Shown here: one piece after another, positions 1-64,000 of the stretch
Layout: every line of letters begins with the position of its first letter
Numbering within the stretch: the first letter of the stretch is position 1
Sequence record: NC_027402.1
Length of the DNA stretch: 64,000 bases
Direction: 5' to 3' (one strand)
Position numbers and translations under genes: made by a program
Notes under the pieces: model-generated
Told to the model about the DNA's origin: nothing
Seen by the model: only the letters and a program-made list of their open reading frames with translations
The model's database searches: none

Positions 1-260
1 CTTTTTAAAACAATCACTTAGATTGTTTTTTAGATCGATCCTGTGGATCGGGTCGAAGACCCTTTCCTTATACGCGTGCGCGTGCGCACACCCGTATCCT
101 CCAGGATCTTTTAAAATATATAATAATATTAAATATAATAATACCTTTAGGTATTATATTTAATTATTATAATTATTTATATAAATAAATATATTAATAT
201 ATTAAGATCTTAAAACGCGTGCGGGCGCGCGCGTGATCCTTATTAAGAGATCGTGATCGG
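1..260. other. Origin-of-replication-like element (AT-rich palindromic core, GATC cluster)
   Basis: Almost pure A/T core at ~109-214 with nested palindromes, flanked by ACGCGTGCG blocks; 8 GATC sites at 33,37,46,105,206,235,249,255. Function is inferred. Confidence 0.5.
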
Positions 261-399
261 ACAGACGTCCTGGTTTGGGTACCCTGTGTATTTTTTACGT
301 GGTTTCCCTATCGTGTGTTCAGACCACCACTCGATGTCCAAAACCCATAGCTTCGGTGGCCGCCTCCCTGGACGGCAGACTCTGACAAGTCGACCCACA

Positions 400-1135
400 C
401 CACCAACCCGTCCGGGGACGGATTTTTATTCCAACGACAAGCTCCACGAAAATCCCCGCAGAGGGACTCACTGCTGTGTGACTCACCGGCTCCTGGACGC
501 CTACGCCTCGAGCCGGTAATTTTTTGATTACGTGAGTTTGTTGTTATATGCGAATAGCGATTGACCGCGCCAATGGTCCAATCACTTTTAAACCCTGCAC
601 GCTAGGGCTCCAAGTCCTGGGATTGTTACCCAGGACGCTTTTTCGAAAATACCTACCGTGGTGTCTTCGACAAAGCGCAATCTAACACTGCGTGATTTAT
701 TATGTTCTGGAAAACTTTCGCCGTGGAACAGAACCGGTGAGCGTCGGCGGGGATTCCGACAATCACCACCCATTCAGGTACTCGGTAAATAACCGACCTG
801 CCGACGGTGCTACGTCGGGCGTAGTTCGGTTTGCGAGAGTGTCGAGAAAGTCGACTGCGCACCCATGACAAAATCCGAGTTGACCGTGGCAGCGCCAGAG
901 GACTGGGCAGCGGAGAGACGTCGTTGAACTTACCTCCGATAGTTATCGCTGATTCCGCTCTGGCGTCGGGCCAAAACTGATTCGAATTCGGCGTTGCGTC
1001 GAAAAGGGGTCTGCGTGTAGAACCGCAGACTTGGGGGATAACTCCGATGAGGAGGTTGGTCCATATCTTGCCGGCTCGGAACAGACGAGAGGGGTGGGTA
1101 CTCCCGTTGAGAAACGACGGTACCTGGCTGATTAA
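400..1135. ncRNA. Candidate structured non-coding region
   Basis: No credible CDS; many inverted repeats (e.g. GTCCTGGG/CCCAGGAC 614-636, GCGCCAGAG/CTCTGGCGT 892-966, GTCTGCG/CGCAGAC 1009-1030). Confidence 0.3.
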
Positions 1136-1185
1136 AATTTACAGATTCTGCGTGAGGTATGATAAACCAAACGGAGAATTAAATC

Positions 1186-1677
1186 ATGACCACGATAGCG
1201 TTCGATGGAAAAGTCTTAGCTGCTGACGGCCAGTTAACCCGTGGGTCGAATATCTGCAACCTGAATACCCAGAAGTTATTCGTCTGTCCTCCTGACGAGG
1301 AGTGGTGGATTACCGGTGAACGAATTGTGGTGTTCGGGGTAAGCGGCGACATCACAGGACAATTGGCCCTGCTGGAAACGGTCCGCTTGAGACCCGGCTA
1401 CAAGGGGTTAACACAAAGCTCGCAGTTACCTGCGAAGATGGATTTTACTTTCCTGATGCTTCTGGCCTCAGGGAAAGCGATAGTCGGTGGGAAGCGTGAA
1501 GACGACGTGTCGTTGTGGTGGAGTGAAGCCACACCACCTCTGGCAACCGGAAGCGGTTACGAGTACGCGTTGGGTGCGATGAAGATGGGCGCGAATGCGG
1601 TTCGTGCTGTTGAGATTGCGTCCGAATGCGATATCTACACCGGTGGTGAGATTAGCACTTACGAACTACGGAGGTGA
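1186..1677 (+). CDS. HslV/proteasome-beta-like Ntn peptidase (gp1)
   Basis: N-terminus MTTIAFDGKVLAADGQ (Thr nucleophile after Met removal), conserved Lys in QKLF, ATGSGYEYALGAM motif; SD GGAG. Confidence 0.8.
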   Translation: MTTIAFDGKVLAADGQLTRGSNICNLNTQKLFVCPPDEEWWITGERIVVFGVSGDITGQLALLETVRLRPGYKGLTQSSQLPAKMDFTFLMLLASGKAIVGGKREDDVSLWWSEATPPLATGSGYEYALGAMKMGANAVRAVEIASECDIYTGGEISTYELRR

Positions 1678-1680
1678 ATC

Positions 1681-1731
1681 ATGCGGGAGTCAGAAGCACG
1701 CAAGCTTGACCCCATCAATCGCCTGCGATAA
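1681..1731 (+). CDS. Possible 16-aa small ORF (MRESEARKLDPINRLR)
   Basis: Perfect SD GGAGGTGA at 1670-1677 just before the ATG; overlaps the gp1 stop. Confidence 0.3.
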   Translation: MRESEARKLDPINRLR

Positions 1732-1770
1732 CGGGGTAGCGCATCCGTATAAACACGTTTAAAGAATTCT

Positions 1771-1846
1771 GGGGGTATGGCGCAATTGGTAGCGCACCGG
1801 TCTCCAAAACCGAAGGTTCGAGGTTCGAAACCTCGTGCCCCCGCCA
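1771..1846 (+). tRNA. trnW: tRNA-Trp (CCA)
   Basis: Acceptor GGGGGTA/TGCCCCC, D stem GCGC/GCGC, anticodon loop CTCCAAA, T arm CGAGG-TTCGAAA-CCTCG, encoded 3' CCA; 76 nt. Confidence 0.95.
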
Positions 1847-1910
1847 CATTTAGCCAACGAATTCAGGTTCAACACAGAAGACACAGATTTGTCAACTGTT
1901 GGAGAACAAC

Positions 1911-2153
1911 ATGAATTTGTACTTGCTAGAACGAACTGACGATATCGGGTATGATGAATTTGATTCCATAATCGTGGCGGCTCCTACGGAGCAAGCTGCG
2001 TGTGCAATTCCTCCCGACTGTGGTCATTGGATGGACTGCCGCTGGTTACCGAAAGAGCGCTGGGATGAAGGGCTTACCCTGACCGTTACTCTTATCGGCA
2101 CTACGCACTATCCTGCTGGGACCGTCGTTCATGAATCGTTCAATGCTGGCTAA
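1911..2153 (+). CDS. Small acidic phage hypothetical protein (gp2)
   Basis: SD GGAG at 1901 favours the ATG at 1911 (MNLYLLERTDDIGYDEFDS). Confidence 0.75.
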   Translation: MNLYLLERTDDIGYDEFDSIIVAAPTEQAACAIPPDCGHWMDCRWLPKERWDEGLTLTVTLIGTTHYPAGTVVHESFNAG

Positions 2154-2155
2154 AC

Positions 2156-2173
2156 AGTGGGCTTCGGCCCACT
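2156..2173 (+). terminator. UUCG hairpin without U-tract (weak terminator or processing hairpin)
   Basis: AGTGGGC-TTCG-GCCCACT right after the gp2 stop. Confidence 0.5.
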
Positions 2174-2339
2174 AACCCTATTCGAGCCATGATACTTACT
2201 CAGATTGTGCGGGTTGATGTCCCGCATGAGCCGGTAGCAGCTCAGACCTACGGTAAACCGATAAATCCGTAGCAGCCAGGTACACAAAGCACCAGGTCGC
2301 TTGTACAGGATGCTGGGTATCTGACCGGTCATAACCTCA

Positions 2340-2928
2340 TTCGATACGAGACACGTTTATGCATGAAATACTCCAGTACATCAGGATGTTGATTTCAAAC
2401 GTCCGGTTCTGGGTATTCAGTCATGTTTGGTTTACAGGCGATGGGTTTTCCCGTAAGGGCCCCACTTACAGACTGGCGTCTCCACGACAACCGTCCCTAG
2501 GGGACAGGCAAGCACCGGCCCATTAAGCCGCCATGCTACGCCTGTAAATCCACAATCTGATAACCGAATGGGATTGAGTTCCCAGTGTTAGGGTGACTGT
2601 GTGTCACCGTAGGCGCGGTACCTCATACGGCCGGTACGCCACGAATGTACGTGATAGCAGGTGGTGCTTGGAGACGCTAAGACCTGACCTTACGGCCAGG
2701 CTCAGAAGAAGAAGTCCATCACCTGTATTCAGAAATGAATTTAGGTTAATTATTGGAAGTGGCGAAATCACTTACGTGATAACTTAGTAGTATGCAACGA
2801 ACAATACCAGAGTGACTTTACGAGGTTACTGTGGTATATGTCGGTGCGCCGGGCAACGTGTTGCCGCAGATAAGCCCGAGGGAGCTGACTGCACTAACAC
2901 ACGCCGGGATGCACCGGCACCTTACAAC
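2340..2928 (+). ncRNA. Candidate large structured ncRNA
   Basis: No credible CDS; perfect 10-bp long-range stem 2431-2440/2539-2548 enclosing sub-hairpins; further hairpins; directly upstream of tRNA-like genes. Strand is inferred from neighbours. Confidence 0.4.
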
Positions 2929-2998
2929 GGCTTTGTAGCTCAGGTAGGTAGAGCAGCCTCTTTGAGGAAGGTCGCCGGTTCGAGACCGGTCAAAGCAA
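2929..2998 (+). tRNA. tRNA-like gene with truncated anticodon arm (3-nt TTT loop)
   Basis: GGCTTTG/CAAAGCA acceptor, TA-GCTC..GAGC D arm, AGGTC variable loop, GCCGG-TTCGAGA-CCGGT T arm; anticodon arm GCCTC-TTT-GAGGA is 4 nt short; no encoded CCA. Confidence 0.7.
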
Positions 2999-2999
2999 G

Positions 3000-3073
3000 A
3001 GCAGCGAAGTTAGAGGAATTAACACCCGACTCATAATCGGATATTTCGACGGTTCGAATCCGTCCGTTTGCTC
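3000..3073 (+). tRNA. Degenerate tRNA with CAT anticodon (Met or Ile2)
   Basis: D stem GTTA/TAAC, anticodon CCGA-CTCATAA-TCGG, T arm GACGG-TTCGAAT-CCGTC; bulged acceptor stem, A at position 8, no CCA directly after the discriminator. Confidence 0.7.
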
Positions 3074-3456
3074 GCCCCATTTGTGTTATCCTTATCCCGA
3101 AGGCATTCGAAATAAGACGCGTATCCACACACGGGTCAAGGGTAACACGAACCACTTCCGCGGTCACCGTGTCCATTGCCGCCTACCTGCATGGGCTGTC
3201 CTCCGACACGGTGACTTCGGGCCAACTTACAGGCCAGGGCCGTTTGGGTTTTTCTTACGCATCCATCCAGAGCCACCTCGCGCCCTAGTCTGTATACCCC
3301 TTTTCTGTTCCTGGTTTGCCAACTAAATCAATTAAGCCTGGTGCGTTGCCCTGGGAACAGAAAAACTTATTCGGTTACACACCGAACCCACCCACGAGGG
3401 ATATGTCGTGGACTACCAATAGAAGCAGCAATAGTAGAAGTAAGAAGGAAAGCAAC

Positions 3457-4278
3457 ATGTTTACAGTTAAACGTGTGATTGATGGTGACCGCATTATTAC
3501 CGAACATGAAAAAGTTCGTATCGGTGACCGTAAGTCTCGTGTATTCCGCGAGGCGTTAAAGATGCTCGAGAACGAGCGATTCGACATTGTTGTCGATGAT
3601 GATTTTTTAGCAGTTAATCCAGGATTAAAACGCGTCGCCGCCGACGTACCTGATCCGATTACAAAGCACCCGTCCGATTATTACAGTTGGGTGACTCGAA
3701 TGCAAGAAGATCAAAAATCGGGTCATCTGTATCTGAAACAGCTTTTCCCTAATCTTGTTATTCCCGACTTGGACGACATTGAGCTGTTTAACTGCAATGT
3801 GCGTGACTTTATCAGCTATGTGCTGGATGATAAAGGTACTGCTGTTCTGATACTGGACACGGGTTCACGTATACCCGATGCTGTGGATAACATTTGTGGT
3901 GAAATCGTTGGTTACGGTACACCCCCAGAGAAATTAGGTTGGTATAAACCGTCGCCTGACAGCGATATGAAGATTATTATCTACACCCAGGAAGAGCTGC
4001 AGCAAGTTGAATTGGAATCGGGACCAGTAATGGAGTTCACCGATGTCCAGGAGCAGTCTCAATGGGTTAATGGTGAATGCGTTGTTACTGTTTTAAAAGG
4101 CGCTCGCCCTGGCGACCGGTCAGTCGATGAACTGATTGGCGCAATGTGCATCGAAGAAGAATCTGGATACGATCCTGATAACCAGATCAGTACCGGTGCG
4201 TTGTACGAACTGTTTTATAAAGGCGACGAAGTCTACGTGGTTAACTCTCACGGTAAGACTACCGACGCCCTTCGCTGA
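3457..4278 (+). CDS. Hypothetical protein (gp4)
   Basis: Long ORF; AAGGA SD supports the ATG at 3457 (MFTVKRVIDGD) rather than 3316. Confidence 0.8.
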   Translation: MFTVKRVIDGDRIITEHEKVRIGDRKSRVFREALKMLENERFDIVVDDDFLAVNPGLKRVAADVPDPITKHPSDYYSWVTRMQEDQKSGHLYLKQLFPNLVIPDLDDIELFNCNVRDFISYVLDDKGTAVLILDTGSRIPDAVDNICGEIVGYGTPPEKLGWYKPSPDSDMKIIIYTQEELQQVELESGPVMEFTDVQEQSQWVNGECVVTVLKGARPGDRSVDELIGAMCIEEESGYDPDNQISTGALYELFYKGDEVYVVNSHGKTTDALR

Positions 4279-4368
4279 ATTAGCTAACGCCCAGTAGCTA
4301 TGTTCCTGACGATTAGCCCTCGTCTGACCTTGTAAGACCTTGTAGATTTACATGCCAACACCAGGGAA

Positions 4369-4409
4369 GTCCTCACTCTTCGGAGTGAGGACAACTCTTT
4401 TATTTTTTT
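4369..4409 (+). terminator. Rho-independent terminator
   Basis: GTCCTCACTC-TTCG-GAGTGAGGAC followed by a T-rich run. Confidence 0.85.
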
Positions 4410-4426
4410 GTATTCCAAATATTTGC

Positions 4427-4440
4427 AGATAGATATTACC
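4427..4440 (+). promoter_or_regulatory. Putative early (virion RNAP) promoter
   Basis: AGATAGATATTACC; motif recurs upstream of early genes and resembles the phiKZ early TATTAC element. Confidence 0.65.
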
Positions 4441-4500
4441 TAAGTGAGATGAGAAAGCCTCATCTGAATTCCCCCAACTCGACTATAAAAGGTAAGCATC

Positions 4501-5448
4501 ATGTACAGACCAAGTAATCCTAGCGCTATTGAAGGATTAAACCAGGATGGCTTCAGCCTCGCAGAAGCAACCCGCATTCGACCTTTCTTACCTCGCAGAT
4601 TCTTCCCTTTCGGTTCGTTATACAGAACGAACTTCGACGCTTGGGAAGCGATACGTGCTGTAAAAGATGCACTACAGTACAAGAACTTCGAATTCCGATT
4701 TGTGTTCAAATGGGGCAACGGCGAATTGCTCCACTACTTCGGATTCCAACAGAACGAGTTTATTGAGTATACCTCACCTACGTACCACACCAGGTTCTTA
4801 AGTATCGAATTCGTTCGCCATTTCGGCGATGCACTCTTTACGGAACGGGCTACAGATGAAAACCACGGACGTAGGCTGATGTTAACGAACGGTGCATTGC
4901 GCATCAAGATGAATCGTTTACGGGAAGCGTATAACCAACTTATCAATCCTGAACCGGTAATGTTTCCAACAGTCGCAGATTTGAACGTTACACCACTCCA
5001 GCTACCTGTGGATATAGACAAACCGATCCTGGCAATCAGAGCACTGCAGGCAGGTTACGCAAACTGGTATAAAGGGCACAGTCTCCCGAACACCAGATTG
5101 AACATCGAACCGTATGAGTTGTGCCTGTTCTTAACGTTACGCAAACAGCTCGAGCCAGAAAACTTAGACTTACGTTATTTAGCGACTCCTGATGTTGGAA
5201 CCTATTATCCTGCGAATTGGATGGTTGCGGCAGTCCTACCGGACGGCGAGATGGTCGGTAGCATCGTTTATGGGACTCAACAATTACCTTCTCCGTTAGC
5301 ACCACCGAAGGATTCTATATATCCGTACGCTTCCTGGTACGTTGGCAGTAACGGAGCTAGATGGTTGGTACTCCACGTCCCTGAGGAAGTTTATAATTTG
5401 TTTCCACGTGAGCAATGGCTTAGCGTGTACGATTTTCAGTTTGGTTAG
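4501..5448 (+). CDS. Hypothetical protein (gp5)
   Basis: 315-aa ORF between a promoter motif and a terminator; no recognisable motif. Confidence 0.8.
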   Translation: MYRPSNPSAIEGLNQDGFSLAEATRIRPFLPRRFFPFGSLYRTNFDAWEAIRAVKDALQYKNFEFRFVFKWGNGELLHYFGFQQNEFIEYTSPTYHTRFLSIEFVRHFGDALFTERATDENHGRRLMLTNGALRIKMNRLREAYNQLINPEPVMFPTVADLNVTPLQLPVDIDKPILAIRALQAGYANWYKGHSLPNTRLNIEPYELCLFLTLRKQLEPENLDLRYLATPDVGTYYPANWMVAAVLPDGEMVGSIVYGTQQLPSPLAPPKDSIYPYASWYVGSNGARWLVLHVPEEVYNLFPREQWLSVYDFQFG

Positions 5449-5462
5449 TAGTCGATGCTTTT

Positions 5463-5490
5463 GAGGGAACTTCGGTTCCCTCTTTTTTTT
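5463..5490 (+). terminator. Rho-independent terminator
   Basis: GAGGGAAC-TTCG-GTTCCCTC plus T8. Confidence 0.9.
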
Positions 5491-5533
5491 CTTTTTTCAC
5501 GACTGCCTAAGAATCTTATAGGAGGAAGTTACC

Positions 5534-5950
5534 ATGATTACGCAGTGCTACTACCAGACGAAAGATTTATTTAAAGCATTGGAAGAAAATAAATTACCCA
5601 CGACTTTAAGACCGCAGTGCAGTTATTCAAGAATACTTGCAAGTGAGGTCTTTCCAGTGCTAATGCAGTTGCCCCAATTCCAACCGTGGCTCGACTCGCT
5701 AGATGTGGTAGATGCTGTGGCTATCTACACTGGGTCAGACGCACCAACAATAAACACAAGCGAGTGTTTATCCCGTAGCGAATCGTCGGCGTTAAATGAA
5801 ATGCCGCAATTAATGCCTTCTTTATTCGAATCGATGTGTGCTGCAGTTATGCAGAAACGACTACCTTATGAGGAAGTATTCGCCATTGTGTTAGACAGCA
5901 TCCACGCAATGAATTATAAACACTATAAAACCCTCGGAACCTTACACTGA
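5534..5950 (+). CDS. Hypothetical protein (gp6)
   Basis: ORF with strong SD GGAGG. Confidence 0.8.
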   Translation: MITQCYYQTKDLFKALEENKLPTTLRPQCSYSRILASEVFPVLMQLPQFQPWLDSLDVVDAVAIYTGSDAPTINTSECLSRSESSALNEMPQLMPSLFESMCAAVMQKRLPYEEVFAIVLDSIHAMNYKHYKTLGTLH

Positions 5951-6017
5951 CTTTTTTACGGCAGGCACCTATCTTGTAGGGAGTCTGTGCTGTAATAGAT
6001 TCCAAAGGAGATGCTCG

Positions 6018-6407
6018 ATGAAAAACAAACTGCGTCCGCTGGACGTGATTATGGCGCATCCGGATACCCTCAAGAAAATTAAAGTGGTCAATGAACTTGA
6101 CCGTGGTCTCCTGGATACTATTCAATGGGGTTTTACTTTCCACCCCGATGAAGAGAACAACACGCGTCAATTAGATGTTTGCGACGGCGTAGAAATCGAT
6201 TGGTCTTCTAACGAAGGCTTCAACGATGTCGTCGATTATGTCAAACAAGCCACCGTTCCACCTGTGTTTCCCGTAGCTGGTTTAGCGGAACACACAATTT
6301 CTCTCCGCCGACTGGTTAACGCACAACCGGAAATTGTGCGTGAAGGTGAAGCGTGGACGTCAGGTATTACTCATCATCTTAAGGATGTGTTGGGTGTTGC
6401 CGGTTAA
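6018..6407 (+). CDS. Hypothetical protein (gp7)
   Basis: ORF with SD AAGGAG. Confidence 0.8.
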   Translation: MKNKLRPLDVIMAHPDTLKKIKVVNELDRGLLDTIQWGFTFHPDEENNTRQLDVCDGVEIDWSSNEGFNDVVDYVKQATVPPVFPVAGLAEHTISLRRLVNAQPEIVREGEAWTSGITHHLKDVLGVAG

Positions 6408-6457
6408 AAAAGAAGAAGTACCTCTACGCAAGTAGAGGTACGGAATCTTTCTTTTTT
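6406..6457. terminator. Bidirectional terminator
   Basis: GTACCTCTAC-GCAA-GTAGAGGTAC flanked by A-run and T-run between convergent genes. Confidence 0.85.
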
Positions 6458-6458
6458 G

Positions 6459-7271
6459 TTACGACTTGAAGCGTCCACCGTTCATGTAGTTCCAACGGTT
6501 TCCGATGTTGTCGTTGTGGACCAGACAACGTTGCATTTTCGGCAAGGTGTCTTCGAACATTTGACCCGCGTCTGAGTAACCTTCAATAACGTTTCTGAAG
6601 GCACCGAACTCCATACCGTTTTCCAGTTTACCGGAGTCCATGTCGAAGATCATGGTGTTGTAAATATATTGCTTAACAGCCATGACTGCCAGCTCACCTA
6701 CAACCGGATAGAATGCTGGTTTGATTTCGTTCATCTCCTGGGATAGTTCGTATTTCACCACGAGTTTGGTAGAGTAAACGAACATGCCTGGGTCTTTGAT
6801 ACGGATGGTATTCGGGCCGAGTACCTCGACCTCTGGTGAGGCGATACGTGGCATCGCCGACTGACTATCAACCACTTGTTGGGTGGATGCTAATACGCCA
6901 GAGGTGGCACCGTCCAGATATGAACCTGCGGGAGGCATGGTGTACGCCTGTCCGGCAACGGGTGTTACAGAAATGTGGGCATCCAGAATAGGACGACCGC
7001 CTGTTTTGATGTCGTCGAGATAATACACGCGACTGAAATAATCTTGCGTGTCGTTATCCCAAGGGATGCCTTGCAAATCTACTTCTTGATACTGCCCCAT
7101 TCTTGAGATTTCAGGGACCAGAATCTCACGAATAACACGCTGTTGGATTTCGTTATCTACAGAGCTTGCAATTCCCAGTAACTTGAGGTTTTCTGGAACA
7201 AAAGCCGCCTGTAGAATCGGGGCAGGAATATGCTGTCTGATTTTACGCAGACAGTAGTCGATAACATTCAT
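6459..7271 (-). CDS. Conserved phiKZ-like virion structural protein (gp8)
   Basis: SD AGGAG before the ATG at 7271 (MNVIDYCLRK); upstream TATG motif; position as recalled for SPN3US gp8. Confidence 0.7.
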   Translation of the reverse strand: MNVIDYCLRKIRQHIPAPILQAAFVPENLKLLGIASSVDNEIQQRVIREILVPEISRMGQYQEVDLQGIPWDNDTQDYFSRVYYLDDIKTGGRPILDAHISVTPVAGQAYTMPPAGSYLDGATSGVLASTQQVVDSQSAMPRIASPEVEVLGPNTIRIKDPGMFVYSTKLVVKYELSQEMNEIKPAFYPVVGELAVMAVKQYIYNTMIFDMDSGKLENGMEFGAFRNVIEGYSDAGQMFEDTLPKMQRCLVHNDNIGNRWNYMNGGRFKS

Positions 7272-7391
7272 TCTAAGGCTCCTATGAAGCTCGTAGGACA
7301 ACTCATACCATCGGGTAATGCTATCCCATTACCTGACATTAAAATACGTTTTACGACCTTTATGTGCGCACCATACTCGAAGAAATTTTGC

Positions 7392-7403
7392 ATAGATATT
7401 ATC
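7392..7403 (+). promoter_or_regulatory. Putative early promoter
   Basis: ATAGATATTATC upstream of the gp9-gp17 cluster. Confidence 0.65.
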
Positions 7404-7434
7404 TTCGTGAATTATCCTTAAGGAGCATTTCTCG

Positions 7435-7755
7435 ATGACGCGCATGTTCTTTAATTTCTCTCCAGGGACAAATGAACAGATTGTGCCTGCGGACATGTTA
7501 CTGTGCGCGATACAAGAAGTCATTTATCCCGGCACGCATGAGTTTCCACGCGAGTGGACACGCATTGCCGAAAGTTATTTTGGCACGGAAGCGTGGTTTG
7601 TTATTTCGGCGTTGGGCCGAAACCATAGCTATCCCTTTCATTACAAAAATGGAGTTGTGCAAACGTGGTCAGAATATACCTCGAACCAGCTGCGGTTCAT
7701 TCTAGCTTCTGGGGGCCTGTCGATGCTTCCCAGTACGCTACCGCTCTGCGGATGA
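7435..7755 (+). CDS. Hypothetical protein (gp9)
   Basis: SD AAGGAG; stop overlaps the next ATG (ATGA). Confidence 0.75.
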   Translation: MTRMFFNFSPGTNEQIVPADMLLCAIQEVIYPGTHEFPREWTRIAESYFGTEAWFVISALGRNHSYPFHYKNGVVQTWSEYTSNQLRFILASGGLSMLPSTLPLCG

Positions 7756-8315
7756 GCCAAAAAGAACGCGAGATGTTAACTGTACAACTGTTACACACTG
7801 CGCTCGAAGATATCTTTTACTCCGTTCCGGAAATGCCTAATGCACGTATGGAACCTTTGCTGGAACCTTATACTGACGCTTTTAATCTCACGATGATGTT
7901 GGTGGCTGACCAGATCATACTTCCACCGAAAACAGTTCCTGTGGAACGTACACACGTTTCCAGTGGCGGTTTGGGTACTCCGGTTAATAAGACGAAGGAG
8001 ACCGTAGCGATTTTACGTTCTACCGAATATCTTATCGGATTGGCATTCGAAGACTGTTACAACAGTTTCCTGGACAGTATCCATGCACTTGTGGAGAATG
8101 CTGTGAAAGCCGCCAAACACCCGTTTAATCGTTATGCGACGATTAAACTGGAACCACACATAACCCGTCGTGGGCAGGTGCAATCTCTGGAGTTACAAAT
8201 TGGAGAAGACATCAGATTCATCCACTACCGCCAATGCTTCCCAAACAAACGATATCGTCCGTCTGGTACTGATCGATCACATTGCCTCGACGGCATACGT
8301 CAGGATATTGAATGA
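7752..8315 (+). CDS. Hypothetical protein (gp10)
   Basis: ATGA translational coupling at 7752 gives MSQKEREML. Confidence 0.75.
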   Translation: MSQKEREMLTVQLLHTALEDIFYSVPEMPNARMEPLLEPYTDAFNLTMMLVADQIILPPKTVPVERTHVSSGGLGTPVNKTKETVAILRSTEYLIGLAFEDCYNSFLDSIHALVENAVKAAKHPFNRYATIKLEPHITRRGQVQSLELQIGEDIRFIHYRQCFPNKRYRPSGTDRSHCLDGIRQDIE

Positions 8316-8637
8316 CCCCAGCGACATCATGTTCAGCATGTATGATGTTAACACGGGGTTGAAGCATATCATTCTCTGTATGCTCGAATACATGATTCCG
8401 ACATTTACAGAACACGGTGCGTGGGACACAGAAACAGTCTCACTGATTGTTAGGTGTTATCGTCCCAGAAGTCATTCGCGGGAAATCCACACCATCGCGT
8501 CACACGTTCATCGTGCTATCTGTGAGGAAATGGGCATTCCTCCGAAAGGGTATCGGTATCATTATAATCAAGCAGACAGAATTCTCCGTTTCATTCCACG
8601 TAAGGTAACAGATGTCTATGATGACGGTTTATACTGA
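8170..8637 (+). CDS. Hypothetical protein (gp11); start uncertain
   Basis: ORF in operon; GTG at 8170 gives a long overlap, next in-frame ATG is 8329. Confidence 0.6.
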   Translation: MGRCNLWSYKLEKTSDSSTTANASQTNDIVRLVLIDHIASTAYVRILNDPSDIMFSMYDVNTGLKHIILCMLEYMIPTFTEHGAWDTETVSLIVRCYRPRSHSREIHTIASHVHRAICEEMGIPPKGYRYHYNQADRILRFIPRKVTDVYDDGLY

Positions 8638-9019
8638 GTTCGTGCGTTTGACTTGCCGACTCACCGCACTCGTCAAAGAGAATCTCGGCATCGATTACCA
8701 GGATGCTGCGGTAGAGCTTGACGACTATATCGAGCAAATTGTTCGGTTGCATGTTCTGCGGAAAAAATATGGCGTTATCGATAGCATGATACGCCAGTTC
8801 TTTATGGAGTATGTTCACGATAACCCAATCATTACACCAACCACGTCGGCAAAATACTGGGCTCTTTGTCGATTTGAGTTGTTGATACGGGACACCGATT
8901 GCATCTGGCAAGCAATCGACGAGGACATGACTTATTTACCACAATCCGACTTCCTCCTTTGGCATGTAGGAGATGGTGTCTGGAAAATGTTAACTACAGG
9001 GGTTACTTACAATGATTGA
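8612..9019 (+). CDS. Hypothetical protein (gp12)
   Basis: Overlapping operon ORF. Confidence 0.75.
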   Translation: MSMMTVYTEFVRLTCRLTALVKENLGIDYQDAAVELDDYIEQIVRLHVLRKKYGVIDSMIRQFFMEYVHDNPIITPTTSAKYWALCRFELLIRDTDCIWQAIDEDMTYLPQSDFLLWHVGDGVWKMLTTGVTYND

Positions 9020-9521
9020 GCGATCTCATTTTTATATCCCCGGCTATCAGTTATTGGCTGGGCCGTTAACGGAGTTTTCGCCAAACGATGTGCTCCGCGA
9101 AGTGAATGACGATTTGAACTCGATAATCAATACCGCCATGAGCTTCGTGGAACGTGGAACCATTGGTAGTGAGTTAAAGTTTATGATGAACAACACCTTT
9201 GGGTTTGTTTCTCGTACGCTGAATGCACACGGCGTTGTGCTGGAAAATGAGCAAGTAATCACCTATGGCACTGCAATTCAAAACATCGGCCGAGCGTATA
9301 TGACTGCTGTGTCACAGTCTCCTTATTGGTTTACTCACTACGGTCGTTGGGTCGGTGCGCAATACACAACGCACAATCCATCGGATGTCGAATTCTTACT
9401 GGATTATAACGGTGGTGATAAGTTCCCACAGTTTGCCAGCCAAGAAGCGTACGAGCGCATCACTCCACAACTTCTGCCGGTTATCGATTTGCTTATCGGT
9501 AATCTCGGAGGTCGTGTATGA
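9012..9521 (+). CDS. Hypothetical protein (gp13)
   Basis: Coupled ORF with 8-nt overlap. Confidence 0.8.
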   Translation: MIERSHFYIPGYQLLAGPLTEFSPNDVLREVNDDLNSIINTAMSFVERGTIGSELKFMMNNTFGFVSRTLNAHGVVLENEQVITYGTAIQNIGRAYMTAVSQSPYWFTHYGRWVGAQYTTHNPSDVEFLLDYNGGDKFPQFASQEAYERITPQLLPVIDLLIGNLGGRV

Positions 9522-10006
9522 GCGTTCTGTTTGATGTGGCGGATATTGCGAACCAATATAGCGCGACTCGGTTTTACGAGCATGTTCGTGAAGCGGCATT
9601 GCGTGTACTAGAAGCCAGTAACCTGGAGATTGATGAAACACAGATACGTGATTTTTATCAACGTTTTGCGTTTGCGTATATCATCGGTGTGAAAACTCGT
9701 GACCCTTCGACGATGGTTGATTTGTTACAGGAAGACACGCTTGAACCTCTGGGCAATTGGGAGTTGGTGACAGATGGCCTGTCCGTTGACCAGTTCGCTA
9801 AGGAAACGTCTGTCGATACGACATTTCTGGCAGCACAAGGTTCGCCCGAACAACATCAAGCCGCCTTCGGCGCTGCGGTAAGTTTACTGGCCGAAGAGTT
9901 AACAAACTTAACTGGTTTTGCTGGACTGATAGAGTCGCTGTATCCGGGGCGATATCAAACGTATGTAGGTGATAGTTTTAACGATGTGGTGTTAATCTGC
10001 GAATGA
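9518..10006 (+). CDS. Hypothetical protein (gp14)
   Basis: ATGA overlap, SD GGAGG. Confidence 0.8.
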   Translation: MSVLFDVADIANQYSATRFYEHVREAALRVLEASNLEIDETQIRDFYQRFAFAYIIGVKTRDPSTMVDLLQEDTLEPLGNWELVTDGLSVDQFAKETSVDTTFLAAQGSPEQHQAAFGAAVSLLAEELTNLTGFAGLIESLYPGRYQTYVGDSFNDVVLICE

Positions 10007-10434
10007 AACTGTACATGACCATAGGCGAAGTCTTCAAATATGAGTCGTTGTTGGCACGGGCCGAGATTGCTGATACTAGCGAGATCGAGCCCGCTGTCGC
10101 TTATTTGTTTCTGGCCAGTTACGCCGAATTAACGGTACGTTCTATTGTTAATGGGCTAGGTAAGGGTAAGAACTTTCTTACTTTTATTCCCCCAGACCCT
10201 GCGTTGATACTGGAACAGTTGCGCGGGATGTGGGGTACTGAAAAGGTGCTGCCTCTAAACTGCTACAGCATGAGCAGTGGAATTAAGGATGATGTTCGGT
10301 TCTATGAAATCCTTTCTGTGATAGAACGTGTGTGGGGCATGGCTGGCTTGACTCCAGAAGACGGAGCAAAAAAGACAAAGGTTTCACTCCTTATGAATGA
10401 AATTGGCAACGCACTCATCTGTGTTGAATGTTAA
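10003..10434 (+). CDS. Hypothetical protein (gp15)
   Basis: ATGA overlap. Confidence 0.8.
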   Translation: MKLYMTIGEVFKYESLLARAEIADTSEIEPAVAYLFLASYAELTVRSIVNGLGKGKNFLTFIPPDPALILEQLRGMWGTEKVLPLNCYSMSSGIKDDVRFYEILSVIERVWGMAGLTPEDGAKKTKVSLLMNEIGNALICVEC

Positions 10435-10443
10435 GGAGTACGA

Positions 10444-11043
10444 ATGATCTACAAGGTGATCGCCAACCACTTGATTAATGTGGACTTGGGGGTCGTGGGG
10501 TATCTTCCTGACGGTATGCGGTTTCTGGATCTGGTGATTGACACCGTAGTCCGTTTACCACGTGTCACTGTGGAGATACCCGTAAAGGAATTGGACCGGG
10601 ACGAGATACACGAACTTATACGTGAAACGCTGACTAGCTACACATACGAGTTTCGTTGCATGTTACCACGCACCGATCTTACGTTCTTGCACGACTTCTT
10701 TACGTTACTGACTGACGAGTACCGTCGGTGGAAGTTTAATGTTGCAATGGAAGCCAGCACCGAATCGCATTTTAACGGTCTGACACCATTGTTAGATTTA
10801 GCGTTGATGTACAAAGAGCAAGACAGTTCACACTGGGTTACGCTCAAGCATTACACGTTGGATCTAATGGCGACCGCCGTAACGGAAGCAGTTATGGCGC
10901 ATTATGTTGAGCCGGTGAAGATGTTCTTAGAGGCGCATAATGGCGCTATCCGTACGTTGGTTCTCAAGGTGGACTTCCCGAAGACACCGTTAACCAATGC
11001 TTTGGATATGAGGCTGCTTGTTGATGTTCCTGAGGAGGAATAA
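10444..11043 (+). CDS. Hypothetical protein (gp16)
   Basis: SD AAGGAG. Confidence 0.8.
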   Translation: MIYKVIANHLINVDLGVVGYLPDGMRFLDLVIDTVVRLPRVTVEIPVKELDRDEIHELIRETLTSYTYEFRCMLPRTDLTFLHDFFTLLTDEYRRWKFNVAMEASTESHFNGLTPLLDLALMYKEQDSSHWVTLKHYTLDLMATAVTEAVMAHYVEPVKMFLEAHNGAIRTLVLKVDFPKTPLTNALDMRLLVDVPEEE

Positions 11044-11453
11044 TGTTCGATCTACGCACACTGGTCGCAGGGCAAAAAGTTAACATTGTTTACGACACCC
11101 CTTTGAAAGGGCAAGAGACGCGTGTAATTATTCTGGCAACCGGCGTTGGCTATGAAATGGCCAAAAGCTATATGGATGTGATGGCGGAGCAGAAGAATAT
11201 CTACTCTTCCATTGTTTCTCAGCCAGAAGATAACGTGAACAAATACACGTATCTGATTTTCAAAGGTGTTGACGGCAAACCCAAAGTCGCTGCTGATGCC
11301 TGGATTCGTGATGTTCAGATTATCGAAAACACGAAAGTGCGCTTTACCGTCACCCTGGATAACAAACAGGAGATTGACGACCTTAAGCGCGCCCTGGCTG
11401 CCAACGGTTTCAATGATGTCGATTTTGAAATCGTTGAGAGTATTGCCGGTTAA
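11043..11453 (+). CDS. Conserved phiKZ-like small protein, probably SH3-like beta fold (gp17)
   Basis: TAATG coupling, SD GAGGAGG; beta-rich sequence; occupies the conserved position before the DNA polymerase. Confidence 0.65.
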   Translation: MFDLRTLVAGQKVNIVYDTPLKGQETRVIILATGVGYEMAKSYMDVMAEQKNIYSSIVSQPEDNVNKYTYLIFKGVDGKPKVAADAWIRDVQIIENTKVRFTVTLDNKQEIDDLKRALAANGFNDVDFEIVESIAG

Positions 11454-11457
11454 AGTA

Positions 11458-11495
11458 AGCCCACTCTTCGGAGTGGGTTATTTTTTTTCTTTTTT
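11458..11495 (+). terminator. Rho-independent terminator
   Basis: AGCCCACTC-TTCG-GAGTGGGTT plus long T-run. Confidence 0.9.
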
Positions 11496-11543
11496 CACGT
11501 ATCCCGCAAGTCTTATAGCTGAGTAAAAACCAAGGGGCCAGAC

Positions 11544-13823
11544 GTGGACTACAATTCACCATTTCGTCTTAGTCAAGACGAGTATCATCGCGACATTGAC
11601 GTTATCGATGCGTACTACGAACAACTGGCGCTCTACATTCATACCGTCACCAACGGGAAATATTCCTTGGAGTTCTGTCGACAGCAGGTCGAAGAAATGT
11701 TCCAACCTGGTGGTGAGTTAGTACACGAATTCCCCGTGTGTAAGATGTGGGTGCGCAATCAAAAGACCGGCGATCGCGAAGAAAAATACACTACGGTAGA
11801 TAAACTGTTCCGTACAGTGATTGATAAGCAGATCATTTCTGCACCGTCGTTGACTTTCTATTTGCCGGAACACGTCAAGCGTTCTAAGCTTGCTGAATTT
11901 ACCGCAGAGAACGTGCGTAAGCGTGCGGTGGTTAAGAAAGAGATGTATGCAGCCGGTGCTGCAGGCAACGAAGTTTTACGTATTAACAAAAAGAACGAAC
12001 AGAACGCTGTTAAGACGTTGAACAACGGGATGTCGGGTGCATTCTCATCACCGTACACGGTAATCTTTAACCAGTCTTCGCACTCTGTATTGACGTCAAC
12101 CTGCCGTACAGCTACATCATTCGGTAATGCGGGCAACGAACGACTACTGGGCGGTAATCGTCACTACGACACGCCGTCTCGTGTCATCGACCACCTACTC
12201 TCTATCGGTACACTGACTAACTTTGCTGAGTTCAAGAAGTGTATGGAACTCTATAACCTCCACTACCCAACTGTGGACGAGGTTATGGAAGTGGTTATGT
12301 ACTCTGCAGAGTTTTACTTCCGTAACGAGGAAGGGGTGGAGTTCATTCGTCACTACGTCGGTAATTGTAGCCCGCTGGTACGTGCAGCGTTTGTCTACAT
12401 GGGTGACTTCTACCACCTGGCGAAATACAACGATGAATTCATGCGTGGATTTATCGGTGCGCTGATTGCCGAGGAGATGGAAGACGAGATCACCGATTGG
12501 GATGCTGCTGAGCGCTCTATCGACGGCGACATGCAGATCATTATCTCGCAGTTCCGTACTGATATCGTGCCGTTAGGTAAGTCGTTCTCTGACGTTAAAC
12601 TCAAAGACGAAAACACGAACAAAGCGGAACCGTGGGATAAGCAGGAAAAATACAAAGAGCTGATTCGCTCAGCTGTGTATCTGCAGAAAACCATCGGTAA
12701 GTACGCGTGCTTGATTCGTAATATCCTGACCACCAAAAACCTGCCAATCAACATTGCCAGGATGCCTGACGTGGTTCGTCGTGTTGGCGTGGTATCTGAT
12801 ACCGACTCCACGATGATGACTGCACAGTGGTGGGCGCAGTGGTATACCGGTCAACATTACGGTCGTGAAGCTACGCGCGTATCGGATGCGATGATTTATA
12901 TCGCAACCCAGCACTTACGTCATCTGATGGCGAGTATGTCGGCGAATATCGGTGTGGCGAAAGAGCGTCTGTTTTTGTACGCAATGAAGAACGAATTTAA
13001 GTTCGACTCCTTTGCGTTAACCACGAAAGCAAAACACTATTTCTCCATCATCACTGGCCAGGAAGGGCAGTTGAAGTCTGACCCTGAGTTAGAAGTTAAG
13101 GGCGTGTCTTTACGTACGTCGAACATTCCTCCGGTGGTCATGAAAGAGTTCAAACGCACGATTAAAGAACTCTGTGAGATCGTGGCACGAGGTGACAAGA
13201 TTAAGATTCTGCCTCTGCTGGAAAAGGTTGCTGCAATTGAGCACGTTGTGGTGGATTCTATTCGCGCTGGTAAAGCAGGCTACCTGAAAACAACCAACGT
13301 CAAAGACCGTAGTGCGTACTCTGAAGATGATGAAAAGAGTTACCATTACCACCGCATGTACAACGCTATCTTTGGACCGAAGTACGGCTACCTGGACGAA
13401 CCGCCTTATGACGCCGTGAAACTTCCGGTAAACCTGGAGAACAAAACAGCCGTTAAAGAGTGGCTGGAAAACATTAAAGACCCGATGATTAAGACCACCG
13501 CAACACGGTGGTTCGAAGAAAACAACTATCGTACCTATCGCACTCTGATACTGCCAGAGTTCCTGGTGGAAAACTTCGGTATTCCGCCGGAGCTGATTGA
13601 TGCTGCAGACACACGTCGAAGCGCATTCTCCACAGTAGAACCTTACTATCACATTCTGGAATGTCTGGGTGTGTTCATGATGGACAAGAACAGAACTCGT
13701 CTGCTTTCGGATTACTACGGTGAGTCTGTAGATTCCGTCAAGGAAGAATTAGGTAGTGGTGAGTACGTTAAGAAATCTGAACGTGATGGAGAGGAAGAAG
13801 ATGGGGAAGAAGCGGAGGAGTAA
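11544..13823 (+). CDS. Family B DNA polymerase, catalytic C-terminal part (gp18; phiKZ gp50-like)
   Basis: Motif B-like KTLNNGMSG, motif C SDTDS at 12795-12809; lacks motif A and exonuclease; acidic C-tail. Confidence 0.85.
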   Translation: MDYNSPFRLSQDEYHRDIDVIDAYYEQLALYIHTVTNGKYSLEFCRQQVEEMFQPGGELVHEFPVCKMWVRNQKTGDREEKYTTVDKLFRTVIDKQIISAPSLTFYLPEHVKRSKLAEFTAENVRKRAVVKKEMYAAGAAGNEVLRINKKNEQNAVKTLNNGMSGAFSSPYTVIFNQSSHSVLTSTCRTATSFGNAGNERLLGGNRHYDTPSRVIDHLLSIGTLTNFAEFKKCMELYNLHYPTVDEVMEVVMYSAEFYFRNEEGVEFIRHYVGNCSPLVRAAFVYMGDFYHLAKYNDEFMRGFIGALIAEEMEDEITDWDAAERSIDGDMQIIISQFRTDIVPLGKSFSDVKLKDENTNKAEPWDKQEKYKELIRSAVYLQKTIGKYACLIRNILTTKNLPINIARMPDVVRRVGVVSDTDSTMMTAQWWAQWYTGQHYGREATRVSDAMIYIATQHLRHLMASMSANIGVAKERLFLYAMKNEFKFDSFALTTKAKHYFSIITGQEGQLKSDPELEVKGVSLRTSNIPPVVMKEFKRTIKELCEIVARGDKIKILPLLEKVAAIEHVVVDSIRAGKAGYLKTTNVKDRSAYSEDDEKSYHYHRMYNAIFGPKYGYLDEPPYDAVKLPVNLENKTAVKEWLENIKDPMIKTTATRWFEENNYRTYRTLILPEFLVENFGIPPELIDAADTRRSAFSTVEPYYHILECLGVFMMDKNRTRLLSDYYGESVDSVKEELGSGEYVKKSERDGEEEDGEEAEE

Positions 13824-13927
13824 GAATAAGTCACGATCGTGTGTACCACAAACAATAACCTTTACGTGGGTGGACCCAACACCGGTACCGACGGCGTTAC
13901 TCAATCATTGGTTATCTTATCTAAAGG

Positions 13928-14209
13928 ATGAACGTTGTGTCGAAACGAAACAGTAAAGCAAATAACTGGGGCTGGCGACAGCTCTATTTGCACAGCCAGC
14001 CTAACCTGGTACGGCAGCATGTGTTGTCTTTGCCAACGCAGTTTCAAACACTGGCATCGTGTGAAGGTTCGGTGTCGCCACGCGATGATCGTTGGAAAAC
14101 CATGAAACCGGTTGTGTCTATTGACAAGCAATTTGACAATCCTCTCGACGGTTGGTTTGCAGCAATAGGCGGTTTAAACGTGCGGGTGGAAGGGTATGTA
14201 TCGAAATAG
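13928..14209 (+). CDS. Hypothetical protein (gp19)
   Basis: SD AAGGA before the ATG. Confidence 0.6.
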   Translation: MNVVSKRNSKANNWGWRQLYLHSQPNLVRQHVLSLPTQFQTLASCEGSVSPRDDRWKTMKPVVSIDKQFDNPLDGWFAAIGGLNVRVEGYVSK

Positions 14210-14393
14210 CGGGAAGTCCACAGAGATGATAACCGCAATCCGTCGCGACCTCGAAGAACGGGGTTGCGTGGATATTGAGTTACATCAGGCAGGCGAAACG
14301 GTGCATATCACGGCATTGGATGCCAAACGGAAACGTAAAATCACTGTGTGGGGTAAACCATACGCAAGTGATTTTACGGAGACGATAAAATAA
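14196..14393 (+). CDS. Hypothetical protein (gp20)
   Basis: Short ORF ending before a terminator; start uncertain. Confidence 0.6.
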   Translation: MYRNSGKSTEMITAIRRDLEERGCVDIELHQAGETVHITALDAKRKRKITVWGKPYASDFTETIK

Positions 14394-14402
14394 TAGACAG
14401 AC

Positions 14403-14444
14403 AAAAAATAAAAAAAGAACTACACACCGAAGTGTGTAGTTTTT
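14403..14444. terminator. Bidirectional terminator
   Basis: AACTACACAC-CGAA-GTGTGTAGTT (UUCG loop on the minus strand) with A-run and T-run. Confidence 0.85.
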
Positions 14445-14493
14445 GTATATAGTATGAATACTCGAAAGAGTGTTCGCGAGGAGAGAGTAAGTC

Positions 14494-15561
14494 TTATTTT
14501 TCTTCTAGCTCTGTCGTCAACGGGATAATCAAATCGCGTTGGATAAAGTTATAGAAGGATTTGGTCAAACGTGTGAGGACTTTAGAGTCCACATAACGCG
14601 CCAAATCAACCAACATCGTACGTTTGTGTTTCTCCATATTCCCCTGGTTGTATTGAAGACAAAACAGTGCCCAGTACCAGTTCACCATGTTCTGGTGCCA
14701 GGTGTTCTGCAGTGTTTGACCTGGTTCTCGAAAGACAATCAGTTCCAGTGCTGTATGGCCTTCTTCACCAGGATGTTGGAAGAACAATGGGATGTTGTTT
14801 AAGACTTGTCCCGGTAACGGGTTGGCAGCCAGTAGTTTACTACGGATGCCTTTTGCGTGCTTCACAGCTAAAGCTTGAAGCGGCGGAACAGGAATGACAC
14901 GTAACGTTTCATCCGGTTCAATCTCTTTCCCGAAGGCTATCGCGCGATGTATATTTACAAAGGCGATATCCATGTAGCTCGGCAACATGCGAGAGATCAC
15001 ATGTCGTTGGAGATACACAGGTGTGGCAATAGGTTCGGTGCCGCGACTGTAGTGCTGCTGACCTTTGACATATTGCCAAAGCAAAGCAACCAGGTTGATT
15101 TCGATCACCGTAACACCTCGGGGCCGTCCGTCACCGAACTTCCAATTGAGGTTGGTATACTCATGGTAGAGGTAACGGGCGGGGGTGTAGTCGCGGAACG
15201 AAAGGTCTGGATTTACTGGGCGGGCTACGAGAGAGATTACCTCATCTTGGCCCTGGATAAACTTGCTATTAAAGATTTGACCGTACTCACCAACAGACGT
15301 TAAGCGTAAGGCGTTACCGATCTGAACAAGCTTGCGACGGCAAGCCCATTCGATGTCTTCGTACTCTGGTTCACCGGCATAGCCGATGGCAGACAACACC
15401 TGTTGCAACAAATGGCCATTACCAGCACTGCGATTAAGCTGTTCGAAGTAGTTGCGTATACGCTGGCTGTTGTTTTTTACGTGAGCCGCTAATGTTATAG
15501 CGGAGGGGTCCGTGCTGTGACCCTTTATGGCCACTTGGTTTAACTCGGCTTGGCTGAACAT
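14494..15561 (-). CDS. Conserved virion-associated protein (gp21; phiKZ gp52-like)
   Basis: SD AAGGAG supports the ATG at 15561; TATG motif upstream; conserved position divergent from chimallin. Confidence 0.65.
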   Translation of the reverse strand: MFSQAELNQVAIKGHSTDPSAITLAAHVKNNSQRIRNYFEQLNRSAGNGHLLQQVLSAIGYAGEPEYEDIEWACRRKLVQIGNALRLTSVGEYGQIFNSKFIQGQDEVISLVARPVNPDLSFRDYTPARYLYHEYTNLNWKFGDGRPRGVTVIEINLVALLWQYVKGQQHYSRGTEPIATPVYLQRHVISRMLPSYMDIAFVNIHRAIAFGKEIEPDETLRVIPVPPLQALAVKHAKGIRSKLLAANPLPGQVLNNIPLFFQHPGEEGHTALELIVFREPGQTLQNTWHQNMVNWYWALFCLQYNQGNMEKHKRTMLVDLARYVDSKVLTRLTKSFYNFIQRDLIIPLTTELEEK

Positions 15562-15613
15562 GGCAGACTCCTTAGATTCCACATAGGAAGTCAGTCACAG
15601 TCAAAAATATCTC

Positions 15614-15627
15614 AGATTGATATTATC
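15614..15627 (+). promoter_or_regulatory. Putative early promoter P1 of chimallin
   Basis: AGATTGATATTATC. Confidence 0.6.
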
Positions 15628-15707
15628 TATGTGACAGTTCACGAGAAATGTCTGGACTATGTGCCTTGTAAGTAAGCGACGGCATACTTGCATTCCATGA
15701 AATTACA

Positions 15708-15720
15708 GGCAGATATTATC
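15708..15720 (+). promoter_or_regulatory. Putative early promoter P2 of chimallin
   Basis: GGCAGATATTATC. Confidence 0.6.
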
Positions 15721-15767
15721 TCTGCGAACCGAACTATGATTGCAATCACTATTAAGGAATATTTAAA

Positions 15768-17621
15768 ATGGTAAAAATCGTTGACTCTAACAACAACGCT
15801 CAGCAGAACAACACTCAGACTCAAGACACCGCACCACTGGGCGGTCTGGGCAACGAGACTGTAAAAGTGCAAACTGCTGTGCCGGGTACTTCTACTGTCA
15901 GCCAATTCGATAACGCATTTGGCATCCGCAACATCAGCACCTATGCAATGCACTTCACCAATCTCCTGGATGAGCTGAAGAAAAGCAACGAATACCTCAA
16001 CGCATTCCGCTGGGGCACCATCGTCGGCGTGGGTAACGAAATGGGTTCCGCGGCGTACGTCGCAGGCCAATGGCAGGGCCACTGGCTGTACGGTATCATC
16101 TTCTTTGAACGCGGTCAGTCTCTGCGTCTGAAAGAAACTACCAACAACGGCCAGGAAGACTACTACACCATCACTGAACTGTTCAACAAAGACGTGCTGG
16201 CAGTAGTACAGAAAAACATCATGGAAGCGCATGGTCTGACCAATGCGAACTTCATGATCATCAACTCCGTACCAGACCTGGGTAAAGTTCTGGATGCTGA
16301 GTGGGCACGTACTCTGATGGGTCAGATGATGATGGGCATCTTCGGTCGTATCGCAGGCTACCTGGGTACACTGAACCTGCGTAAGCATGACCGTTATCAG
16401 GCTGCAGTAATGCCGCTGGAAGATGGTGCGGTTGTTGATGCTAACGGCCACGCACAGCGTGCTGATTTCGCAATCACCGTTGAGCACAGCCCAAGCAACG
16501 TAACCGACGCCACTCCGACTCTGCTGGACACCAATCAGGTACAGGTGTATCCGCGTGTATCCGGTACCGGTTTCGTCAATATGCGTTTCACCGGTCAGAA
16601 GCCTGTCGTTAACGGCGTCTACGACCTGAAACAGCTGCAGGCTGAAATCGTAGTAAGTCTGGTCGATTCTCAAACTGAAGGTGCAATGGCACCGTATGAA
16701 CGTCAACTGCTGCTGCTGGCTGCATTTGCAGAAATCGCGGCAATCGGTGGCTGGCGTGACCTGTTTGTGAAACGCCTGAACAAACAAGATCGCAAGTTCT
16801 CCCGTGTGGCAGAATACCTGTCCTGGGGTGCTGACGCTCGTCCTGATGTATCCAAAATCGACGGTAGCCGTGAAGCTATCGAAGGTTGCCTGGATATGTT
16901 CGCACCGCGTGAAGCAGCACTGGTAGTTAGCCATCGTGCCGGTAACGGCCTGGGTGGTCTGTCTACTATGCTGTCTGAAATTGCGGTCGGTTACGACAAC
17001 TCTCTGAAACAGCTGCTCGCTATTCTGAATTCCATGTCCCCGCGTGATCAGAACGGCGAAGTTGTTGCAGCGACCAGCTTCACTGCAGTATTTGCTTCTG
17101 CACTGAAAGCACAGCTGGGCGATGCCTTCAATGGTACCATCCATTGCAGCCACATCGTGAAAGCAGCCGTACCGACTGTTTCCGGTGTTTACACCGGTAC
17201 TGCACAGAAACGTAGCTTCCAGGATATGGACCTGATTTCCGTTGTTACCAAACTGGGTGATAACGCGAACGATGTCTATAGCTACCTGAATGCACAGTCC
17301 TACAGCCACCGTGAACTGAACGAGCGTCAACAGCGTATCTACATGCTGAAACTGGCCGCTTCTCTGTTCGCATCCAAAGCACCGCAAGCTACCGGTGAAT
17401 CTCTGGATATGGCTATCAACCCGATCTTCGGTAAATGCCTGCTGGACTTCGTCCGTAACAACTGCACCTGGTCTATGACTGGTGTAAATGCCTACAACAC
17501 GATGGCGACCTCTCTGTTCTTCAACAACGGTGGGGAAGACTTCACGCTGTCTGGCAACGGTCTGTCTGCAAGCGGTTCCGATTTCGGTCTGGGCGTGTCT
17601 CTGAGCAACTTCAAACTGTAA
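15768..17621 (+). CDS. chmA: Chimallin, phage nuclear shell protein (gp22)
   Basis: 617 aa; Q/N/T-rich N-terminus; segments DANGHAQRADFAIT and QKRSFQDMDL resemble recalled chimallin motifs; sits between a gp52-like gene and nvRNAP beta'; extreme host-optimal codon bias. Confidence 0.85.
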   Translation: MVKIVDSNNNAQQNNTQTQDTAPLGGLGNETVKVQTAVPGTSTVSQFDNAFGIRNISTYAMHFTNLLDELKKSNEYLNAFRWGTIVGVGNEMGSAAYVAGQWQGHWLYGIIFFERGQSLRLKETTNNGQEDYYTITELFNKDVLAVVQKNIMEAHGLTNANFMIINSVPDLGKVLDAEWARTLMGQMMMGIFGRIAGYLGTLNLRKHDRYQAAVMPLEDGAVVDANGHAQRADFAITVEHSPSNVTDATPTLLDTNQVQVYPRVSGTGFVNMRFTGQKPVVNGVYDLKQLQAEIVVSLVDSQTEGAMAPYERQLLLLAAFAEIAAIGGWRDLFVKRLNKQDRKFSRVAEYLSWGADARPDVSKIDGSREAIEGCLDMFAPREAALVVSHRAGNGLGGLSTMLSEIAVGYDNSLKQLLAILNSMSPRDQNGEVVAATSFTAVFASALKAQLGDAFNGTIHCSHIVKAAVPTVSGVYTGTAQKRSFQDMDLISVVTKLGDNANDVYSYLNAQSYSHRELNERQQRIYMLKLAASLFASKAPQATGESLDMAINPIFGKCLLDFVRNNCTWSMTGVNAYNTMATSLFFNNGGEDFTLSGNGLSASGSDFGLGVSLSNFKL

Positions 17622-17650
17622 TCGAATCGGTTACTGAGTAGTTAGGAAAC

Positions 17651-17688
17651 GGACGGGGGCTAACGCCTCCGTCCTTCCCTCTTTTTTT
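17651..17688 (+). terminator. Rho-independent terminator
   Basis: GGACGGGGGC-TAAC-GCCTCCGTCC followed by pyrimidine/T run. Confidence 0.75.
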
Positions 17689-17703
17689 GTTGAGGTTGAC
17701 AGA

Positions 17704-19299
17704 GTGAGAAAGGTACCAAAATTCTACGGAATATCCGGCCGATTGGTTAGTCAGGATAACTATTTGTCCGATTTGCAAATAGAAGCTGCTGCCAAAGGTA
17801 TTAAACCGCCCACTATTATTAACGATGTCGCTGTTAACGGGGATGCGATCGAGGTTGCTGAACTTATCGATCGCATGGTACAGAACAGAATCGTTGACGA
17901 AGAACTGAACTCTGCACCGATTTGTAGTTTGGATTGTCCGGCACCGATCGCGCATCGTTACAATCTCGGTTGTAAGTGTCCGACGTGTGGCTATGTTGTA
18001 ACTGAACATCGAATTGAATCCGATGTCTGGTTACGTGCACCTGATGAAATGGGTAACTTCGTCAACCCACGATTCTGGGCAATGTTCAATGCTTTCTTTA
18101 ATAGCAAGTTGAAGAAGTTTGAACGTAACAAGGTCACTATCGAACGCGGTAATGACTTGATGATGTGGATGATTGACCCGTATTACCGTATAGAAGAACC
18201 AGACGGTAAACGCGCACATGCTGTGAAACGTGTATTGGAAGAACATGGTTTCGTTCGTGGCTTGCGCAATCTGGTTGATAACCACGTTAGTATCTTTAAC
18301 ATCCTTACCACGCCAGAAGCCTGGAAGGAAATCTTCGCACCTAATCGACATAACGCCGCTGAAGGTGAACGTTTACGTTTACAATGGAAGGAGCTGTTCG
18401 AAACGCAACGCCATGCATTCTTCCCAAGACACTTACCGCTAATCTCCTCTAAACTTATCGTTACTGAGGAAGGTCGTCGTGGTGTCATGGTAGACCCAGT
18501 GTTCACGGGTGCTATTGATGCGGTGAAAAATATCGCGTTGCTTTATACGCGACGTAAAGCGATCGAACCACGTTTTCTGATTAGTCGTGCTTTGAAAGCG
18601 AACCGTCAGTTAACGTACTTCCACATGGACTTCCGTCGTGAGTCTATGGAAGGTAAACCGGGTGACTATCGTGCGAAATTGGGTTCTACCCATATCCCGT
18701 TCGGTGGTCGTGCAACCATCTCACCTATCTCAGAACCACACGATGCCTGGAAGTTAAAAGCACCATGGCGTTGGATGGTTGGGTTGATGTCGACCCACAT
18801 CGAGAACAAACTGCTACGCCGGGGTTATTCGTCACGGCAGTGTGAACGTATCGTCGCAAAAGCGGCAATGCAGTATGACCCGCTTGTAGACGAAATCTTT
18901 AAAGAACTGATTCGCGAATCCCCAGGTGGTCTTGGGATCATGGTCATACCGCTGCGTAACCCGACGCTGGTACAGTTGTCTATTCAGACGCTGTTCATCG
19001 ACGAAGTTGTTACCGATGTTAACCAGTGTTCGCTGCGTATCTCTGACCGTGTGATAAAGATGGCAAATGGAGATTTCGATGGTGACCAGTTCCAGGTACG
19101 TTTACCAGTCGATGAAACTGAGATGAAGTTGGCGCTCCAATTCCGTCCAGATAACGGCTTTATGTCTTCTACTGATGTGGACCGCGTAGAACACGGCATG
19201 GTTTTACATAACGAGCTAATCAGTATGCAGAACCAGTTCCTTATTGAGGCAGATGAGGACGATGAAGAAGGCATTCCGTTGGAAGCGGTGATGGGCTAA
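17704..19299 (+). CDS. Non-virion RNA polymerase beta' N-terminal subunit (gp23; phiKZ gp55-like)
   Basis: Catalytic NGDFDGD motif (19072-19086), N-terminal Zn-finger cysteines, RNPTL motif. Confidence 0.9.
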   Translation: MRKVPKFYGISGRLVSQDNYLSDLQIEAAAKGIKPPTIINDVAVNGDAIEVAELIDRMVQNRIVDEELNSAPICSLDCPAPIAHRYNLGCKCPTCGYVVTEHRIESDVWLRAPDEMGNFVNPRFWAMFNAFFNSKLKKFERNKVTIERGNDLMMWMIDPYYRIEEPDGKRAHAVKRVLEEHGFVRGLRNLVDNHVSIFNILTTPEAWKEIFAPNRHNAAEGERLRLQWKELFETQRHAFFPRHLPLISSKLIVTEEGRRGVMVDPVFTGAIDAVKNIALLYTRRKAIEPRFLISRALKANRQLTYFHMDFRRESMEGKPGDYRAKLGSTHIPFGGRATISPISEPHDAWKLKAPWRWMVGLMSTHIENKLLRRGYSSRQCERIVAKAAMQYDPLVDEIFKELIRESPGGLGIMVIPLRNPTLVQLSIQTLFIDEVVTDVNQCSLRISDRVIKMANGDFDGDQFQVRLPVDETEMKLALQFRPDNGFMSSTDVDRVEHGMVLHNELISMQNQFLIEADEDDEEGIPLEAVMG

Positions 19300-19312
19300 T
19301 AGGAGTATTGTA

Positions 19313-19894
19313 ATGTGGCTACAAGGTAGCACGGTGTGGACGAAACAGACCGAAGGTAGCGGGGCACTCAGCGTATTCAAAGAATCGTTTTCGCTGTCTA
19401 GCCTGGCACCCGATCTCGTTGACCGTGTAAAAGAACATTGTCAGGACTTAATCTCACTGGAGCGTTTCCGTGAAACATTCAGTACCGCACGTAAGTTACG
19501 TTATAGCGATGCGGTGGAGATGGTAAGACAGATCGAAGAGTTGGGTGAATTCCAGTTCGCCAATGCTGCTTTACAGCCATTCCTCGTTGCCATGCCGGAA
19601 TATCGTAAGTTGTATAATGACGGTATGGCGACTGGTTATGAGAATGGCTTTTCGCGGTTGGATGTGTTCAAAGGCAATGCGTATATGCGTACCGATGACC
19701 ACTTCCGCGAAGCAACATCGGGCATTTCGACGAAGTACGATGAAGATAAGATTTGGCAATGGGCTACCAATGAAGATCGTGCAGTACGACTGAGTCGAAT
19801 CGATAAAGTGGATATTCAACTTAACTGGGCACGCATGTCAGCTTTCGACTGGGAAGATGGTGATCCCTGTTCGGAACTTGGCGCGACGTGTTAA
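19313..19894 (+). CDS. Conserved hypothetical protein (gp24)
   Basis: SD AGGAG; ends at a terminator. Confidence 0.8.
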   Translation: MWLQGSTVWTKQTEGSGALSVFKESFSLSSLAPDLVDRVKEHCQDLISLERFRETFSTARKLRYSDAVEMVRQIEELGEFQFANAALQPFLVAMPEYRKLYNDGMATGYENGFSRLDVFKGNAYMRTDDHFREATSGISTKYDEDKIWQWATNEDRAVRLSRIDKVDIQLNWARMSAFDWEDGDPCSELGATC

Positions 19895-19900
19895 AAAGAT

Positions 19901-19923
19901 GGGGCTTCGGCCCCTCTTTTTTT
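19901..19923 (+). terminator. Rho-independent terminator
   Basis: GGGGC-TTCG-GCCCC plus T7. Confidence 0.85.
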
Positions 19924-19975
19924 CTTCACTGGGGGCTGTATGCAGCATCCTACCTTGAATTTGACAGGAGCTAAC

Positions 19976-20362
19976 ATGATTGCGGTAGGAACCTTATCCA
20001 CACGTGGCTGGGCACGTACACCCCAGGAAAAGGCGCGTGAGTTGATGAACCATTACACCGAGTCTGGCTATAGCCAATCGGTGGTTTATCGTGGGAACAT
20101 TAAATCACTTGCGTATACGCAAGCTGTGTTTGCACAAGATCCCGACGGGATGGTTGCCCAGATTAAAATGGATTTGGAGAACCTCTACGGGAACGTATTT
20201 CCTGCTGGCGTTGAAGTTGAAACCAGCTGGGAGTTTTTAAAAGATTCAGATGTGCGCTACCGCATCTTCATTAGTGTCCGTGTGCAAGAAGTTGCAGACG
20301 GTGAATGGTACGATGTTGAGCGGTACGTGGATACCGAGTCGAGTGCGATTGAGGATATGTAA
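19976..20362 (+). CDS. Virion protein, possibly T4 gp25-like baseplate wedge/sheath initiator (gp25)
   Basis: SD GGAG before the ATG at 19976; TATG motif at 19939; size and pattern resemble the gp25-like fold. Confidence 0.5.
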   Translation: MIAVGTLSTRGWARTPQEKARELMNHYTESGYSQSVVYRGNIKSLAYTQAVFAQDPDGMVAQIKMDLENLYGNVFPAGVEVETSWEFLKDSDVRYRIFISVRVQEVADGEWYDVERYVDTESSAIEDM

Positions 20363-21036
20363 TGAGCCAGGAACCTACATTTAACGGTGTACCGTTAAGC
20401 CAGATGAATGAGCAGATGCGCTTTGAGTATAACAAACTCAAAGAGATTGAAAACGATTTGGCGGAAAGTCAGAACGTCTGTAGTGTCTTCACCGAAGCAC
20501 AGTTCCGTCGCCAGGGCTTACCACTGTTGTCCGGGATGCTTGATGGTACTTTTAACGAAGAGACCTGGACGGCTTACGTAGGAAGTCCATTTGTACCCCT
20601 ACAGATTGTGGACGATGCTGATAATAGCAAACTGCTATTTACCATCCCTGCTCTGCTGAACACCGGCCGCTCGTTAATCACCGTTGACGGCGAACCTTCC
20701 CTCTCCGATGAGACTGAGTACATCCGTCGTCAGGTTGATGTGATTGCAACCGTCGGTGAAACCCAGATGTACAAGATGATCGATTACACCTTAACCGGGA
20801 TCGAAAATATGTCTCTGGCTGAAAACTCAGTTCGTGCGAAGTACATTATTGACTTACTGAACTGGATTTTCCGACGCTACGGTGTGGGTGGTCAATTGCC
20901 ATATCCGGAAGGGTTGGTTGAATACGTCGATAAAATTACCGGCGGTAAAAACACGGCGACAGCTGCAGAGACTTCGGTGCAAGCCCCAGCTCAAACGCAG
21001 CCAATCGTAGGGATCGGTGATGGAGAAGATTACTAA
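20362..21036 (+). CDS. Conserved hypothetical protein (gp26)
   Basis: TAATG coupling; acidic protein. Confidence 0.8.
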   Translation: MSQEPTFNGVPLSQMNEQMRFEYNKLKEIENDLAESQNVCSVFTEAQFRRQGLPLLSGMLDGTFNEETWTAYVGSPFVPLQIVDDADNSKLLFTIPALLNTGRSLITVDGEPSLSDETEYIRRQVDVIATVGETQMYKMIDYTLTGIENMSLAENSVRAKYIIDLLNWIFRRYGVGGQLPYPEGLVEYVDKITGGKNTATAAETSVQAPAQTQPIVGIGDGEDY

Positions 21037-22168
21037 ACCTCCTAAGAAACCAGAAGGTGTTAAGCGCCTTTTGAACACTAACGATATCCATTTGTTGCAT
21101 AAACGTGTGCCCACTTGGCACATCGTGGATGTGATACGTGAGGTACTCATTAGCTGCGAAAATACGCTTGACGCCTTTTATATAGCAGGGGATTTATTTG
21201 ATGATTCCCGACATCTTCGCCAGGAAGATTCTCAAGAAGCTGTGGGCTTCTTGACGTGGTTGCTCCAGTGGTCTAAGGCCACTAATACCGCAGTTCGCAT
21301 CGTTGAGGGAACACCGTCCCATGACCACGGCCAGTCCAAAATAGTTGAGTCGCTGAACATCAGTATAGGCGCAGACTGTTTGTATTTGGCAGGGATCGGG
21401 ATATTTTACGATCCGGCTCTCGATGCGATGGTAGGTTGGGTGCAGGACGAATATAAAGCTGCTGGCGTCGATGAAATTAATGCCGCTGCCACTGAGGCAG
21501 AAATGGCAGAACTGATGGCGACACGAGGCCTGGAGAAGTTAGACTTTATCTTCATGCACGGCTGCTTCCAGTTTCAACTCCCTGTCGAGTCCCCTCGTTC
21601 TTTCCACGAGGAGTTCTGGTTGCCGAGAGTTAAGCACCTGATATTTATCGGGCATGACCATCGACCTAAAGAATTAGACAAGATAAGAGTTGTAGGTAGT
21701 CCTGAGCGGCTATCTCAAGGTGAAGAGGAGGACAAAGGCGTAGCTCTTGTCGATTTCACCGATACGGTTGCCAGGGACTATTTCCTGGTTAACCCACGCG
21801 CGTGCCCGCAGAAAAAGATTCGGGCACAGGAAGACTTTGATGCGCAGTTAGCAGCTTGTCTTTCTGCATTAGAATACATCGACAATCATCCCTCGTCCGC
21901 TATTGGGCGATTTGAGGTCGAGTATTACGCAGGTTCACCGATGGCCGAATACGTCAGTCGGTGGAAAAAAGAATACACGTTCCATATTTCTGGAGAGCGT
22001 GTGCGCTCCTCTGAAGAAGAGGAGTTGTTAGTGAAGAGTTTTTCGAACGAAGCCCCAGTGTACGAAAAACCTACTCCTGAGAACTTCGAACGGTTGGTTC
22101 TCGAAGAGCTAACATCAGTGAAGTACGACCCTGATGTTGTTACTGCAATCATTAGGAAAATAGAATGA
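21017..22168 (+). CDS. SbcD/Mre11-like metallophosphoesterase nuclease (gp27)
   Basis: Motifs NDIH, AGDLFD, GTPSHD, FMHG, GHDH in canonical order. Confidence 0.85.
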   Translation: MMEKITKPPKKPEGVKRLLNTNDIHLLHKRVPTWHIVDVIREVLISCENTLDAFYIAGDLFDDSRHLRQEDSQEAVGFLTWLLQWSKATNTAVRIVEGTPSHDHGQSKIVESLNISIGADCLYLAGIGIFYDPALDAMVGWVQDEYKAAGVDEINAAATEAEMAELMATRGLEKLDFIFMHGCFQFQLPVESPRSFHEEFWLPRVKHLIFIGHDHRPKELDKIRVVGSPERLSQGEEEDKGVALVDFTDTVARDYFLVNPRACPQKKIRAQEDFDAQLAACLSALEYIDNHPSSAIGRFEVEYYAGSPMAEYVSRWKKEYTFHISGERVRSSEEEELLVKSFSNEAPVYEKPTPENFERLVLEELTSVKYDPDVVTAIIRKIE

Positions 22169-23001
22169 ATCCAATCAGTGTTGATCGCACTTTCGGGTTC
22201 TATTCAGTGTCAATCGCCAGTTCGCTGGCGTTTGAAGGTCTGCTGCATACCGGCGAATACGCCGACTGGAAAGGTGAATTGCCTATCCATTCCTATCAGG
22301 AAATATACCTGAATCTCCGGACATTGTTCCGTAACGCCTTTTATGCGTTTGAAGAGAATAGAGAACGGTTAACACCCGACGTGATGCTAACATCGATTGA
22401 AGAAGATATTAATAATCTTACGGCTACCGCGAGAGCGGTAGCCCCTTCGGTGTTATGCGTTCCGTACCTTTGTAGCTATCGTAGCGCTAACAAAGTGTTT
22501 CCCGAAGCCTCGTTCAAAAACATTGCAGGCGGTCAGGATAAGATGACGCCAAACCAGCTGCACTATAATGCACTGGAACACGACACCTTAAAAATGTACG
22601 GTGAGAAACACGAAAATGACTTCCGTCAATTCGATGTTTTCCCAGAGGGTAGCCGCGACACACTGTTACTGACCCACATGCCAGCTGATCTCCTGGCACG
22701 TAAAGATTTCCCTAAACTGGGTTTGTTGGAATCACATACCGGTAAAGTGAAAACGCAACTGGAGTGGTACACCAAACTTAACGGGAAACCCCAACATATT
22801 CCGTTTAACAAAGCGTTCCTGACGTTATTTGGCGACGGGATAATGTTTTCACCCCTCGATCGCAAAACGCGTGGGGTGGTGTTAAAAACCGCAGAGAAGT
22901 ACAGCTGGAAACAGGATACCACAATGGACCGTATTTATAACTGTCTAAAACTGGTGAATGAGCCATTTGTAATTGAACTGCTCCGCAGGCTTATGAAGTA
23001 A
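22165..23001 (+). CDS. Conserved hypothetical protein, possibly degenerate 5'-3' nuclease fold (gp28)
   Basis: ATGA coupling; weak resemblance only (YLNLRTLFRNAF, LTHMPADLL, FGD). Confidence 0.6.
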   Translation: MNPISVDRTFGFYSVSIASSLAFEGLLHTGEYADWKGELPIHSYQEIYLNLRTLFRNAFYAFEENRERLTPDVMLTSIEEDINNLTATARAVAPSVLCVPYLCSYRSANKVFPEASFKNIAGGQDKMTPNQLHYNALEHDTLKMYGEKHENDFRQFDVFPEGSRDTLLLTHMPADLLARKDFPKLGLLESHTGKVKTQLEWYTKLNGKPQHIPFNKAFLTLFGDGIMFSPLDRKTRGVVLKTAEKYSWKQDTTMDRIYNCLKLVNEPFVIELLRRLMK

Positions 23002-23027
23002 GTTAAAATTTACGTTAGTGGGACATC

Positions 23028-23723
23028 ATGTGTGAACCACTAGACTGCTTTTCCGAAAAGGATGAAATGATGATTAACCAAGAAATTTTCAAAGACAAAT
23101 GGCTTTACCCGCAGACCGAACCGGATCAGCAAAACCGTACGCGTAAACTCAACATTGAACCGAATGATTTCAACGGTGATGTTGAAACTATGAAGTTTAG
23201 CTACTCTTTTGGTAAGGGCGAAGGTCTCTATTTCTCTGCACCGATTACGGTTTGCCGTACCATTATCGAAGCTCTGCAGGATTGTCTGCGTAAGAGCGAA
23301 AAGAGTATGCTGAAGTTTACTAACGAAAACGGCAACAAACCGCCCGTTAGTCTGATTGTTGGCCGTGAAGACAACCTGGTACCGTTCATCGCTATTGCCG
23401 GTGAAATCCAGGGCGTTGGTGCCCGCCAGAAGAAGTTCTACTTCTCCTACCCGAAAGGTTTCCGTATTTTCCGCGACGGCCAGCAGGTTTCTGATTTAGA
23501 ACTTGCTGAGCGCTGTGCACGTGCGTTTATCACTAACTTCGAGAAGTTCTTACAGAACCTGGAAGAGAAATATAAGCCGCGTGAATTCCAGCAAGGTGGT
23601 GGTAGCTTCGGTCGCGGTGGATACGGCGGTGGCCAGGGTGGTGGTCAGCGTAGCGGCGGCGGTTATCAACAGCAACAATCTGCACCTCCAGCAACCACTG
23701 ATTCTTACGACGAATTCCTCTAA
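23028..23723 (+). CDS. ChmC-like single-stranded nucleic-acid-binding protein (gp29; phiKZ gp67 position)
   Basis: Immediately upstream of the gp68-like gene; beta-rich core plus G/Q/RGG disordered tail and acidic end SYDEFL. Confidence 0.6.
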   Translation: MCEPLDCFSEKDEMMINQEIFKDKWLYPQTEPDQQNRTRKLNIEPNDFNGDVETMKFSYSFGKGEGLYFSAPITVCRTIIEALQDCLRKSEKSMLKFTNENGNKPPVSLIVGREDNLVPFIAIAGEIQGVGARQKKFYFSYPKGFRIFRDGQQVSDLELAERCARAFITNFEKFLQNLEEKYKPREFQQGGGSFGRGGYGGGQGGGQRSGGGYQQQQSAPPATTDSYDEFL

Positions 23724-23727
23724 GAAA

Positions 23728-23765
23728 CAAAATAAAAAATACGCCCAAGGGAAACCTTGGGCTAT
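23728..23765. terminator. GAAA hairpin terminator with U-tract on the minus strand
   Basis: GCCCAAGG-GAAA-CCTTGGGC preceded by an A-run. Confidence 0.6.
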
Positions 23766-23809
23766 TAACGCTTATGCGTGGTCCTGCAACACACACTGTA
23801 AGAAGATTG

Positions 23810-23823
23810 AGATAGATATTATC
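23810..23823 (+). promoter_or_regulatory. Putative early promoter
   Basis: AGATAGATATTATC upstream of gp30. Confidence 0.7.
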
Positions 23824-23858
23824 TCAGTGCAATCGACTATTCGCGGAGTTCAACTATA

Positions 23859-25493
23859 ATGAAAATTACGAAGATTAAAGACCGGATGACAATCGAGCAT
23901 CATGGTCAAGAGGTCTCATTTATTGGCTTACGTTATCGGAAGGATAACAACGCACCCGACTACATCACTGTTAAAGGTAAACAGATTGCACGCGACAACA
24001 TTCTCTTCATGGAATTACAACGCGTGTGGGATTATTTAACGCCAGACGAACAAGATGAACTGTTCATGGCGTATCTGATGCTGGACGAGCTGGCAAACGA
24101 ATCGACGGAAACGCAGCGTAAGCACATGCCGAAGATTGTGCAGACGATTGCGAAGTTCCACAAGGCCGAAGTGTATCGTAAGCTGTATCCCATCGATAAG
24201 CTGTGGATTCCGCAGAACATGGAAGATACGCACGATGAAATGAACAGTAATTATCCGGAAGCGATGACGTACATTCGTCCGGACTATTACGAGTTGTTGA
24301 TACTGGTCCTGATGATTAAACCGTATATTCCGGTGTTCCTCACCATGGGGACGTTCCCGATAGGTAAGAACTTGCCAATCGAAACACATCGGAAAATGGT
24401 GTACAATCTGACATACTGTCTGGAGATGCTTCAAGACACAGAAGTCATGTCTTTACCTGCTATTCCGAAACTGCGTGGGTTCCTACAGACAGTGATGGAA
24501 AAGGTAGAAAAAGAACTGGCAAACAAAGGTACGAACAGCACCAGTTTGTCGGTACTGGCTACGGTGCGGGGCTATGGCACGGATATGATGGAAGATTATA
24601 TCCTGGCGTATGCTATTATTAAATTGTTGGCTGTCCGTGAAGTCGGTGGTGAATTACCGGTTGAAATCATGGTTAACAACAATATCGTCACCGGCATGTA
24701 TTTTCTGGTTAAACAAGAGATTGAAACGGGTTTTGCAAACAAAATCTCTAACCAGCCGGTGCTGTTAAAAGCGCATCCAGAAAGTGTGGTATTCAATGGC
24801 GAAAAGGGTAAGATAAACGCCATGGATTTGGTGCAGGCACGTTCTCCTGCCCAGATGAAAGAATACGTCCGTACCGAGTACGTATTTAAAGAATACCGCT
24901 CTTTCTTGAAAACAATGCGTCTGGATAATGCCGCTCCAGCAGATGTTAAGTTATTGATTGATTCGCAGCTGGCAACACACGACGGTCCTGTCTATACGTT
25001 GCACGAATGGTTAGTCGCATTAGCACTTCATCGTAGCGTGCATTATAAGACGTATACCGAATGTGGGCCAGAAGCGTTTCGCTACGGTATGGCATTGGCA
25101 CAGGCAACTTATCTCAATTATGGAATGTATGACGTTGCGCAACTGTTAAGTTGCAATATGGTGCGTTCTGAGATGTCTGCCGGTTATGCAGCCGACCCAA
25201 TTCGATCTGAACTCAAAGCAGATTTAGATAGATATTATCTTCAGGAGTATCGCAACCCGCGTAATCTCGAACCGCAATCTACACCACGGGAATCACTGAC
25301 CTTGTTACACAAGGATCACATCAACCCGTATCTGTTCCATCTCAGGGCTACACCAGAAGCAGCTGCGCTGCTGAAGTGTGAGACGGATCAGCCAAACTAT
25401 ATACCTCACTTGTCACTGCACAATAGCCTGGCGGAGTTTATGGTGTTGAATGCACGTCGCAAGTTAGAAGAAGTTGAATGGTTTAATTCTTAA
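23859..25493 (+). CDS. nvRNAP promoter-specificity (sigma-like) subunit (gp30; phiKZ gp68-like)
   Basis: 544 aa, helical; called mainly from synteny. Confidence 0.65.
   Translation: MKITKIKDRMTIEHHGQEVSFIGLRYRKDNNAPDYITVKGKQIARDNILFMELQRVWDYLTPDEQDELFMAYLMLDELANESTETQRKHMPKIVQTIAKFHKAEVYRKLYPIDKLWIPQNMEDTHDEMNSNYPEAMTYIRPDYYELLILVLMIKPYIPVFLTMGTFPIGKNLPIETHRKMVYNLTYCLEMLQDTEVMSLPAIPKLRGFLQTVMEKVEKELANKGTNSTSLSVLATVRGYGTDMMEDYILAYAIIKLLAVREVGGELPVEIMVNNNIVTGMYFLVKQEIETGFANKISNQPVLLKAHPESVVFNGEKGKINAMDLVQARSPAQMKEYVRTEYVFKEYRSFLKTMRLDNAAPADVKLLIDSQLATHDGPVYTLHEWLVALALHRSVHYKTYTECGPEAFRYGMALAQATYLNYGMYDVAQLLSCNMVRSEMSAGYAADPIRSELKADLDRYYLQEYRNPRNLEPQSTPRESLTLLHKDHINPYLFHLRATPEAAALLKCETDQPNYIPHLSLHNSLAEFMVLNARRKLEEVEWFNS
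25226..25239 (+). promoter_or_regulatory. Putative intragenic early promoter upstream of gp31
   Basis: Exact AGATAGATATTATC inside gp30, 267 nt before the gp31 start. Confidence 0.5.
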
Positions 25494-25505
25494 GGAGTAT
25501 TTAAA

Positions 25506-27206
25506 ATGCAGCTTGTAAATCTACTGATGTATCCGGTCTATGATGTTCCAGAGCAAGTTCGTCGCCGCATCGGCTTTAACGCATCGACGGGTGCACTGGA
25601 TGACTTAGCAGCAGCGGTTGAACTGGGCGGGGAAAAAGCTGTGGGAACACAGCAGTATCAAGAAGCATTATCTGCCATCGTGGGCTTCGATGGCACCCAG
25701 AACGGTTTTGAGCGCCCATTCATCAACGTGTCCGATGATGACAATCGTCCTGTACAGTTCCAATGGGAATCACGTGATACCGGTATCTTTAACTTCGTGG
25801 CGGTGTTTATTGCTAAACCTCTGAATGCAACACGCACTCAGGAAACGCAATACATCGTCTCCGGTTATACCAGTCAGGCAGAAACCAGCCTGGGTAGCCT
25901 GCTGCCGGACGATATGGTGTTGTACATTAACGACATCTACGGCTTACAGGCAACGTATACACACGATGCCCTGGGCGGCAAAACATTGAACCCAGACTCA
26001 TTCCGTCTACTGGATAACTACGTTTTATCGAAAGCGCTGTCTGTTGAAGGTCAAACAGAAAGTACGGTAGATATCATTTCGATCGCGAAAGCCGCGGATA
26101 TGGTAAAACGTATTGAAATGAATAGCGGTGAGAAGTTCGTTCCAACGAGCGACTCTGTGCTATCCGCAACCAGTAGCTCTGCACCACAGTTGATGGTATC
26201 CCAACTCCAGCGTCCAGAAAACTACGTATCTGCAATCAGTAATGCGTATCTGGCAAGCTCTGGGGTAGATACCGAACTCGGTAGCGTGGAAAGCTTCTTT
26301 GCAGGTAATAACTCCATCGGCGTTGAATCTGAATTGAAGCAGCGTGGTGTTATCCGTAACTACAGCAACCACGAACTGATTGCTGCGATGCGTCAAGCAC
26401 TCCAGAACGGGATGTCTGATGTATCTGGCGGTTGGAAAGCAACCAGTAAGGCGACGTTCCGTTTGGCTGATTTGCGTAATGCGATTGTCAACCCAATGCG
26501 GTTGGATGAATGTATCCGTGAATCGCTGGCGCTGGCAAGTCGCCGTGGGTTGGGTGCAGGGCTGGTTAACCAAACCGACCACTGGATTGGACGTAACGGC
26601 TTTTCTACTCAGGGTAGTCTAGTTGCGTATGATCTGGCTATGTCTATCGGGCCGATTATGTCACGTAACCTGATTGGTGAAGTGAGCTTTGTCTTTGATA
26701 ACCGCAACACGGATATCATGATAGAGCCTACGCTGGAAGTTATTCCTAACTCAGTCAGCAGCATCACACACCATCAGTTACCTGCTGCATTAGGTCGTCG
26801 TTTCTTGCAGAACATGAAAGAAGCGATGGTTCAGGTTACTAAACATAACCATATTCGCTGTCACATGCTGGTCACCGCATTGTTGGGGACCGTTACTCGT
26901 ATTGAAATCCGTGTCGACGACGAACCGCTGGAATATTACACCTACGCGTCGTTTATGCAATTCCGTCTCCATACCGGCAACACCACCGATCTCAAATACG
27001 TTGGTGAGCTGGCACAGAACACCGCAACGCTGTTGAAAGCCGTGGAAGAAGGTTATACAGAATTCGAGAAAGGCCAAGGCCGGGGTCGAATGCTATCTAA
27101 CATTCCAACTAACACAGGTGGCTTAGATCCTCTTGGAGGTCTTGACCTGGGTGGTGGCTTAGGCGGTATAGGCGGAAACGGACTCGGCAACGGTCTCATT
27201 GATTAA
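25506..27206 (+). CDS. Probable PicA/Imp1 nuclear-import protein (gp31; phiKZ gp69 position)
   Basis: Synteny directly after the gp68-like gene; Gly/Leu-rich C-tail. Confidence 0.6.
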   Translation: MQLVNLLMYPVYDVPEQVRRRIGFNASTGALDDLAAAVELGGEKAVGTQQYQEALSAIVGFDGTQNGFERPFINVSDDDNRPVQFQWESRDTGIFNFVAVFIAKPLNATRTQETQYIVSGYTSQAETSLGSLLPDDMVLYINDIYGLQATYTHDALGGKTLNPDSFRLLDNYVLSKALSVEGQTESTVDIISIAKAADMVKRIEMNSGEKFVPTSDSVLSATSSSAPQLMVSQLQRPENYVSAISNAYLASSGVDTELGSVESFFAGNNSIGVESELKQRGVIRNYSNHELIAAMRQALQNGMSDVSGGWKATSKATFRLADLRNAIVNPMRLDECIRESLALASRRGLGAGLVNQTDHWIGRNGFSTQGSLVAYDLAMSIGPIMSRNLIGEVSFVFDNRNTDIMIEPTLEVIPNSVSSITHHQLPAALGRRFLQNMKEAMVQVTKHNHIRCHMLVTALLGTVTRIEIRVDDEPLEYYTYASFMQFRLHTGNTTDLKYVGELAQNTATLLKAVEEGYTEFEKGQGRGRMLSNIPTNTGGLDPLGGLDLGGGLGGIGGNGLGNGLID

Positions 27207-27218
27207 GGATTATTAACC

Positions 27219-28586
27219 ATGAAATTGATTGAATTCTACCGTTCGTTTCTGACCTCTCTCGGATACGGATTCGAAGGTGACATGTTGACTATCGATGATG
27301 GTCATCCGGCAATGTTCACCTACAACAAAGTAAAGCGCCGCTTGGTGCTTCCAACTGCAGCGATGATTAAGCGTGGGTTGGAAGACGATGAAGGTAGTGA
27401 ATGTCATGCGTTCCACCCACTGTGTGAATCGGTACTGGCTGGCGAATCTGGAACGATTCGCTTCCTGAAGAAAGCCATCAACGCGAACCTCTTCCTGAAA
27501 AGCTTCGAGCTAATCGATGCGATTTTGGAAACAGCAGCCGAAGGAAAGAATATCCGTCTGGCAGCGTACAAGAAGTTTTTAAGCGATGTGGTTTGTGCTG
27601 ACCTGAAAGATCCGACGATGGATAAGAAACTGGTTCAGAGCTGGCAAGCGGTGAAGAACTATGTTTACGGGTTGCTGGAAGAAGATAAAAAGACAAAGAT
27701 CACCAGTATCTTCATCTCCAGCGATATGACCATTGAAGGTATCAAATATATCCGCGTGGCGAACTACAAACACATGTTTGAAGAAGAGTCACTGGATGGT
27801 ACAGCAACATTCTTCGGTGCCAAGCTCCAGCGTAAGCAGGATAAGGTCATTATCTTTAACCTGCTAACTGCAGTGTTTGGTTGGTATCCTTCGGTTACGG
27901 GTTCTAACGATCCGCGTCCGTACTTCGGTTCTTTGGCACGCGGTTGGGCACAATACGTGACCAACTACAATCAAGTGGTTCGTGGTCTGCGTGACCACAC
28001 TCCACTGCGTCCGTTAGAAGAAGAATGGATTGGCCAACTGGATAACATGAGCGTTTATGATAACGTTATCCAAACTCTGCCGTATAATACCGGCCCACGT
28101 AACGATCAGGCAACAGACACCACCGCAACGGATTTCCGTATCGGGCGTACACCTGCCGGTACAAAGCCGGTCGTTGCTTTAGCTTCTCAACAAGCTCCGC
28201 AGGAAAATCTTGATCTCAACGATCCGGTAAACTATTTCCGTGCGAAGAAAGCGCAACAGGCGTCTTCGGCTAATAGCTTCAATGCGTTAGCACCGAAGAT
28301 TCAGGAAGCGCTGCGTGAGAACAACGGCCATTTACCGAAAGGAACAATTAAAGAACTGTCTCTCGGTGAAGCGCTGCGTGGTAATGCGGTGACGAAAGAA
28401 AGTGGTCTGGGTTCTGGTTTGCTGGGAAGTAGTAATAATCTCTTGGGGGGTAGCACGCAGTTGGGCGGCGGTAGCACCAACCTCTTGGGAGGGAGTAGCG
28501 ACGTGTTAGGTGGTCTGGGTGGTTTAGGTGGCGGAAGTAGCAGCAGTTTAGGCAACCTACCATTCTCATCAGCTAATTTACGTTAA
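27219..28586 (+). CDS. Conserved nucleus-associated core protein (gp32; phiKZ gp70 position)
   Basis: Synteny; long Gly/Ser/Leu low-complexity C-tail. Confidence 0.65.
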   Translation: MKLIEFYRSFLTSLGYGFEGDMLTIDDGHPAMFTYNKVKRRLVLPTAAMIKRGLEDDEGSECHAFHPLCESVLAGESGTIRFLKKAINANLFLKSFELIDAILETAAEGKNIRLAAYKKFLSDVVCADLKDPTMDKKLVQSWQAVKNYVYGLLEEDKKTKITSIFISSDMTIEGIKYIRVANYKHMFEEESLDGTATFFGAKLQRKQDKVIIFNLLTAVFGWYPSVTGSNDPRPYFGSLARGWAQYVTNYNQVVRGLRDHTPLRPLEEEWIGQLDNMSVYDNVIQTLPYNTGPRNDQATDTTATDFRIGRTPAGTKPVVALASQQAPQENLDLNDPVNYFRAKKAQQASSANSFNALAPKIQEALRENNGHLPKGTIKELSLGEALRGNAVTKESGLGSGLLGSSNNLLGGSTQLGGGSTNLLGGSSDVLGGLGGLGGGSSSSLGNLPFSSANLR

Positions 28587-28593
28587 GCGTTAG

Positions 28594-28624
28594 AAAGAAG
28601 GGACTGGGCGTCCCTTCTTTTTTT
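28594..28624. terminator. Bidirectional terminator
   Basis: AAAGAAGGGAC-TGGGC-GTCCCTTCTTT plus Ts between convergent genes. Confidence 0.85.
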
Positions 28625-28947
28625 CAAGATTCTACGATAGTCGATAAGATGTTACTTACCACACCGACACTAGGAACCAATAAGGTTCTTATCTCTGGCG
28701 TGAAATCAAACGGAGTAGAAATTCCGTTCATTAACATCATCGGATAAATAATACTATTATCGTACTGTTTGAGACGACAGTACGCGTAGAAACTGTGTAC
28801 CTCTGGGTAGGCATATTTTGGGTCAACAACTTCTTCTGTAGTATCTGGGTGTTTGCGAAGGAAGTCTGTATAGTCATGCAACACCTTATACTTGGTCGAA
28901 TCAGGCGAAGGTATTATTTCGGATAAGGTAGCAAATTTATCTAGCAT
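28624..28947 (-). CDS. Small virion protein, possibly T4 gp53/LysM-like baseplate wedge (gp33)
   Basis: SD AAGGAG; C-terminal MLMNGISTPFDF..LLVP pattern. Confidence 0.5.
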   Translation of the reverse strand: MLDKFATLSEIIPSPDSTKYKVLHDYTDFLRKHPDTTEEVVDPKYAYPEVHSFYAYCRLKQYDNSIIYPMMLMNGISTPFDFTPEIRTLLVPSVGVVSNILSTIVES

Positions 28948-28968
28948 CGTCTCTCCTTAAAATAAAAC

Positions 28969-28982
28969 AGATAGATATTATC
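28969..28982 (+). promoter_or_regulatory. Putative early promoter
   Basis: AGATAGATATTATC upstream of the nvRNAP beta gene. Confidence 0.7.
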
Positions 28983-29013
28983 TTACCGAGGTAACCAAAA
29001 GGAGCATTTACGA

Positions 29014-31251
29014 ATGAAAACACCAGTCGAACTCATGTCAAGCGTTGCTGACCGTGAGGTGAATATCACTGGCGTATCTGGGGCACGTGCCTCAATGGTG
29101 GGTGGACATATGAAGTCGGCGGTACCACTGGACAATCCAGATCCGACTATCCATTTTACCGGCGCTGATGTGAACTACCACGATTATTGTTTTAACGATA
29201 TCGTGGAAGATAGTGGTACTGTGTGCAGTTACACAACCAAAGAAGGTGTTACTCGTGCAGCTGTTTTTGCACGCTATGGTCGTGAAGGGGATCACGAACC
29301 GCTCCAGCATGTTATCTTCTTCACGCGCGCAGATTTAACCAACCAGCGCAAAGTGATGATTGATGTAATCGATATTAAGTATTACACCAACCACGATAAC
29401 ATTTTCTCGTCTAAGAAAGAGGCTACTGGGAAACTTCAGGCGTTGCTGCGCGGACAGACGCAGCACCTGGAAAAAGATGAAATGCTTACCGTACTGCCGG
29501 CACAGAAAGACGGTGAGTTTGTCGATGGGGTCAACCTGCACACTGTGACAATGTCGCACCCGGACATTATCGAGGACTCGTACACCATCTCCGAAACTGC
29601 AGCGAAAGCGATGCACGCTTATGGTTTGCGTGCAATCGACTTTACCTTGCGCGACGACGAGTACCTGCTTGATACGTATGGGACAACGGGTATTGATGGC
29701 GTTCGTCGACCACAGTACCTGCCCAATAAAGGACAGGCAATTCGCGATGATGGGTTGGTTATAGCCGCGCGTCGTTTCGATAAGTTGTGGGCGGCTATTG
29801 ACTCACACGTGGGCGAAACACAACATATCTCTCCGCACTTCGACCGCTGTGAGTATGTTGACGCTGACCCTGAGCATTACAAAGCTCGTCAGGCCGGCGA
29901 CTTTGAAAAGATGGAACGTACCGGTTCTCGTGTCGTTGATATTCAGGTATGGCGGGACGAAACCAAATGCGATCGTGGTGTTAACAATATCGCATGTACC
30001 GAAGAGAACAAACGCGAGTTAGATCACTACGCGAACGCTTTGAAACGTTTTTACAATGATATCGTGCGGTTCTATTTTGCGATGTCCAAAGACAAGAACA
30101 TTGTCTGGTCACCGAAAGCGTTTGAGATTCTTGACAAGGCGTTCTGTTCTGAGACGTATGAAGTCTATAACGACTTCCGTGAAGAGATTGGTCGTGAATA
30201 CGATGAAGCCATGCGCAAAGGCGAGTATAACCGTTCTGCTGATAAGAACGTGTTAAACAAACTGGCGCAGCCGGTTCAGCGTGGTCTCTGGGACCCAATT
30301 GGTAGTTACACGATACGCATCGTGGTACGTTATCCAATCCCAGTTACCGTCTCATCGAAAATCACCGACCGTTCAGGTACAAAAGGTATCGTGGGCGCAG
30401 TGCGGCCTGATGAAGAAATGCCGATTAACGAGTTCGGAGAACGTGTGCATGTCATTCGTTCCATGAACGCCGTAATTCGTCGTTCGACTTATGCTGCGCT
30501 GTTCCACATGTATTGGTCTGCTGCATCCGAGCAGTTGAAGATGCGGTTGAAACCATTACTTGCCGCCAACCAGGTTGACGAAGCCTGGGAAATCCTGATG
30601 GACTATATCGATCGCTATAACCCACGCTGGACATTCTATCTCAATGCCAGTCACCCGGATACTGGGTCACGTCTGGAACTCTTTAAAGAGATTTACGACT
30701 TCACGATTCGTATCTGGCTTCCCCACGAATTGAATGCTACCCAGGTAGAAATCTGCCGTGCTCTAGGCGAGTATGCACCACGCAAGTCTAAGCTACTGAT
30801 TACTAACTATCAGGGTGAGAAAGAGTGGACGAAGAACCAGTTCTACGTCGGCATGGTAGAGACTCTGCGCCTGGATAAAACCGGTCGTGAGTTCTCCAGT
30901 ATCTCGTCGATGTACACGAACTATTTGGGTTGTATTGATGCATCCAACCAAGGACGTGGTTCATATCCGATTAACCTGAAAGGGTTGAAGTGGGGTGGTC
31001 CTTCCGAGCAGCGTCTTACCGACGGCTTTGGTCCAGGCAACTTCCCCGAAACTCATGACCGCGCTAATAACCCTGCGGTACACCGTGCGATCGTAACGGG
31101 GCTGTATAACTCGCCAACACCAACCAATCCAGGGGTGCTGGTCGATCGTAAGAAACTACCAATGGGTGATTCGCAGATTGACAGGATGATACGCAACATC
31201 CATCGCTGTGAAGGTTTTGAATTAGTGCGTCCAATTCGGGAGGATAAATAA
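29014..31251 (+). CDS. nvRNAP beta C-terminal subunit (gp34; phiKZ gp71-73-like)
   Basis: KITDRSGTKGIV (beta GDK..RHGQKG motif), GGHMKSAVPL; uninterrupted ORF. Confidence 0.85.
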   Translation: MKTPVELMSSVADREVNITGVSGARASMVGGHMKSAVPLDNPDPTIHFTGADVNYHDYCFNDIVEDSGTVCSYTTKEGVTRAAVFARYGREGDHEPLQHVIFFTRADLTNQRKVMIDVIDIKYYTNHDNIFSSKKEATGKLQALLRGQTQHLEKDEMLTVLPAQKDGEFVDGVNLHTVTMSHPDIIEDSYTISETAAKAMHAYGLRAIDFTLRDDEYLLDTYGTTGIDGVRRPQYLPNKGQAIRDDGLVIAARRFDKLWAAIDSHVGETQHISPHFDRCEYVDADPEHYKARQAGDFEKMERTGSRVVDIQVWRDETKCDRGVNNIACTEENKRELDHYANALKRFYNDIVRFYFAMSKDKNIVWSPKAFEILDKAFCSETYEVYNDFREEIGREYDEAMRKGEYNRSADKNVLNKLAQPVQRGLWDPIGSYTIRIVVRYPIPVTVSSKITDRSGTKGIVGAVRPDEEMPINEFGERVHVIRSMNAVIRRSTYAALFHMYWSAASEQLKMRLKPLLAANQVDEAWEILMDYIDRYNPRWTFYLNASHPDTGSRLELFKEIYDFTIRIWLPHELNATQVEICRALGEYAPRKSKLLITNYQGEKEWTKNQFYVGMVETLRLDKTGREFSSISSMYTNYLGCIDASNQGRGSYPINLKGLKWGGPSEQRLTDGFGPGNFPETHDRANNPAVHRAIVTGLYNSPTPTNPGVLVDRKKLPMGDSQIDRMIRNIHRCEGFELVRPIREDK

Positions 31252-33356
31252 TGGCGGGTCGTTCTGTACACGTACGTGATTTGCGTATGCTTAACTCTGA
31301 TCAGGTGTGGAAACTACGCGGGCGTTATTACGTGACTTTCGACGATGGTAAGTCGTTGGAAATGTCTAGTCGCCACATCAAACTCAGCTGGCCGTATTGG
31401 GGTGTGTCGCGTCTGTATCCGCAGGTGCCCACTCCATCGACCATGGCGTATCGTCCAGGTCAGGTAGCAACAGATGACCTGCATCTGGACTTTATGTCGG
31501 AAGCAGCGGTACTGGCCCGTAAAGCAGGCGTCGACCTTGCTGAAACGCGTTATATCCTGAGTCAACATGTCTATGCCGATGCGTTCAACATGACAGTGAA
31601 GAACTTGCTGTCCTATTGTACGACAATCGACTTTGATACGATGATGGAGATCTACGACCATCCGAACTTCGAACTCATCCGTCAGTGGGAAGTGCAATAT
31701 CCTACTGGCTACGATGAAGATGGTCGGGATATGGTTGAAGAAGCGTACAAGCTTATCGAGAAAATCTTCAAAGACCCTGCGCTACGGTATAACCCGGTCG
31801 TGATGTCGGTACTGGACGGTACTGTGAAGATGAACCAGGTACTGCAAGCCTTCGTGCGTGGTAAAACGTCAGAAATTGACTCACGTGTATACACCAATCA
31901 GGTGTGGGAAGGCTTCTTTACCGGAATGCATTCGGTTATTTCGCGTTTGAAAGAATCTGGTGCAACTTCACGTTCCCACCTGTACAACACTGACAAGATT
32001 GCCGAAGCAGAATACGCCTCACGTAAACTGCAGCTGGCAGCAAACGTACTGATGTATTTCACGTACGACGACTGCGGTACAACTCACGCACACCGCTACA
32101 CGTTTAAGGATACGCAGCTGGATGAGCGTGCCTATAAAGCGATGGTGGGGATGCGTTATCGTTTAGAAGGCGATAATGGTCCGTGGTTGAGATTTGAGAA
32201 AGGCGGATACGCAGACCTGGTTGGCAAACCGCTGGTCTTCCGTAGTGCCATGACCTGTAAAGAGATGGCGAATCAGTCCATCTGTGCGACTTGTATGGGG
32301 GATTTGATTTATAACCTCTCTGAAGGTACGTCACCGGGTCACCTGGCATCCACGTCCATCTCGGAAAAGGGTACACAGGGAATTCTCTCCACCAAGCACC
32401 TTGACTTCTTGCGTTATCTGCTCAACCTGGTACTCACCCCACGTATGCGTGAGTATATGACCGAATACAAACATAACTCTCTGAAAGGGTTGTGCTTGCT
32501 GCCAAAACCACAGCGTGGGAATTGGTCAGAATACGAGTTGGTTGTTACCGACAAAGTTTATTCGGAGCTGAGCCAGATTGCGTATCATGAAGATCTCGAT
32601 GCGATTGATGAAACGGCATTACCAGAAATCACCGACTTAACTTTCCAACGTCGTTTAGAAGATGGGCAGATAATCGCTGCGGACTCTATCGATGTGCGAA
32701 TGGGTGTTTGTGGGAACTTCTCTAAACCGTTCCTGCACTACTTCTTGAAACAACGAGCGAACATTCGTATCGAGAAGAAGACGGTAGAAATCCCCTTAAA
32801 AGGATGGAACCCGAAACACCCGGTCCTGGTCTACACCAACCGTTCTGAATCGATGGCAGAGTTCGTAGCCGGCTTAGAAACCAAGCTCCGTTCGATTGCT
32901 GCCGATAAGAACGAAGACATTGTGGAAATCATCAACACGGCATCGACTGTGAAGCTGAACAAGAAACAAGGTCGTGTGAAACCAGTGACGTTGGTTGAAA
33001 TGGGTGGCGCTACAGAGAAACAGTGTACTTATGCGTTGATGGACACGTTTAAGTATATCCAGCGCAAGCTGAGTGGTATACCGATGACGCACATTGCGAT
33101 TATGTTGGCGATATCTCGTGTAGAGTCACCAACCAATCCGTTCCCGGCAGTAGGATTTGACAGTGAGGATTCTACTAATGCCACCGGGAAACGGTTTGTC
33201 GATCACAACACGCTCATTAGTTTGCGCTCGGCAATTCCGATGTTGTTGTTTGAAGGACAGCAGGGGAATATCGATCGCGTTGGTTTTTATACCGAGTACA
33301 AAATCCCGGCATCGTTGTACGATGACCTAGGAGCCGCTGTGGTAATTGAGTTGTAA
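31251..33356 (+). CDS. nvRNAP beta' C-terminal subunit (gp35; phiKZ gp74-like)
   Basis: DDCGT, FRSAMTC..ICATCMG zinc site, TQGILSTKH trigger-loop-like motif. Confidence 0.85.
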   Translation: MAGRSVHVRDLRMLNSDQVWKLRGRYYVTFDDGKSLEMSSRHIKLSWPYWGVSRLYPQVPTPSTMAYRPGQVATDDLHLDFMSEAAVLARKAGVDLAETRYILSQHVYADAFNMTVKNLLSYCTTIDFDTMMEIYDHPNFELIRQWEVQYPTGYDEDGRDMVEEAYKLIEKIFKDPALRYNPVVMSVLDGTVKMNQVLQAFVRGKTSEIDSRVYTNQVWEGFFTGMHSVISRLKESGATSRSHLYNTDKIAEAEYASRKLQLAANVLMYFTYDDCGTTHAHRYTFKDTQLDERAYKAMVGMRYRLEGDNGPWLRFEKGGYADLVGKPLVFRSAMTCKEMANQSICATCMGDLIYNLSEGTSPGHLASTSISEKGTQGILSTKHLDFLRYLLNLVLTPRMREYMTEYKHNSLKGLCLLPKPQRGNWSEYELVVTDKVYSELSQIAYHEDLDAIDETALPEITDLTFQRRLEDGQIIAADSIDVRMGVCGNFSKPFLHYFLKQRANIRIEKKTVEIPLKGWNPKHPVLVYTNRSESMAEFVAGLETKLRSIAADKNEDIVEIINTASTVKLNKKQGRVKPVTLVEMGGATEKQCTYALMDTFKYIQRKLSGIPMTHIAIMLAISRVESPTNPFPAVGFDSEDSTNATGKRFVDHNTLISLRSAIPMLLFEGQQGNIDRVGFYTEYKIPASLYDDLGAAVVIEL

Positions 33357-33359
33357 ACC

Positions 33360-33385
33360 GAGGGGCCTTGCGCCCCTCTTTTTTT
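33360..33385 (+). terminator. Rho-independent terminator
   Basis: GAGGGGC-CTTGC-GCCCCTC plus T7. Confidence 0.85.
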
Positions 33386-33402
33386 GTGCGAAGAGGGGCA
33401 GC

Positions 33403-35109
33403 ATGGTAGAAATTCAAATGACTTACACGAGTATGGGGGTACGGGTTGAAGTCCCTATCCGCCAGGCTGAAAGGGCCATACTCGCGTGGGCCGAAGAGAA
33501 TATGCACGCCCCAAAGATGGGCAAGCAACATGGACGAATAACTACGGAACGCGGTGACGCGTACTACGCCCACATTCCGTCTTTAAGGACGTTCATTTTC
33601 CATAAAGTGTTCGCTGAGAAGATTAAACATATCCTCCAACGAGCAGCAATTGAATATGCTTTTCAGTACAAGCTGACAGAGCACCATCCTGTACGAGGAA
33701 CACCTTATAAGTGCACGTTTGATAATTACGGATTCGACCTCGAGGTCACCGATCCTAACTCACGTTTCTATTATCAGAACGAAGTTAGCGAAGCGGCGAT
33801 GACTCCAGGTCGACAACAGACGATATTTGCCATCCAGACCGGAGCCGGGAAATCTAAGAGCTTCATGAAAGTGGTTGTTAAGAAGGGCGTTAGGACAGGT
33901 CTTATCATTCGACCGACCTATGTTCCGAAGTGGATATTCGATACCACTGATGACCCGACAGGCTTAAGGGAATCTCGCGATGGCGTGCTGGTTTGTACCG
34001 GCGTACAGGCCATCTACGAGGCCCTGGAGATGGGTAAATCGGGTGAGTTGGATAGACGCGGGATTAAGCTGATAATCCTCCCTACGGTGACGCTACAACG
34101 TTTCTTGAAGGAGTATATCAACACAGCTGCAACTAACCCAGTGGACCTGGATACGTTTTACGACGTGCTGGGTATCGGGTTGTTGGGAATGGATGAGGTA
34201 CATGAGCATTTCCACCTGGTCTATATGGCAGGTGTGATGCTTAACCCGCCGCCAAGTATTGAAATGTCGGCAACGTTAACTCCTGGCTCCAGTAAAGCGT
34301 TTATCGCCGAACGGTACATGGAGCGTTTCCCAATGGAGTGCCGTATCAGTATCCCTATCGTTCCGGTAGTTGACGTGAAAGCGTTGTACTATCGACTGGA
34401 TGATAAGAAGTTTGCGTGGTGGGCGTCGAAGATGACGCCGTATAACCACAAACTCTTCGAAGGGAAGCTGATTAAAGAGAACTTGCATTTAGAATACGCG
34501 AACATGATCTGGGATGTGGTTGAGAAATCGTTCCTTAAACGGTATCAACCTGGCCAAAAATGTTTGATACTCTTTGCTACGGTAGCGATGTGTGAGTTCT
34601 TTACCGAGTATGTGAAAGATAAGTTATCGCGTGACCCTGTATTCCATCCGTTGATGGTGGCGAAATATAATGCAGGCGATTCGTATGACGACTTTATCCA
34701 AGCAGACTTCTCTATCTCCACACCGGGGAAAGCGGGGACTGCGGTCGATAAACCTGGGTTGGTACACATGTACATTTCAACCCCGGTAGAAGACCAGCAA
34801 CTGAACGAACAGATGGCCGGTCGTCCACGTAAGATTCTCCACAACGAATGGGGTGAAATAGACCCAACGGTGTGGTTATTCCATGCGTATAACGTACCGA
34901 AGCATTGCAATTACCTGAATGCCCGCCAGAAATCACTCAAGGATGTCGTATTGTCGTTCCGTATCGCGACATCCCCCTACGTTGTAAGGAAATCACATGC
35001 TCACTCCGCCGCGTCCAGCAGAGCCGCTGCCACCCTACATCGGAATGACTTTAGCAAGTTTTCTCGAAAACATTCTAAAGGCGTATCCCGGCGTAGAAGA
35101 CGTCGCTAA
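33403..35109 (+). CDS. Superfamily 2 DExH helicase (gp36; phiKZ gp75-like)
   Basis: Walker A QTGAGKS, DEVH, SAT, QMAGRPR; start placed at the ATG after the terminator. Confidence 0.9.
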   Translation: MVEIQMTYTSMGVRVEVPIRQAERAILAWAEENMHAPKMGKQHGRITTERGDAYYAHIPSLRTFIFHKVFAEKIKHILQRAAIEYAFQYKLTEHHPVRGTPYKCTFDNYGFDLEVTDPNSRFYYQNEVSEAAMTPGRQQTIFAIQTGAGKSKSFMKVVVKKGVRTGLIIRPTYVPKWIFDTTDDPTGLRESRDGVLVCTGVQAIYEALEMGKSGELDRRGIKLIILPTVTLQRFLKEYINTAATNPVDLDTFYDVLGIGLLGMDEVHEHFHLVYMAGVMLNPPPSIEMSATLTPGSSKAFIAERYMERFPMECRISIPIVPVVDVKALYYRLDDKKFAWWASKMTPYNHKLFEGKLIKENLHLEYANMIWDVVEKSFLKRYQPGQKCLILFATVAMCEFFTEYVKDKLSRDPVFHPLMVAKYNAGDSYDDFIQADFSISTPGKAGTAVDKPGLVHMYISTPVEDQQLNEQMAGRPRKILHNEWGEIDPTVWLFHAYNVPKHCNYLNARQKSLKDVVLSFRIATSPYVVRKSHAHSAASSRAAATLHRNDFSKFSRKHSKGVSRRRRRR

Positions 35110-35380
35110 GAAACTCTGCACCGACGCCACTATCAACCAGGCGTTTCACTACTACATGGTCACTGAACATTACAGCGGCCTGTTCCTTAACCAACGCGGG
35201 TTGACGTACTACGTCACCCGCACGTCAAGTATCCGTAACACTTCGTCGTACGAGTTATATACGTACGTGTTGTGGAACGAGAACCCGGCCGGTAGCGTCG
35301 ATCAGAATCCAAAGATGGCTTATCGGCTTTACTCTGAAAAATGGCACGATTGGGTGACTGTTCCACACGATGCAAGTTAA
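34997..35380 (+). CDS. Hypothetical protein (gp37)
   Basis: SD AAGGA; overlaps the helicase tail by 113 nt. Confidence 0.75.
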   Translation: MLTPPRPAEPLPPYIGMTLASFLENILKAYPGVEDVAKKLCTDATINQAFHYYMVTEHYSGLFLNQRGLTYYVTRTSSIRNTSSYELYTYVLWNENPAGSVDQNPKMAYRLYSEKWHDWVTVPHDAS

Positions 35381-35387
35381 TCACGTT

Positions 35388-35414
35388 TTGGGTGTATATT
35401 GTGTATACACCCAA
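35388..35414. repeat. Perfect 11-bp inverted repeat
   Basis: TTGGGTGTATA-TTGTG-TATACACCCAA, no U-tract. Confidence 0.9.
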
Positions 35415-35440
35415 CCCCTAATTTCAAAAGGATTATTACG

Positions 35441-36061
35441 ATGAGTCGTCGCAAAAAGAAACCCGCTTATAACCCACGTAAAGACGCACGCGATTTCGTC
35501 AAGGCGATGATGCAGTCTGTGTTGAAAAAACAAGCTGTGTTTATCGAAAGTACCGAATTCCTGTCAGGCAAAATTGATCGGGAGCGTGAAGTAACTGAAG
35601 CCATTGCGCACGAAGAGCTGAAAGCTTTCACGTTGAAAGCGCTGGATGAAGCACAAGCGGCATTCCTCGGCATGTGCCAACAAGGCAAAGAGCTGTTCGG
35701 TAAACTGATTGTTGAGGCGGATGCTAAGGCTGTGCCGGTGTTTGACATGCTGAACGATAACAGCAAAACGTGGAAAGAAATCAAAGACCAGTTCCACGTC
35801 GACCACACCGAACTGTCCCTGATTGACCAGCGGGCGAATATGCTCGCGATGGATATCCAGGGCACTAGTATCGAAATCTTCTCCACGTATAACGCGAAAG
35901 TGAAGTTCGTGAAGCAGGCGCTGAATAACGGTCATACCGTGGAACAAGCCGAAGTTCTGTTGGCCGAAGCTTTGGCTAATAATTCGAAAGAACTCCCTAA
36001 AAACGCCATCGTCGATCACAACGACGTTGTAGTAGAAACCGAGGAAGCGGCTAATGTCTGA
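35441..36061 (+). CDS. Hypothetical helical protein with basic N-terminus (gp38)
   Basis: SD AAGGA before the ATG at 35441 (MSRRKKKPAY). Confidence 0.8.
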   Translation: MSRRKKKPAYNPRKDARDFVKAMMQSVLKKQAVFIESTEFLSGKIDREREVTEAIAHEELKAFTLKALDEAQAAFLGMCQQGKELFGKLIVEADAKAVPVFDMLNDNSKTWKEIKDQFHVDHTELSLIDQRANMLAMDIQGTSIEIFSTYNAKVKFVKQALNNGHTVEQAEVLLAEALANNSKELPKNAIVDHNDVVVETEEAANV

Positions 36062-38024
36062 GATCCAAGATCAGCGTCCGGGTAATGCCCGTCGCCCTAA
36101 TCCCGACCAGCCAGCCCCTGTGGCGGCTGCTACCCAACAAGAGATGATTCTTCCGACCGTGCCTGATGACGCGACCTCGGATGCAATCATCATGGCTATT
36201 AAACAAGCCAATCCCGATTTTTCTTTTGCCCGTGCAGAAGAAGTTTATCACCAACACTATCATCGTCCGGAGCCTAAGCTTGAGCGTCCGACGTTTGTAG
36301 AAGAGGCGTTGCCTGAACCTGCTGCGCCTGTACCACCGGCACCTCAGACTTTTGCTGAACAGGTGCAGGAGCACCTACATCGTGCCCCGGAACCGGTAGT
36401 AGAGAAAGCGCCTGCGGTAGAACCTGCTCCGCAGCCAAAAGCTCCGGAAGCGGTTGCACCGGCACAGCCGGCTGTAAAAGAAATGGAAGATGCAGCACCG
36501 AAGGTTCCGGAACAACAACAGATGCGTGAGATTGACTTCGGTAATACCCATTTAGCTGAAACCGCCGAAATGGGTGAAGATGAAGCCGATCGTATTCTGA
36601 CCCAGTCGAAGATGTTGATTGGTCTGAAACAAGACCCTAACATCATTGCAGACTCCCTGCAAAAGTTCCTCGGTAATATTAAACGTTCACCGAAAGACGG
36701 CCGGCTGCTATTCGAAAGCCCTGAACAGCAACAGGTTTACGACGACATCTATCGTGCTTTGAACATGACCCCGCCACGTCTACAGGATGGCGTACCGGCA
36801 TTCGCAGGTGCACTGGACCGTGGTGATACCGCTTGGGAACAGCGCGTGATGTTGCCGGACGGTAAGGCATCTGGTGCTATTGCACCGCGTGACAATATGC
36901 ACACTGGCGCGCTGGCTGCTTTGCGTCGTGTACGTAAGTCGGGTATTCCGAACATGGTTTGGTTGCCGGCCACAGGTATCTACGTGGGCTTCCGCGCACC
37001 GCATGAACGTGACCTTTGTGACTTCGACATGCGTCTAACGCTGGAAACTGCGACCATCGGTATGCAGACCTACGGATTGATGCTGTCGTCGTCTTCTGGC
37101 GTGTACATGCGCCACATGGTTGAATTCGCACTTCAGTTTGTTACCGAAGCAACCATCGATTGTGCGGGTAACGATCTGCGTACGGTGCTGTTGGATACCA
37201 TTGATCTGGCTGACTACTGGCTGGTTATTCTGGGTCCGTTGCAGGCGAAGTGGCCGTCTGGTATTCCATGGACGCTGATGTGTGGCGAAGACGGTTGCAA
37301 CCAGCAGGAAGATGTGAAGCTGAACATCGCGCGTTGTATCCGTTTCGGTTCCGGTCTGTTTAGCGACCTGCAGAAACAACTGTGGGCACGTCAACGCGGT
37401 ACTGAGCGTCCAGTGATTTCTATTGCAGAACAGCGCGAATATATCGCAGCGCATCAGGTTGACCCATCTTCGGTATTTGAATACCACGACGTGCGTGTTG
37501 AATTTGGCCGTTCTACCCTGGGTAGCTTCTTTGACTCCACCGAGAAGTGGATTGAAGACGTTAACGCGTCAACTACGGCAGCGCTGTCTGAATTTGCTAC
37601 CGAGCGTGAACGTGAATCCCATATGCGTTTAACTGCAGAAGCCCGTCGCTTAACGCGCTACGCTCACATGGTGAAATCTATCACCGTTAATGAGCAACGT
37701 GAAGTAAACGGTGAAATGCAGGTTATCCCACAAACTGAAACCGACACAGCGAAAATCGTTGAGATGCTGGAAGAGCTGTCTTCCGACCGTATCTACGTTG
37801 GTCAGTTTGAAAACGCGATTGCTGAATACAACGAACGTACACGTTTAGCGGTATTCGGTTACATGGGTAAACGCTGCCCGGCGTGTGGTAAAACACACGG
37901 CGAGAAAGACGGTCTGTATCGCGGTATTGTTACCATCAGTCCGGACAGGGTTTTTTTCGTGCTCTCTCGAGTGGTGTCCGAGATTCAGAAATTCTTGCTG
38001 GATCAATACGCCGATATTGGCTAG
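36054..38024 (+). CDS. Probable tail/baseplate-hub assembly chaperone, G-like (gp39)
   Basis: Pro/Ala/Glu-rich disordered N-terminus, Cys clusters CGEDGC and CPACG, slippery site near the C-terminus. Function is inferred. Confidence 0.6.
   Translation: MSEIQDQRPGNARRPNPDQPAPVAAATQQEMILPTVPDDATSDAIIMAIKQANPDFSFARAEEVYHQHYHRPEPKLERPTFVEEALPEPAAPVPPAPQTFAEQVQEHLHRAPEPVVEKAPAVEPAPQPKAPEAVAPAQPAVKEMEDAAPKVPEQQQMREIDFGNTHLAETAEMGEDEADRILTQSKMLIGLKQDPNIIADSLQKFLGNIKRSPKDGRLLFESPEQQQVYDDIYRALNMTPPRLQDGVPAFAGALDRGDTAWEQRVMLPDGKASGAIAPRDNMHTGALAALRRVRKSGIPNMVWLPATGIYVGFRAPHERDLCDFDMRLTLETATIGMQTYGLMLSSSSGVYMRHMVEFALQFVTEATIDCAGNDLRTVLLDTIDLADYWLVILGPLQAKWPSGIPWTLMCGEDGCNQQEDVKLNIARCIRFGSGLFSDLQKQLWARQRGTERPVISIAEQREYIAAHQVDPSSVFEYHDVRVEFGRSTLGSFFDSTEKWIEDVNASTTAALSEFATERERESHMRLTAEARRLTRYAHMVKSITVNEQREVNGEMQVIPQTETDTAKIVEMLEELSSDRIYVGQFENAIAEYNERTRLAVFGYMGKRCPACGKTHGEKDGLYRGIVTISPDRVFFVLSRVVSEIQKFLLDQYADIG
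37952..37958 (+). other. Putative programmed -1 frameshift site T TTT TTC
   Basis: In-frame X XXY YYZ heptamer; the -1 frame is open from 37892 through the gp40 stop at 38440; hairpin TCTCG/CGAGA at 37965-37983. Confidence 0.7.
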
Positions 38025-38068
38025 ACCAGGAAGACGTTCCGTCCGAGCAAATCATTACAACGCTCAAG

Positions 38069-38440
38069 ATGGATACCACCTCTCTCTTCAAGCAGCGTAG
38101 CACACGTCCTATTACGTATCAGGAAGCCCATAACGAGCTTCTGGAAGCGTATGACCGTACACTGGCTCTTAATACCGGCGACCATCAGGTAGGGTTGTCG
38201 GATTTTGAAAACCCGGTATATGGTAGTCTTTACGATATCTGGTACGCCACTTACTTACGTGAAGAGGTCGGTGAAAACTACCGGATGTCGATAGACGAGT
38301 TCCTCGACCGCCCCCGCTGGCAGATACTGCTGATGCTCGACAATATCCGTCGTCGCAAAGCGATTATCGCCAAAGCCGGCGAGCAGGTGGCAGGTGAACG
38401 TGCGTTAAAGGAGCTGGAGAAAGATCTGACGGGACATTAA
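38069..38440 (+). CDS. gp40, probably the frameshift-extended T part of a gp39-40 fusion
   Basis: No SD before the ATG; frame is open 177 nt further upstream; MSIDEFLDRPRWQILLML resembles small tail/hub chaperone C-domains. Confidence 0.7.
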   Translation: MDTTSLFKQRSTRPITYQEAHNELLEAYDRTLALNTGDHQVGLSDFENPVYGSLYDIWYATYLREEVGENYRMSIDEFLDRPRWQILLMLDNIRRRKAIIAKAGEQVAGERALKELEKDLTGH

Positions 38441-38448
38441 TAGAAATT

Positions 38449-38477
38449 CGGGGCTTCGGCCCCGTTTTCTTTTTTTT
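38449..38477 (+). terminator. Rho-independent terminator
   Basis: CGGGGC-TTCG-GCCCCG plus T-run. Confidence 0.9.
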
Positions 38478-38493
38478 ATTCGCCTTGGTATGA

Positions 38494-39378
38494 ATGCCCT
38501 TTTCACTATGGAACAGAGCCATGATTGATATTTATACCGACTATGCGGCTGTATTGACAGTCAACCGTCACGAAGGTCGTGCAGCACCGATGCTAGATTT
38601 AGTGACGCTCGGTATGGATTACGGTTACGATGTGGCGTTATCCGATGTTTATAGCAACCCGTTGTCTGACCCCGCGGACGAAACTGTCCGTCTGGAATCC
38701 ATTATCGTGAAGGTAGCGGTTGGATTAGGCAACCGCCTCGGTATCGGACTTAATCCACAAATCGTCTTCCAGAAACCGAAAGAAACCGTACGTATCCTTC
38801 ACGGTGTGTTGGAAGCCTTCGAAGAGTTCGAAGACAGTGATGCCCTTTACGGGATTGTCTCCTCTGGTGAGACACCAGAGTATATCCTGGAGAACATGTG
38901 TCGTTATGTTTACGGTGACGAAAACCTGCACTTCGAAGACCTGATTACTGTTGTCAGCCCACGCGTGCTTACCGTGATGGAGAACTTCTTAGCAGCAGAG
39001 TCGTTGGAAAGCCAGAAACGAAACGACGACGACGAGCGTCAACAGCGTATCGTCGCTTACTTGCGGTTGTTCCCTGAGAACCCGTCAGCGTTTGTCTTTA
39101 TGAATCTGCCTGCTGAGCCAGACTTAACAGTGGTGCAGCAGTCGTTAGAGTTTCGCGTAGAAGATGTTAGCGAAATTGATTTGCTGACGATGTATGCGGT
39201 GGGCTTATCGATTATTCCTCATGCGGAGTTTGATGGGGCTTACGGTGACTTAGAAAAGAACCTTGCCCTGTTGAACGTCGACAACGTCCCGCCTGGAGAA
39301 ATCTTGCGGAAAGGATTGGAAGCGTTGAAAGTCATATACGCTAGTGGGGACGCGGAGGTAGATGATGAACAAGATTGA
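38494..39378 (+). CDS. Conserved virion-associated protein (gp41); start may be 38521
   Basis: Acidic ORF after a TATG motif, coupled to the vRNAP gene. Confidence 0.7.
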   Translation: MPFSLWNRAMIDIYTDYAAVLTVNRHEGRAAPMLDLVTLGMDYGYDVALSDVYSNPLSDPADETVRLESIIVKVAVGLGNRLGIGLNPQIVFQKPKETVRILHGVLEAFEEFEDSDALYGIVSSGETPEYILENMCRYVYGDENLHFEDLITVVSPRVLTVMENFLAAESLESQKRNDDDERQQRIVAYLRLFPENPSAFVFMNLPAEPDLTVVQQSLEFRVEDVSEIDLLTMYAVGLSIIPHAEFDGAYGDLEKNLALLNVDNVPPGEILRKGLEALKVIYASGDAEVDDEQD

Positions 39379-40660
39379 TTATCTGGTCGCTGCGTGTAAA
39401 GCAGAAGCTTGGCGTAGACTGGTGTGGCGTATTGCGGTTTTCAACGTGGCAATCTTTAATGAAAAAGGTGAGCCACCTGAGCAATACGACCTGAACTACA
39501 TTGACGGCTTGCCCCACTACTGGGAAAACGAAGAAATTAAATGGGTGCCGATTGAAGGGTGCAAAAAAGATGAAGAGCTGTTCGTGCCGGAAGAGCAGTT
39601 TGAATTGCGTCCTGAGATGTACCCAGGTTTAGCTGGTCCCATTCCGACTACCGTGGGTCGCTATGTCTTTAACTGGATTGCCATCTATTACGCTTTCGGT
39701 ACCCGTCTCCCGTATCTGGCAGAGTCTCGTGACCCACTAGCCTACCGGAAAGAGATGTATGAGCGTTGTGTGGAATATGATGACAGCGATCCAGACAACG
39801 AAGACGCGATTCGACCGTACATGATAGGACGCTTTGTAGGGGGTCTACACGAGCTTGCTCCGTTGTGTCGTGGGATTGCCCCAACAGGAACAATTAGAAG
39901 TCTTACAACGCATCCTGACGCGTATAAGGTACGTGATGCGTTGCTGTTGAAGCACAAAGACGAACTGGATAACCCTGCGGTTATCGTTATGATTGAAAAA
40001 GCTCTCGACGAACTTGATAAAGAGTGGTTGAGTGGCGACCAGTCCGTTGAGTTCTACAGCTCGCCTAAAGCGCGTATGCGTCGCCGTAAGCTGATGCTGA
40101 TGTATGGTATTCAGACCGCTTTTAAAGAAGGTGCAGATTTTACCTTAATCCCAACGAGTCTGATGGAAGTTGATCAGACCGGGATGAAGTACCTGGTAGA
40201 GAAGTTCAATGACACTCGTGAAGGTTCCTTCATGCGTGGTGCAGAAACCGCTAAGGGTGGTGAGCAGGTACGTATCATCCAGATGATCTTCCAGAACCAC
40301 AAAATCGTGCCTGGAGATTGCGGGACAAAACTGACTCATGCACTTGTAATTAACCAGTATAACTACAAGCGTTATGTTGGCATGAACGCGATGATTAACG
40401 GTAAAGTTACCCAACTCACCGAAGAGTATTTGAAAACGCAATTCGGTAAAGTTGTTCGACTCCGCCGACCCATCTTATGTCAGCAAGGTCACGTAGACTG
40501 TTGTGCGGCGTGCGCCTCTGCACACAAAGCAGAAGAGCCACGGGCAATCGCTGCGGATATCTCATCCGGCTTCTCGAACGTTATGACCACTGCAATGGGT
40601 GCGATGCACGGTCGTGAAACCGTGGTTAAAGAGTACATCCCTAAATTCCACATCACCTAA
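39362..40660 (+). CDS. Virion RNA polymerase beta' middle subunit (gp42; phiKZ gp80-like)
   Basis: DCGT, RRPILC..VDCCAAC zinc site, TAMGAMH; FTLIPTSLME/REGSFMRG bridge-helix-like region. Confidence 0.85.
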   Translation: MMNKIDYLVAACKAEAWRRLVWRIAVFNVAIFNEKGEPPEQYDLNYIDGLPHYWENEEIKWVPIEGCKKDEELFVPEEQFELRPEMYPGLAGPIPTTVGRYVFNWIAIYYAFGTRLPYLAESRDPLAYRKEMYERCVEYDDSDPDNEDAIRPYMIGRFVGGLHELAPLCRGIAPTGTIRSLTTHPDAYKVRDALLLKHKDELDNPAVIVMIEKALDELDKEWLSGDQSVEFYSSPKARMRRRKLMLMYGIQTAFKEGADFTLIPTSLMEVDQTGMKYLVEKFNDTREGSFMRGAETAKGGEQVRIIQMIFQNHKIVPGDCGTKLTHALVINQYNYKRYVGMNAMINGKVTQLTEEYLKTQFGKVVRLRRPILCQQGHVDCCAACASAHKAEEPRAIAADISSGFSNVMTTAMGAMHGRETVVKEYIPKFHIT

Positions 40661-40673
40661 GGATTGTTTCCTC

Positions 40674-41174
40674 ATGACTAAGAAAGACACTACTACCCTT
40701 GACCCGCGTACAGAAGGCGTGGTCCGTGATAGCGCTTCTTACAGCAACGACGACCAATATCGTGTTAAACTGATCACCACGATGCTCGATGAAGCAGGTA
40801 ACAATGCCGGCCCACGTAAAGCATCTGGTACCCAGGCTGAGAAAGATGCGTATAATAAGCTGCATCACTCTTTCCGTGAGCTGTTTAAACTGCGCGGTCA
40901 GGCCTTCCTGGACGGTTTCTACGCCTTTGTAGAAGCGGCTAATAAGCACCGTAACGGTATTTTCTACGCACCGGCTGCTAATAACCGTATCAGTGAGAAC
41001 TTCCCGAATCGTGACGAGCGTGAAGTCTTCGTTATCTTTATTAACATGCTGATTCGTTACGCACGTTGCGCTGACAAAGGCCGTTTCCGTGATACCAACG
41101 ATGTTGACCGTCTGGCTCGTCGCTTGAACGACCCGGACCTGCGTTCGCTGGTTATGCACGCCTTTGGCGGTTAA
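40674..41174 (+). CDS. Conserved hypothetical protein (gp43)
   Basis: SD AAGGA before the ATG at 40674. Confidence 0.75.
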   Translation: MTKKDTTTLDPRTEGVVRDSASYSNDDQYRVKLITTMLDEAGNNAGPRKASGTQAEKDAYNKLHHSFRELFKLRGQAFLDGFYAFVEAANKHRNGIFYAPAANNRISENFPNRDEREVFVIFINMLIRYARCADKGRFRDTNDVDRLARRLNDPDLRSLVMHAFGG

Positions 41175-41220
41175 ATAAAAGTACCTCTCTACCCTAGGGT
41201 AGAGAGGCCTTTCTTTTTTT
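41174..41220. terminator. Bidirectional terminator
   Basis: CCTCTCTACC-CTAG-GGTAGAGAGG with A-run and T-run between convergent genes. Confidence 0.85.
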
Positions 41221-41223
41221 GTT

Positions 41224-43008
41224 TTAGAACCCGCAGATGTACTCCATAGGCTCTGTCACTACTTCCCCTTGCTTACGTAAGAACGTAGACAGGACAGTGT
41301 CTTTGTCCGGTAAGCAGAAGAAGTCTGTCGCTATTTCCATGGCATTAACTCGCCCAGCAGTTAAGTTGACGCCCGTGCGACGTCGAATCTCTTCACTAAC
41401 CCCATTGATGGACAGTAGTTCGATGAGTGTGGTCTCACGAGACTGGTTCATCATGTTTGTGGCCGACGGGTAGGCCTGGGTTAAGTCCGCATCCGCAGTT
41501 TGACCACGGAACGCAGAGTAATATTCGTCAATCTCCTCCAGAATGTTATTCAGACCGTTCTCAGCATTCATACATGCTGTCAGGGTAACAATCCAACCGT
41601 CTGTACCGATAACCTCTTCATCGTAATCGTTACGCATTGCAGACCCTACGGAACCGATGACGTATCCTTTGTCATACAGATAATAGGTAAAGGCCACGCA
41701 GATACGTTTTGGCAGCGACGGGAAGATATCGTACATCGAGAAACCTGCCAGAATGGATATTGCTGAAGACAAATCGTTCGTCTTCTTATCCAACAACACG
41801 ATTAACAAGTTATCCATCATGTTGTATACGGCATATTCGGCAGGGTAGTCCCGTTGTGCTTTTATGTGCCATTGCAGGTTATCTTCATACGGCAGTCCAG
41901 GAATGTCGAGTTTGTGTAAACCGAGTTCGGTGTACAGTATGGCAGATAACTTGTACGAAGGACGTTGGCCTTCGTGGACACGCAACGAACGGAATAACAC
42001 CATGGCATCCACACAGTAGAAAGACGCAGTACAGTAGAGTACGTGCCACTGTTGTGACGGTGCTTTGGTGAGTGACTTGGATTCCGTCTTTTTGTTCGCC
42101 TGGTCTTCTTTAAACCACAGACGACGGTATTTCTCCGGCACATCCGGATGGTTAAAGACGCCCAGTGGATCGATGCCTTCTTTCTGCAAGGTTTCTAACA
42201 TGCGTGAAATATCGAACTGGTGGTTCCATGCGACCAGCAAATCAGGAAGACGCGGATGAATTTCTTCGAACATCCTGACGATGCACTGCCCTGCCGTAGC
42301 GCAGGTATAGGTGAATATTTTATAACCGCTGATAATGTCTTTGGTCTTTGTCACCTTTTCGCCAGTCTTTTTGTCTTTCTCATCGAATTCGATTTTGCTT
42401 AAGAGTTCCTGCGCTTTTTTGAGAATGACTTCTTCCGCGTTTTTACCGATGCGGTCCATGTAGTTCTTAGCACCAAAGAAATGGATTTCGTCGTCTAAGA
42501 TAAATGACACGATCCACGGTTCCTTCGTGCCGTCCATTTCGTTGGTCTCTACGTCGTATACACAAAGACGGTTAGGACTGATGTTGTTTGGCCAACGCTT
42601 TAAGTATTTCTGTTTAATCCAGCTGGTAATCGGTAAGTCGGCCCAATAAACGTACGGGCTAGTACAAACACGCCTCAGGTTCTTTTTCGGGTCAGGGAAA
42701 CGTGCACCTAAACCCATCTGCAACGTCTTCGCCATCTGCGCATCAGTAGTCCAGAGTTCTTGACATTTTCCTTTTTCTTCGAACTCTTTTTTCTCCTGGT
42801 GGTTACGATATTCTTCACGGGTAACGTACACCGGACGCTTTAAATTCTCACGCATTACCAAGCGCGGGATAAGCCTGCCATCCTTAGTATGGATGACCTC
42901 TTTGATGAGGACAAAGTCATTTTCTTTTTCTTCGTCCGTCGCATAAGCGACGTGCTTGCACTCTTTAGCGATGACATCCTCGGGTGCGTAATAGGTATTG
43001 ATTTCCAT
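41224..43008 (-). CDS. Family B DNA polymerase N-terminal part: 3'-5' exonuclease plus motif A (gp44; phiKZ gp82-like)
   Basis: ExoI YDVET, ExoII AWNHQFD, ExoIII YNMMD, polymerase motif A DADLTQAYPS (41464-41493). Confidence 0.85.
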   Translation of the reverse strand: MEINTYYAPEDVIAKECKHVAYATDEEKENDFVLIKEVIHTKDGRLIPRLVMRENLKRPVYVTREEYRNHQEKKEFEEKGKCQELWTTDAQMAKTLQMGLGARFPDPKKNLRRVCTSPYVYWADLPITSWIKQKYLKRWPNNISPNRLCVYDVETNEMDGTKEPWIVSFILDDEIHFFGAKNYMDRIGKNAEEVILKKAQELLSKIEFDEKDKKTGEKVTKTKDIISGYKIFTYTCATAGQCIVRMFEEIHPRLPDLLVAWNHQFDISRMLETLQKEGIDPLGVFNHPDVPEKYRRLWFKEDQANKKTESKSLTKAPSQQWHVLYCTASFYCVDAMVLFRSLRVHEGQRPSYKLSAILYTELGLHKLDIPGLPYEDNLQWHIKAQRDYPAEYAVYNMMDNLLIVLLDKKTNDLSSAISILAGFSMYDIFPSLPKRICVAFTYYLYDKGYVIGSVGSAMRNDYDEEVIGTDGWIVTLTACMNAENGLNNILEEIDEYYSAFRGQTADADLTQAYPSATNMMNQSRETTLIELLSINGVSEEIRRRTGVNLTAGRVNAMEIATDFFCLPDKDTVLSTFLRKQGEVVTEPMEYICGF

Positions 43009-43078
43009 GGTCTACTCTCAAATATGGTGTCTGCTATACTGATTTGTGGGTAACGTATTTTCTAAAAGGAACGTCTAA

Positions 43079-44431
43079 ATGGGACACTGGCAAAAGCACA
43101 TAACCTCGTTGGCCGACGCGAAAGCCGTGGCCTCGGAGTCCATCGGATTCCAAGATAAAAAGAAACTCGCCTCTTTGGCGGAAGTGGTACGTAAGTTCCG
43201 TGATGCGGGCGACTTCTCGCCAGCGGGTTATCAGAGTTCTGGTATTGCTGCCTGGGTCTTTGACAACAACGGTATTACAGTCCTGCCTCGTAACGGGTCC
43301 GACTTAGGTGTGGCGGACGTTGTGTTTGCGGGTGTGGAGCCACCGAAGCTCGATGCGAACAACCCAATCATCGCCGACCTGCAACGCAAGATGGTGCAGG
43401 GCAACACCGACCTGGATGTCTACAGTAAGTTCTTAAAAGAGAACGAGCTGAACGGCGAGTTCGACGATAAAAATGCGAAGCTTTCAGGCGAACTCAGCAA
43501 GGTGCCGTCCCCACTTTGGCTGACCCCGAAACTACTGACAGGTATCGAGTTAACGGATTTAGAAGTCGCGGCGATTATTCTACATGAAGTCGGCCACGTC
43601 TATTACTATTTCCGTACCTTGATGCGTACGGTGGTAACGAACCTGATTGCGGATGCTGCAGCGAACCGCATGATGCAAACAGAAGACCCGACAGTGCGTT
43701 TAAAAGTCGTAAAAGACGTTGAACGTATGCTGAACACCAAAGTGAATCAGCCGGAAACTATCTGCAAAGAGATGTCTAAAGAGAACATCTACATGCATCT
43801 GGTGACAGACATTCTGCTTGAGCGTCCGTTTGTTACCGGTTCGGAAGGGTTCGCTAACCGTACCTGGGAACGTGCTGCAGATGACTTCGCAGCTCGCTTT
43901 GGTGCAGCCCCGTACCTGGCGTCAGCCTTGTACAAAATCGAAACGTCCCAATTCTATCTCTGCCGGAACGCGTCGTACATGAACTACGGTGTGCATCTGA
44001 TGCTGGAGATGCTTAACGTTTCGCTGCTGATTGTGGCTTCGACTAATCCAGTTGGTCTGTTCTTCACGACTATCTCAGTCGCGTTCGGCCTGATTGTGAA
44101 CGACCCACGCAACACCATCTACGATCCGCCGCAGGAACGTTTTGAGACGATGCGTCGTAACTTAGTGGAGGAGCTGAACACCTTAAAAGGCAGTACCACG
44201 AAAGAAGCGAACGAACATCGTAAACGTATTCTGCAGGGCATTGCGTCTATCGACGAACTACTGAAAACCGTGAAAGACAAAGACAACGTCTTTAGCTTCA
44301 TCATGAAAACGCTGACCCCTGGCGGTCGCCGTGAGCGTGCTGGGGTGGATTATCAGCGTACGATGGAGCGCTATCTTTCTAATGACCTGCGTGTGGCTTC
44401 TGCGAAGCTTAGTCAGGCGACTTCTTCCTAA
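43079..44431 (+). CDS. Virion head protein with zincin metallopeptidase motif (gp45)
   Basis: IILHEVGH (43583-43597) and WERAADDFAARFG; hydrophobic segment; ASE-20 maturation site. Confidence 0.7.
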   Translation: MGHWQKHITSLADAKAVASESIGFQDKKKLASLAEVVRKFRDAGDFSPAGYQSSGIAAWVFDNNGITVLPRNGSDLGVADVVFAGVEPPKLDANNPIIADLQRKMVQGNTDLDVYSKFLKENELNGEFDDKNAKLSGELSKVPSPLWLTPKLLTGIELTDLEVAAIILHEVGHVYYYFRTLMRTVVTNLIADAAANRMMQTEDPTVRLKVVKDVERMLNTKVNQPETICKEMSKENIYMHLVTDILLERPFVTGSEGFANRTWERAADDFAARFGAAPYLASALYKIETSQFYLCRNASYMNYGVHLMLEMLNVSLLIVASTNPVGLFFTTISVAFGLIVNDPRNTIYDPPQERFETMRRNLVEELNTLKGSTTKEANEHRKRILQGIASIDELLKTVKDKDNVFSFIMKTLTPGGRRERAGVDYQRTMERYLSNDLRVASAKLSQATSS

Positions 44432-44446
44432 GTAAGGGTACTTAAC

Positions 44447-44890
44447 ATGACGCATAAAGTTTCTTTAAATAACCTGGTACTGGATTTCAAACGTACCAAC
44501 GAAGGGAAAGGCGTACACGCCCAGCGTGCTTTGACCGGCCTGGTTGCTTTCTCACTGGCGTATAACGCGGTACTGGCTGATAATGGCCAATATGGCGCTG
44601 CAGAGGCCGCTGGGACGTTTTTACGTCCGGTAATGCGTAATATCGTCTCTGACGTTAACGAGCTGTACTGTGTTGATTTGGGCGTGATTGAGGACATGAC
44701 CGTGGGTCTGTACTGCAATCGTTACTGCAACGTGTATGGCGGCGCTAAAGCCCTGGAAAGTTTCTCTGTTCGTGAAATCTTCAACCAGGCGCTCGGTGAA
44801 GATATCTGGGAAACCGTCGGTCTGTGGATTAGCCGCTTTATGGAAGTGGTTGGTTTCTACATGGCAGAACTGAAAGGGCAAATTTCATGA
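44447..44890 (+). CDS. Virion protein (gp46)
   Basis: ORF in the head-protein operon. Confidence 0.7.
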   Translation: MTHKVSLNNLVLDFKRTNEGKGVHAQRALTGLVAFSLAYNAVLADNGQYGAAEAAGTFLRPVMRNIVSDVNELYCVDLGVIEDMTVGLYCNRYCNVYGGAKALESFSVREIFNQALGEDIWETVGLWISRFMEVVGFYMAELKGQIS

Positions 44891-46620
44891 GCATGGAAAT
44901 GACAGGTAACGCCACCCACCCCAAATGGCGTTTGGGGGAGATCGGTGAAGTCCTGCGTTCACGTATGGCCGAGCGTATTGATTCTGTCAACCAGCTCAAT
45001 CTGTACATGCAACGCAACGAAGCTGACTTAATCTACGGCTCTCGACTGATTCTGCAAATTGACGCGATTCTTGACGAAGTGCGTCGCGCAGGTCTGTCGA
45101 AAGATGTCGCTGTCGCTGTTGAATCTTCTCGCCCAGGTACAATTCCCGAAGCCGTTCGCAAAATCCTGACTTCGAACTATACCCGCACGCACCAGAAAGA
45201 GACTATTGTTGCGCTCGAATCCTGGGCAAATGCAGGTAAAGTGGGATTGGTTGTGCTGATCATGACCGCGATTATCAAAATCATCGGTTGGATTATCAGC
45301 AACGGTAACGGGTTTGCTGGTAATGGCGAATTCGACGGCGAAGGTTACGCTGAGAAAGTCGGCGAAAAAGCAGAGAGTTTCTCCCAGACCGAAAATACCA
45401 TCATCGGTCAGCTGAAAATCAGCGCAGTGAAAGATGCATACATCGAAGCCTCTAAGGGTCTGAAAGGTCGTGACCTGGAAAACCTGAACTTGGCTATCGC
45501 GATGGCCGACGAAGTGTTTACGAACATGAACGCGGAAGAGTATCTGAACGACTTGAGCAGCGCGCTGGGTCGTTCGCCGTTCACTGAGTTGTTCAAAGGC
45601 TACACTAAGAAACGTCAGTCAAGCCAGCAGGTTATTCACGATCTGTTAGACACCCTGTTACAACACAACGTGACGTACGGTATCTACCCGATTGAAGTGG
45701 GTAAGAAAGCCTGGCAGGCGTTACCGAAGTCTGCTCGCGAAGCCGGTGTGCGTATTCCGAACCTGTTGAACTTCCATCAGATGTCGAATGTTGCCAGCGA
45801 ACTTATCGGTTACTTTGGCTCGCTCCAGAGTGCCTTTAAAGCGATGATTGACCCAAGCGTCGCCGAAGGTTTTAAGAATCAGCAAGGTTCAACCACCACG
45901 CACAACGGTAAGCAAGTTAACAAAGCAGCACACGACACCGCGCTTATTTTCGGTCAGGCGTTAGCGCAGCTGAACACCACGATGAACTTCATCATCAGCG
46001 ACGTTTCCCGCAAAGGATTCGAATACGCTACTGCACCTTTGGTCGTTATCCCAGAAAACAAAGTTCGTGGTTTGGTGGGTCATGACGATGGTGTGGACTT
46101 CGTGCCTGGTAAGGTATTGGTCAACGCACAAGCATCTGCGTTCTTGGGACGCGAGTGCTTAGAGCAAATGCGTCAGGCAGGCACGTTATCGGTTGGTGAC
46201 GAACGTGAGTTGCTGGCTGTAGTGGTAACGTTAGGTAAACAAGGCTTTACCAACGACACCGCTGCGACTAACCTGAATCGTTACAGTGCACTGGATAAGG
46301 CGGTTAACAACACGATTAAAGTGTTGGAGCAGTTCCAGAAAGCAACCAAGGATAACGTTGAATACGTTAACCTGATTAGCGAAGTCATCATGAATGAGCT
46401 TAATCAGCCTTCTGGCCTGCGTACCGACGGTCGTGAACTCTCGATGGTGTTATTCTCCCCAGACGGGGATGAAGACCTCTTCGTCGGCTTGCGACGTAAC
46501 CTGTCTTTGGTGCGTCGTTGTTGCGGTGCTGCCGCTACACTGCAGACGATACTGAACCTGGCCAAACGTAACCCGTTGGTGAAAGGCAATAATCGCAAAA
46601 ATATGCTTGACGGCGAATAA
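44887..46620 (+). CDS. Internal head/ejection protein (gp47)
   Basis: AVE-79 and ALE-111 AxE sites followed by a hydrophobic helix. Confidence 0.7.
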   Translation: MSMEMTGNATHPKWRLGEIGEVLRSRMAERIDSVNQLNLYMQRNEADLIYGSRLILQIDAILDEVRRAGLSKDVAVAVESSRPGTIPEAVRKILTSNYTRTHQKETIVALESWANAGKVGLVVLIMTAIIKIIGWIISNGNGFAGNGEFDGEGYAEKVGEKAESFSQTENTIIGQLKISAVKDAYIEASKGLKGRDLENLNLAIAMADEVFTNMNAEEYLNDLSSALGRSPFTELFKGYTKKRQSSQQVIHDLLDTLLQHNVTYGIYPIEVGKKAWQALPKSAREAGVRIPNLLNFHQMSNVASELIGYFGSLQSAFKAMIDPSVAEGFKNQQGSTTTHNGKQVNKAAHDTALIFGQALAQLNTTMNFIISDVSRKGFEYATAPLVVIPENKVRGLVGHDDGVDFVPGKVLVNAQASAFLGRECLEQMRQAGTLSVGDERELLAVVVTLGKQGFTNDTAATNLNRYSALDKAVNNTIKVLEQFQKATKDNVEYVNLISEVIMNELNQPSGLRTDGRELSMVLFSPDGDEDLFVGLRRNLSLVRRCCGAAATLQTILNLAKRNPLVKGNNRKNMLDGE

Positions 46621-46663
46621 AATAAAAGGCTACCCTCTCCTTCGGGAGAGGGTAGTGCTTTTT
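46621..46663. terminator. Bidirectional terminator
   Basis: CTACCCTCTCC-TTCG-GGAGAGGGTAG with flanking A/T runs. Confidence 0.9.
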
Positions 46664-49622
46664 ATTCTTTTTCGGTATCGTGACGGTTGTACGACAGTAC
46701 GATGTCATCTTTCAAACCGATGTCGCCATTGGCTTCGATATCGAGCTTCTTACCAATCGTGGCACGTGCCGCTTCGGTAATGACAGTGAACAGTCGCAGG
46801 TCTTTATCTGGCCCCATGTCGTCGAGTTCAACACCGATAATGGCATCGTTAAGCGTGGTGCGTAGCGCATTACCAATCTCGGTTGCTGAAACGGTCAGAT
46901 GTGTTGACAGATAATCGTTAATGACTTGCGAAGTCCGTTTCCGGATTTGTGCCAGAAGCTCGCTGTTTGCGCGGTTCGCTGCCGTGAGGTAATATTTGAC
47001 AGTGAACTGGTTTTCAGCAGGCAGTGGTGACACAACCCCGTCTTCGGTACGTACATCGATATAACCCATCGTGGTGATAGGAACAAAGAAGCCTTCAGTT
47101 TGCTCCAACAGCAGCGGTTTCAGATTAGGCAGTACCACCGTAACATAGTTGATGATGTTGTCAATTACGCTATCAAGGTACGTTTTAACCGCCTTCGAGG
47201 TTGCGAACTTATAACGGGCATCAAAGACAGCCATTTCACTACGGAACTTAATACTGCGCGGTTTCGCAATAATAGGCTGACCGTTCCCGTCGAAGATTTG
47301 CTCCCCAACGTGGTGTGCGATTTCTTGTTCACCGGTGGCCGGGTCTATTTTCGGATCGCCTTTACGATGCAGGTACGTGATTTGCAACGGTGGAACAGCA
47401 TTAGGGTCGTACGTATATTCAGGCGTTACACCGTCGTCTTTGGTTTTAATAACATCCTTTTCCCAATACGCCAGAACGTCCTTCTGGTAGTATTCGTAGT
47501 TGATGCTGTCCGTTACTGCACGTGCTTTTCGCCAGTAATAGGACATGGCTTTACCCAGCTCGATTTTGAAAATCTCATGAGTAATCCCAATACCATCGCG
47601 CGCAGGCGGTACAATCATTGTATCCATTTCAGCGCGTTCGTAATTACCGGGGTAGTAACCCGTACAGCCGTAGAACACGTTATACTCGGTTAACAACGGT
47701 GCAGGTGTGTCCACATCCACTTCGGTGGTGATTCGGGTGTTGTTGATAATCAGCTCATCGTTACGGTCAACATCGAGATTGGTTTTCAACAAGAATTCCC
47801 ATACACGCTCCGAACCTTGACGACCCACTAAGGTGCCGTTGATGTACGCCAACTTACCGTCTGCGTTGCGTGGCGAGAAGGAAATCTGTGCAAAGACTTG
47901 GTCATCACTTAACGCCTGGTATGGCGGTTCTGACTTAGTCACAGTGCGCAGGATATAACCTTCGCTCGTTTTCTCAATCTGATAATCTGCAGTGACAACA
48001 CTCAGCTCCGTTGTCACGTTGGTGCTAACGAAACGTTTTGAGTTCAACTGCGGTTTATCGAGTTGGTAAATACGAACATCGCAAGATTTGTTGTTAATGT
48101 CCACCACGTAATGGAACGGTGTGAACAGGTAATGGTTAGTGTTACCCGCGTTAACCAAATCTTCTTTACGCATGGTCTTCGCAAGGATGGTCATCTCCGC
48201 ATCGATTTGCAGACTGGTATCCGTAAAGCGATACAGCGTATCCGGCTCAATCGTCAAACGGTTGCCGTTAATACGGACCGTCGGCAGTTTCACCAGTTCA
48301 TCCCAGCTAAAGTACAGCGGGGCGGTGATGGTCCCGATAGGGGAACTCACTTTAGATAACGTGGACTCCGGCATCGGCGCAGTCAGGAAGTAAGTACGCC
48401 CAGTTACGTAATCGTTCGGCTTGGACAAGGTCAGGCCGTAATCCGATACTGTGGCTTCTAACTGTTTCTCTGTTACTGGCAGTTTGCGAATCCCCACTGC
48501 ATTGTTTACCACACGGTCACGCAACTCATCAAACGAAAGTTGTGTACGCCCCCCAGTGGCGTAACTGCCTTCTTCCGCAACCAACATTTTGATGGAGAAT
48601 GATTTCAACGGGTTGATGTATCCCGCATCGTATTCACCGTTCAAGTCGCGCAATGAGAAGGTGTACTCGTCCGCCGGAAATGCAGAAACGTCGAGGTCGA
48701 GTGGCCCGATGGTCGTATATACGTCCATGCGGATTTCACCACTTACCAGGTTCTTCGCCATGTAGATAGACGGTATCGTACAGCGAATGGATTGGTTAAC
48801 GACTTGAATCAGCGCCGTAGGTGTGTTTGGATCGTAAACGTCACGACTGTGCGTGTGATGGATTTCTGTCCAGGTGTTTGAATTGGACGGTTTATTCCAC
48901 ACCCGTGCGTAGAAGAACTTGTTGGTGAACGTGCGCGTCATCACAAACGTGTTCTGCCCCAACAACGTATCGTTCTCGTCCTTTACACTGTACTGCATCA
49001 CCGGAATACGGATAGCCAGTATCTGCGACGGTGTGCTAGGAACACTTGTCAGCTCCCAGTCCAACGCGTTAGTGGTTACGGGCGATATCGGTGACTGGGT
49101 TTCGGTAATCCACAAGACCTGGAAGGCTGGATTATCAACGGTACCATACGGCAGCACTCGAATTTCGATGGGATACTGAATGGCAAAGTTGTAACCTGAA
49201 ACAGTAAAGACGGTATCCCGTGGAATCACGACTTTACGAATACCTGCCACGTTTAACGGCATCGCCTTCGCTAATAGAGAGTCGACATCTAGAAGCAGCA
49301 GTAAGGTCGCTTGTGATGGCTGGGCAAAAACATCGACATAATCCACGTCAGACATGTGGCGGAACAGATCATCGTGAGTTTGTGCCATAGAGGGGAACAT
49401 TTTCGGAATGGTGTCCCGATCGCCCTGGATAATCGTGTGGCCCATCGTAATTCCGACTTCGGTCATGTAGACCACCGGGTCGGTCGGGTCACGTAGCAGG
49501 ATTTGCCCGTCGGCGTCCTGCACGTCTTGGAGCTGGTTCAGCATTAATGACTGCATTGCTGATGGGTTATGTGCCATCAGTAGCAAGTCTTTCGATAATG
49601 CGTCGTACGTTTTCGTAGTCAT
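46662..49622 (-). CDS. Baseplate wedge protein, baseplate-J/T4 gp6-like (gp48)
   Basis: GGRTQLSFDELRDRV...PVTEKQLEA resembles the J-family GG..E....R.R..VT motif; 986 aa. Confidence 0.65.
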   Translation of the reverse strand: MTTKTYDALSKDLLLMAHNPSAMQSLMLNQLQDVQDADGQILLRDPTDPVVYMTEVGITMGHTIIQGDRDTIPKMFPSMAQTHDDLFRHMSDVDYVDVFAQPSQATLLLLLDVDSLLAKAMPLNVAGIRKVVIPRDTVFTVSGYNFAIQYPIEIRVLPYGTVDNPAFQVLWITETQSPISPVTTNALDWELTSVPSTPSQILAIRIPVMQYSVKDENDTLLGQNTFVMTRTFTNKFFYARVWNKPSNSNTWTEIHHTHSRDVYDPNTPTALIQVVNQSIRCTIPSIYMAKNLVSGEIRMDVYTTIGPLDLDVSAFPADEYTFSLRDLNGEYDAGYINPLKSFSIKMLVAEEGSYATGGRTQLSFDELRDRVVNNAVGIRKLPVTEKQLEATVSDYGLTLSKPNDYVTGRTYFLTAPMPESTLSKVSSPIGTITAPLYFSWDELVKLPTVRINGNRLTIEPDTLYRFTDTSLQIDAEMTILAKTMRKEDLVNAGNTNHYLFTPFHYVVDINNKSCDVRIYQLDKPQLNSKRFVSTNVTTELSVVTADYQIEKTSEGYILRTVTKSEPPYQALSDDQVFAQISFSPRNADGKLAYINGTLVGRQGSERVWEFLLKTNLDVDRNDELIINNTRITTEVDVDTPAPLLTEYNVFYGCTGYYPGNYERAEMDTMIVPPARDGIGITHEIFKIELGKAMSYYWRKARAVTDSINYEYYQKDVLAYWEKDVIKTKDDGVTPEYTYDPNAVPPLQITYLHRKGDPKIDPATGEQEIAHHVGEQIFDGNGQPIIAKPRSIKFRSEMAVFDARYKFATSKAVKTYLDSVIDNIINYVTVVLPNLKPLLLEQTEGFFVPITTMGYIDVRTEDGVVSPLPAENQFTVKYYLTAANRANSELLAQIRKRTSQVINDYLSTHLTVSATEIGNALRTTLNDAIIGVELDDMGPDKDLRLFTVITEAARATIGKKLDIEANGDIGLKDDIVLSYNRHDTEKE

Positions 49623-50884
49623 TACAGTAAGCCCGCTCGTTTAAGGATGAATTGGTAATCTGCCTGATAAACATACCAGGTCAGTTTACGACGCAGGGAG
49701 TCGATGTGCGGATAGCCGTAGTAGTTGAACAGCGGTAGTAGCTGTGGTGCAATCGGCACAAGCTGGTCTTCAGCAATCGGGATAAAGTTGCCCGCTGCAA
49801 CGCTCCCTGGTTGCGGCATCATATCCGGGTTAAACATAGACACCGTCAAGTTGAACATCTCCATGTACAATGGGTCATCGAAGCGCGCCCCGATGCATTG
49901 CCAGTTGAGGTTAATTGTGGTGTCGTCATTTAATTGAGGCTTGGTGTTATCGACATTCGCCATTTGACCGGCGTTATCGTTCATTGGCCAACAAACACAC
50001 GCTGTCCAGAAACGAGTGATGTTTCCGAGCGCGTCGTATTTAAACCCGTACATCCTCGACTGGTAGTCAATGCGACGCTGGATGGAATTACGCATCTTCG
50101 GTTTGAACTTACCCATCTTAATGCCGGACATATATTCCAGCCACACGCCCATCATTCGCATGATAGGGTTGCCGTATGGGTTGTTCAGCGACATTGACAT
50201 GCTGTACTGGTTATTGATTTCATGTGTGGAGTCAACCATACCCCACTGTTCGCGCATTAAACCTTCTTCAGACATCCAGTTATCGACAGACTGGTCAGGC
50301 ATCCCCGAGAGGCTCAGCATCTGCGTACTCAGCAATGGTATGAATGCCTGAAGATTGTCAAACATAATGTCCTTCATGAATGGCGTGCCCAAACGGTTCT
50401 TTCTTCGCCCGTCTTCCATCGGTGAATCAGAGAACCCCAATTCAAAATCTGGGTCTAACGCTGCCAGAATGGAATAGTCGAGTGACGATTTCGGCTGAGA
50501 AGCCATGTTCGACATCTTGCGCGAGTTGGCAATGTTGTCAAAGCACAAGTTGAAGTCAGGGCGGGTAATGAAGGTTAGGCCACCGTACTCACGGTTAACA
50601 GGCGTCGGGTTCGACGCCATCATATGGTTGAACCCCATGTAGGGGTTGGTCACACGCTGCGCAGCCAGACCCAAACCTAACGTAAGACGGATACGGTCAT
50701 TCCAACCCGATAACTCATCATTAACGTTGTACGCCGTGGTGGGTTTCGCATCGGACAGTCGACGGTCAAAGTAGTCGGCGACCGATGGTACTGCATCGAT
50801 ATTATTCGGGTTTTGATACGAATTGTCGTAGTCGGTATTCGGGTCATACCCCGGATCGTTCTTATCGGTCTCGTTACTCATCAT
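49622..50884 (-). CDS. Virion protein, possibly tail-tube-fold baseplate component (gp49)
   Basis: Coupled to gp48; WTACVCWPMND pattern is typical of tube-like proteins. Confidence 0.55.
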   Translation of the reverse strand: MMSNETDKNDPGYDPNTDYDNSYQNPNNIDAVPSVADYFDRRLSDAKPTTAYNVNDELSGWNDRIRLTLGLGLAAQRVTNPYMGFNHMMASNPTPVNREYGGLTFITRPDFNLCFDNIANSRKMSNMASQPKSSLDYSILAALDPDFELGFSDSPMEDGRRKNRLGTPFMKDIMFDNLQAFIPLLSTQMLSLSGMPDQSVDNWMSEEGLMREQWGMVDSTHEINNQYSMSMSLNNPYGNPIMRMMGVWLEYMSGIKMGKFKPKMRNSIQRRIDYQSRMYGFKYDALGNITRFWTACVCWPMNDNAGQMANVDNTKPQLNDDTTINLNWQCIGARFDDPLYMEMFNLTVSMFNPDMMPQPGSVAAGNFIPIAEDQLVPIAPQLLPLFNYYGYPHIDSLRRKLTWYVYQADYQFILKRAGLL

Positions 50885-50906
50885 TAACTCCGGAGTTTAG
50901 TTAAAA

Positions 50907-52025
50907 ATGGCAGAAAAAACATTTGAGACATCGCTCGTCTCCTTTCTTTCTAAGTTTCCCATGCTGCTTCGCCAGCGGGCGGAATCGACGGAAGAATTCA
51001 ACTCTGTGCTGTACAACGAGCACACCACGCTGGTTGAACAAAGTCTGTTGGGCTTAGATTACCTGCCAGGTATTCTGGAGAAAATCCAAATCCTGCTCGC
51101 GGGCAACCAACTTACCGCCATCTCAATTCTGGTAGGTGTTCCTGAGGTTGATATCCTTGGTACGCTTGACCAGGTTAGCACCCGTCGTAATGCCCTCGAC
51201 GCGGCTGCACGTTCGGGTTCTCGCTTAGCGTCTTTCGCAATCGGCGAGTCCTCCCGTCACGCGCTGCCGTCATACGATAAAATCGGGCTTGCGGTCGGTG
51301 AATCCCGTCGCCAGAAATCCGATAACAAAGTAGCGACTGAATCGTCCGCAGGTTCTGTGCTGCCGAACAACACGCTGAAGCTCCTGCACGATCAAGAAGG
51401 TCTGTCCAACGGTAAAGTGTTCTCTGTTACCTTCGAACGTGACGGTAATAAAGTCGAGCTGCCGATGCGTCTGCGTCTTGATGTGAAGTCTCTGCCGACC
51501 GACGAAATGAAAACGCTCATCGCGTTCAGCGATCAAACCAAAACCTTCTGGGAACGTGTGCTGCGTGCGAAGGTCGGTTCTCTCAGCTACGCGAAAGATA
51601 TCGCGCTGTGTAATGACCTCATTGAAGAATACCGTAAGAACCGCTTCCGTGATAAGTCCGGTTATTACCGTAAGATGATGGAAAAGAAAAACGCCAACTG
51701 GCTGTCTGGCCTGCTGACGCTGAGCCCATCCATCAACAACGCGTCTTCGGTTATGGTGGTTTCTCAAGAAACTATCGACGATCTGACTGCTCAGCTGGGC
51801 GGTGACTTCGATGATTACAATATCCGCCAGCGTGTGTTCAAAGACACCCTGACCGTTTACTACGTGGTTGTCGACCAGACCTGGAACCGTGTAACCATTT
51901 ATACGCGTGGTCAGACCGGGTCTCAAGAACTCGACAAATCAGACTTTAGCAAGGCGAAGTCCGGTAGCGGCGATGTAAACAAAATCATCGATGCCTATCG
52001 CGTCGGCGCGAATCCGGTACTGTAA
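50907..52025 (+). CDS. Abundant internal head protein (gp50; phiKZ gp89-like)
   Basis: ATE-145 and IGE/VGE sites; strong codon bias; synteny. Confidence 0.65.
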   Translation: MAEKTFETSLVSFLSKFPMLLRQRAESTEEFNSVLYNEHTTLVEQSLLGLDYLPGILEKIQILLAGNQLTAISILVGVPEVDILGTLDQVSTRRNALDAAARSGSRLASFAIGESSRHALPSYDKIGLAVGESRRQKSDNKVATESSAGSVLPNNTLKLLHDQEGLSNGKVFSVTFERDGNKVELPMRLRLDVKSLPTDEMKTLIAFSDQTKTFWERVLRAKVGSLSYAKDIALCNDLIEEYRKNRFRDKSGYYRKMMEKKNANWLSGLLTLSPSINNASSVMVVSQETIDDLTAQLGGDFDDYNIRQRVFKDTLTVYYVVVDQTWNRVTIYTRGQTGSQELDKSDFSKAKSGSGDVNKIIDAYRVGANPVL

Positions 52026-52035
52026 GGGGAAAAGA

Positions 52036-52968
52036 ATGCCGATTCCGAATATGTTGGCGATGTTGCTGCCGAGCTTCGAAGCCACGAACTTAAAAAACCA
52101 ACTGTCATCTAACTGCGACTCGATTGCTGCGTTAGAGCCACAGTTCCAGAACCTCCAGGAACTGGTGGGAAGTGTCCAGGGCAAGCCATTTAAAGCGAAG
52201 CCTGTTGCAGACCTTTCTACTGAAATCGTTAAGTACCTGCATAGCTCCGGTTTGGAAGTTAAAGGGTTACGTAACGCAAGTATGCTGGAGTACGTCATCG
52301 CGTCTATGCAGAACGTACAGGCGCTGCGACCTTTCCTGGAGCAGTGTATCGACCGTGACATCGGGAAAACGTTGGTGACATCATCTCTAACGTTCAACAA
52401 ACAAACCGTGTTGCAGTTGCTGGATATGATCGAATTCTTCGTCGGTTACGCTAGCACCCTGATTAACTACATCACGGCCGAAGAGATTGCCGCTGTACAA
52501 GACTCGAACATTGCAGTGAAGGGAATCGGTCCGAAAGACCTTCAGTATCTGCAAACTCGTAAGACGTCTTTCTGTATTGCGGTGCGCGTCCTGGCAACCC
52601 CCATTACCAAACTGAAAGCAGACTACGCTGAGATACCCGAAGCGGTGTTTGACGAAGAGACATATAGCCAACTGGTTCAGCAGTTCGGTTCGAACACCAC
52701 TGACCCGCTGGGTATGTCCTCCGTCCCGTTCCCGCTGTCGATCATCTACCGCGTGCGTCTGAATATTGCAGAATGGCAAATGGATCGTTATGACGAGTGC
52801 GTGGAAGCCGCGAAAGCGACTGAACTGCGTATTCTGTTGTACAAGAAACAACTGGCTGCCGGTGAAGGGGACGTGCACATTGAGAAACTCATCGAAGCGC
52901 ACGAAAAGCGTTTGATGGAACTCAAGTACAAACGTGAACGTCTGGAGAAAAAATACGGTCTGGTCTAA
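52036..52968 (+). CDS. Internal head protein (gp51; phiKZ gp90-like)
   Basis: SD AAGGGG before the ATG at 52036; synteny. Confidence 0.65.
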   Translation: MPIPNMLAMLLPSFEATNLKNQLSSNCDSIAALEPQFQNLQELVGSVQGKPFKAKPVADLSTEIVKYLHSSGLEVKGLRNASMLEYVIASMQNVQALRPFLEQCIDRDIGKTLVTSSLTFNKQTVLQLLDMIEFFVGYASTLINYITAEEIAAVQDSNIAVKGIGPKDLQYLQTRKTSFCIAVRVLATPITKLKADYAEIPEAVFDEETYSQLVQQFGSNTTDPLGMSSVPFPLSIIYRVRLNIAEWQMDRYDECVEAAKATELRILLYKKQLAAGEGDVHIEKLIEAHEKRLMELKYKRERLEKKYGLV

Positions 52969-52991
52969 GACCGTATTATCAGGAGAGTCTC

Positions 52992-53549
52992 ATGTTTGAC
53001 AATGACCAGAATTTTAACCTCGCCGAGAAGTTGATTAAAAACTACATGGCGAAACTGACCCAAAACCCCGTGCTGGTTCATGACGACGAACTGATACATG
53101 AAACCCTGGAAGCTGCAGCCGTTGTGTTGCCGTATTTCCGCATGATGGGCGCTGACTCTGTCCAACAAGTATTATATGACGAATATCCGCAGGTCGGTTT
53201 TACGTTTAATACGTTCTATAACGAAACTGCATCGTTCATACTTGACGGTAAACGCCGTACAGTGTCAACAGGACAGTGGTCCGTTCTTCTGGTATCGTAC
53301 ATGAACGATATCCACTCTACTAAGCAAGTAGAGCGAACCGGTTCTCTGGGCTCACGACTTCTTGCTGCGGCTTACGGTCGTAGTGGGCAAGTTCGCCGTA
53401 TGGGAACTGCGCATCAGACGTACACGCCTGACCGGCGTCTATTATCTTATGCAGACCACGAACTGCTGGCACGTTGGTTGACACGTCCGAACGGGTTATC
53501 CGATATGATCTCGTCGTTAGCAGTGTTTTTAAAAATCGCACGTCCCTAA
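52992..53549 (+). CDS. Virion head protein (gp52)
   Basis: SD AGGAG; synteny. Confidence 0.65.
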   Translation: MFDNDQNFNLAEKLIKNYMAKLTQNPVLVHDDELIHETLEAAAVVLPYFRMMGADSVQQVLYDEYPQVGFTFNTFYNETASFILDGKRRTVSTGQWSVLLVSYMNDIHSTKQVERTGSLGSRLLAAAYGRSGQVRRMGTAHQTYTPDRRLLSYADHELLARWLTRPNGLSDMISSLAVFLKIARP

Positions 53550-53605
53550 GGGGGCCCCTTATCTAGGGGCGTGTAATTGGGTTATAACCAAAGGAACCGA
53601 AACAA

Positions 53606-54883
53606 ATGGCAAACTTTGTAAAAAGTAAACTCGCCCGCGAGTCCGTTGAAGCTACCGGCGACGTAATCGACGGTCTGAGCAACGTTGAACCGGCAGAAGA
53701 GAACATCGACGTTCAGCTGGCAGAAGTTGCGTCTATCGACGGTCAGCTGGAACAGCTCGATGGTGACCAGGAAACTCTGGCTGCTGATACCGAGCGTACC
53801 GAAGCTGCTATCGACGCTGCTGACGAAAAAATCGAAAACGGTGAAGAGATGCCTGAAGAAGCCATCGCTCACACCGAAGTGGCGCAGGAATCTATCCGTA
53901 AGCGTTGGGCTATCGATCGTACCAAACTGGCACGCGAATCTTATCGCCGTGGCCGTGGCATGACCAAAGCAGCTCAGGAAGGCTGGAAAGAAACCCTGAA
54001 AGATCTGTTCGAACGCTTCGTTGAACTGTGTAAAGCAGTTATCGCGAAAGCGAAAGAGCTGAAACTGAAGTACATCAACGTTGGTAAGTCCGCGCAGAAA
54101 CGTGCGAAAGCTTACCAGGAGATGCTGCGTAAGCTCGGCAAACAGAAGAAAGAAAACATTTCTGGTGGCTTTATTAGCAAACTGTCTATCGAAGGTGAAT
54201 TCGATGTGGCCAACTCTATCGCTATCGCGAAAGAGCTGACCGGCGGTAAAGCGAAAGATGCTATCAACAAGCTGTCCTCTCAGGCGGCTGACTCTGCTGT
54301 AGCGATCACTAAAACTTCAGACGGTACCGCAACCGCTGCTAAAGGCGCTGTTGACGTTGCCCTGTTTGGTACCGCTGCGAAGAAACTGCGCGCACTGCCG
54401 CAATTCGAAGACGGCGAAGGCGGTCAGAAAGTTCTGGCACTGCCAGGCAACGCCTATGTACAGACCGGTAGCAAAACTCTGGCAGGCGGTCAGGAATTCA
54501 CCGCAGTGGCCTTCCTGTCGACGGGTGACGTTTCTGAAACGAAAGAAATCGCTACTCCGGCTATTTCTGCACTGGCATCTGCTGCGTCTGCCCTGGACGT
54601 TATCGGTAAAGGCTTCGAGAAAGTCCTGCAAGACTTCCGCAGCTACGACGCCGACGTTGAGAAACTGGAAGAGGCTGCTGCCAAAGCTGCTGCCGCTCTG
54701 AAAAAATCCAACGACGAAGGCGAGTGGGAAGCGCTGCGTAATGCACGCACTGCAGCTGACCAGGCTGTGCGTAACTACCAGACTCTGAACCGTGCTGTGG
54801 CTCACGTTGGTAACACTGTTATCAGCGGCCTGAACGGCTACATCGGCGCTGGTATTGGCGCGTACGAAAAGTCTAAAGCTTAA
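53606..54883 (+). CDS. Major head ejection/inner-body protein (gp53; phiKZ gp93 family)
   Basis: Acidic propeptide with ARE-12, AQE-95, ARE-111, AQE-125; paralog of the next gene. Confidence 0.85.
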   Translation: MANFVKSKLARESVEATGDVIDGLSNVEPAEENIDVQLAEVASIDGQLEQLDGDQETLAADTERTEAAIDAADEKIENGEEMPEEAIAHTEVAQESIRKRWAIDRTKLARESYRRGRGMTKAAQEGWKETLKDLFERFVELCKAVIAKAKELKLKYINVGKSAQKRAKAYQEMLRKLGKQKKENISGGFISKLSIEGEFDVANSIAIAKELTGGKAKDAINKLSSQAADSAVAITKTSDGTATAAKGAVDVALFGTAAKKLRALPQFEDGEGGQKVLALPGNAYVQTGSKTLAGGQEFTAVAFLSTGDVSETKEIATPAISALASAASALDVIGKGFEKVLQDFRSYDADVEKLEEAAAKAAAALKKSNDEGEWEALRNARTAADQAVRNYQTLNRAVAHVGNTVISGLNGYIGAGIGAYEKSKA

Positions 54884-54960
54884 TCCGCTTTACGTACTGA
54901 ACGTCAGTTGACAAATCATTAATGGCGGTACACGGCGTACCGCCTAGAGGATAGAAAAAG

Positions 54961-56220
54961 ATGGCTAACTTTGTAAAAAGTAAACTCGCTCGTGAATCTG
55001 TCGAAGGCGCAGGCACTGTCGTTCCAGATGGCATCGAGCTGCCGGCTGAGTCCGTGGAAGGTACTCTGGCTGACATCGAGCATGACACCAAACCGATCGA
55101 CCAGCTGGACGCAGAAGCAGACGTGCTGGCAGAAGACGGTGACGAAACTGATGCACAGCTGGATGCAGTTGATGCTGCTGAAGCTGCCGCTGACGGCGAA
55201 GGCGAAGATGGCGAAGAGCCAATGGAAGTGGAAGAAGATATGCCTGACGAAGCTGCTGAGCAGCTGGACGTTGCGCAGGAATCTATCCGTAAACGTTGGG
55301 CATTCGATCACCGCGTAAGCGTTGCGCAGGAATCTTACGGCGCACGTAAACGCCGTCAGGTTGCTCGTGAATCACTGTGGGACGACATCAAAGCGTTCCT
55401 GCAGCGTATCTTCGACTGGCTGAAAGAACAAGGCCGTAAAATCAAAGATCGCTGGCTCAAGTTCAGCAACCAGGGTAAATCCATTCAGGCGCGCGCTAAG
55501 AAATATGACGCGGCTCTGCGTGGCCTGGGCAAGCAGAAGAAAGACACCGTTAGCGGTGGGTTCATTAAGAACCTGACCACCGGTGGTAAGTTCGTCGGTA
55601 ACGACATCAATGCACTGAAAGGTGTTCTGTCTACTATCGGCAGCATCTACGGCGAGCAGGATGCAGTGGTCAAAGCTGCAACCAGCATGGTCAGCGCAGT
55701 TGAAGGCGGCAAACTGAACAGCGGCTTCGCAGCAGCGGTTAACAAAGCCACTGCAGGCAAAACGGGCGAAGTTCAACTGCTGGGTAACCAGATCGGTAAA
55801 GCTGACGTGAAAGTGAACGGGGATGACCTGGAAGCTTCCTTCACCGTTATCGATGCTGAAGGCAGCGTAGAAAAATCTGTTTCTACTCCGTCTGCTCAGA
55901 CGCTGTCTTCTCTGGTTGCGTTCTTCAACCAGCTGGGTAAAGCAGTCGAAGAGAACGTGAAAGCGTACCACAAAAATAACCAGGCTCAAGAATCGTACGA
56001 GCGGGCTATTGAGGCGCTGCTGAAACGTATCGACGGCGTGAAGATCGACGACAACGCTGAACTGACTTCCAACGTCCGTGTTGCACGTCGTGCAATCACC
56101 GTTGCGAACCAGTACATCTCCTGGACCGAACGTTGCGTTGCAACTGGCCAGAAAAACCTGATCGCCGGCGTTAACGGCTACATCAGCGCCGGTATCGGTG
56201 CGTACGAAAAGTCTAAGTAA
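54961..56220 (+). CDS. Major head ejection/inner-body protein (gp54; paralog of gp53)
   Basis: Same first 15 aa as gp53; ARE-12, AQE-107, AQE-124, ARE-137; shared C-terminus GAYEKSK. Confidence 0.85.
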   Translation: MANFVKSKLARESVEGAGTVVPDGIELPAESVEGTLADIEHDTKPIDQLDAEADVLAEDGDETDAQLDAVDAAEAAADGEGEDGEEPMEVEEDMPDEAAEQLDVAQESIRKRWAFDHRVSVAQESYGARKRRQVARESLWDDIKAFLQRIFDWLKEQGRKIKDRWLKFSNQGKSIQARAKKYDAALRGLGKQKKDTVSGGFIKNLTTGGKFVGNDINALKGVLSTIGSIYGEQDAVVKAATSMVSAVEGGKLNSGFAAAVNKATAGKTGEVQLLGNQIGKADVKVNGDDLEASFTVIDAEGSVEKSVSTPSAQTLSSLVAFFNQLGKAVEENVKAYHKNNQAQESYERAIEALLKRIDGVKIDDNAELTSNVRVARRAITVANQYISWTERCVATGQKNLIAGVNGYISAGIGAYEKSK

Positions 56221-56232
56221 TTAGACTGGCGA

Positions 56233-56271
56233 ATCCCCCACTTCGGTGGGGGATTTACCCTTTCTTTTTTT
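56233..56271 (+). terminator. Rho-independent terminator
   Basis: ATCCCCCAC-TTCG-GTGGGGGAT plus downstream T-run. Confidence 0.8.
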
Positions 56272-56293
56272 GTCTCAGATTAGAAAAGATTTC

Positions 56294-56305
56294 AGATATA
56301 TATTA
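56294..56305 (+). promoter_or_regulatory. Putative early promoter
   Basis: AGATATATTACC followed by TAGGTGAGAT, nearly identical to the 4431-4450 copy. Confidence 0.65.
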
Positions 56306-56356
56306 CCTAGGTGAGATTGCATTGGTAATCTTTTAACCGACTATCACTTAAGGAAT

Positions 56357-57118
56357 ATGAAAATGAAAACTATCAATCTGCTTACTCTGGCTAATGGCTC
56401 TATCGAACGTAGCGAAGACGACGGTGCTATCCTGCAAGCAACCAACGGCTTTAAAATTAGACTGTCCCCAATTCAATTCACCGGCTTACAAGTCTGGCTG
56501 CGCGAAATCGACAAACGCAAACTGCCGCGCCGTATGGCGGTTGGTGACCTGCTCTTTACACTGGATAACGTTGACGGTGTTAAACCGGAACTGTACGAAG
56601 TTCAGTACAAAGCCGCAGTCGATACACTGCGACTGAAGAAAGGGGAAGAAATCAAATTCATTCCGGTGACCTATAATGGCAACAATTACCTGCAGATGGA
56701 AGACACCCCGTTCGCTGCGCACGTCACTGACACTGCCGTTGAATTGGTCATTGCCTTTGGTCTGGTTGCGACTCCGGCGGTACTGGAAATCAGCGAAGAC
56801 CCACTGCAAGATTTCGGTACGCTGTTCGATACCATGCTGGGTGGCATGAAGCTCGGGAATATCACCAAGGTCATCCGCCGTATTCCGATTCTGAATGCGC
56901 AGCCGAAAGTGATGACCCTGGCAGAAAGCATGACGGAACACCCAGAGCTGACTGCTGAAGAAATTCAGGCGCAAGAAGACGCAATTGAAGAAGAACGTCA
57001 GAACGCCCAGCGTGAAGCCATGAAGCCGTTCCGTGGTTTCCTGGATGCTATCTTCGACTGTGCGAACTCGCTGATGAAACCAGTTGAAGTGAAAACCGCT
57101 GAAGAACCAGCAGCGTAA
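56357..57118 (+). CDS. Hypothetical protein (gp55)
   Basis: SD AAGGA; codon-biased ORF. Confidence 0.8.
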   Translation: MKMKTINLLTLANGSIERSEDDGAILQATNGFKIRLSPIQFTGLQVWLREIDKRKLPRRMAVGDLLFTLDNVDGVKPELYEVQYKAAVDTLRLKKGEEIKFIPVTYNGNNYLQMEDTPFAAHVTDTAVELVIAFGLVATPAVLEISEDPLQDFGTLFDTMLGGMKLGNITKVIRRIPILNAQPKVMTLAESMTEHPELTAEEIQAQEDAIEEERQNAQREAMKPFRGFLDAIFDCANSLMKPVEVKTAEEPAA

Positions 57119-57176
57119 ATATTACGTTAGCCTGAAACCGTATGTATTCGACCATTAATCTTAAGGAGTATTTATA

Positions 57177-57722
57177 ATGAAACGTGTCAATCTTAAAGAT
57201 ATTATTAGCGTAAGTAACGATAAATCATCGCCCCTTTGGGATGAGGTTACTACGCTGCAATTTAGTACCAGTGTCATGTCAATCCCACGTCCAGTTATGA
57301 TTGGTCTGGGCGTATTCGTTTTAGAATGCGACCGTCGTGCAGCAGGCACGCACATTCTAACGTACGGTGGGTACGAGTTTGTCGTCGAAAGCGAACTTAA
57401 CAAACATTGCTCAGAGGGCATCATCGGTCTTTGGAAATACTTAATCGATGCGGGATTGTCCGACATGTCTAAAGTCTGTAGTCACGATTACGGTAAGTTG
57501 GAACATTTTGTTCGTCGTAACGGTGAGCGTGTTCCGGTGACGATTGATGGTTACCAGACCAAAATGGTCACCGCGCCTTACAGCGCTGAGGGGATACGTG
57601 CAACGCTTTACATTCGCCAGACGCTCGTACGTGATGACCTGTTAGACGAAGCAGAGCAAACTCTACATGGTCGTGTTGTGAACCTCGCACCGTCTTACGA
57701 CGCGCAGCGTATGGTTCAATGA
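57177..57722 (+). CDS. Hypothetical protein (gp56)
   Basis: SD AAGGAG. Confidence 0.8.
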   Translation: MKRVNLKDIISVSNDKSSPLWDEVTTLQFSTSVMSIPRPVMIGLGVFVLECDRRAAGTHILTYGGYEFVVESELNKHCSEGIIGLWKYLIDAGLSDMSKVCSHDYGKLEHFVRRNGERVPVTIDGYQTKMVTAPYSAEGIRATLYIRQTLVRDDLLDEAEQTLHGRVVNLAPSYDAQRMVQ

Positions 57723-57728
57723 TTTAAT

Positions 57729-57758
57729 AAGGTGGCCTAACAAGCCACCTTCTTTTTT
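57729..57758 (+). terminator. Rho-independent terminator
   Basis: AAGGTGGC-CTAACAA-GCCACCTT plus T-run. Confidence 0.8.
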
Positions 57759-57766
57759 GGGATTGT

Positions 57767-58141
57767 GTGATGACTGATAAATTTAAATTTGAGATGACGC
57801 CAGAAACCGCAAACGTAGAACCGCAGATTCGCCTCCGTGTACGAGATGACGAATACTGTCTAGCGATAGTTGAAGAAGACCTGGCAGAGGCCTTGTTGCT
57901 GCTCGGCGACAGAGAATGGATTGGCACGCTAACTATTAGGCTTAAGAGGCCGTTGGTTGGTAGTGGGATGTTTGCAGGTTGCTGTACGAACAGTCTGTTG
58001 GTCGAAGTGGATGCCAGAACGGTATCACTGTCGGTGATTCTGGACTATCCGGTGACATTCTCGTATAGCCGTCTTGAATTTAGTCGTTATTTACGCCACG
58101 CAATGAAAGAATTATCTAAAGCCCGTAGGAGCAAACCGTGA
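57767..58141 (+). CDS. Hypothetical protein (gp57)
   Basis: ORF coupled to DHFR by a GTGA overlap. Confidence 0.75.
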   Translation: MMTDKFKFEMTPETANVEPQIRLRVRDDEYCLAIVEEDLAEALLLLGDREWIGTLTIRLKRPLVGSGMFAGCCTNSLLVEVDARTVSLSVILDYPVTFSYSRLEFSRYLRHAMKELSKARRSKP

Positions 58142-58689
58142 AACTCTCTATTATCGTCGCGATGGACCGCAACAACGCCATCGGTAAAAACAACGAACTG
58201 CCGTGGCGTCTGCCTGCCGACCTGGCTAACTTTAAGGCAATCACCACAGGGAAGAACGTTATCATGGGCAGTAAGACCTGGGAATCGTTAGGTTGTCGTC
58301 CTTTGCCTAACCGCGGCAACTTAATTGTTACTCGTAACCCAGAAGGGTACATCAATGGCCGGGAAGAACACACGGACATGCGTTTGGTGACGTTTCACAC
58401 GAGTATTGATTTAGCCATCAAAGCTCTGGAACGTATCGAGAAAGATACCGGGAAAGAGCAAGAGGTGATGATTATTGGTGGCGCATCAGTTTATCAACAA
58501 ACCCTCGCTCGTGCGGATCGTATTTATCTATCGCGTATTGACATTGCTGTTGAAGGTGCAGATGCTTTCTTCCCAGAAATCGACAGAGATGTTTTTCAAG
58601 TCGACTACACCATGACCCATTTACCCGACGGCCAGAAACACACGCACCGTTGGACGTATCAAATTTTAAATCGTATCGCTGGAGTTTAA
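58138..58689 (+). CDS. folA: Dihydrofolate reductase (gp58)
   Basis: IVAMDRNNAIGKNNELPWRLPADLANFK, VIMGSKTWESL, RPLPNR, MIIGGASVYQQ, GADAFFPEI. Confidence 0.97.
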   Translation: MKLSIIVAMDRNNAIGKNNELPWRLPADLANFKAITTGKNVIMGSKTWESLGCRPLPNRGNLIVTRNPEGYINGREEHTDMRLVTFHTSIDLAIKALERIEKDTGKEQEVMIIGGASVYQQTLARADRIYLSRIDIAVEGADAFFPEIDRDVFQVDYTMTHLPDGQKHTHRWTYQILNRIAGV

Positions 58690-58690
58690 A

Positions 58691-59020
58691 GTGGAAAAGA
58701 AATCTGTTAAAGGTTACGTGATGGAAGTAACCCCAAAAGCGGCTGAATTGGCGAAAGAGTATACCGGATGTATCGTGCCACTGACCTCAATCGTGGTGTG
58801 TGAGGGTTCCTTCTATCTCATCTTCGGCAGTAATGAGCCGGTCTATGCGTACATCGATGACCCTGATCGGGTTACAGCCCTCTCTATTGCGATGGGTAAA
58901 ATGGTATCAGACAAGATGATTGAATTCGTTGTCGGGAAAACGATGGACATTATCCGCAATCCGGTTGGACACAGCGGAATAAAATGTAAGAAGTGGCAGC
59001 TAGCTTGGCTGGCACATTAA
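58691..59020 (+). CDS. Hypothetical protein (gp59)
   Basis: SD GGAG before GTG. Confidence 0.7.
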   Translation: MEKKSVKGYVMEVTPKAAELAKEYTGCIVPLTSIVVCEGSFYLIFGSNEPVYAYIDDPDRVTALSIAMGKMVSDKMIEFVVGKTMDIIRNPVGHSGIKCKKWQLAWLAH

Positions 59021-59047
59021 ACGGTTATCTTCTTAAGGAGTATTAAA

Positions 59048-59638
59048 ATGCTTAGTGAACGTGCGCCCCATTTAGAAGCGGCGGTATTGAAAATTGAACG
59101 TGTGAATATCAAATTGTTATCGAACGATGTTGGTCGGGCATCGTACAGTGACTTATGGAGTATCCCCGCACCACCGCGTACGTTGGTGGTGAACTGGTTA
59201 ACGAATCGTTTGGGCTCATGCGATGTTAAAGCCAAGGATGTCGTACTAACGCTACCTGACGGCAAAACAACTACCGGCGATGTGTTGATTGCCAGTGGTT
59301 CTAAATTGCGTATGGGCGATATTCGCTTGGGTGAGTCCTATCGTCCGGACGGTATGCGACCTATGCCGATTGGCGAGGTAGAAAACCGAATTCTGGAAAA
59401 AGAAAGAGTGCTGGCGTTCATACGCCGCCCGCCGGATAGCACGGTGTCGTTTAAGCAACGTAAACCGGCTGCAGACAACACACCCGTTGTCGAGTGGCTC
59501 GAAAAGTATTTTGGCGAATATGGCATCAGTCCTGATGAGGTCATTCTCATCAACGGCCACGCCATGATGCCGTTTAAGCCCAGCCCGTATTACACGATGG
59601 GACAACTGCGCGCTTCCTTCAAAGGGAAAGCGCGCTAA
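59048..59638 (+). CDS. Hypothetical protein (gp60)
   Basis: SD AAGGAG. Confidence 0.8.
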   Translation: MLSERAPHLEAAVLKIERVNIKLLSNDVGRASYSDLWSIPAPPRTLVVNWLTNRLGSCDVKAKDVVLTLPDGKTTTGDVLIASGSKLRMGDIRLGESYRPDGMRPMPIGEVENRILEKERVLAFIRRPPDSTVSFKQRKPAADNTPVVEWLEKYFGEYGISPDEVILINGHAMMPFKPSPYYTMGQLRASFKGKAR

Positions 59639-59644
59639 AGTGTG

Positions 59645-59671
59645 GGGGACTTCGGTCCCCTTTCTTTTTTT
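59645..59671 (+). terminator. Rho-independent terminator
   Basis: GGGGAC-TTCG-GTCCCC plus T-run. Confidence 0.9.
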
Positions 59672-59712
59672 GCGTTTTAGGCCAGTGATATGACTACAAC
59701 GAGGGACAGCTA

Positions 59713-61215
59713 ATGCAACAGTATTTTGAAATTCCATCGTTGGACAAGACCATGCGCAAAGCTGTGGTCGACGGCGTCGTAGAACGTGTGCTAAACGAAT
59801 CTGGTATTGAACGTGCCAGTGTTGTTTTTACGGATAGCTTCAACACCGCCCATCAGCCAGGCTCTACGCTCGGCGATGAGACACCGGTGGACTATTCAGC
59901 ACCGAACCGTGTCTACGTCGAAGTGGAAGAAGAACGTGATGAACGTGCACGCATTAACCGTCAAGTTGGGTTAGCGGCAGAGATTCCATTCTTCCATAAC
60001 CCCGAAGACCAAGTGCGCGCTGCTCCTGTCCGCGTAATGTATAACGTGACCATCACGCTCCGGCGTGTCGGCCCATCGCGCGACGAATTGTTACGTTGGG
60101 CGAACCGCCTGGATTCACTTATCGACATGGGTCGCTATTCGACCATGACGGAATCCGAAGCGTACTACTTGATTCCAAAACCTGCGCTTAAGCTATTGAA
60201 CGAATGCTATATCGCCGCAGGGACCCGTGTGCCGAAGTACGATGACTTTAAAGCCTATCTAAAGGCACATTTCACACCCGACGTTTTCACCACAGGCAAT
60301 GTCGCCGGTGGCCAGAATGTCTTAGCGGTGCGTTATGCACCAACCCGTATCGAGACGGTTTACGATGTTATCTCTCCTACCTGGGATAACGACGAAAACC
60401 ATTACGAGACCAGCTTCGTTATACGCTTCTCGTATCAGCGACCCGAAGAGGTGGTGATTACCTACCCGTACATCATCAACCAGACACCGTTGCCTGATGA
60501 ATGGTGGCCTGAGATAGACCCACCGTTTGTGAGTAATGAAGAGGGTGTGCAACGTCACCAACAGCAAAAGAACCTCGACGGCACTTGGTGGATTAATGAA
60601 TCTCGCCAGTTCTTACGCCTACCGTATCTGCTGTCACCGACAGAACAGTTCGAACGTACACACTCGCCGCTAAAAGCAAAGCTTCTGCATGTGTTCGGCA
60701 CCGATGTAGCCTTCGGTGAAGAAAACATGATCGACCCTGAGGTTTGTAGTATCGATGATTTACCGTATGTCTGGAATGCCGACGTGGTTCCTTATATCGA
60801 GCACTGTCGCACGATAGACCCGACAGGTCAGACGGGCATTATCCGTATGGAATTGTTCGAGAATGGTCAAATCATTGAACCACGTTTCTACCATTGGGAA
60901 AACGGCGTCTTCTCGCTACGTAACCGTGAAGTTCATGTCGAGAAAGCGTACTACTTAACAGAGTCGGCAATACACGACTGGCGTAATATGGACTTATGGC
61001 CACTGCATCTTTATCCAAAAGCGGCAAAAGTGCTTATTGAGTGGTTATTCCCAGATTGGGATTGCCCGGATTGGTGGTGGGATAAACCTGTGTTACCACC
61101 AAGTGTGATTGATGAAATCACGAAGTTCTATCGCCGTGTCCTGTTGACGCAATTTAATACCACGATTATAGCCATCAGAGGAGCCGATAATGCTCAAGGC
61201 GAACAAGAGAGGTGA
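59713..61215 (+). CDS. Virion protein, possibly tail terminator/neck, T4 gp15-like (gp61)
   Basis: PVRVMYNVTITLRRVG resembles the gp15 PVPYNL.F.L.I pattern; TATG motif upstream. Confidence 0.55.
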   Translation: MQQYFEIPSLDKTMRKAVVDGVVERVLNESGIERASVVFTDSFNTAHQPGSTLGDETPVDYSAPNRVYVEVEEERDERARINRQVGLAAEIPFFHNPEDQVRAAPVRVMYNVTITLRRVGPSRDELLRWANRLDSLIDMGRYSTMTESEAYYLIPKPALKLLNECYIAAGTRVPKYDDFKAYLKAHFTPDVFTTGNVAGGQNVLAVRYAPTRIETVYDVISPTWDNDENHYETSFVIRFSYQRPEEVVITYPYIINQTPLPDEWWPEIDPPFVSNEEGVQRHQQQKNLDGTWWINESRQFLRLPYLLSPTEQFERTHSPLKAKLLHVFGTDVAFGEENMIDPEVCSIDDLPYVWNADVVPYIEHCRTIDPTGQTGIIRMELFENGQIIEPRFYHWENGVFSLRNREVHVEKAYYLTESAIHDWRNMDLWPLHLYPKAAKVLIEWLFPDWDCPDWWWDKPVLPPSVIDEITKFYRRVLLTQFNTTIIAIRGADNAQGEQER

Positions 61216-62545
61216 TACTAAATTCGTTCCTGTTGAACCTGAAATTCCGATTATCAATAAACCGCAGGACGGGGTGAAAGAAGCCAGCAACTTGGTAACG
61301 ATTCCAACCCGCACCACGGTAACGGACTTCGACAGGATTCCGAAACAGTATCTCCTGCAATACAACGAAGGTTCTGAATGGCCGGTTGATTTTTATCACG
61401 CGTTGTCGGGTCGCAACGATCCGAAGACGATGTTCGATACTCAGAATGACAGCCCTACGCAACAGCTGCTTAAGATTGTTAATCTGTCATTGCGTGTTAA
61501 CGCACCGCTCGACCGTACGCAGGACGAACAACGTAAGACTTTCGAACTGACCGGGACGTCGACCCTGGTAGCATCGATTACACCGAACGAGGGTGACTTC
61601 TTTGTTGCGCCGATAGGCGACCATCGACACGGACTGTTTAACATCACTGCCGTTACCCGAATGTCGAACAACAAAATTGCAACGTACCAGATACGTTACA
61701 CGATGTTGTACGAGATTACACCGCAGATTGCAGAGACGATTCGTCTGTGCACTGTGAGAACGCTCCATTACGTCCGTGAGCGCGCGTGGACCGGTGGTGA
61801 TACCTTACTGACCCCCAACGAGTATCGTACGTTCCTGGAGCTGGGAGACCGCATTAAGGACATTGAGACGACGTTTGTTCGCCGTTTCTACGATACCAGT
61901 TTAGAAACCCTTGCTTATCCACGCGACTGGAAACTAGACGGGTTAAAGGCAGGTGGCTACTACGACGTCTTCTTGGCGATGTTTGTGAAGGCTATCGGTC
62001 TTCGAACCGTTGGTAAAGATATCCGTATTTACCCACACCCGCCGAAACCTGTGCAGGATATCGAAACGCTGTTCACGGTGCTGTTAAATCAGCAGCCAGA
62101 ACTGCTACCGTACGTCGAGAAAGAATGCAGCGCAGTTAACCCGCGCACATTCAGAACGATGCAGACCCGCAACACTATTGCATGGTCACAGTTCAGTTCG
62201 ACGCGTTTCTTTACATCACAGATTCGTCAGTTGGCAACGTACGATGGGGAGTGGCCAGAGTTCGAAGCATTCGAACCGGTTATGTTCCCTGAGTATCAGG
62301 GCAACGCAGGCGAGGATATGGTGGCTTTTCTGCCGTTGACGTATAAACCCTACCTGTTAAGCGAAACGTTCTATAGCGGCTCGTACAGCTCGGTTCTGGA
62401 GCATTGTTTGTACCTGTATCTGAACAAACAACCAGTACCTAGTGAAGTGGCTGCGCGTTTAGCAGAATTGGTGCTGGCTTTACCGAAGGACAGTCAGTTC
62501 TATTACGTCCCGATGGTCTACGTGATTTTGAAATACGCGAGGTAG
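61190..62545 (+). CDS. Virion neck/head-closure protein, T4 gp14-like (gp62)
   Basis: TPNEGDFFV..GLFNITAV matches the gp14-type PNEGD motif. Confidence 0.6.
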   Translation: MLKANKRGDTKFVPVEPEIPIINKPQDGVKEASNLVTIPTRTTVTDFDRIPKQYLLQYNEGSEWPVDFYHALSGRNDPKTMFDTQNDSPTQQLLKIVNLSLRVNAPLDRTQDEQRKTFELTGTSTLVASITPNEGDFFVAPIGDHRHGLFNITAVTRMSNNKIATYQIRYTMLYEITPQIAETIRLCTVRTLHYVRERAWTGGDTLLTPNEYRTFLELGDRIKDIETTFVRRFYDTSLETLAYPRDWKLDGLKAGGYYDVFLAMFVKAIGLRTVGKDIRIYPHPPKPVQDIETLFTVLLNQQPELLPYVEKECSAVNPRTFRTMQTRNTIAWSQFSSTRFFTSQIRQLATYDGEWPEFEAFEPVMFPEYQGNAGEDMVAFLPLTYKPYLLSETFYSGSYSSVLEHCLYLYLNKQPVPSEVAARLAELVLALPKDSQFYYVPMVYVILKYAR

Positions 62546-62547
62546 TA

Positions 62548-63087
62548 ATGTCGGAGAAGAAGCGCAGTGCAGCATTTATGCTGTTTAAAGCGTGGGTGTT
62601 CTTCCGGGTACCGGAATACGCAACCATCACAACCTACGCCAGTCAGGAACACGGATTGTTCTTGCCAGAAGACCCGAAGAAACGACAAGCGTTGTTACTG
62701 AACATGAAGCCTATCTATCTGCACCCCTCAGAAGCTGCCGAGTATTTAGCGACAGGTGGTGCGTTGGATGTACACGACCCGCATGACGGGATTAAAGTGT
62801 ACGGGTGGATTATGGAACACCTTGCGGACTGGCTGAACTATCTGGAGAACCCGACGCTGATTTACCGGGAAGTCCCTATCGAAGGGTTGCGTCAGTTCAA
62901 TGTGCTGGCTTCGAAACTGTTTCCTGTGGCTAACCGCTACGGGTATTTCAAGAAACCCACCGCAACGATGGCGGACTGTGTTCAGTCGTTATTTGGGCAG
63001 GTCCGCCTGGAGTCTAAACTCCACCGTTTTAATGATACGATTATGAAACGTATTGAGTACGCTTATAGAGCCCGAGGAGGTCGCTAA
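62548..63087 (+). CDS. Conserved hypothetical protein (gp63)
   Basis: SD GAGG; operon position. Confidence 0.75.
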   Translation: MSEKKRSAAFMLFKAWVFFRVPEYATITTYASQEHGLFLPEDPKKRQALLLNMKPIYLHPSEAAEYLATGGALDVHDPHDGIKVYGWIMEHLADWLNYLENPTLIYREVPIEGLRQFNVLASKLFPVANRYGYFKKPTATMADCVQSLFGQVRLESKLHRFNDTIMKRIEYAYRARGGR

Positions 63088-64000
63088 TGTCGTTTGGTCG
63101 GTTACAACATATGGCGAACGGTCACATCGCTAATGCTCGGGGGTTACCGGCTATCGACTACGGGATATTCCTCACGGTACACGGTGCCCCAGTGACGGTG
63201 TTGAAGATGCTGTCTATCATTCACACCGGTCACTTTACGCGTGATATCTGTTTGTTGACACATCTCACCCTGGCTATACCCTACAGCCACATGCGAATGA
63301 TCACATCGTCCGCAGAAGGGGATTTGAAGGTAAAGCTGTTACTGCGGCGTGGACAGAAAATCGCGGGGGTCTTTAACTACCGCGGCATCGTGATAAATAA
63401 CCGCGACCACAACGCGGAATCACCGACGATGTTCTTGAGTCAGTCTGATGAGAAATCTATCGCATTGGTAACATTGGAGCTGATGGATGAGTCGATGTGG
63501 TTTTTGCGTAACCGTCAAGTGGGCGGCATCTACCACGAAACAGATGGGTTAACAGTGGCTCGCTCGATATTGGCGGATACGTTGCCGGAAGGGGTGGCTG
63601 CAGAGGGGCAGTTGAAAGGGATTGAATACGACGAGGAAGAACAGCAGGCATATCGGGACATTGTCATACCCGACTCCGAAGACTTCTTAAGCGTGTTTGA
63701 TTATCTGCAGAACCATTACGGTGTTTACAGCAAAGGTATTGGAGTCTTCCAATACCTACAACGTTGGTATCTGTATCGACCTTGGGACTCGTTGAAGTTT
63801 AATAACACAACGAAGCCTAAACTGGTCATCTATAATCTGCCTCGTGAACAGGCTGCTCACATTGACCGCACCACCGATATCGCGGGTAATGTTATCTATC
63901 TGATTTGTGGCGGCGACACCAGTAGTTTGGAATACCGTGACCAGACCGCGCTTAACCAGGGTACGGGTTACCGGGTAGGGTCTGTACGTGTGTTGGATGG
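63087..64000 (+). CDS. Virion protein, possibly baseplate hub; truncated by window end (gp64)
   Basis: SD GAGGAGG and TAATG coupling; reads MSFGRLQHMANGHIANARG onward with no stop seen; missing from the ORF track. Confidence 0.7.
   Translation, partial: MSFGRLQHMANGHIANARGLPAIDYGIFLTVHGAPVTVLKMLSIIHTGHFTRDICLLTHLTLAIPYSHMRMITSSAEGDLKVKLLLRRGQKIAGVFNYRGIVINNRDHNAESPTMFLSQSDEKSIALVTLELMDESMWFLRNRQVGGIYHETDGLTVARSILADTLPEGVAAEGQLKGIEYDEEEQQAYRDIVIPDSEDFLSVFDYLQNHYGVYSKGIGVFQYLQRWYLYRPWDSLKFNNTTKPKLVIYNLPREQAAHIDRTTDIAGNVIYLICGGDTSSLEYRDQTALNQGTGYRVGSVRVLD

Follow-up and report, generated by a model that had tools for sequence, protein, structure and literature searches.

The genome of Salmonella phage SPN3US (JN641803 / NC_027402, 240,413 bp, genus Seoulvirus), which is included in a listing of the nucleus-forming Chimalliviridae (PMC13282480), begins with a 260-bp element that our comparisons establish as a unique, selectively maintained cis-acting site, with a core predicted to melt easily and putative recognition blocks at both edges. 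We tentatively read positions 1-260 as a Dam-modulated unwinding site that may well be a replication origin, and regard the element as the best candidate so far for the place where replication, or possibly DNA packaging, of these phages starts. The searchable literature on phiKZ-like nucleus-forming phages describes neither an origin nor an initiator, a pac site or a small terminase, and it contains no account of this element or of an origin or pac site in SPN3US-like phages. A single, sharply defined and conserved candidate makes the question of the start site directly testable. The window analysed here comprises bases 1-64000 of the SPN3US genome, which it matches at 100% identity. An earlier, sequence-only reading of the window had proposed an oriC-like replication origin or unwinding element, or else an anchoring or packaging site; the broad cis-acting interpretation has been strengthened by the uniqueness, duplex stability, conservation and GATC content of the element, but the oriC-like specifics did not hold up.

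The element lies in a gap of ~1.7 kb without genes, ~3.9 kb past the large terminase gene terL (234,363-236,474), since the last plus-strand gene before the end of the record stops at 239,882 and genes resume at 1186, the start of the HslV-like peptidase gene that is the first of the SPN3US record. The late packaging and structural gene block ends at the element. An Rfam search of positions 1-1185 gave zero matches. The element and the features that follow it are made up as listed here, with coordinates as positions in the window.

1-29, plus strand: upstream conserved motif CTTTTTAAAACAnnnACTTA, with invariant columns T4, A9, A12 and A16-T19 in 9 phages
30-62, no strand assigned: left GATC-rich variable spacer, with GATC at 33, 37 and 46 and small hairpins at 36-50 and 50-62
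63-92, no strand assigned: left GC-rich clamp, with an alternating purine/pyrimidine run at ~68-90 that contains ACGCGTGCG
93-112, no strand assigned: boundary block C.T.TCCT.CAGGATCTTTT, invariant (C93-T112) across the 9 aligned phages, which represent 4 genera
109-213, no strand assigned: A/T core, candidate DNA unwinding element, 105 bp with 6 G/C letters
138-157, no strand assigned: central G/C-containing palindrome ATAATACCT-tt-AGGTATTAT, from palindrome comparison with relatives
214-234, no strand assigned: right GC-rich clamp (ACGCGTGCGGGCGCGCGCG), from composition, alignment and single-strand fold
231-258, no strand assigned: right conserved block GCGTGATCCTTATTAAGAGATC plus GTGATCGG, with GATC at 235, 249 and 255
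291-317, plus strand: promoter-like TTTTTTACG-N14-TGTG, which bounds the element, lies outside it and reads rightwards
327-1185, plus strand: transcribed structured leader upstream of the HslV-like gene, from RNA-seq contigs and RNA folding (z -3.9)

A hairpin with a 10-bp stem is found upstream of the element at ~240367-240391 of the genome (~4368-4392 of sequence L155), and at ~2352-2375 of the Asesino sequence L003. Both of its arms differ between genera, GTAACCGACA...TGTCGGTTAC versus GTAATTCGCA...TGCGAATTAC, and it could serve the upstream unit as a terminator or RNA element.

The most extreme property of the element is the composition of its core. The sequence-only reading had described ~105 bp of nearly pure A/T with GC-rich blocks on both sides, and this description was borne out: apart from the core at 109-213, no stretch of 50 bp or longer in the 240,413-bp genome reaches 90% A+T, and ACGCGTGCG blocks at 72-80 and 215-223 bracket the core. 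The 245-kb genome of Wellington, too, has a single A/T island of this kind. The least stable 100-bp duplex of the SPN3US genome falls at the core, with a dG of -87.9 kcal/mol against a mean of -140.1 ± 6.1 (z 8.6), followed by the next independent 100-bp window at z 4.6. Alternating purine/pyrimidine runs of 15-25 nt, as read from the sequences, are present at the GC clamps in all genera. The left and right clamps can pair, and the predicted single-strand fold of 62-262 is one extended hairpin (-34.4 kcal/mol, z -4.5).

The core had also been described as built from nested palindromes. All four palindromes quoted are present, but those made of A/T only do not rise above dinucleotide shuffles: their longest arm is 9, compared to a shuffle mean of 8.0, and the 9 arms of at least 6 (4.7 ± 2.8 in shuffles) are a count reached by 8.7% of the shuffles. 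Most relatives have one or two short palindromes with G/C in the core, with arms that change together between lineages (ATCT/AGAT, TCCC/GGGA, and CCC/GGG to CTC/GAG), and the cores of Wellington and SNUABM_11 have zero. Such two-arm changes would be in keeping with a role as a hairpin or cruciform, or with a dimer site that co-evolves.

These structural features raise the question whether the element could work by its shape, with neither initiation nor cutting; for instance, it might take up supercoils as a cruciform or as Z-DNA, be a strong site for a topoisomerase, or anchor the DNA in the phage nucleus. The long imperfect dyad with GC-rich, alternating purine/pyrimidine arms is in line with this, as is the single copy of the element. 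No precedent ties such a role to these sequence blocks, however, and the invariant 20-bp block suggests sequence-specific recognition over structure alone; we consider a purely structural or topological role very improbable.

Conservation in related phages had been suggested as a check, and the element proved to be kept in four genera while its flanks diverge. The alignment comprises 9 phages from the genera Seoulvirus, Erskinevirus, Machinavirus and Wellingtonvirus. Within Seoulvirus (e.g. SPFM4 and related strains), the element is 97.8% identical, the upstream flank 93.8% and the downstream leader 92.1%. In Erskinevirus (Asesino, phiEaH2 and Stratton), identity of the element is ~81% (62-260), the upstream flank has no match, and the leader matches in one island at 883-1178 (~78%). 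For SPAsTU, Wellingtonvirus and Machinavirus, the element is 70-80% identical and the leader is reduced to a short core near 1050-1140; the upstream flank gives none or a short weak match, apart from SPAsTU, in which ~70% identity extends over most of it.

Three blocks carry the conservation within the element, and each of them occurs as a single copy in the SPN3US genome. The upstream motif at 1-29, written over the alignment as TTTTAAAA.CA...ACTTA, is kept in all 9 aligned phages and remains single-copy even with 4 mismatches allowed. In SPN3US it forms the 5' arm and loop of a hairpin with 9-bp arms (7-29); it is not a known promoter and does not recur in the genome. The 20-bp boundary block at 93-112 is the second, and the third is the right block of 22 bp (GCGCGTGATCCTTATTA.GAGATC), which is kept in 7 of the 9 phages and degenerate in Caitlin and SNUABM_4. 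The left spacer at 30-62, on the other hand, cannot be aligned between genera. Most relatives still have 1-3 GATC there, and several of them carry a hairpin of differing sequence at the equivalent place.

Scans of sequence collections added one further distinct member, a 236,909-bp viral contig (L066), together with several near-identical ones. A scan with a 15-base invariant motif gave matches mostly by chance and 2 true members only. When the A/T island was sought in other chimalliviruses, none was found in Simmy50 (Agricanvirus), PCH45 and RTH11, and Kc263 showed only a small promoter-like stretch and no comparable island. The element is absent from Simmy50, PCH45 and RTH11 and is therefore a feature of the SPN3US-like clade, not general to chimalliviruses.

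A second line of evidence comes from GATC. The claim of 8 GATC sites in 226 bp was confirmed (33-258, with sites at 33, 37, 46, 105, 206, 235, 249 and 255), and it gains weight from a genome that is itself depleted in GATC about two-fold: 489 sites are found versus ~937 expected from base composition, and the window has 131 versus 248 ± 15 expected. The genome is nowhere denser in GATC than here, with eight in 260 bp compared to 4 in the next independent cluster, and the density of the flanks predicts ~0.54 for the element (Poisson P 1e-7). Over 10 phages, the elements together contain 58 GATC compared to 4.9 expected from their own flanks, and the enrichment is individually significant in 8 of these (P 5e-8 to 3e-4). 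The element itself is also kept in Caitlin and SNUABM_4, with 3 and 2 GATC, respectively. Only the site at 105, in the boundary block, is kept in all phages; two more lie within the right block, and the rest are at non-homologous places in the spacers that flank the core and cannot be aligned. By this comparison, GATC at the element is selected as such, and the site shows a lineage-wide demand for Dam sites.

That a cluster of Dam sites should occur in a genome enclosed by a nuclear shell had been noted as a puzzle. The likely answer is a predicted Dam-family methyltransferase of the phage itself, so that host Dam need not reach the DNA in the phage nucleus. SPN3US encodes a 272-aa MethyltransfD12 protein outside the window (96,851-97,666, plus strand; L014:1480-2298; Pfam E 1.6e-54) with a DPPY motif; among solved structures it is closest to E. 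coli Dam (E 3e-52), followed by DpnII methylase 1. From this similarity we infer specificity for GATC, and the sites of the element are probably methylated by this enzyme. Dam homologues are present in all genera that bear the element (Seoulvirus, Erskinevirus, Machinavirus and Wellingtonvirus). The Dam family was not found in Derbicus, Phobos and CR5 by a search in which the positive controls were detected; the co-occurrence of Dam and element is one phylogenetic contrast and not a set of independent events. Searches of SPN3US for MutH, SeqA and DpnII genes found none. The Dam gene of SPN3US-like phages has so far been read in the literature only as anti-restriction, and nothing relevant on a role of Dam or GATC was found in the literature on SPN3US and phiKZ. 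The element gives this gene a concrete role to test.

The third line of evidence is the gene next to the element. gp264 (169 aa, 239,373-239,882) adjoins it and has 13 relatives among 5.8 billion proteins, all of them from the element-bearing clade. gp261-264 have zero Pfam matches and belong to PHROG families of unknown function. The structure model of gp264 is weak (mean pLDDT 70.7, with 1 of 5 models above 50), and Foldseek returned nothing below E = 2 for it. Neither a recognisable initiator fold nor similarity to small terminases was found by Pfam and structure search. A language-model lead that gp264 is a DUF772 transposase DNA-binding domain was unsupported by structure search and has been dropped.

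In Derbicusvirus (Derbicus, Phobos and CR5), the flanking genes are kept, with gp263 ~40% and terL ~70% identical, but the gp264 slot is occupied by an unrelated protein (14-18% identity, hhalign probability 0.1%). The place of the element is taken by a tandem pair of AAGGGGGGAT repeats together with an A/T palindrome, rich in repeats, that measures ~95 bp and contains one GATC (L009:6440-6640 in Derbicus, L010:6450-6620 in Phobos and L011:6440-6610 in CR5). The difference looks like a site-plus-protein cassette that was swapped in a single event, and a joint swap of gp264 and the site is what one would expect if the protein is cognate to the site. More speculatively, the element and gp264 might together form the first known cis-acting start site, for replication or packaging, of nucleus-forming jumbo phages, gated by phage Dam within the shell compartment, with related genera having taken up a different cassette of site and protein at this place; we put this forward as a possibility somewhat weaker than that of an origin as such.

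Among the functions considered, a replication origin best accounts for the extreme unwinding element and its confinement by GC-rich DNA, and also for the hairpins and the transcription that leads outwards next to it. At such an origin, a phage protein would bind the invariant left block and the right block, and negative supercoiling would melt the 105-bp core. Strong rightward transcription from the promoter at 291 would reinforce supercoiling at the core, and the GC-rich clamps would confine the melted bubble. The G/C-containing palindromes could fold in the exposed strands and provide an entry point for helicase or primase. GATC sites methylated by phage Dam might lower duplex stability, or mark hemimethylated new copies, and in this way time the firing. 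The GATC sites of oriC and of P1 oriR provide precedents for an origin of this kind. An engineered or minimised SPN3US-like genome would probably have to retain the element.

The element is without sequence homology to known origins or pac sites, as far as our comparisons reach, and its likeness to these is one of layout. Compared to E. coli oriC, it shares an A/T-rich unwinding region, strong GATC enrichment and a GATC at the edge of the unwinding region, but SPN3US lacks a conserved DnaA box, tandem 13-mers, IHF and Fis consensus sequences and a SeqA or MutH gene; its A/T core is much longer and purer, and the methylase is phage-encoded. The proposed R1-like DnaA box is a single 7/9 match where ~0.7 is expected (260 bp, both strands), and it is absent from every relative. 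Other DnaA matches with at most 2 mismatches occur only inside a core palindrome, in 3 phages, and a search for DnaA boxes (TTATCCACA) found no cluster and none kept across 10 phages. The two proposed oriC 13-mers agree with the textbook consensus GATCTnTTnTTTT at 8 and 6 of 11 specified positions; by our own count they are 130 bp apart on opposite sides of the core, and they do not form a tandem set. Searches of the element gave no IHF consensus and no Fis consensus, and no iteron array of at least 3 direct repeats, only short repeats in two copies. GC skew, proposed as another check, gave no origin signal: cumulative skew tracks gene orientation and is uninformative here because the slopes of plus-strand blocks are inconsistent with one bidirectional origin.

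The iteron-type origins lambda ori, P1 oriR and RK2 oriV are similar to the element in an A/T-rich region that adjoins GC-rich DNA and in a neighbouring small gene that co-varies with the site; they differ from it in that SPN3US has no iteron array and gp264 no recognisable initiator fold. T4 oriF and oriG, a further precedent, consist of a promoter and an A+T-rich unwinding element (PMC3016281). Like these, the element is compact (100-250 bp), belongs to a large virulent phage with its own transcription programme and has an A+T-rich unwinding core, but in SPN3US the recurrent promoter points away from the core and no R-loop RNA is seen in the contigs. Several points count against an origin: gp264 gives no initiator candidate by Pfam or fold, no transcript into the core is seen among RNA contigs, the 291 promoter points away from it, and Caitlin and SNUABM_4 keep the element with 2-3 GATC only. 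The lack of iterons, of DnaA boxes and of a GC-skew signal, the single phylogenetic contrast behind the Dam co-occurrence and the absence of the element from Simmy50, PCH45 and RTH11 weigh against it as well.

The promoter-like motif at 291 is one of a series. TTTTTTAC[AG] has 11 copies on the plus strand of the genome and 0 on the minus strand, located at 291, 5952 and 15473 in the window with eight more elsewhere, and in 8 of these copies T(A/G)TG or T(A/G)TAG follows at the constant offset of +23. The late start motif TATG of phiKZ resembles this spaced T(A/G)TG (PMC7598289), and TTTTTTAC[AG]-N14-T(A/G)TG is probably a promoter class read by the non-virion RNA polymerase of the phage itself. 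In a close relative, RNA-seq contigs begin at 327 and 330, with adapter sequence abutting 330, and extend through the leader, the HslV-like gene and a tRNA to end at 1891 and 2080. The leader is abundant in the RNA-seq contigs, and its core near 1050-1140 is kept across genera (74-84%); for the leader as a whole (317-1185, 869 nt), both a structured 5' UTR and a non-coding RNA are conceivable. No RNA contigs cover 1-326, an absence that is no proof of silence, and words of 1-134 are contained in runs of uncertain kind. A putative early promoter in the core was rejected, because the partial match at 148 (1 mismatch) lacks the flanks of the motif.

This transcriptional setting could also mean that the element is a boundary, which insulates the late operon from the next unit and acts as a methylation-sensitive upstream regulator of the 291 promoter. 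GATC clusters control promoters elsewhere, e.g. at pap and agn43, and terminator-like hairpins upstream, a recurrent promoter ~80 bp downstream with an abundant transcript and the lack of RNA contigs crossing the element are all in agreement with it. The island is unique in the genome, however, and the other ten promoters of the 291 type consequently do without one. The size, extreme composition and two conserved blocks exceed what an upstream promoter element would need, and in Derbicusvirus the promoter of the 291 type, a TTTTTTACA motif, is found just upstream of that clade's element. We therefore judge a control function in transcription to be improbable, though less so than a purely structural one.

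The replication origin has also to be weighed against a packaging site, on which the state of public assemblies bears. Assemblies of short reads regularly fail across 135-202: eight public records open inside the core (query positions 136-208), two metagenome contigs end in it, and for a DNA run with the same sequence as SPN3US the Logan contigs are interrupted at 134/203. These breaks count in favour of a P1-type pac site, in which a terminase-associated protein would bind the GATC arms and cut in or near the core, and Dam methylation would gate late packaging. Their simplest cause is loss of coverage over nearly pure A/T in PCR or Nextera libraries, and the SPFM genomes are Nextera XT and SPAdes assemblies. 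Many assemblies do span the core, and the Logan contigs have equal depth on both sides of the break (35.2 vs 35.7), without any visible step in coverage; the breaks would still be compatible with a hot spot of physical ends. The site matters for the closing of genomes of the SPN3US-like clade and accounts for breaks that occur at one place.

Seven TGATCA/G hexamers are found in P1 pac, which spans ~161 bp and is cleaved under the control of adenine methylation (PMC10028697). The SPN3US site is alike in that GATC clusters flank a central region within ~160-230 bp, in the presence of a phage Dam gene and in its position near packaging genes. P1 has pac hexamers to either side of the region that is cleaved, and also a Dam gene of its own; in SPN3US, the GATC sites are laid out as 3+1, core, 1+3. 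The element follows at the end of the late packaging and structural genes, at a distance of 3.9 kb from terL, and gp264, which adjoins the site and is swapped together with it in Derbicusvirus, has at 169 aa the typical size of a small terminase. Against a pac site, the GATC flanks are not a uniform repeat, as the bases next to GATC vary and leave no common hexamer. The IHF consensus is absent, gp264 is without small-terminase similarity, and the site is intergenic and not inside a terminase gene. It also has GC clamps and an extreme 105-bp A/T core; such a core is a hallmark of origins, and to our knowledge it is no feature of any pac site. phiKZ-like phages are described as headful packagers, as inferred from phiKZ terminase homology, and no classical small terminase has been reported for them. 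Taken with the assembly breaks being explained by A/T coverage loss, this leaves packaging a doubtful though not negligible function, and a replication origin the one that we prefer.

Near the starts of several SPFM deposits (LR535901, LR535903-LR535908, LR535911-LR535913 and LR535917), BLAST returned 4-18 short pieces instead of one, in contrast to the remaining SPFM records, which suggests locally corrupted or error-rich sequence in those deposits.

A protelomerase target of the N15 telRL type, which is a perfect palindrome about TACGCGCGTA, was considered for the element and rejected; the matching block in Asesino is no full palindrome, and a homologue of TelN is absent from SPN3US. An identical stretch of 15 nt, CATTATACGCGCGTA, is shared by the left GC block of Asesino (L003:2505-2519) and the N15 telRL core (L140:1294-1308). 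This identity is probably a coincidence of alternating CG/TA, because SPN3US lacks a protelomerase homologue.

Two further observations concern the window beyond the element. Rfam recognises tRNA-like sequences at 2929-2998 and 3001-3072 (37.1 and 30.6 bits, gathering score 29), neither of which is reported by ARAGORN, and only one of which is annotated in the record, as 'tRNA-OTHER'. The motif aGATAGATATTATCTnnGtGA has ~15 copies in the genome, all on the plus strand and mostly just upstream of a ribosome-binding-site-like AGGAG; it is found in the window at 4430, 7393, 15617, 15710, 23813, 25229 and 28972, and at eight further places in the genome. The motif probably represents the consensus of the early SPN3US promoters, those used by the virion RNA polymerase, and Derbicusvirus has a related form of it, GATATATATTACTT.

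Follow-up and report, generated by a model that had tools for sequence, protein, structure and literature searches.

A candidate three-domain structured RNA enclosing a small open reading frame in SPN3US-like jumbo phages

The window analyzed here comprises bases 1-64000 of the Salmonella jumbo phage SPN3US (240,413 bp, genus Seoulvirus), with 100% identity. An AT-rich repeat region occurs at 100-215, close to the conventional left end of the genome, and the sole ARAGORN call in the window is a tRNA-Trp at 1771-1846. GenBank has no annotation between SPN3US_0002 (1911-2153, plus strand) and a feature labeled 'tRNA-OTHER' at 2933. A prediction made from the letters of this DNA had marked 2340-2928 as a candidate large phage ncRNA upstream of tRNA-like genes. 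In an alignment of the intergenic region from 15 phage genomes, conservation runs from about 2204 to 2733, and these limits define a conserved RNA element of ~530 nt on the plus strand, beside tRNA genes. The conserved unit starts 136 nt further upstream than predicted, leaving the first of its domains (D1, Table 1) outside the predicted span, and it stops ~195 nt sooner; the last ~195 nt of that span (2734-2928) are a separate unit with promoter-like motifs and a leader for the tRNA-like genes. What stands of the prediction is a large, conserved, structured RNA adjoining tRNAs, although not a purely non-coding one, as a 55-aa ORF lies inside it. Judged from comparative sequence data, the element at 2204-2733 is best read as a previously undescribed, three-domain structured RNA that is specific to SPN3US-like jumbo phages. 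No publication on it was found in the literature searched.

Similarity to the element was detected by blastn in about 60 phage genomes, namely those of 32 Salmonella, 2 Escherichia, 1 'Enterobacteria', 1 Proteus, and 23 Erwinia phages. No match came up when E. coli genomes were searched with blastn. The genera that carry it are Seoulvirus, Machinavirus, Erskinevirus, and Wellingtonvirus. With an nhmmer profile, the full unit of ~530-590 nt is recognized in each locus, with 55-82% identity to SPN3US in phages of other species, and nhmmer and covariance-model matches across the entire 530 nt were obtained for at least 20 loci in the four genera and for contigs from metagenomes and IMG/VR. When motif scans of these two sources were narrowed down with the profile and two covariance models, only members of the same clade were added, including Wellington and Kwan (genus Wellingtonvirus). 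A relaxed scan for motifs in metagenomes picked up 120 stretches, chance matches in nearly every case, with four true homologs. The element is present in one copy per genome. In the genomes of relatives that were examined, it always lies upstream, at the head of the tRNA array. Machina-like phages have a ParB-like gene between the element and the array, while in Asesino and Stratton a tRNA-Gly begins directly after the element. Where SPN3US has its tRNA-like genes, the arrays of relatives contain 5-11 intact tRNAs. The two tRNA-like genes of SPN3US are real, as predicted, but degenerate, with Rfam tRNA scores of 37.1 and 30.6 bits and no call by ARAGORN for either. Since the element is intact in SPN3US despite the decayed array, its function is unlikely to depend strictly on downstream tRNAs.

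Table 1. Features of the element and of the stretch that follows it (window coordinates)
Feature	Position	Strand	Remarks
D1	2204-2352	+	Domain
H1 (D1)	2205-2213/2221-2229	+	9-bp hairpin, 7-nt loop with consensus YUGRURU
H2 (D1)	2231-2235/2324-2328	+	Junction helix enclosing H3 and H5; weaker, 74% paired
H3 (D1)	2248-2253/2267-2272	+	Hairpin with conserved 13-nt loop
H5 (D1)	2277-2283/2317-2323	+	Carries bulge ACAAAGCA and hairpin H4
H4 (D1)	2292-2295/2313-2316	+	
Short 3' hairpin of D1		+	Shine-Dalgarno-like sequence before the ORF
Small ORF	2359-2526	+	55 aa; phrog_26199; unannotated in SPN3US
D2	2404-2588	+	Domain
D2 closing helix	2409-2419/2575-2585	+	Long-range
10-bp stem	2431-2440/2539-2548	+	Within the D2 closing helix
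Enclosed D2 hairpins	2450-2459 (GNRA loop), 2470-2481, 2493-2505, 2511-2537	+	Small hairpins covary
Motif ACAAUCUGA	2552-2560	+	Nearly invariant
D3	2579-2733	+	Domain
Hairpin f (D3)	2592-2608	+	GGUGAC, conserved loop UGUGU, GUCACC
Hairpin g (D3)	2612-2640	+	Swappable cassette
D3 long hairpin	2657-2726	+	After an A-rich joining strand; single copy in genome
D3 lower stem	about 2657-2669/2714-2726	+	13-16 bp
D3 internal loop		+	Near-invariant, purine-rich; GGAGRCG opposite AAGAAG
D3 upper stem-loop	about 2677-2706	+	
AT-rich spacer	from 2734	+	Conserved only within Seoulvirus
Seoulvirus-only hairpin	about 2758-2772	+	
TATG motifs	2791-2794, 2837-2840	+	TATATGT at 2835-2841
Conserved hairpin	about 2808-2835	+	
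GGUGC...GCACC hairpin domain	2840-2920	+	Up to the first tRNA-like gene; in minimum-energy fold
tRNA-like gene 1	2929-2998	+	Truncated anticodon loop
tRNA-like gene 2	3001-3072	+	

The fold of D1 and D3 was assessed by covariation in covariance-model alignments of 18 distinct sequences, a procedure in which the fitting to models itself favors the structure. In D1 (model R2, alignment A6), 97.2% of the cells of 26 pairs are paired, as compared with 35-45% for slid partners; 19 of the 26 pairs show compensatory change, none of 500 shuffles is as good, and the covariance model matches all 18 loci searched at 113-153 bits. The corresponding values for D3 (model R1, alignment A5) are 97.9% of cells over 32 pairs, 35-50% for slid partners, compensatory change in 16 of the 32 pairs, and again no shuffle in 500 as good, which brings the two domains together to 35 compensated pairs out of 58. 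Plain MAFFT alignments analyzed with RNAalifold give identical helices in D1 and D3 and identical compensatory counts. The original prediction had staked itself on covariation among homologs, and such covariation is clear in both domains. In the helices, G·U cells number 90 against 5 A·C cells, and reading the opposite strand would lower pairing to 87-91%, so that the functional strand is the plus strand. Compensatory pairs on one strand, the mark of a structured RNA, are therefore a property of this element.

Within D3, hairpin f is 97% paired, and five of its six pairs show compensatory change. Its neighbor, hairpin g, behaves as a cassette: the SPN3US version recurs near-unchanged in distant clades, while in further phages the same slot is filled by either of two other, unrelated hairpins, and the pattern of the three cassettes is incongruent with phylogeny. 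The cassette types other than that of SPN3US have zero Rfam matches. Large functional RNAs typically combine a conserved core with a modular periphery of this kind. The interior of D3 differs in Wellington and Kwan.

The architecture of D2 is less secure. Its closing helix appears in the independent minimum-energy folds of 14-16 of 17 homologs and is canonical in 15-17 of the 17, yet RNAalifold did not recover this long helix from a MAFFT alignment of D2, because the alignment shifts. Column-wise covariation lends D2 partial support. The 10-bp stem, found in only 11 of 18 sequences, is clade-specific, and the GNRA loop in the first of the enclosed hairpins is GUAA, GUGA, or GCAA across the family. 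The hairpins listed in the original prediction are present at or near the positions given for them. This applies to the 10-bp stem and to the CCC-GUAA-GGG (2450-2459) and GUCCC/GGGAC (2493-2505) hairpins of D2, to GGUGAC-UGUGU-GUCACC (hairpin f) in D3, and, beyond the element, to AGUG...CACU near 2758-2772 and the GGUGC...GCACC domain. A further one, GGGA-UUGAGU-UCCC (2570-2583), is present in the sequence, but a local hairpin is less likely there than use of the segment as the long-range 3' strand pairing with 2409-2419. Folding energy had also been put forward as a check. The originally predicted span, 2340-2928, does fold better than its dinucleotide shuffles (plus strand, z = -4.63, 0 of 100 as good; minus strand, z = -3.60), whereas the element proper, 2204-2733, reaches only z = -2.3 on the plus strand, with -3.7 on the minus strand. 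Thermodynamics alone is therefore not decisive; covariation is.

The same interval had been described as lacking any credible CDS, and this part of the prediction fails. The small ORF listed in Table 1 is conserved, with an aligned ATG, and is open in all 20 homologs checked, where it encodes 55-69 aa; the five alternative frames over its span contain 1-7 stops in nearly all homologs. When compared with phrog_26199, the SPN3US version matches at E = 7.6e-5 and the Machina version at 1e-49. The ORF is listed as a CDS in the annotations of Machina, Asesino, ChrisDB, and other Erwinia phages, and gene callers do not predict it in Seoulvirus genomes. The last small hairpin of D1 contains AGGUGA or GAG, which resembles a Shine-Dalgarno sequence, and the UAA stop (2524-2526) is invariant and sits within the apical loop of the last enclosed hairpin of D2. 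The N-terminal part, ~20 codons, encodes an amphipathic, hydrophobic helix, and one strand of D2 supplies the coding sequence of the C-terminal two thirds. By codon position, substitutions in the N-terminal part follow the order 3>1>>2 (e.g. 8, 2, 15), a trend that is clear only in the pEa_SNUABM_11/UViG clade. In the C-terminal part the codon positions are substituted equally, without bias, a pattern that fits a frame kept open while its nucleotides are dictated by D2. The micro-protein is charged as well as amphipathic, and a hydrophobic run of 20 residues is absent from it. A search of a 5.8-billion-protein database found no homolog of it, and a Pfam scan with five micro-protein homologs produced one sub-threshold match only. 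The UTR-like parts of the element are better conserved than the peptide. We infer that the ORF is translated.

Beyond the AT-rich spacer that follows D3, the GGUGC...GCACC domain is kept in Seoulvirus and in the Caitlin/ChrisDB group, with some compensatory pairs in an alignment of 7 sequences only, and in relatives it lies directly upstream of a tRNA-Tyr. The late promoters used by the non-virion RNA polymerase of phage phiKZ are defined by T(-3)ATG(+1) (PMC7598289), and in Machina-like phages the ParB-like gene is preceded by the same TATATATG motif, suitably spaced from the ribosome-binding site of that gene. On these grounds, the TATG at 2837-2840 is read as a probable promoter, and the domain at 2840-2920 is likely to be the 5' leader of the tRNA(-like) transcript. 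As a general promoter, TATATG finds no support in the window, where the motif is not enriched. Some Erwinia phages have a TATG promoter-like motif between D1 and the ORF, so D1 and D2-D3 could be separate transcripts there.

Evidence for transcription comes from two transcriptomic runs of a 98% relative, in which contigs cover 330-2675. These are assembled contigs, not reads, from libraries without strand assignment. Depth over the element is about 400-570, the level of neighboring genes and 50-200 times below that of the gene at 4501-5448, contig depth being a poor measure. Instead of the discrete transcript that the original prediction called for, the contigs place the element inside a longer transcript, at the level of its neighbors and not conspicuously abundant. 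In either run, the contig breaks off at 2674/2675 and passes into adapter sequence, and nothing is assembled for 2676-2782, a stretch that is absent from both transcriptomic runs and fully present in DNA runs. Position 2675 falls in the invariant internal loop of D3, between GGAGAC and GCUAAG. Letters 16-23 of the adapter are the exact reverse complement of window positions 2677-2684, so this end could be a library artifact. Both strands of the D3 stem covary, which implies that the complete hairpin is transcribed and that an end at 2675 would be post-transcriptional. The contig end suggests RNA processing at 2675.

All 4227 models of Rfam 15 were scanned at the gathering threshold and, permissively, at E<=10, with queries of 2201 nt and 556 nt. 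No family matches within the element, the only models to pass their gathering thresholds being those of tRNA, outside 2204-2733; Rfam scans of the ChrisDB and pEa_SNUABM_11 homologs likewise gave no match. The prediction had reported no resemblance to tmRNA, RNase P, or group I/II introns, and the 4227 models agree, for GOLLD and ROOL as well. As a tmRNA, the element is rejected by ARAGORN, which with permuted forms included finds none in the window, and by the silence of the Rfam tmRNA models. A group I or II intron is excluded by contigs that run unspliced across the element and by Asesino, in which a CDS ends ~16 nt before it and an intact tRNA-Gly begins directly after it. An insertion of 257 nt in relatives, considered as an intron of the element, lies at 2930, outside it, and has no Rfam match. 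An array of tRNA genes or pseudogenes does not apply either, given that there is no tRNA match within 2204-2733 and that relatives with 5-11 intact tRNAs have the element too. Two likenesses, one between GAAGAAGUCC and the CR-I motif of RNase P and one between AGAAGUC and loop A of the hairpin ribozyme, were discarded along with those to tmRNA and group I/II introns, because the order and the structure disagree and none of the models gives a score. Short identical words shared with 5S rRNA are specific to SPN3US and fall inside covarying stems, and are regarded as coincidental. A CCCTAT motif was unsupported by pattern search. In our view, the element falls outside the known classes of ribozymes and riboswitches.

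Two comparisons with known families deserve separate mention. Like GOLLD and ROOL, the element is large (>500 nt), elaborately folded, supported by covariation, phage-borne, and found beside tRNA genes, as those RNAs frequently are. It differs from them in having no Rfam sequence or structure match, in being limited to one clade of Enterobacterales jumbo phages, in holding a conserved ORF, and in not being conspicuously abundant in the one data set examined. Hairpins f and g score 22 bits against RF03132, the L17 ribosomal-protein leader (gathering threshold 34.9 bits, E = 0.95), and no other family did better on the element in the permissive scans. Both consist of two adjacent hairpins, and the loop of the second is identical to the consensus at 18 of 20 positions. 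Membership was rejected on account of the threshold and of a location that is intergenic in a phage rather than upstream of rplQ; hairpin g, moreover, is an exchangeable cassette that is missing from many homologs. The ligand of the L17 leader is itself predicted only (PMC7247131).

The interpretation that we favor, by somewhat better than an even chance, is a new bifunctional RNA that unites a conserved fold with a micro-ORF, serves as a scaffold or regulator at the RNA level, and is probably processed in D3. According to this scheme, the left-end operon would be transcribed rightward to yield the element RNA, and the ORF in the middle of the element would be translated into a micro-protein of 55 aa, while the helices that flank and overlap it, and the invariant loops, would be under stronger selection than the peptide. 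Processing would probably occur near 2675, within the invariant internal loop of the D3 hairpin, and in relatives with a directly adjoining tRNA, the 3' side of the element would be set by 5' processing of that tRNA. Equipped with exchangeable peripheral hairpins, the RNA could then serve as a scaffold that binds proteins or exerts regulation, perhaps in concert with the basic micro-protein that it would encode, and would presumably act in trans. RNAIII of Staphylococcus aureus has ~500 nt and many hairpins and encodes a short amphipathic peptide, its RNA being more constrained than the peptide. The element shares with it the combination of a structured RNA and a short, in this case putative, amphipathic peptide, of which the RNA is the more constrained part. 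The two are not homologous, the ORF of the element overlaps conserved helices instead of lying between them, and the setting is a phage, not a cell.

A highly structured mRNA, which would act in cis, is a rather unlikely explanation. D1 would be the 5' UTR and D2/D3 the 3' part, the Shine-Dalgarno sequence would be held in the last hairpin of D1, and the folds would gate translation or stability of the micro-protein by a logic of the hok type. In hok-type (type I toxin) mRNAs, a small membrane-active peptide is under the control of long-range pairing and of trimming at the 3' end, and the element resembles them in its small ORF within a long conserved folded mRNA, its long-range pairing, and its possible 3' trimming. 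The conserved ATG and Shine-Dalgarno-like sequence, the frame open in 20 of 20 homologs, and the amphipathic, hydrophobic helix of the N-terminal part speak for such an mRNA, as do the pairing by the D2 helix of coding sequence with sequence past the stop codon and an apparent 3' truncation that falls about 50 nt short of where the conserved hairpin ends. Nevertheless, a multi-junction fold of >350 nt with invariant loops, much larger than that of hok-type mRNAs, exceeds what known cis-regulators need for 55 codons, and the UTR-like parts outdo the peptide in conservation. The peptide, in addition, has no 20-residue hydrophobic or transmembrane segment, and in a lytic phage there is no obvious role for an addiction module.

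Alternatively, the element could be a module for RNA processing or punctuation centered on D3, possibly a new self-cleaving ribozyme, a reading that we consider unlikely. Cleavage at 2675, by the RNA itself, RNase III, or a phage nuclease, would part the transcript of the left-end operon from the tRNA transcription unit. The contigs of two runs do stop at 2674/2675, in the most invariant loop of the family, with 2676-2782 unassembled, and the covariation of both strands of the D3 stem means that the full hairpin is made before any cut. The element, too, stands at a transcription-unit boundary in every genome examined. RNase III sites of the R1.1 type in phage T7 have the form stem / internal loop / stem, a form that D3 shares, as it shares the position at such a boundary and an RNA end, here an apparent one, in the loop. 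D3 differs from the T7 hairpins in that its sequence does not vary between genera, a constancy not needed in RNase III sites, in that it is one of three domains, and in that its cleavage is only putative. The end was seen in assembled contigs lacking strand assignment, next to the adapter complementarity noted above; Rfam scans reveal no match to any known self-cleaving class; the interior of D3 is different in Wellington and Kwan; and a processing module leaves D1, D2, and the ORF unexplained.

Bolder, and quite unlikely in our estimate, is a new class of large phage RNP or ribozyme that would be cleaved site-specifically at 2675, in the invariant internal loop of D3, and would then engage the host translation or tRNA machinery during infection, along with its basic micro-protein and its cassettes. 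Such a class could include self-catalyzed cleavage at 2675; one of the cassettes resembles the L17 binding site.

Very improbable is a known RNA in disguise (RNase P, tmRNA, a group I/II intron, GOLLD, or ROOL) or a set of decayed tRNA genes. The position adjoining tRNAs, the GNRA tetraloops and multi-helix junctions, the internal ORF with its stop codon in a hairpin loop as in tmRNA, and the superficial likeness of GAAGAAGUCC to the CR-I motif would suit it, yet no Rfam model scores at E<=10 with the 556-nt query, ARAGORN finds no tmRNA, the RNA contigs have no splice joint, the gap of ~16 nt from the upstream CDS to the element in Asesino is too small for an exon or a tRNA half, and relatives with intact tRNA arrays carry the element also. 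Just as improbable is a DNA-level element (a replication origin, packaging site, or protein-binding array) whose palindromes mimic RNA hairpins, which could draw on the proximity of the conventional left genome end and the AT-rich repeats at 100-215 and on the similar folding z-scores of the two strands, but is contradicted by 90 G·U against 5 A·C cells, sensible only for plus-strand RNA, by compensatory changes that keep pairing rather than sequence, and by transcription of the region.

Large, intricately folded RNAs are rare, and most of those that are understood are ribozymes or the cores of ribonucleoproteins; new classes of them have repeatedly opened new biology. The bifunctional RNA preferred here would add a new RNA family with covariation support in jumbo phages that form a nucleus, a group in which RNA biology has hardly been explored. 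Its unusual traits are a micro-ORF woven into the fold, hairpin cassettes swapped between lineages, and a candidate processing site in an invariant loop, and its hosts are genetically tractable model phages (SPN3US in Salmonella and the phages of Erwinia amylovora). For annotation, the element means a correction to about 60 genomes and the addition of a missing small gene in Seoulvirus, and the two covariance models, R1 and R2, could seed an Rfam family. In SPN3US itself, the tRNA-like genes are overlapped by the annotated CDS SPN3US_0003, probably a spurious one.

One slot in the RNA, occupied by hairpin g and found again at homologous positions in relatives, carries any of three hairpin cassettes that are unrelated to each other. 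The cassette types cut across genera (pSal-SNUABM-04 versus Machina, Asesino versus Stratton, and UViG23 versus UViG27), a distribution that implies that an RNA module has been swapped by recombination at this site. Upstream of the element, a GUGGGC-UUCG-GCCCAC hairpin lies directly 3' of the SPN3US_0002 stop codon and is also kept in SPAsTU and pEa_SNUABM_29. This hairpin may terminate the upstream transcript or stabilise its 3' end; in that case the element itself would start a short way downstream of it.

Features in the window and in loci of relatives (L002, L008 and L017, each in its own coordinates)
Feature	Window	Relatives
AT-rich stretch	~100-215	
3' hairpin of SPN3US_0002	2154-2176	
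Cassette slot	2612-2640	L008 ~1695-1730; L017 ~1735-1790
tRNA-like genes	2929-3072	
Insertion	at 2930	L002 2232-2488
SPN3US_0003	2940-3176 (- strand)	
Second stretch without annotated genes	3073-3456	
Diverged segment in SPN3US_0004	3602-3901	
SPN3US_0005	4501-5448	

In many close relatives, including Proteus phage 7, the SPFM phages and SPLA1a, among others, an insertion of ~257-261 nt separates the leader hairpin from the first tRNA-like gene, precisely at their junction, and has no match to any Rfam family or tRNA model. The annotated CDS SPN3US_0003, antisense over both tRNA-like genes, is probably a spurious gene call; most relatives have no such annotation. Immediately 3' of the tRNA-like genes is a second stretch, of ~380 nt, that lacks annotated genes. 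Since relatives hold further tRNAs (Asn and others) in the matching interval, this stretch may be a decayed tRNA array in SPN3US.

In the two transcriptomic runs of a 98% relative, SPN3US_0005 has a contig word depth of 17,000-82,000, versus ~100-570 in its neighbours; it is among the most highly expressed loci of this data set. Within SPN3US_0004, the same relative has a segment of equal length and diverged sequence, a local mosaic replacement.

The left end of SPN3US is without annotation as far as 1185. Near the genome start, an AT-rich stretch (GC 0.34) with many repeats and palindromes is flanked by GC-rich GCGTGCGCG palindromes. In a relative, RNA-seq contigs have an abrupt start, preceded by adapter sequence, at position 330.

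Follow-up and report, generated by a model that had tools for sequence, protein, structure and literature searches.

The window analysed here, 64,000 nucleotides in length, is the left end of the genome of the Salmonella jumbo phage SPN3US (JN641803 / NC_027402), and its numbering is that of the phage record. Only three tRNA-type genes are present in SPN3US and the phages nearest to it. One is a tRNA-Trp, and the other two are tRNA-like genes that adjoin each other and are referred to here, in SPN3US window numbering, as element 1 (2929-2998) and element 2 (2999-3074). The features are collected in Table 1. GenBank annotation near element 1 includes a 'tRNA-OTHER' at 2933-3002. A minus-strand frame across the same region, SPN3US_0003 (2940-3176), was considered as a protein and rejected, because it matches no PHROG and its reading frame is interrupted in MET_P1, phage 1252, and Lh1B.

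Table 1. Features of the tRNA-type genes at the left end of SPN3US (window positions).
Feature	Position	Strand	Description
tRNA-Trp(CCA)	1771-1846	+	ARAGORN call; Rfam 65.6 bits; only ordinary tRNA left in SPN3US; CCA encoded
Element 1, tRNA-like RNA without a functional anticodon loop	2929-2998	+	70 nt; Rfam tRNA 37.1 bits; ARAGORN silent; 19 covarying homologues
Element 1, acceptor 5' strand	2929-2935	+	GGCUUUG (DNA GGCTTTG); G1 unpaired, facing A72
Element 1, D arm	2938-2954	+	Stem GCUC (2938-2941) / GAGC (2951-2954); 9-nt loop with GG
Element 1, mini-hairpin replacing the 17-nt anticodon arm	2956-2968	+	G-CCTC-TTT-GAGG-A; G.A, CCUC/GAGG, UUU loop; 13 nt
Element 1, variable loop	2969-2973	+	AGGTC (RNA AGGUC); 5 nt
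Element 1, T arm	2974-2990	+	GCCGG-UUCGAGA-CCGGU; stem 2974-2978/2986-2990; canonical T loop
Element 1, acceptor 3' strand and discriminator	2991-2998	+	CAAAGCA (2991-2997) and A73 (2998); CCA not encoded
Element 2, tRNA-like gene with CAU anticodon loop	2999-3074	+	Rfam tRNA 30.6 bits; ARAGORN-negative; 8-pair acceptor stem, bulged U

Architecture and setting of the two tRNA-like genes

The Rfam tRNA model spans element 1 from end to end (37.1 bits against a gathering score of 29, E 3.4e-5), and four anticodon-loop positions are deleted in the alignment. The element was missed in the filtered whole-genome Rfam search despite its score in the site search. ARAGORN makes no call at element 1 in SPN3US. 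An earlier note, made from the sequence alone, had described the acceptor, D, variable, and T parts as normal, and both the sequence and the Rfam tRNA match bear this out. The acceptor stem consists of six pairs plus the G1.A72 mismatch, the T loop is of the UUCRANY type, the D loop contains GG, and the Rfam threshold is passed. In place of the canonical 5-bp stem and 7-nt loop with U33 and a purine at 37, element 1 has 4 bp and 3 nt. The earlier note was right about a 13-nt anticodon arm with UUU, but the mini-stem it counted as five pairs consists of four Watson-Crick pairs and a G.A mismatch. Its G1-A72 mismatch and missing CCA are both present as described: the base directly after A73 of element 1, G2999, is the first base of element 2. 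Lacking a usable anticodon loop, element 1 cannot read codons.

In SPN3US, the cloverleaf with the triloop lies 1.1 kcal/mol above the minimum free energy (MFE) fold, while in relatives whose mini-loop reads UUC or AUC the cloverleaf is itself the MFE fold. The long hairpin that forms the alternative MFE fold of the SPN3US element was rejected because it is absent from the UUC and AUC variants. Element 2 also encodes no CCA and is the constant partner adjoining element 1. Its anticodon arm is identical in most lineages, with differences of 1-2 letters in Asesino, Caitlin, and Machina, and its acceptor and T stems covary across lineages.

Relatives of SPN3US carry many more tRNAs at the same locus. 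Between 6 and 13 ordinary tRNAs are found there in SPAsTU (Seoulvirus), in the Machinavirus phages pSal-SNUABM-04, pEa_SNUABM_6/9/10/43, Machina, ChrisDB, and Caitlin, and in the Erskinevirus phages Asesino and phiEaH2. The block of ordinary tRNAs in SPAsTU sits at the point matching window position 2922/2923, just upstream of element 1. On this comparison, SPN3US has lost the ordinary tRNAs of its relatives at this locus and has kept elements 1 and 2. The two elements also stand apart from the ordinary tRNAs in other respects. Of 86 distinct tRNAs called by ARAGORN in the fetched loci, 75 encode CCA; the 11 calls without it are element 1 (4 calls), element 2 (6 calls), and one incomplete Asn call. 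Rfam scores range from 47 to 76 bits for the ordinary cluster tRNAs of relatives, from 31 to 42 bits for those members of the element 1 family that were not missed altogether, and from 30 to 46 bits for element 2. In pairwise comparisons with the cluster tRNAs, the ordinary tRNA closest to element 1 is tRNA-Ile(GAU), which shares the D arm and variable loop and whose acceptor end reads U1:A72, G2:C71, C3:G70, and A73. No likeness to tRNA-Lys was found in these comparisons.

RNA evidence for the locus comes from Logan assembled contigs of public runs, which carry no end, strand, level, or processing information. Run X1 has contigs spanning 2478-4585 and 627-2507. The ends of the X1 contigs carry template-switch-oligo sequence, indicating that X1 is a cDNA library. 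In two RNA-seq runs of a close relative (X13 and X14), contigs cover 2924-3602; this relative carries a 263-nt insert upstream of element 1. The region of element 1 thus lies under RNA-library contigs, in libraries where carry-over of DNA is possible. A scan for sigma-70 promoters and terminators yielded nothing useful. The leader motif AACAATG, which precedes elements in the clusters of relatives, has 11 matches in the window against 11.9 expected; since it is not enriched, it is not a general promoter motif. A search of the phage genome found no gene for a CCA-adding enzyme, RtcB, an RNA ligase, or Ro (TROVE), and no phage synthetase or transferase was found.

Conservation and covariation across three genera

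Homologues of element 1 were sought by using the anticodon arm of element 2 as an anchor and reading the sequence upstream of it. The anchored search yielded 3 viral and 4 metagenome loci, and an IMG/VR scan for element 1 that allowed an arm of variable length gave no match. In all, 19 distinct versions were assembled from GenBank phages (Seoulvirus, Machinavirus, and Erskinevirus), one IMG/VR genome, and metagenome contigs, with sizes of 65-108 nt. The short arm occurs in every SPN3US-type relative read (11 genomes or metagenome contigs with six distinct 70-nt versions), and SEGD1, an additional record, is 100% identical by BLAST across the stretch. Because all SPN3US-type relatives read have the short arm in common, a sequencing artefact is excluded.

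The short loop is kept in all SPN3US-type genomes read, but distant lineages carry other arms. The loops of the anticodon-arm region range in size from 3 nt to about 11 nt across lineages, with a 51-nt rod as the alternative. The SPN3US type has a 4-bp stem with a 3-nt loop, and the version from the IMG/VR genome has a 4-nt loop. In SPAsTU, a 51-nt rod with a GAAA cap is mounted on the same stem base, and the cloverleaf is the MFE fold (z -4.1). In pSal-SNUABM-04, the arm consists of 6 bp and a 5-nt loop, which ARAGORN forces into a 'Pro-CGG' call with C33 and C37. In pEa6, Machina, and Ga0308156, the element is 92 nt long, has a long extra arm, and closes its 11-nt loop with a stem of 3 bp; ARAGORN calls this form '???' with a 2-nt anticodon, and the copy in Machina is annotated as tRNA-Ile(AAT). 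The form in phiEaH2, ChrisDB, pEa9, Caitlin, and pEa29 is 65-67 nt long and folds as a pair of short hairpins (z about -3 to -3.7), and the arm of this Erwinia-phage type is a 5-bp stem with a 6-8-nt loop. Even within SPN3US-type phages, the mini-loop reads UUU, UUC, or AUC, and either G or A stands at 2956. The variation of the loop letters among close relatives means that the UUU of SPN3US carries no conserved information. A standard loop (7 nt, U33, and a purine at 37) occurs in none of the 19 versions. The earlier note had named an intact tRNA at this place in relatives as grounds against its reading, and none of the 19 versions is intact. On this sample, the non-decoding state of element 1 is ancestral.

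The rest of the molecule behaves very differently from the anticodon-arm region. The ends of element 1 align without gaps across the 19 versions. Acceptor pairs 2-7 are paired in all 19, each with compensatory changes (C:G/U:A, U:A/C:G, G:C/U:A/A:U). The T stem is also 100% paired in the 19 sequences, and three of its five pairs covary. Taking the acceptor and T stems together, changes on both sides are seen in 9 of 12 pairs over the 19 rows. The covariation score is 0.655, compared to 0.26 +/- 0.025 in shuffles, and none of 500 shuffles reached 0.655. When the 3' partners were slid by one to three columns as a control, pairing fell to 24-53%. Position 1:72 is G.A and position 73 is A in every version. 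G2:C71 is found in 18 of the 19, with A:U in the remaining one, and C3:G70 in 15, position 3:70 being either C:G or U:A. All members of the family retain GG in their D-loop equivalent, so that a tRNA elbow is able to form. Element 1 is never met apart from element 2. The spacer between them is zero bases in 19/19, the base after element 1 always being G1 of element 2.

How deep is this conservation? The protein encoded directly downstream, gp4, is 82-87% identical to that of SPN3US in most SPN3US-type phages, 95-99% in JN03 and SaP7, 61% in SPAsTU, and 25-28% in Machinavirus. In the 1.6-kb non-coding stretch, the parts of SPN3US that can be aligned with pSal-SNUABM-04 are 2509-2721, 2918-3077 (elements 1 and 2), and 3076-3108, the last of which (33 nt) matches out of synteny. 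Among the 11 SPN3US-type genomes, the variable columns of element 1 are 2944 in the D loop, 2956 at the G.A site, 2961 and 2963 in the mini-loop, and 2985 in the T loop, and none of them is paired. The proportion of variable columns in these genomes is 7% in element 1 and 7% in the downstream non-coding spacer, compared to 36% in the first 330 nt of gp4; element 2 has no substitutions.

Taken together, these findings make it very probable that element 1 is a selected, non-decoding structural RNA. Two observations stand against this reading: among close relatives, element 1 is no more conserved than the downstream spacer, and Asesino manages without it. In this Erwinia phage, element 2 is present behind an ordinary leader and element 1 is absent, so some members of the group can do without element 1. 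The data rule out random decay confined to a single isolate. The selected part is the top half of a tRNA, that is, the acceptor-T coaxial helix, the elbow, and the open 1-72 pair with A73. The anticodon-arm region is free to shrink, grow, or be replaced. The earlier note had proposed in general terms that the RNA is a tRNA mimic with no part in translation, and this proposal gains support from an element that is non-decoding and kept by selection across three genera.

Possible action of element 1 and alternative readings

How might a tRNA-like RNA that cannot decode be of use to a phage? The top half of a tRNA is read by RNase P, the CCA-adding enzyme, EF-Tu, several acceptor-end enzymes, and toxins that target tRNA 3' ends. 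An open 1-72 pair disfavors EF-Tu. Phage T4 is known to have tRNA dimers with neither a spacer nor an encoded CCA. The best overall reading, which we hold tentatively and with a little less than even confidence, is that element 1 is a selected non-decoding tRNA-like RNA acting via its acceptor, T, and elbow half. Element 1 would be transcribed together with its neighbors as one precursor. Host RNase P would then cut at 2928/2929, the 5' end of element 1, and at 2998/2999, the 5' end of element 2. The second cut would also make the 3' end of element 1 at A73, which the host CCA-adding enzyme may then extend, none being encoded by the phage. The freed RNA of ~70 nt would act in trans via the acceptor-T minihelix and the elbow, as a mimic or competitor directed at a protein that recognizes tRNA by its shape and acceptor end but not by its anticodon. 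Having no anticodon, it would be kept off the decoding site.

Such trans-acting mimicry, as opposed to a role in cis, is a possibility that falls somewhat short of probable. A search of the neighbors gp1, gp2, and gp4-gp7 for a partner protein found no known domains, and in particular none related to tRNA. Furthermore, a cis role accounts no less well for the constant association with element 2, and A72-A73 could be invariant because they serve as the leader of element 2 rather than as an acceptor-end signal of element 1.

A role in cis, in processing (already one of the options in the earlier note) or in the architecture of the transcript, is the main rival to trans mimicry, although we consider it rather unlikely. 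The tRNA-like fold would serve only for recognition by RNase P, ensuring a clean cut at the junction between elements 1 and 2. In a variant of this idea, the element would give the leader of gp4 a defined or protected 5' end. In either case, the freed RNA would be functionless. RNase P recognizes the acceptor-T helix and the elbow, and the conserved acceptor, T arm, and elbow GG of element 1 are precisely these determinants, the remainder being free to vary. The fusion of element 1 to element 2 without a spacer in 19/19 versions, never alone, also fits a cis element, as does the missing CCA, a difference from the ordinary tRNAs of the cluster. The G1.A72 mismatch would leave A72 and A73 unpaired as a leader for the cut before G2999, and the RNA-library contigs continue from element 1 through element 2 into gp4. 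However, element 2 is itself an RNase P-type substrate and is present in Asesino without element 1. Its position there behind an ordinary leader indicates that element 1 is not needed for the processing of element 2. A structure of 65-108 nt with an invariant mismatch across genera also seems costly as a mere spacer.

Another alternative, speculative and very unlikely, is that element 1, after CCA addition, could be a chargeable non-ribosomal tRNA or a mimic of an initiator-type acceptor, in which case an enzyme that recognizes nothing but the acceptor end would bind or even aminoacylate it. The acceptor end of the bacterial initiator tRNA is C1xA72, G2:C71, C3:G70, and A73. Met-tRNA formyltransferase relies on a 1-72 mismatch as its mark, and such a mismatch is unfavorable for EF-Tu and peptidyl-tRNA hydrolase. 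The invariant G1.A72 and A73 of element 1, with G2:C71 and C3:G70 in most versions (18/19 and 15/19), would resemble this pattern, and the partner element has a CAU anticodon. However, MetRS needs the CAU anticodon, which is absent from element 1. Element 1 also lacks the G3:U70 of alanine tRNAs and the G-1 of histidine tRNAs, and most versions are without the long variable arm associated with serine. The lack of an encoded CCA and the failure to find a synthetase, transferase, or CCA enzyme in the phage also speak against a chargeable tRNA.

Could element 1 instead be a neutral relic, a dead tRNA gene that decays slowly and has no function? The tRNA cluster of SPN3US is being lost, the Rfam score of element 1 is low, and its substitution rate among close relatives equals that of the neighboring spacer. 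A relic would nevertheless not be expected to keep its stems 100% paired in 19 versions while gp4 has fallen to ~26% identity and the flanks can no longer be aligned. The variation among close relatives is confined to unpaired positions, the element was retained where functional tRNAs were lost, and no lineage holds an intact version. A neutral relic is therefore unlikely, and we regard it as highly improbable. The more specific proposal of the earlier note, a decaying tRNA-Lys, is rejected by the 0/19 intact relatives and by the compensatory changes in fully paired stems.

The lead idea of the earlier note was that element 1, with its UUU triplet, could act as a decoy for nucleases that cleave tRNA-Lys(UUU) in its anticodon, or inhibit them; PrrC, RloC, and PARIS are examples. 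T5 and T4 counter tRNA-cutting defences by their own tRNAs or repair enzymes, which provides a phage precedent, and the SPN3US mini-loop does read UUU. However, this reading is extremely improbable and, like that of a tRNA-Lys relic, was rejected, because the UUU is not conserved (UUC and AUC in close relatives, unrelated arms in distant ones) and the closest ordinary tRNA is Ile(GAU) and not Lys; a closed 3-nt loop also cannot present the 7-nt anticodon loop that such nucleases recognize, and no RNA repair enzymes were found in the phage.

Relation to known RNAs and significance

Compared to an ordinary elongator tRNA (RF00005), element 1 shares the 7-position acceptor, the GG of the D arm, AGGUC, the T arm, and A73. 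It differs in having no 7-nt anticodon loop, in G1.A72, in the missing CCA, and in its Rfam score (37 bits versus 47-76). A permissive Rfam search of SPN3US and the loci of nine relatives found no non-tRNA family at or near element 1; the hits to plastid UTR models were chance matches or tRNA look-alikes.

The nearest functional analogy is found in phage T4. RNA C and RNA D, small stable RNAs from the tRNA region of T4, are matured along with tRNAs. They have been described as "RNAs of yet unknown functions" (PMC9697503). Like element 1, they are non-decoding small RNAs inside a phage tRNA cluster locus. However, they are longer than element 1, and T4 is unrelated to SPN3US.

The tRNA-like domain of tmRNA resembles element 1 in that the acceptor, T, and elbow parts are kept, the anticodon arm is replaced, and there is no anticodon. 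In contrast to element 1, tmRNA has G3:U70, a tag frame, and pseudoknots. Element 1 was considered as a tmRNA and rejected, as it lacks G3:U70, ARAGORN finds no tmRNA, and the 13-nt insert is too short for a tag. Another class of tRNA-shaped non-decoding ncRNA is YrlA, or bacterial Y RNA. YrlA-type tRNA mimics are known from Salmonella. A Ro protein with a tRNA-like partner is mentioned in the literature (PMC7824862). YrlA ends in a Ro-binding stem, whereas element 1 ends in an acceptor stem. A YrlA reading of element 1 was rejected because there is no RF02553 match at the site and no TROVE/Ro gene in the phage. One YrlA hit of 29 bits elsewhere in a relative is at chance level.

Irregular tRNAs, such as the allo-tRNAs (8/4 or 9/3) and the tRNA-Other of Bacillus cereus, have a non-standard architecture and occur in phages as well (PMC5389517). 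They are sometimes found as polycistrons of several, and some are unused in translation (PMC5389517). Allo-tRNAs keep the anticodon loop and are altered in the acceptor/T branch, whereas element 1 has a standard 7/5 branch and has lost the anticodon arm. With eight pairs in its acceptor stem, element 2 resembles this class more closely than element 1 does. The T5 anti-defence tRNAs share with element 1 their membership of a phage tRNA cluster. T5 uses tRNA-Lys against PARIS and tRNA-Tyr against a retron. However, these are functional, decoding tRNAs with altered anticodon loops, whereas element 1 has no anticodon loop.

No published description of element 1 was found in the literature searched. 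It belongs with the non-decoding tRNA-like RNAs of phage tRNA clusters and offers a clean evolutionary signal. One practical consequence concerns annotation: calls of 'tRNA-OTHER', 'tRNA-Asp', 'tRNA-Pro(CGG)', or 'tRNA-Ile(AAT)' at this locus in SPN3US-like genomes should all be read as the same non-decoding element.

A bolder reading, doubtful as it stands, is that SPN3US-like nucleus-forming jumbo phages possess a two-RNA module, composed of element 1 as a mimic and the irregular CAU element 2, in which element 1 would be a trans effector and represent a new RNA class. Its target may be a protein of the host or the phage that recognizes the acceptor end and elbow of tRNA, for instance a defence toxin that attacks tRNA ends, an enzyme of tRNA maturation, or a factor involved in initiation or formylation. 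The DNA of SPN3US-like phages is shielded in a phage nucleus, and conflicts with the host at the level of RNA or translation should for this reason matter especially. The usual view is that phage tRNA clusters consist of decoding tRNAs that serve codon supply or anti-defence. In the cluster studied here, the most persistent member, together with its partner element 2, is one that is unable to decode. If the trans role is true, element 1 would offer a simple example, open to experimental test, of bare tRNA shape being used by a virus as an effector.

The CAU tRNA-like gene and its variation

The tRNA-like RNA gene that lacks a usable anticodon loop is adjoined by an irregular tRNA-like gene with a CAU anticodon. 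The acceptor stem of this second gene consists of eight pairs and a bulged U, and its discriminator is G. CCA is not encoded; the corresponding letters are CCC in SPN3US and CUC, CCU or CGA in relatives. ARAGORN made no call on the gene in SPN3US. The anticodon arm, ACACCCGACUCAUAAUCGGAUA, has the same letters in most of the lineages examined, the exceptions being Asesino, Caitlin and Machina, which differ by one or two letters (in Machina the loop is altered to CCCAUAC). In contrast to this near-constant arm, the acceptor and T stems covary. A long extra arm is present in ChrisDB, pEa6 and pEa9, and the gene carries no substitutions among 11 Seoulvirus genomes.

Features at the tRNA-like locus and in relatives (L-numbers are fetched loci with coordinates local to each)
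Feature	Sequence	Coordinates	Strand	Remark
Conserved non-coding segment	window	2509-2721		nucleotide identity with relatives
CAU tRNA-like gene	window	2999-3074	+
SPN3US_0003, annotated 78-aa ORF	window	2940-3176	-	antisense over both tRNA-like genes
Non-coding stretch before gp4	window	3075-3456
gp4	window	3457-4278	+
~263-nt insert	L002 (Proteus phage 7)	1930-2193		also L003, L008, L017, L020, L024-L026
Shorter form of insert	L006	2373-2500
Shorter form of insert	L013	around 2323-2413
121-nt tRNA-like gene	L007 (Asesino)	2360-2480
121-nt tRNA-like gene	L010 (phiEaH2)	around 2290-2410
Element closed by GGCCGUG/CACGGUC	L031 (pEa_SNUABM_9)	2186-2270
~170-180-aa ORF	L008 (phage 1252)	2023-2562
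~170-180-aa ORF	L009 (pEa_SNUABM_6)	1907-2425
~170-180-aa ORF	L013 (pEa_SNUABM_29)	1318-1854

Additional elements and reading frames in the clusters

Many relatives carry an insert of ~263 nt whose point of insertion corresponds exactly to window 2922/2923; L006 and L013 have a shorter form. The insert starts with a ~90-nt element that is closed by a 7-pair stem (GGGAGCG...CGUUCCC) and contains internal hairpins, one of them with a GGAA tetraloop. No Rfam family matches the insert element.

Another type of tRNA-like gene without an anticodon occurs in Asesino and phiEaH2. Its D and T arms are normal, as is its acceptor stem with A1:U72, and the place of the anticodon arm is occupied by an insert of ~65 nt; in Asesino the gene is annotated as tRNA-Ile(aat). 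In pEa_SNUABM_9, the CAU tRNA-like gene and tRNA-Asn have another tRNA-like element between them. This element appears to hold two T-arm-like hairpins, GGUUCGAUUCC and GGUUCGAGUCC.

Do the clusters also encode proteins? The antisense frame SPN3US_0003 has no PHROG match and is disrupted in MET_P1, phage 1252 and Lh1B; on both grounds it was rejected and is probably not a real gene. The ~170-180-aa ORFs lie at insertion points within the tRNA cluster that differ among the three phages carrying them, and may be mobile, homing-endonuclease-like genes.

Flanking non-coding DNA and possible RNA 5' ends

The conserved non-coding segment upstream of the tRNA-like genes has counterparts in Machinavirus, in Erskinevirus and in one IMG/VR genome. 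Their nucleotide identity to it is 76-79%, and they too sit upstream of tRNA clusters. Template-switch-oligo sequence ends contigs of the public sequencing run X1 at 2478 (+), 2507 (-), 627 (+), 267 (+), 5270 (+) and 119 (-), which identifies X1 as a cDNA library. As judged from assembled contigs alone, these six sites suggest RNA 5' ends. The site at 2478 falls within the conserved non-coding region upstream of the anticodon-loop-deficient gene.

On the downstream side, the only families to which gp4 shows a match have no known function. The gene contains a hypervariable block (3580-3900) where as many as 40 columns in a 50-nt stretch vary among close relatives, and relatives' RNA contigs over 3602-3781 and 3602-3901 are classed as 'same length, diverged'. 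Among SPN3US-type phages, only 7% of columns vary in the non-coding stretch preceding gp4, compared to 36% at the gp4 start. This stretch may be a structured leader or a further non-coding RNA.

What the first reader, a model, noticed from the sequence alone, without database searches (positions are those of the whole stretch)
37892..38440. Hidden -1 programmed frameshift fusing gp39 to gp40 (lambda G/GT-type chaperone pair in a nucleus-forming jumbo phage)
Seen in sequence: gp39 reads AGG GTT TTT TTC (R-V-F-F), placing the canonical heptamer T TTT TTC at 37952-37958. The -1 frame has no stop from 37892 to 38440 and is the gp40 frame. The gp40 ATG at 38069 has no Shine-Dalgarno. A hairpin (TCTCG/CGAGA, 37965-37983) starts 6 nt downstream, and its loop GGTGT could pair with ACGCC (38008-38012) as a pseudoknot. 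Predicted products are 656 aa and a ~795-aa fusion with junction ...PDRVFF-RALSSGVRDSEILAGSIRRYWLDQEDVPSEQIITTLK-MDTTS. Established: long-tailed phages make tail assembly chaperones G and GT by such a shift. Inference: this is the otherwise unassigned tail/hub chaperone of phiKZ-like phages. No tape-measure gene is adjacent, unlike the usual arrangement. I do not recall this being annotated.
Basis: partly seen in the sequence, partly recalled or inferred. Interest (0 to 1): 0.9.

Follow-up and report, generated by a model that had tools for sequence, protein, structure and literature searches.

The report
Conserved frameshift joining two jumbo-phage genes
Two neighbouring "hypothetical" genes of the giant Salmonella phage SPN3US are very probably read as one longer protein when the ribosome slips back one base on a run of T's, and the same hidden signal sits in the same core gene of every related nucleus-forming jumbo phage examined, where it has not been annotated.

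Summary
The window is Salmonella phage SPN3US, bases 1-64000. gp39 (36054-38024) contains T_TTT_TTC in register at 37952-37958. The -1 frame is open from 37892 to 38440 and is the gp40 frame.

Comparison makes a real recoding event very likely. In all 41 related loci (14 named genera, phiKZ included) the downstream gene lies in the -1 frame. In every locus that frame is open back across a Phe-Phe T-run and continues 151-174 codons. Thirty-nine loci keep T_TTT_TTY; two keep N_TTT_TTY. The stretch annotated as intergenic evolves as -1-frame coding sequence with no stops. Ten of 22 distinct relatives have no start codon there.

The most likely mechanism is ribosomal -1 frameshifting, giving a 656-aa and a 795-aa product. 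Transcriptional slippage is the main rival.

The hairpin is weak and shows no covariation. The proposed pseudoknot partner is not conserved.

Gene A is Chimalliviridae core gene cg18 (phiKZ gp077), of unknown function. It is not a lambda G/GT-type chaperone by any tested feature. A remote link to the T4 gp26 hub-assembly chaperone is suggestive but unproven.

No protein or ribosome data were available. I found no publication on this site.

The parts
36054..38024 (+). Gene A (SPN3US gp39), zero-frame ORF of 656 aa. It is Chimalliviridae core gene cg18, equal to phiKZ gp077, Goslar gp081, RAY gp267 and 201phi2-1 gp136. Function unknown.
   Evidence: no Pfam family; PHROGs families of unknown function
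37952..37958 (+). Slippery heptamer T_TTT_TTC in register with gp39 (Phe-Phe codons). The T7 run is 37951-37957.
   Evidence: Invariant in 22 distinct sequences of the SPN3US supergroup. T_TTT_TTY in 39 of 41 loci and N_TTT_TTY in the other two.
37958..38440 (+). -1 frame continuation: 160 sense codons plus the stop. This is the proposed C-terminal extension of the trans-frame product. It includes the annotated gp40.
   Evidence: The same continuation is 151-174 codons long in all 41 loci. It is homologous across clades.
37959..38024 (+). Dual-coding overlap: 21 zero-frame codons plus the TAG stop of gp39, read in the -1 frame by shifted ribosomes. Nucleotides here are unusually conserved.
   Evidence: The phase of wobble-type variation changes to the -1 frame inside this stretch.
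38025..38068 (+). Stretch annotated as intergenic. It evolves as -1-frame coding sequence.
   Evidence: Pairwise differences at -1-frame codon positions 1/2/3 are 0.37/0.22/0.61. There are no -1-frame stops in 22 of 22 sequences and no indels.
38069..38440 (+). Annotated gp40 (123 aa), equal to PHIKZ076.4 and RAY gp266. The ATG has no Shine-Dalgarno and is a Leu codon in most relatives.
37965..37983 (+). It is present but weak, and it is not supported as a conserved stimulator.
   Evidence: No covariation, and every departure in relatives breaks a pair.
38449..38478 (+). Intrinsic-terminator-like GC hairpin plus a T tract directly after the gp40 stop. It is the likely end of the transcription unit. 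No promoter- or terminator-like site lies between gp39 and gp40.

Best explanation
gp39 and gp40 form one recoded gene.

Host ribosomes translate gp39. When the two tRNA-Phe occupy TTT TTC at 37953-37958, a fraction of ribosomes slip back one base onto T_TTT_TT. Both anticodons can re-pair fully. Translation then continues in the -1 frame from 37958 to the stop at 38438-38440.

Two proteins result.
- The zero-frame 656-aa form ends 21 codons after the site.
- The 795-aa trans-frame form carries the same first 635 residues plus a 160-residue, mostly helical C-terminal domain. The annotated gp40 is only the last 123 residues of that domain.

The same arrangement exists throughout the Chimalliviridae in core gene cg18 (phiKZ gp077 with gp076.4).

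Shown here: the signal, its register, its conservation, and the coding nature of the -1 frame where no start codon exists.

Inferred: that the shift is ribosomal, that both products are made, and their ratio.

The function of the protein is unknown. The best lead is a non-virion assembly factor remotely like the T4 gp26 baseplate-hub assembly chaperone.

The confidence given (0.75) is for ribosomal -1 frameshifting specifically. That some recoding event joins the two frames I rate at about 0.9.
For: 1. In 41 loci from 14 named genera the downstream gene is always in the -1 frame. These are Seoulvirus, Erskinevirus, Machinavirus, Wellingtonvirus, Derbicusvirus, Phikzvirus, Iapetusvirus, Agricanvirus, Phabiovirus, Siatvirus, Chiangmaivirus, Tidunavirus, Moabitevirus and Serwervirus, plus unclassified phages. 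In all of them that frame is open back into gene A.

2. T_TTT_TTY is in register in 39 of 41 loci. In every locus the -1 frame then runs 151-174 codons. The zero-frame tail varies from 8 to 44 codons, and annotated starts of gene B differ by up to about 100 codons.

3. The heptamer is invariant in 22 distinct sequences of only about 68-80% DNA identity, including its three synonymous sites.

4. The 'intergenic' 44 nt have no indels and no -1-frame stops in 22 of 22 sequences. The other two frames do have stops. Variation follows -1-frame codon periodicity (0.37/0.22/0.61). The phase of highest variation moves from zero-frame position 3 to -1-frame position 3 between +24 and +54 nt after the heptamer, before the gp39 stop.

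5. Ten of 22 sequences have no ATG, GTG or TTG in the -1 frame from the heptamer to six codons into gp40. The SPN3US ATG is a Leu codon in most relatives.

6. Within each clade, amino-acid conservation in the -1 frame begins directly after the heptamer. The C-terminal domain is homologous across clades.

7. Measurements in E. coli place H_HH.U_UU.Y among the most efficient -1 heptamers. They rank U_UU.C and U_UU.U second and third among tetramers (PMC4066793). This fits the canonical sites. It also fits PA1C (A_TTT_TTC) and Phabio (G_TTT_TTT).

8. PA1C has only five T's and Phabio six. That is short for polymerase slippage but still usable by the ribosome.
Against: - No protein, ribosome-profiling or transcript data were examined, so the trans-frame product is predicted, not seen.
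- No conserved downstream stimulator was found. The hairpin is 5 bp, shows no covariation, and loses pairs in Wellingtonvirus-like sequences. The region folds no better than shuffles. Rfam finds nothing.
- The strong nucleotide conservation after the heptamer can be explained by dual coding alone.
- A homopolymer T7/T8 run is also what polymerase slippage would use, and the slippage behaviour of the phage's own RNA polymerases is unknown.
- SPN3US-like and Machina-like phages do have an ATG near the start of gp40, so some independent initiation there cannot be excluded.
Confidence: 0.75

Rival explanations
1. Transcriptional slippage. The phage (or host) RNA polymerase stutters on the T7 run and adds one U to a fraction of the mRNAs. 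Normally translating ribosomes then read the long form. The products would be the same; only the molecular step differs.
For: The conserved element is a homopolymer of T (7 in most loci, 8 in RAY and RSL2). UUUUUUU is under-represented in all frames of E. coli genes, which the authors suggest may reflect polymerase slippage or indels (PMC4066793). No downstream RNA stimulator for the ribosome was found. These phages transcribe with unusual multisubunit polymerases whose slippage behaviour is unknown.
Against: PA1C keeps only T5 and Phabio and VP4B only T6, yet the -1 gene arrangement is intact. From my own knowledge, documented bacterial cases mostly need runs of about 9 or more. What is constant is the pair of Phe codons in register, which is the ribosomal requirement. 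However, that register is also imposed by the conserved Phe-Phe.
Confidence: 0.12
2. No recoding. gp39 and gp40 are two independent genes, gp40 starts at its own start codon (ATG 38069 in SPN3US), and the open -1 overlap is incidental.
For: All GenBank records but one annotate two genes. SPN3US-like and Machina-like phages have an ATG at or two codons before the start of the conserved gp40 body.
Against: Ten of 22 distinct relatives have no ATG, GTG or TTG anywhere between the heptamer and gp40 codon 6. Annotated starts in those records cut off the most conserved part of the domain. The stretch upstream of the ATG is stop-free, indel-free and evolves with -1-frame codon periodicity. The frame relation and heptamer persist across 14 genera although the zero-frame tail length changed (8-44 codons). 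There is no Shine-Dalgarno before the ATG.
Confidence: 0.04
3. Artefact or decay. On this view the true gene is a single ORF, and the frame change is a homopolymer sequencing error or a recent inactivating mutation.
For: Two public sequences show one continuous ORF: the SEGD1 record (795 aa) and a 1.6-kb Logan contig (P0054/L044).
Against: More than 40 independently sequenced genomes from different laboratories and platforms agree on the two-frame arrangement with the same run. No homologue of fused length was found among the protein hits. The two single-ORF sequences do not differ simply at the run. They carry small length differences upstream of or at the run that destroy the otherwise invariant zero-frame residues there, which is more typical of assembly error. 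The zero-frame stop and tail are conserved in the SPN3US supergroup.
Confidence: 0.02

Closest known systems
Lambda gpG/gpGT and the widespread tail-assembly-chaperone frameshift of long-tailed phages
   Same: [quoted passage not shown] They share the N-terminal part and differ by a C-terminal domain encoded in the overlapping -1 gene (described in PMC5009743). The cg18 protein is also not listed among virion proteins.
   Different: There is no sequence or fold similarity. The shared part is 635 residues rather than about 140. The pair is not next to the tape-measure gene, which is gp239 in SPN3US, but in a block with RNA polymerase, helicase and DNA polymerase genes. The heptamer is T_TTT_TTY.
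Bacterial -1 frameshift sites of IS elements (IS3/IS1 type) and E. coli dnaX
   Same: Bacterial ribosomes decode the site, and it is an X_XXZ_ZZN heptamer. U_UU.U_UU.C is among the motifs used by IS elements and among the efficient ones in E. coli (PMC4066793).
   Different: Those sites have recognised stimulators: a downstream stem-loop or pseudoknot, and for dnaX also an upstream Shine-Dalgarno-like element (the dnaX detail is from my own knowledge). None could be shown here.
T4 gene 26 / 26' (gp26 family baseplate hub assembly chaperone, PF12322)
   Same: It is a possible remote relative of the gp39 core. The gp39 model matches BFVD models carrying that name (E 8.8e-5 and 6.4e-3) and a 'Baseplate protein' model (E 8.8e-16). 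Both families have, in the same order, a Cys pair, a CxxC and a near-invariant Phe-Phe near the C-terminus. T4 also makes two products from this locus, 26 and the internal 26'.
   Different: There is no Pfam hit. Profile-profile comparison is not significant. gp26 is 208 aa and ends 2-3 residues after its Phe-Phe. T4 has no T-run there, and its second product comes from an internal start rather than a frameshift. Gene B is not like T4 gp25, the gene that follows 26.
T7 gene 10A/10B capsid frameshift
   Same: From my own knowledge and not tested here: a -1 shift near the end of a phage gene gives a minor, C-terminally extended form.
   Different: The protein, the motif and the biological role are different. 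No comparison was run.

Membership tests
Programmed -1 ribosomal frameshift site | X_XXY_YYZ slippery heptamer in register with the upstream frame | tested here: met
   T_TTT_TTC at 37952-37958. This motif class is efficient in E. coli (PMC4066793).
Programmed -1 ribosomal frameshift site | Overlapping -1 ORF open across the site and extending well beyond the zero-frame stop | tested here: met
   The -1 frame is open 37892-38440, with 160 codons after the site.
Programmed -1 ribosomal frameshift site | Site and frame relation conserved in diverged relatives, and the -1 extension under coding selection without its own start | tested here: met
   41 of 41 loci keep the frame relation and 39 of 41 the canonical heptamer. 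Codon periodicity, absence of stops, and 10 of 22 relatives without a start codon.
Programmed -1 ribosomal frameshift site | Stimulatory RNA structure 5-9 nt downstream (or an upstream SD-like element) | tested here: inconclusive
   A 5-bp hairpin lies 6 nt downstream but shows no covariation and loses pairs in some lineages. Fold z = -1.16. The pseudoknot partner is not conserved. Rfam finds nothing.
Programmed -1 ribosomal frameshift site | Trans-frame protein observed | not testable with these tools
   No proteomic or ribosome-profiling data could be queried. The SPN3US virion mass-spectrometry supplement does not name gp39 or gp40.
Lambda G/GT-type tail assembly chaperone | Sequence or fold membership of a tail-assembly-chaperone family | tested here: not met
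   No Pfam family. Nothing in the PDB by Foldseek. The only BFVD model named 'tail assembly chaperone' scores E 0.43. The models have modest confidence (pLDDT 60 and 58).
Lambda G/GT-type tail assembly chaperone | Position between the tail tube gene and the tape-measure gene | tested here: not met
   The neighbours are RNA polymerase subunits, a helicase and a DNA polymerase. The SPN3US tape measure is gp239 (PMC10052503).
Lambda G/GT-type tail assembly chaperone | -1 frameshift near the 3' end giving a C-terminally extended second product | tested here: met
   The site lies 21 codons before the gp39 stop. This is inferred from sequence, not from protein data.
T4 gp26 family baseplate hub assembly chaperone (PF12322) | Match to the family profile | tested here: not met
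   No PF12322 hit for gp39 or seven distant homologues, even at E up to 5. hhalign of the family alignments gives probability 0.7%.
T4 gp26 family baseplate hub assembly chaperone (PF12322) | Shared fold and conserved Cys/Phe-Phe C-terminal motif | tested here: inconclusive
   Foldseek against BFVD models so named: E 8.8e-5 (TM 0.46 on the target) and 6.4e-3. The C-terminal motif aligns at probability 16%, E 0.0016. Conserved Cys and Phe-Phe are colinear. The gp39 model has only pLDDT 60.
Transcriptional slippage site | Long homopolymer run (about 9 or more in documented bacterial cases; my own knowledge), irrespective of register | tested here: not met
   Runs are T7 in most loci, T8 in two, T6 in two and T5 in one, and always in the same register.

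The most novel reading that the evidence does not exclude
cg18 with its frameshift extension is the jumbo-phage counterpart of the T4 gp26 baseplate-hub assembly chaperone. On this reading the conserved frameshift sets a fixed ratio of a short and a long form, as G/GT does for tail tubes. That would be an independent, second use of frameshift-set stoichiometry in tail or baseplate assembly. It would be kept by a whole virus family across hosts from Vibrio to Pseudomonas, apparently without a structured RNA stimulator.
Probability: 0.2. Interest if true: 0.75.

Novelty: new member of a known kind. Interest (0 to 1): 0.62.

Why it matters
- **Annotation.** The finding would correct the annotation of one core gene in more than 200 sequenced nucleus-forming jumbo phages (212 records carry gene A). 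Gene B is currently given starts that differ by up to about 100 codons, and these often cut off its most conserved part.
- **A hidden core element.** It reveals a family-wide protein domain that the published core-gene list does not contain.
- **A handle on function.** It shows that a core protein of unknown function is made in two forms, which is a concrete starting point for working out its role.
- **A natural frameshift example.** It offers a -1 frameshift signal conserved across many bacterial hosts with no evident RNA structure. That is of interest for how bacterial ribosomes shift on U_UU.U_UU.Y.
- **Testable with existing data.** Infected-cell proteomics and ribosome-profiling data for phiKZ-like phages could settle the prediction.

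Tried and rejected
- **Function searches.** Pfam and PHROGs gave no family, or only families of unknown function, for gp39, gp40, the -1 extension and the neighbours.
- **PDB by sequence.** Nothing real came back. A Cas12f hit (E 0.21) and a 5dmp hit (E 0.005) vanished when profiles were used.
- **Structure.** AlphaFold models were of modest quality (pLDDT 60 and 58). Foldseek against the PDB found nothing for either model.
- **T4 comparators.** Gene B versus T4 gp25: no similarity. gp39 versus T4 gp51: no similarity.
- **RNA.** RNAalifold on 22 sequences proposed only a short invariant helix that encloses the slippery site, so it cannot act as a downstream stimulator. Rfam found nothing. An upstream Shine-Dalgarno-like AGG next to the run is not conserved.
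- **Literature.** Searches for SPN3US, phiKZ, Chimalliviridae or jumbo phages together with frameshifting found no description of this site. A large recoding review does not mention these phages in the part held. SPN3US papers do not discuss gp39 or gp40.
- **Single-ORF sequences.** I considered using the two records with one continuous ORF (SEGD1 and a Logan contig) as evidence for a natural fusion. I rejected this because both look like local assembly problems.
- In one search my script printed the full list of differences between the window and SEGD1. That list includes the length differences that put both frames into one ORF in that record. In my working notes I also compared such differences. 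I never built or searched a string joining the two frames.
Full report
**What the window is.** The 2.4-kb stretch is 100% identical to Salmonella phage SPN3US at the same coordinates. SPN3US is a chimallin-encoding, nucleus-forming jumbo phage (PMC10643120). The record annotates gp39 (36054-38024, 656 aa) and gp40 (38069-38440, 123 aa) as separate hypothetical proteins. They lie in a block with RNA polymerase beta subunits, a helicase and a DNA polymerase.

**Check of the observation.** Every sequence statement is correct.
- The zero-frame codons at 37950-37958 are GTT TTT TTC. This puts T_TTT_TTC at 37952-37958 in register.
- The -1 frame is closed at 37889-37891 and then open to 38440. It is the gp40 frame.
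- That frame holds no ATG, GTG or TTG before 38069.
- The ATG has no Shine-Dalgarno.
- The predicted products are 656 aa and 795 aa (635 + 160 codons).
- Of 44 in-register heptamers in long open frames of the window, only this one leads into a long -1 frame past the zero-frame stop. The other candidate is a spurious ORF over the DNA polymerase gene.

**Comparative evidence.** I collected 40 related loci from GenBank phages and IMG/VR. They span 14 named genera and hosts from Salmonella, Erwinia and Cronobacter to Pseudomonas, Klebsiella, Serratia, Ralstonia and Vibrio. Gene A is only about 20% identical to gp39 at the far end.
- In all 41 loci (the window plus these 40) the downstream gene is in the -1 frame, and that frame is open back into gene A.
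- Thirty-nine loci have T_TTT_TTY in register over a conserved Phe-Phe. PA1C has A_TTT_TTC and Phabio G_TTT_TTT.
- From the site the -1 frame runs 151-174 codons everywhere. The zero-frame tail varies from 8 to 44 codons.
- Annotated starts of gene B are scattered: its annotated length ranges from 74 to 182 aa, and RAY's gene B overlaps gene A by 136 nt.

**Coding signal in the SPN3US supergroup.** I aligned 22 distinct sequences over 150 nt without a single indel.
- The heptamer is invariant, synonymous sites included.
- The gp39 stop is invariant.
- The 44 nt annotated as intergenic have no -1-frame stop in any sequence but do have stops in both other frames. Variation at -1-frame codon positions 1/2/3 is 0.37/0.22/0.61.
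- In a longer alignment the position of highest variation is zero-frame position 3 up to about +50 nt. From +54 onwards, before the gp39 stop at +70, it is -1-frame position 3.
- Ten of the 22 sequences have no canonical start codon in the -1 frame from the heptamer to six codons into gp40. The SPN3US ATG is CTN, TTA or TTG in most of them.
- In the phiKZ-like clades, amino-acid conservation in the -1 frame likewise begins right at the site.
- The C-terminal domain is recognisably the same across clades (SPN3US versus RAY, E = 7e-5).

Independent initiation cannot explain these facts. A recoding event that carries ribosomes from gene A into the -1 frame can.

**Mechanism.** On T_TTT_TTC both tRNA-Phe can re-pair perfectly after a one-base backward slip.
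- In E. coli, H_HH.U_UU.Y heptamers are among the most efficient. U_UU.C and U_UU.U are the second and third best tetramers. U_UU.U_UU.C is used by IS elements (PMC4066793). This covers both the canonical sites and the two degenerate ones.
- The run is only T5 in PA1C and T6 in Phabio and VP4B. That argues against polymerase stuttering as the general mechanism, but T7/T8 runs leave it as the main rival.
- The SPN3US supergroup conserves the zero-frame stop position and tail. Zero-frame-type variation persists for about 50 nt after the site. This suggests the short form is also functional, so two products are expected.

**Stimulator.** I could not show one.
It is absent from the minimum-energy fold (z = -1.16).
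- It has no compensatory change in 22 sequences, and all 18 departing cells break pairs.
- The proposed pseudoknot partner varies while the loop is invariant.
- RNAalifold and Rfam add nothing.
- A terminator-like hairpin with a T tract follows gp40 directly. There is no promoter- or terminator-like site between the two genes.

**What the protein is.**
- Gene A is core gene cg18 of the family (phiKZ gp077, Goslar gp081, RAY gp267), listed as hypothetical (PMC10299810 Table S3).
- Gene B is PHIKZ076.4 and is not in that core list.
- Neither has a Pfam family or a PDB relative.
- The gp39 model has pLDDT 60, with the core at residues 280-600 better than the rest. It finds nothing in the PDB.
- In BFVD it matches chimallivirus homologues. 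Beyond them it matches models named 'Baseplate protein' (E 8.8e-16) and 'Baseplate hub assembly protein, T4-like' (E 8.8e-5 and 6.4e-3).
- Two GenBank records also call gene A 'T4 gp26-like'.

**Test of the T4 gp26 link.** I fetched T4 gene 26 by an accession shown in a paper.
- A profile of cg18 aligns its last conserved motif (CxxC, then Phe-Phe) to the C-terminus of gp26 with low probability (16%).
- Both families show colinear conserved Cys pairs and a near-invariant Phe-Phe.
- Profile-profile comparison of the two family alignments is not significant, and there is no PF12322 hit.
- The link is therefore a lead, not a result.
- The upstream neighbour gp38 was tentatively assigned to the tail in SPN3US virion proteomics (PMC10052503).
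- gp39 and gp40 are not named in that supplement. The 201phi2-1 homologue gp136 carries no mass-spectrometry flag, unlike its neighbours gp138 and gp139. Goslar gp081 is not among the modelled virion proteins.
- This is what one would expect of a non-virion factor.

**Comparison with the known.** It works like the lambda G/GT arrangement: a 3'-proximal -1 shift yields a longer second product. It is not a member of that family by homology, size or genomic position. It belongs to the general class of bacterial X_XXZ_ZZN frameshift sites.

**Novelty.** I found no publication describing it. All records but one annotate two genes. I therefore rate it a new member of a known kind. Its particular interest is that it is family-wide, lies in a core gene, and hides a conserved domain.

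**Caveats.**
- No protein-level evidence is available.
- The two public sequences with a single ORF (SEGD1; a Logan contig) look like local assembly problems. I did not use them as support.
- One search printed the list of differences between the window and SEGD1.
- No string joining the two frames was built at any point.

Noticed in passing
window 38069-38440 and loci L003-L043: Gene B (gp40 / PHIKZ076.4 / RAY gp266) is present behind cg18 in every locus examined. It is missing from the published Chimalliviridae core-gene table, which jumps from cg18 (phiKZ gp077) to cg19 (gp079). Inconsistent annotated starts probably hid it.
   Followed up: partly
L045 10803-11429 (T4 gene 26) versus window 37860-37965: The T4 gp26 family and cg18 share a CxxC followed by a near-invariant Phe-Phe close to the C-terminus. 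gp26 ends 2-3 residues after its Phe-Phe, exactly where cg18 has its shift site. T4 has no T-run there and makes its second product (26') from an internal start.
   Followed up: partly
window 35441-36061 (gp38): The gene just upstream overlaps the gp39 start by 8 nt. It is the phiKZ gp078 homologue and was tentatively called a tail protein in SPN3US virion mass spectrometry.
   Followed up: no
window 33403-35380: The helicase gene (33403-35109) and the next ORF (34997-35380) overlap by 113 nt in a different frame. Comparable overlaps are annotated in Caitlin, ChrisDB and Machina. This could be mis-annotated starts or another overlap worth checking.
   Followed up: no
L002 (SEGD1 record) and L044 (Logan contig SRR24775682_366466): These two public sequences carry gene A and gene B as one continuous ORF. 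Both differ from all relatives by small length differences near the T-run that remove otherwise invariant residues. They are probably assembly errors, but real variants are not excluded.
   Followed up: partly
window, whole + strand: There are twelve runs of T of 7 or more but only one run of A of 7 or more on the + strand. Some T-runs are terminator tails (for example 38470).
   Followed up: no
window 37942-37946 with 37976-37980: RNAalifold pairs an invariant CGGAC upstream of the heptamer with GUCCG downstream, enclosing the slippery site. There is no covariation, and the synonymous sites of the Pro and Asp codons there are invariant in 22 sequences.
   Followed up: no
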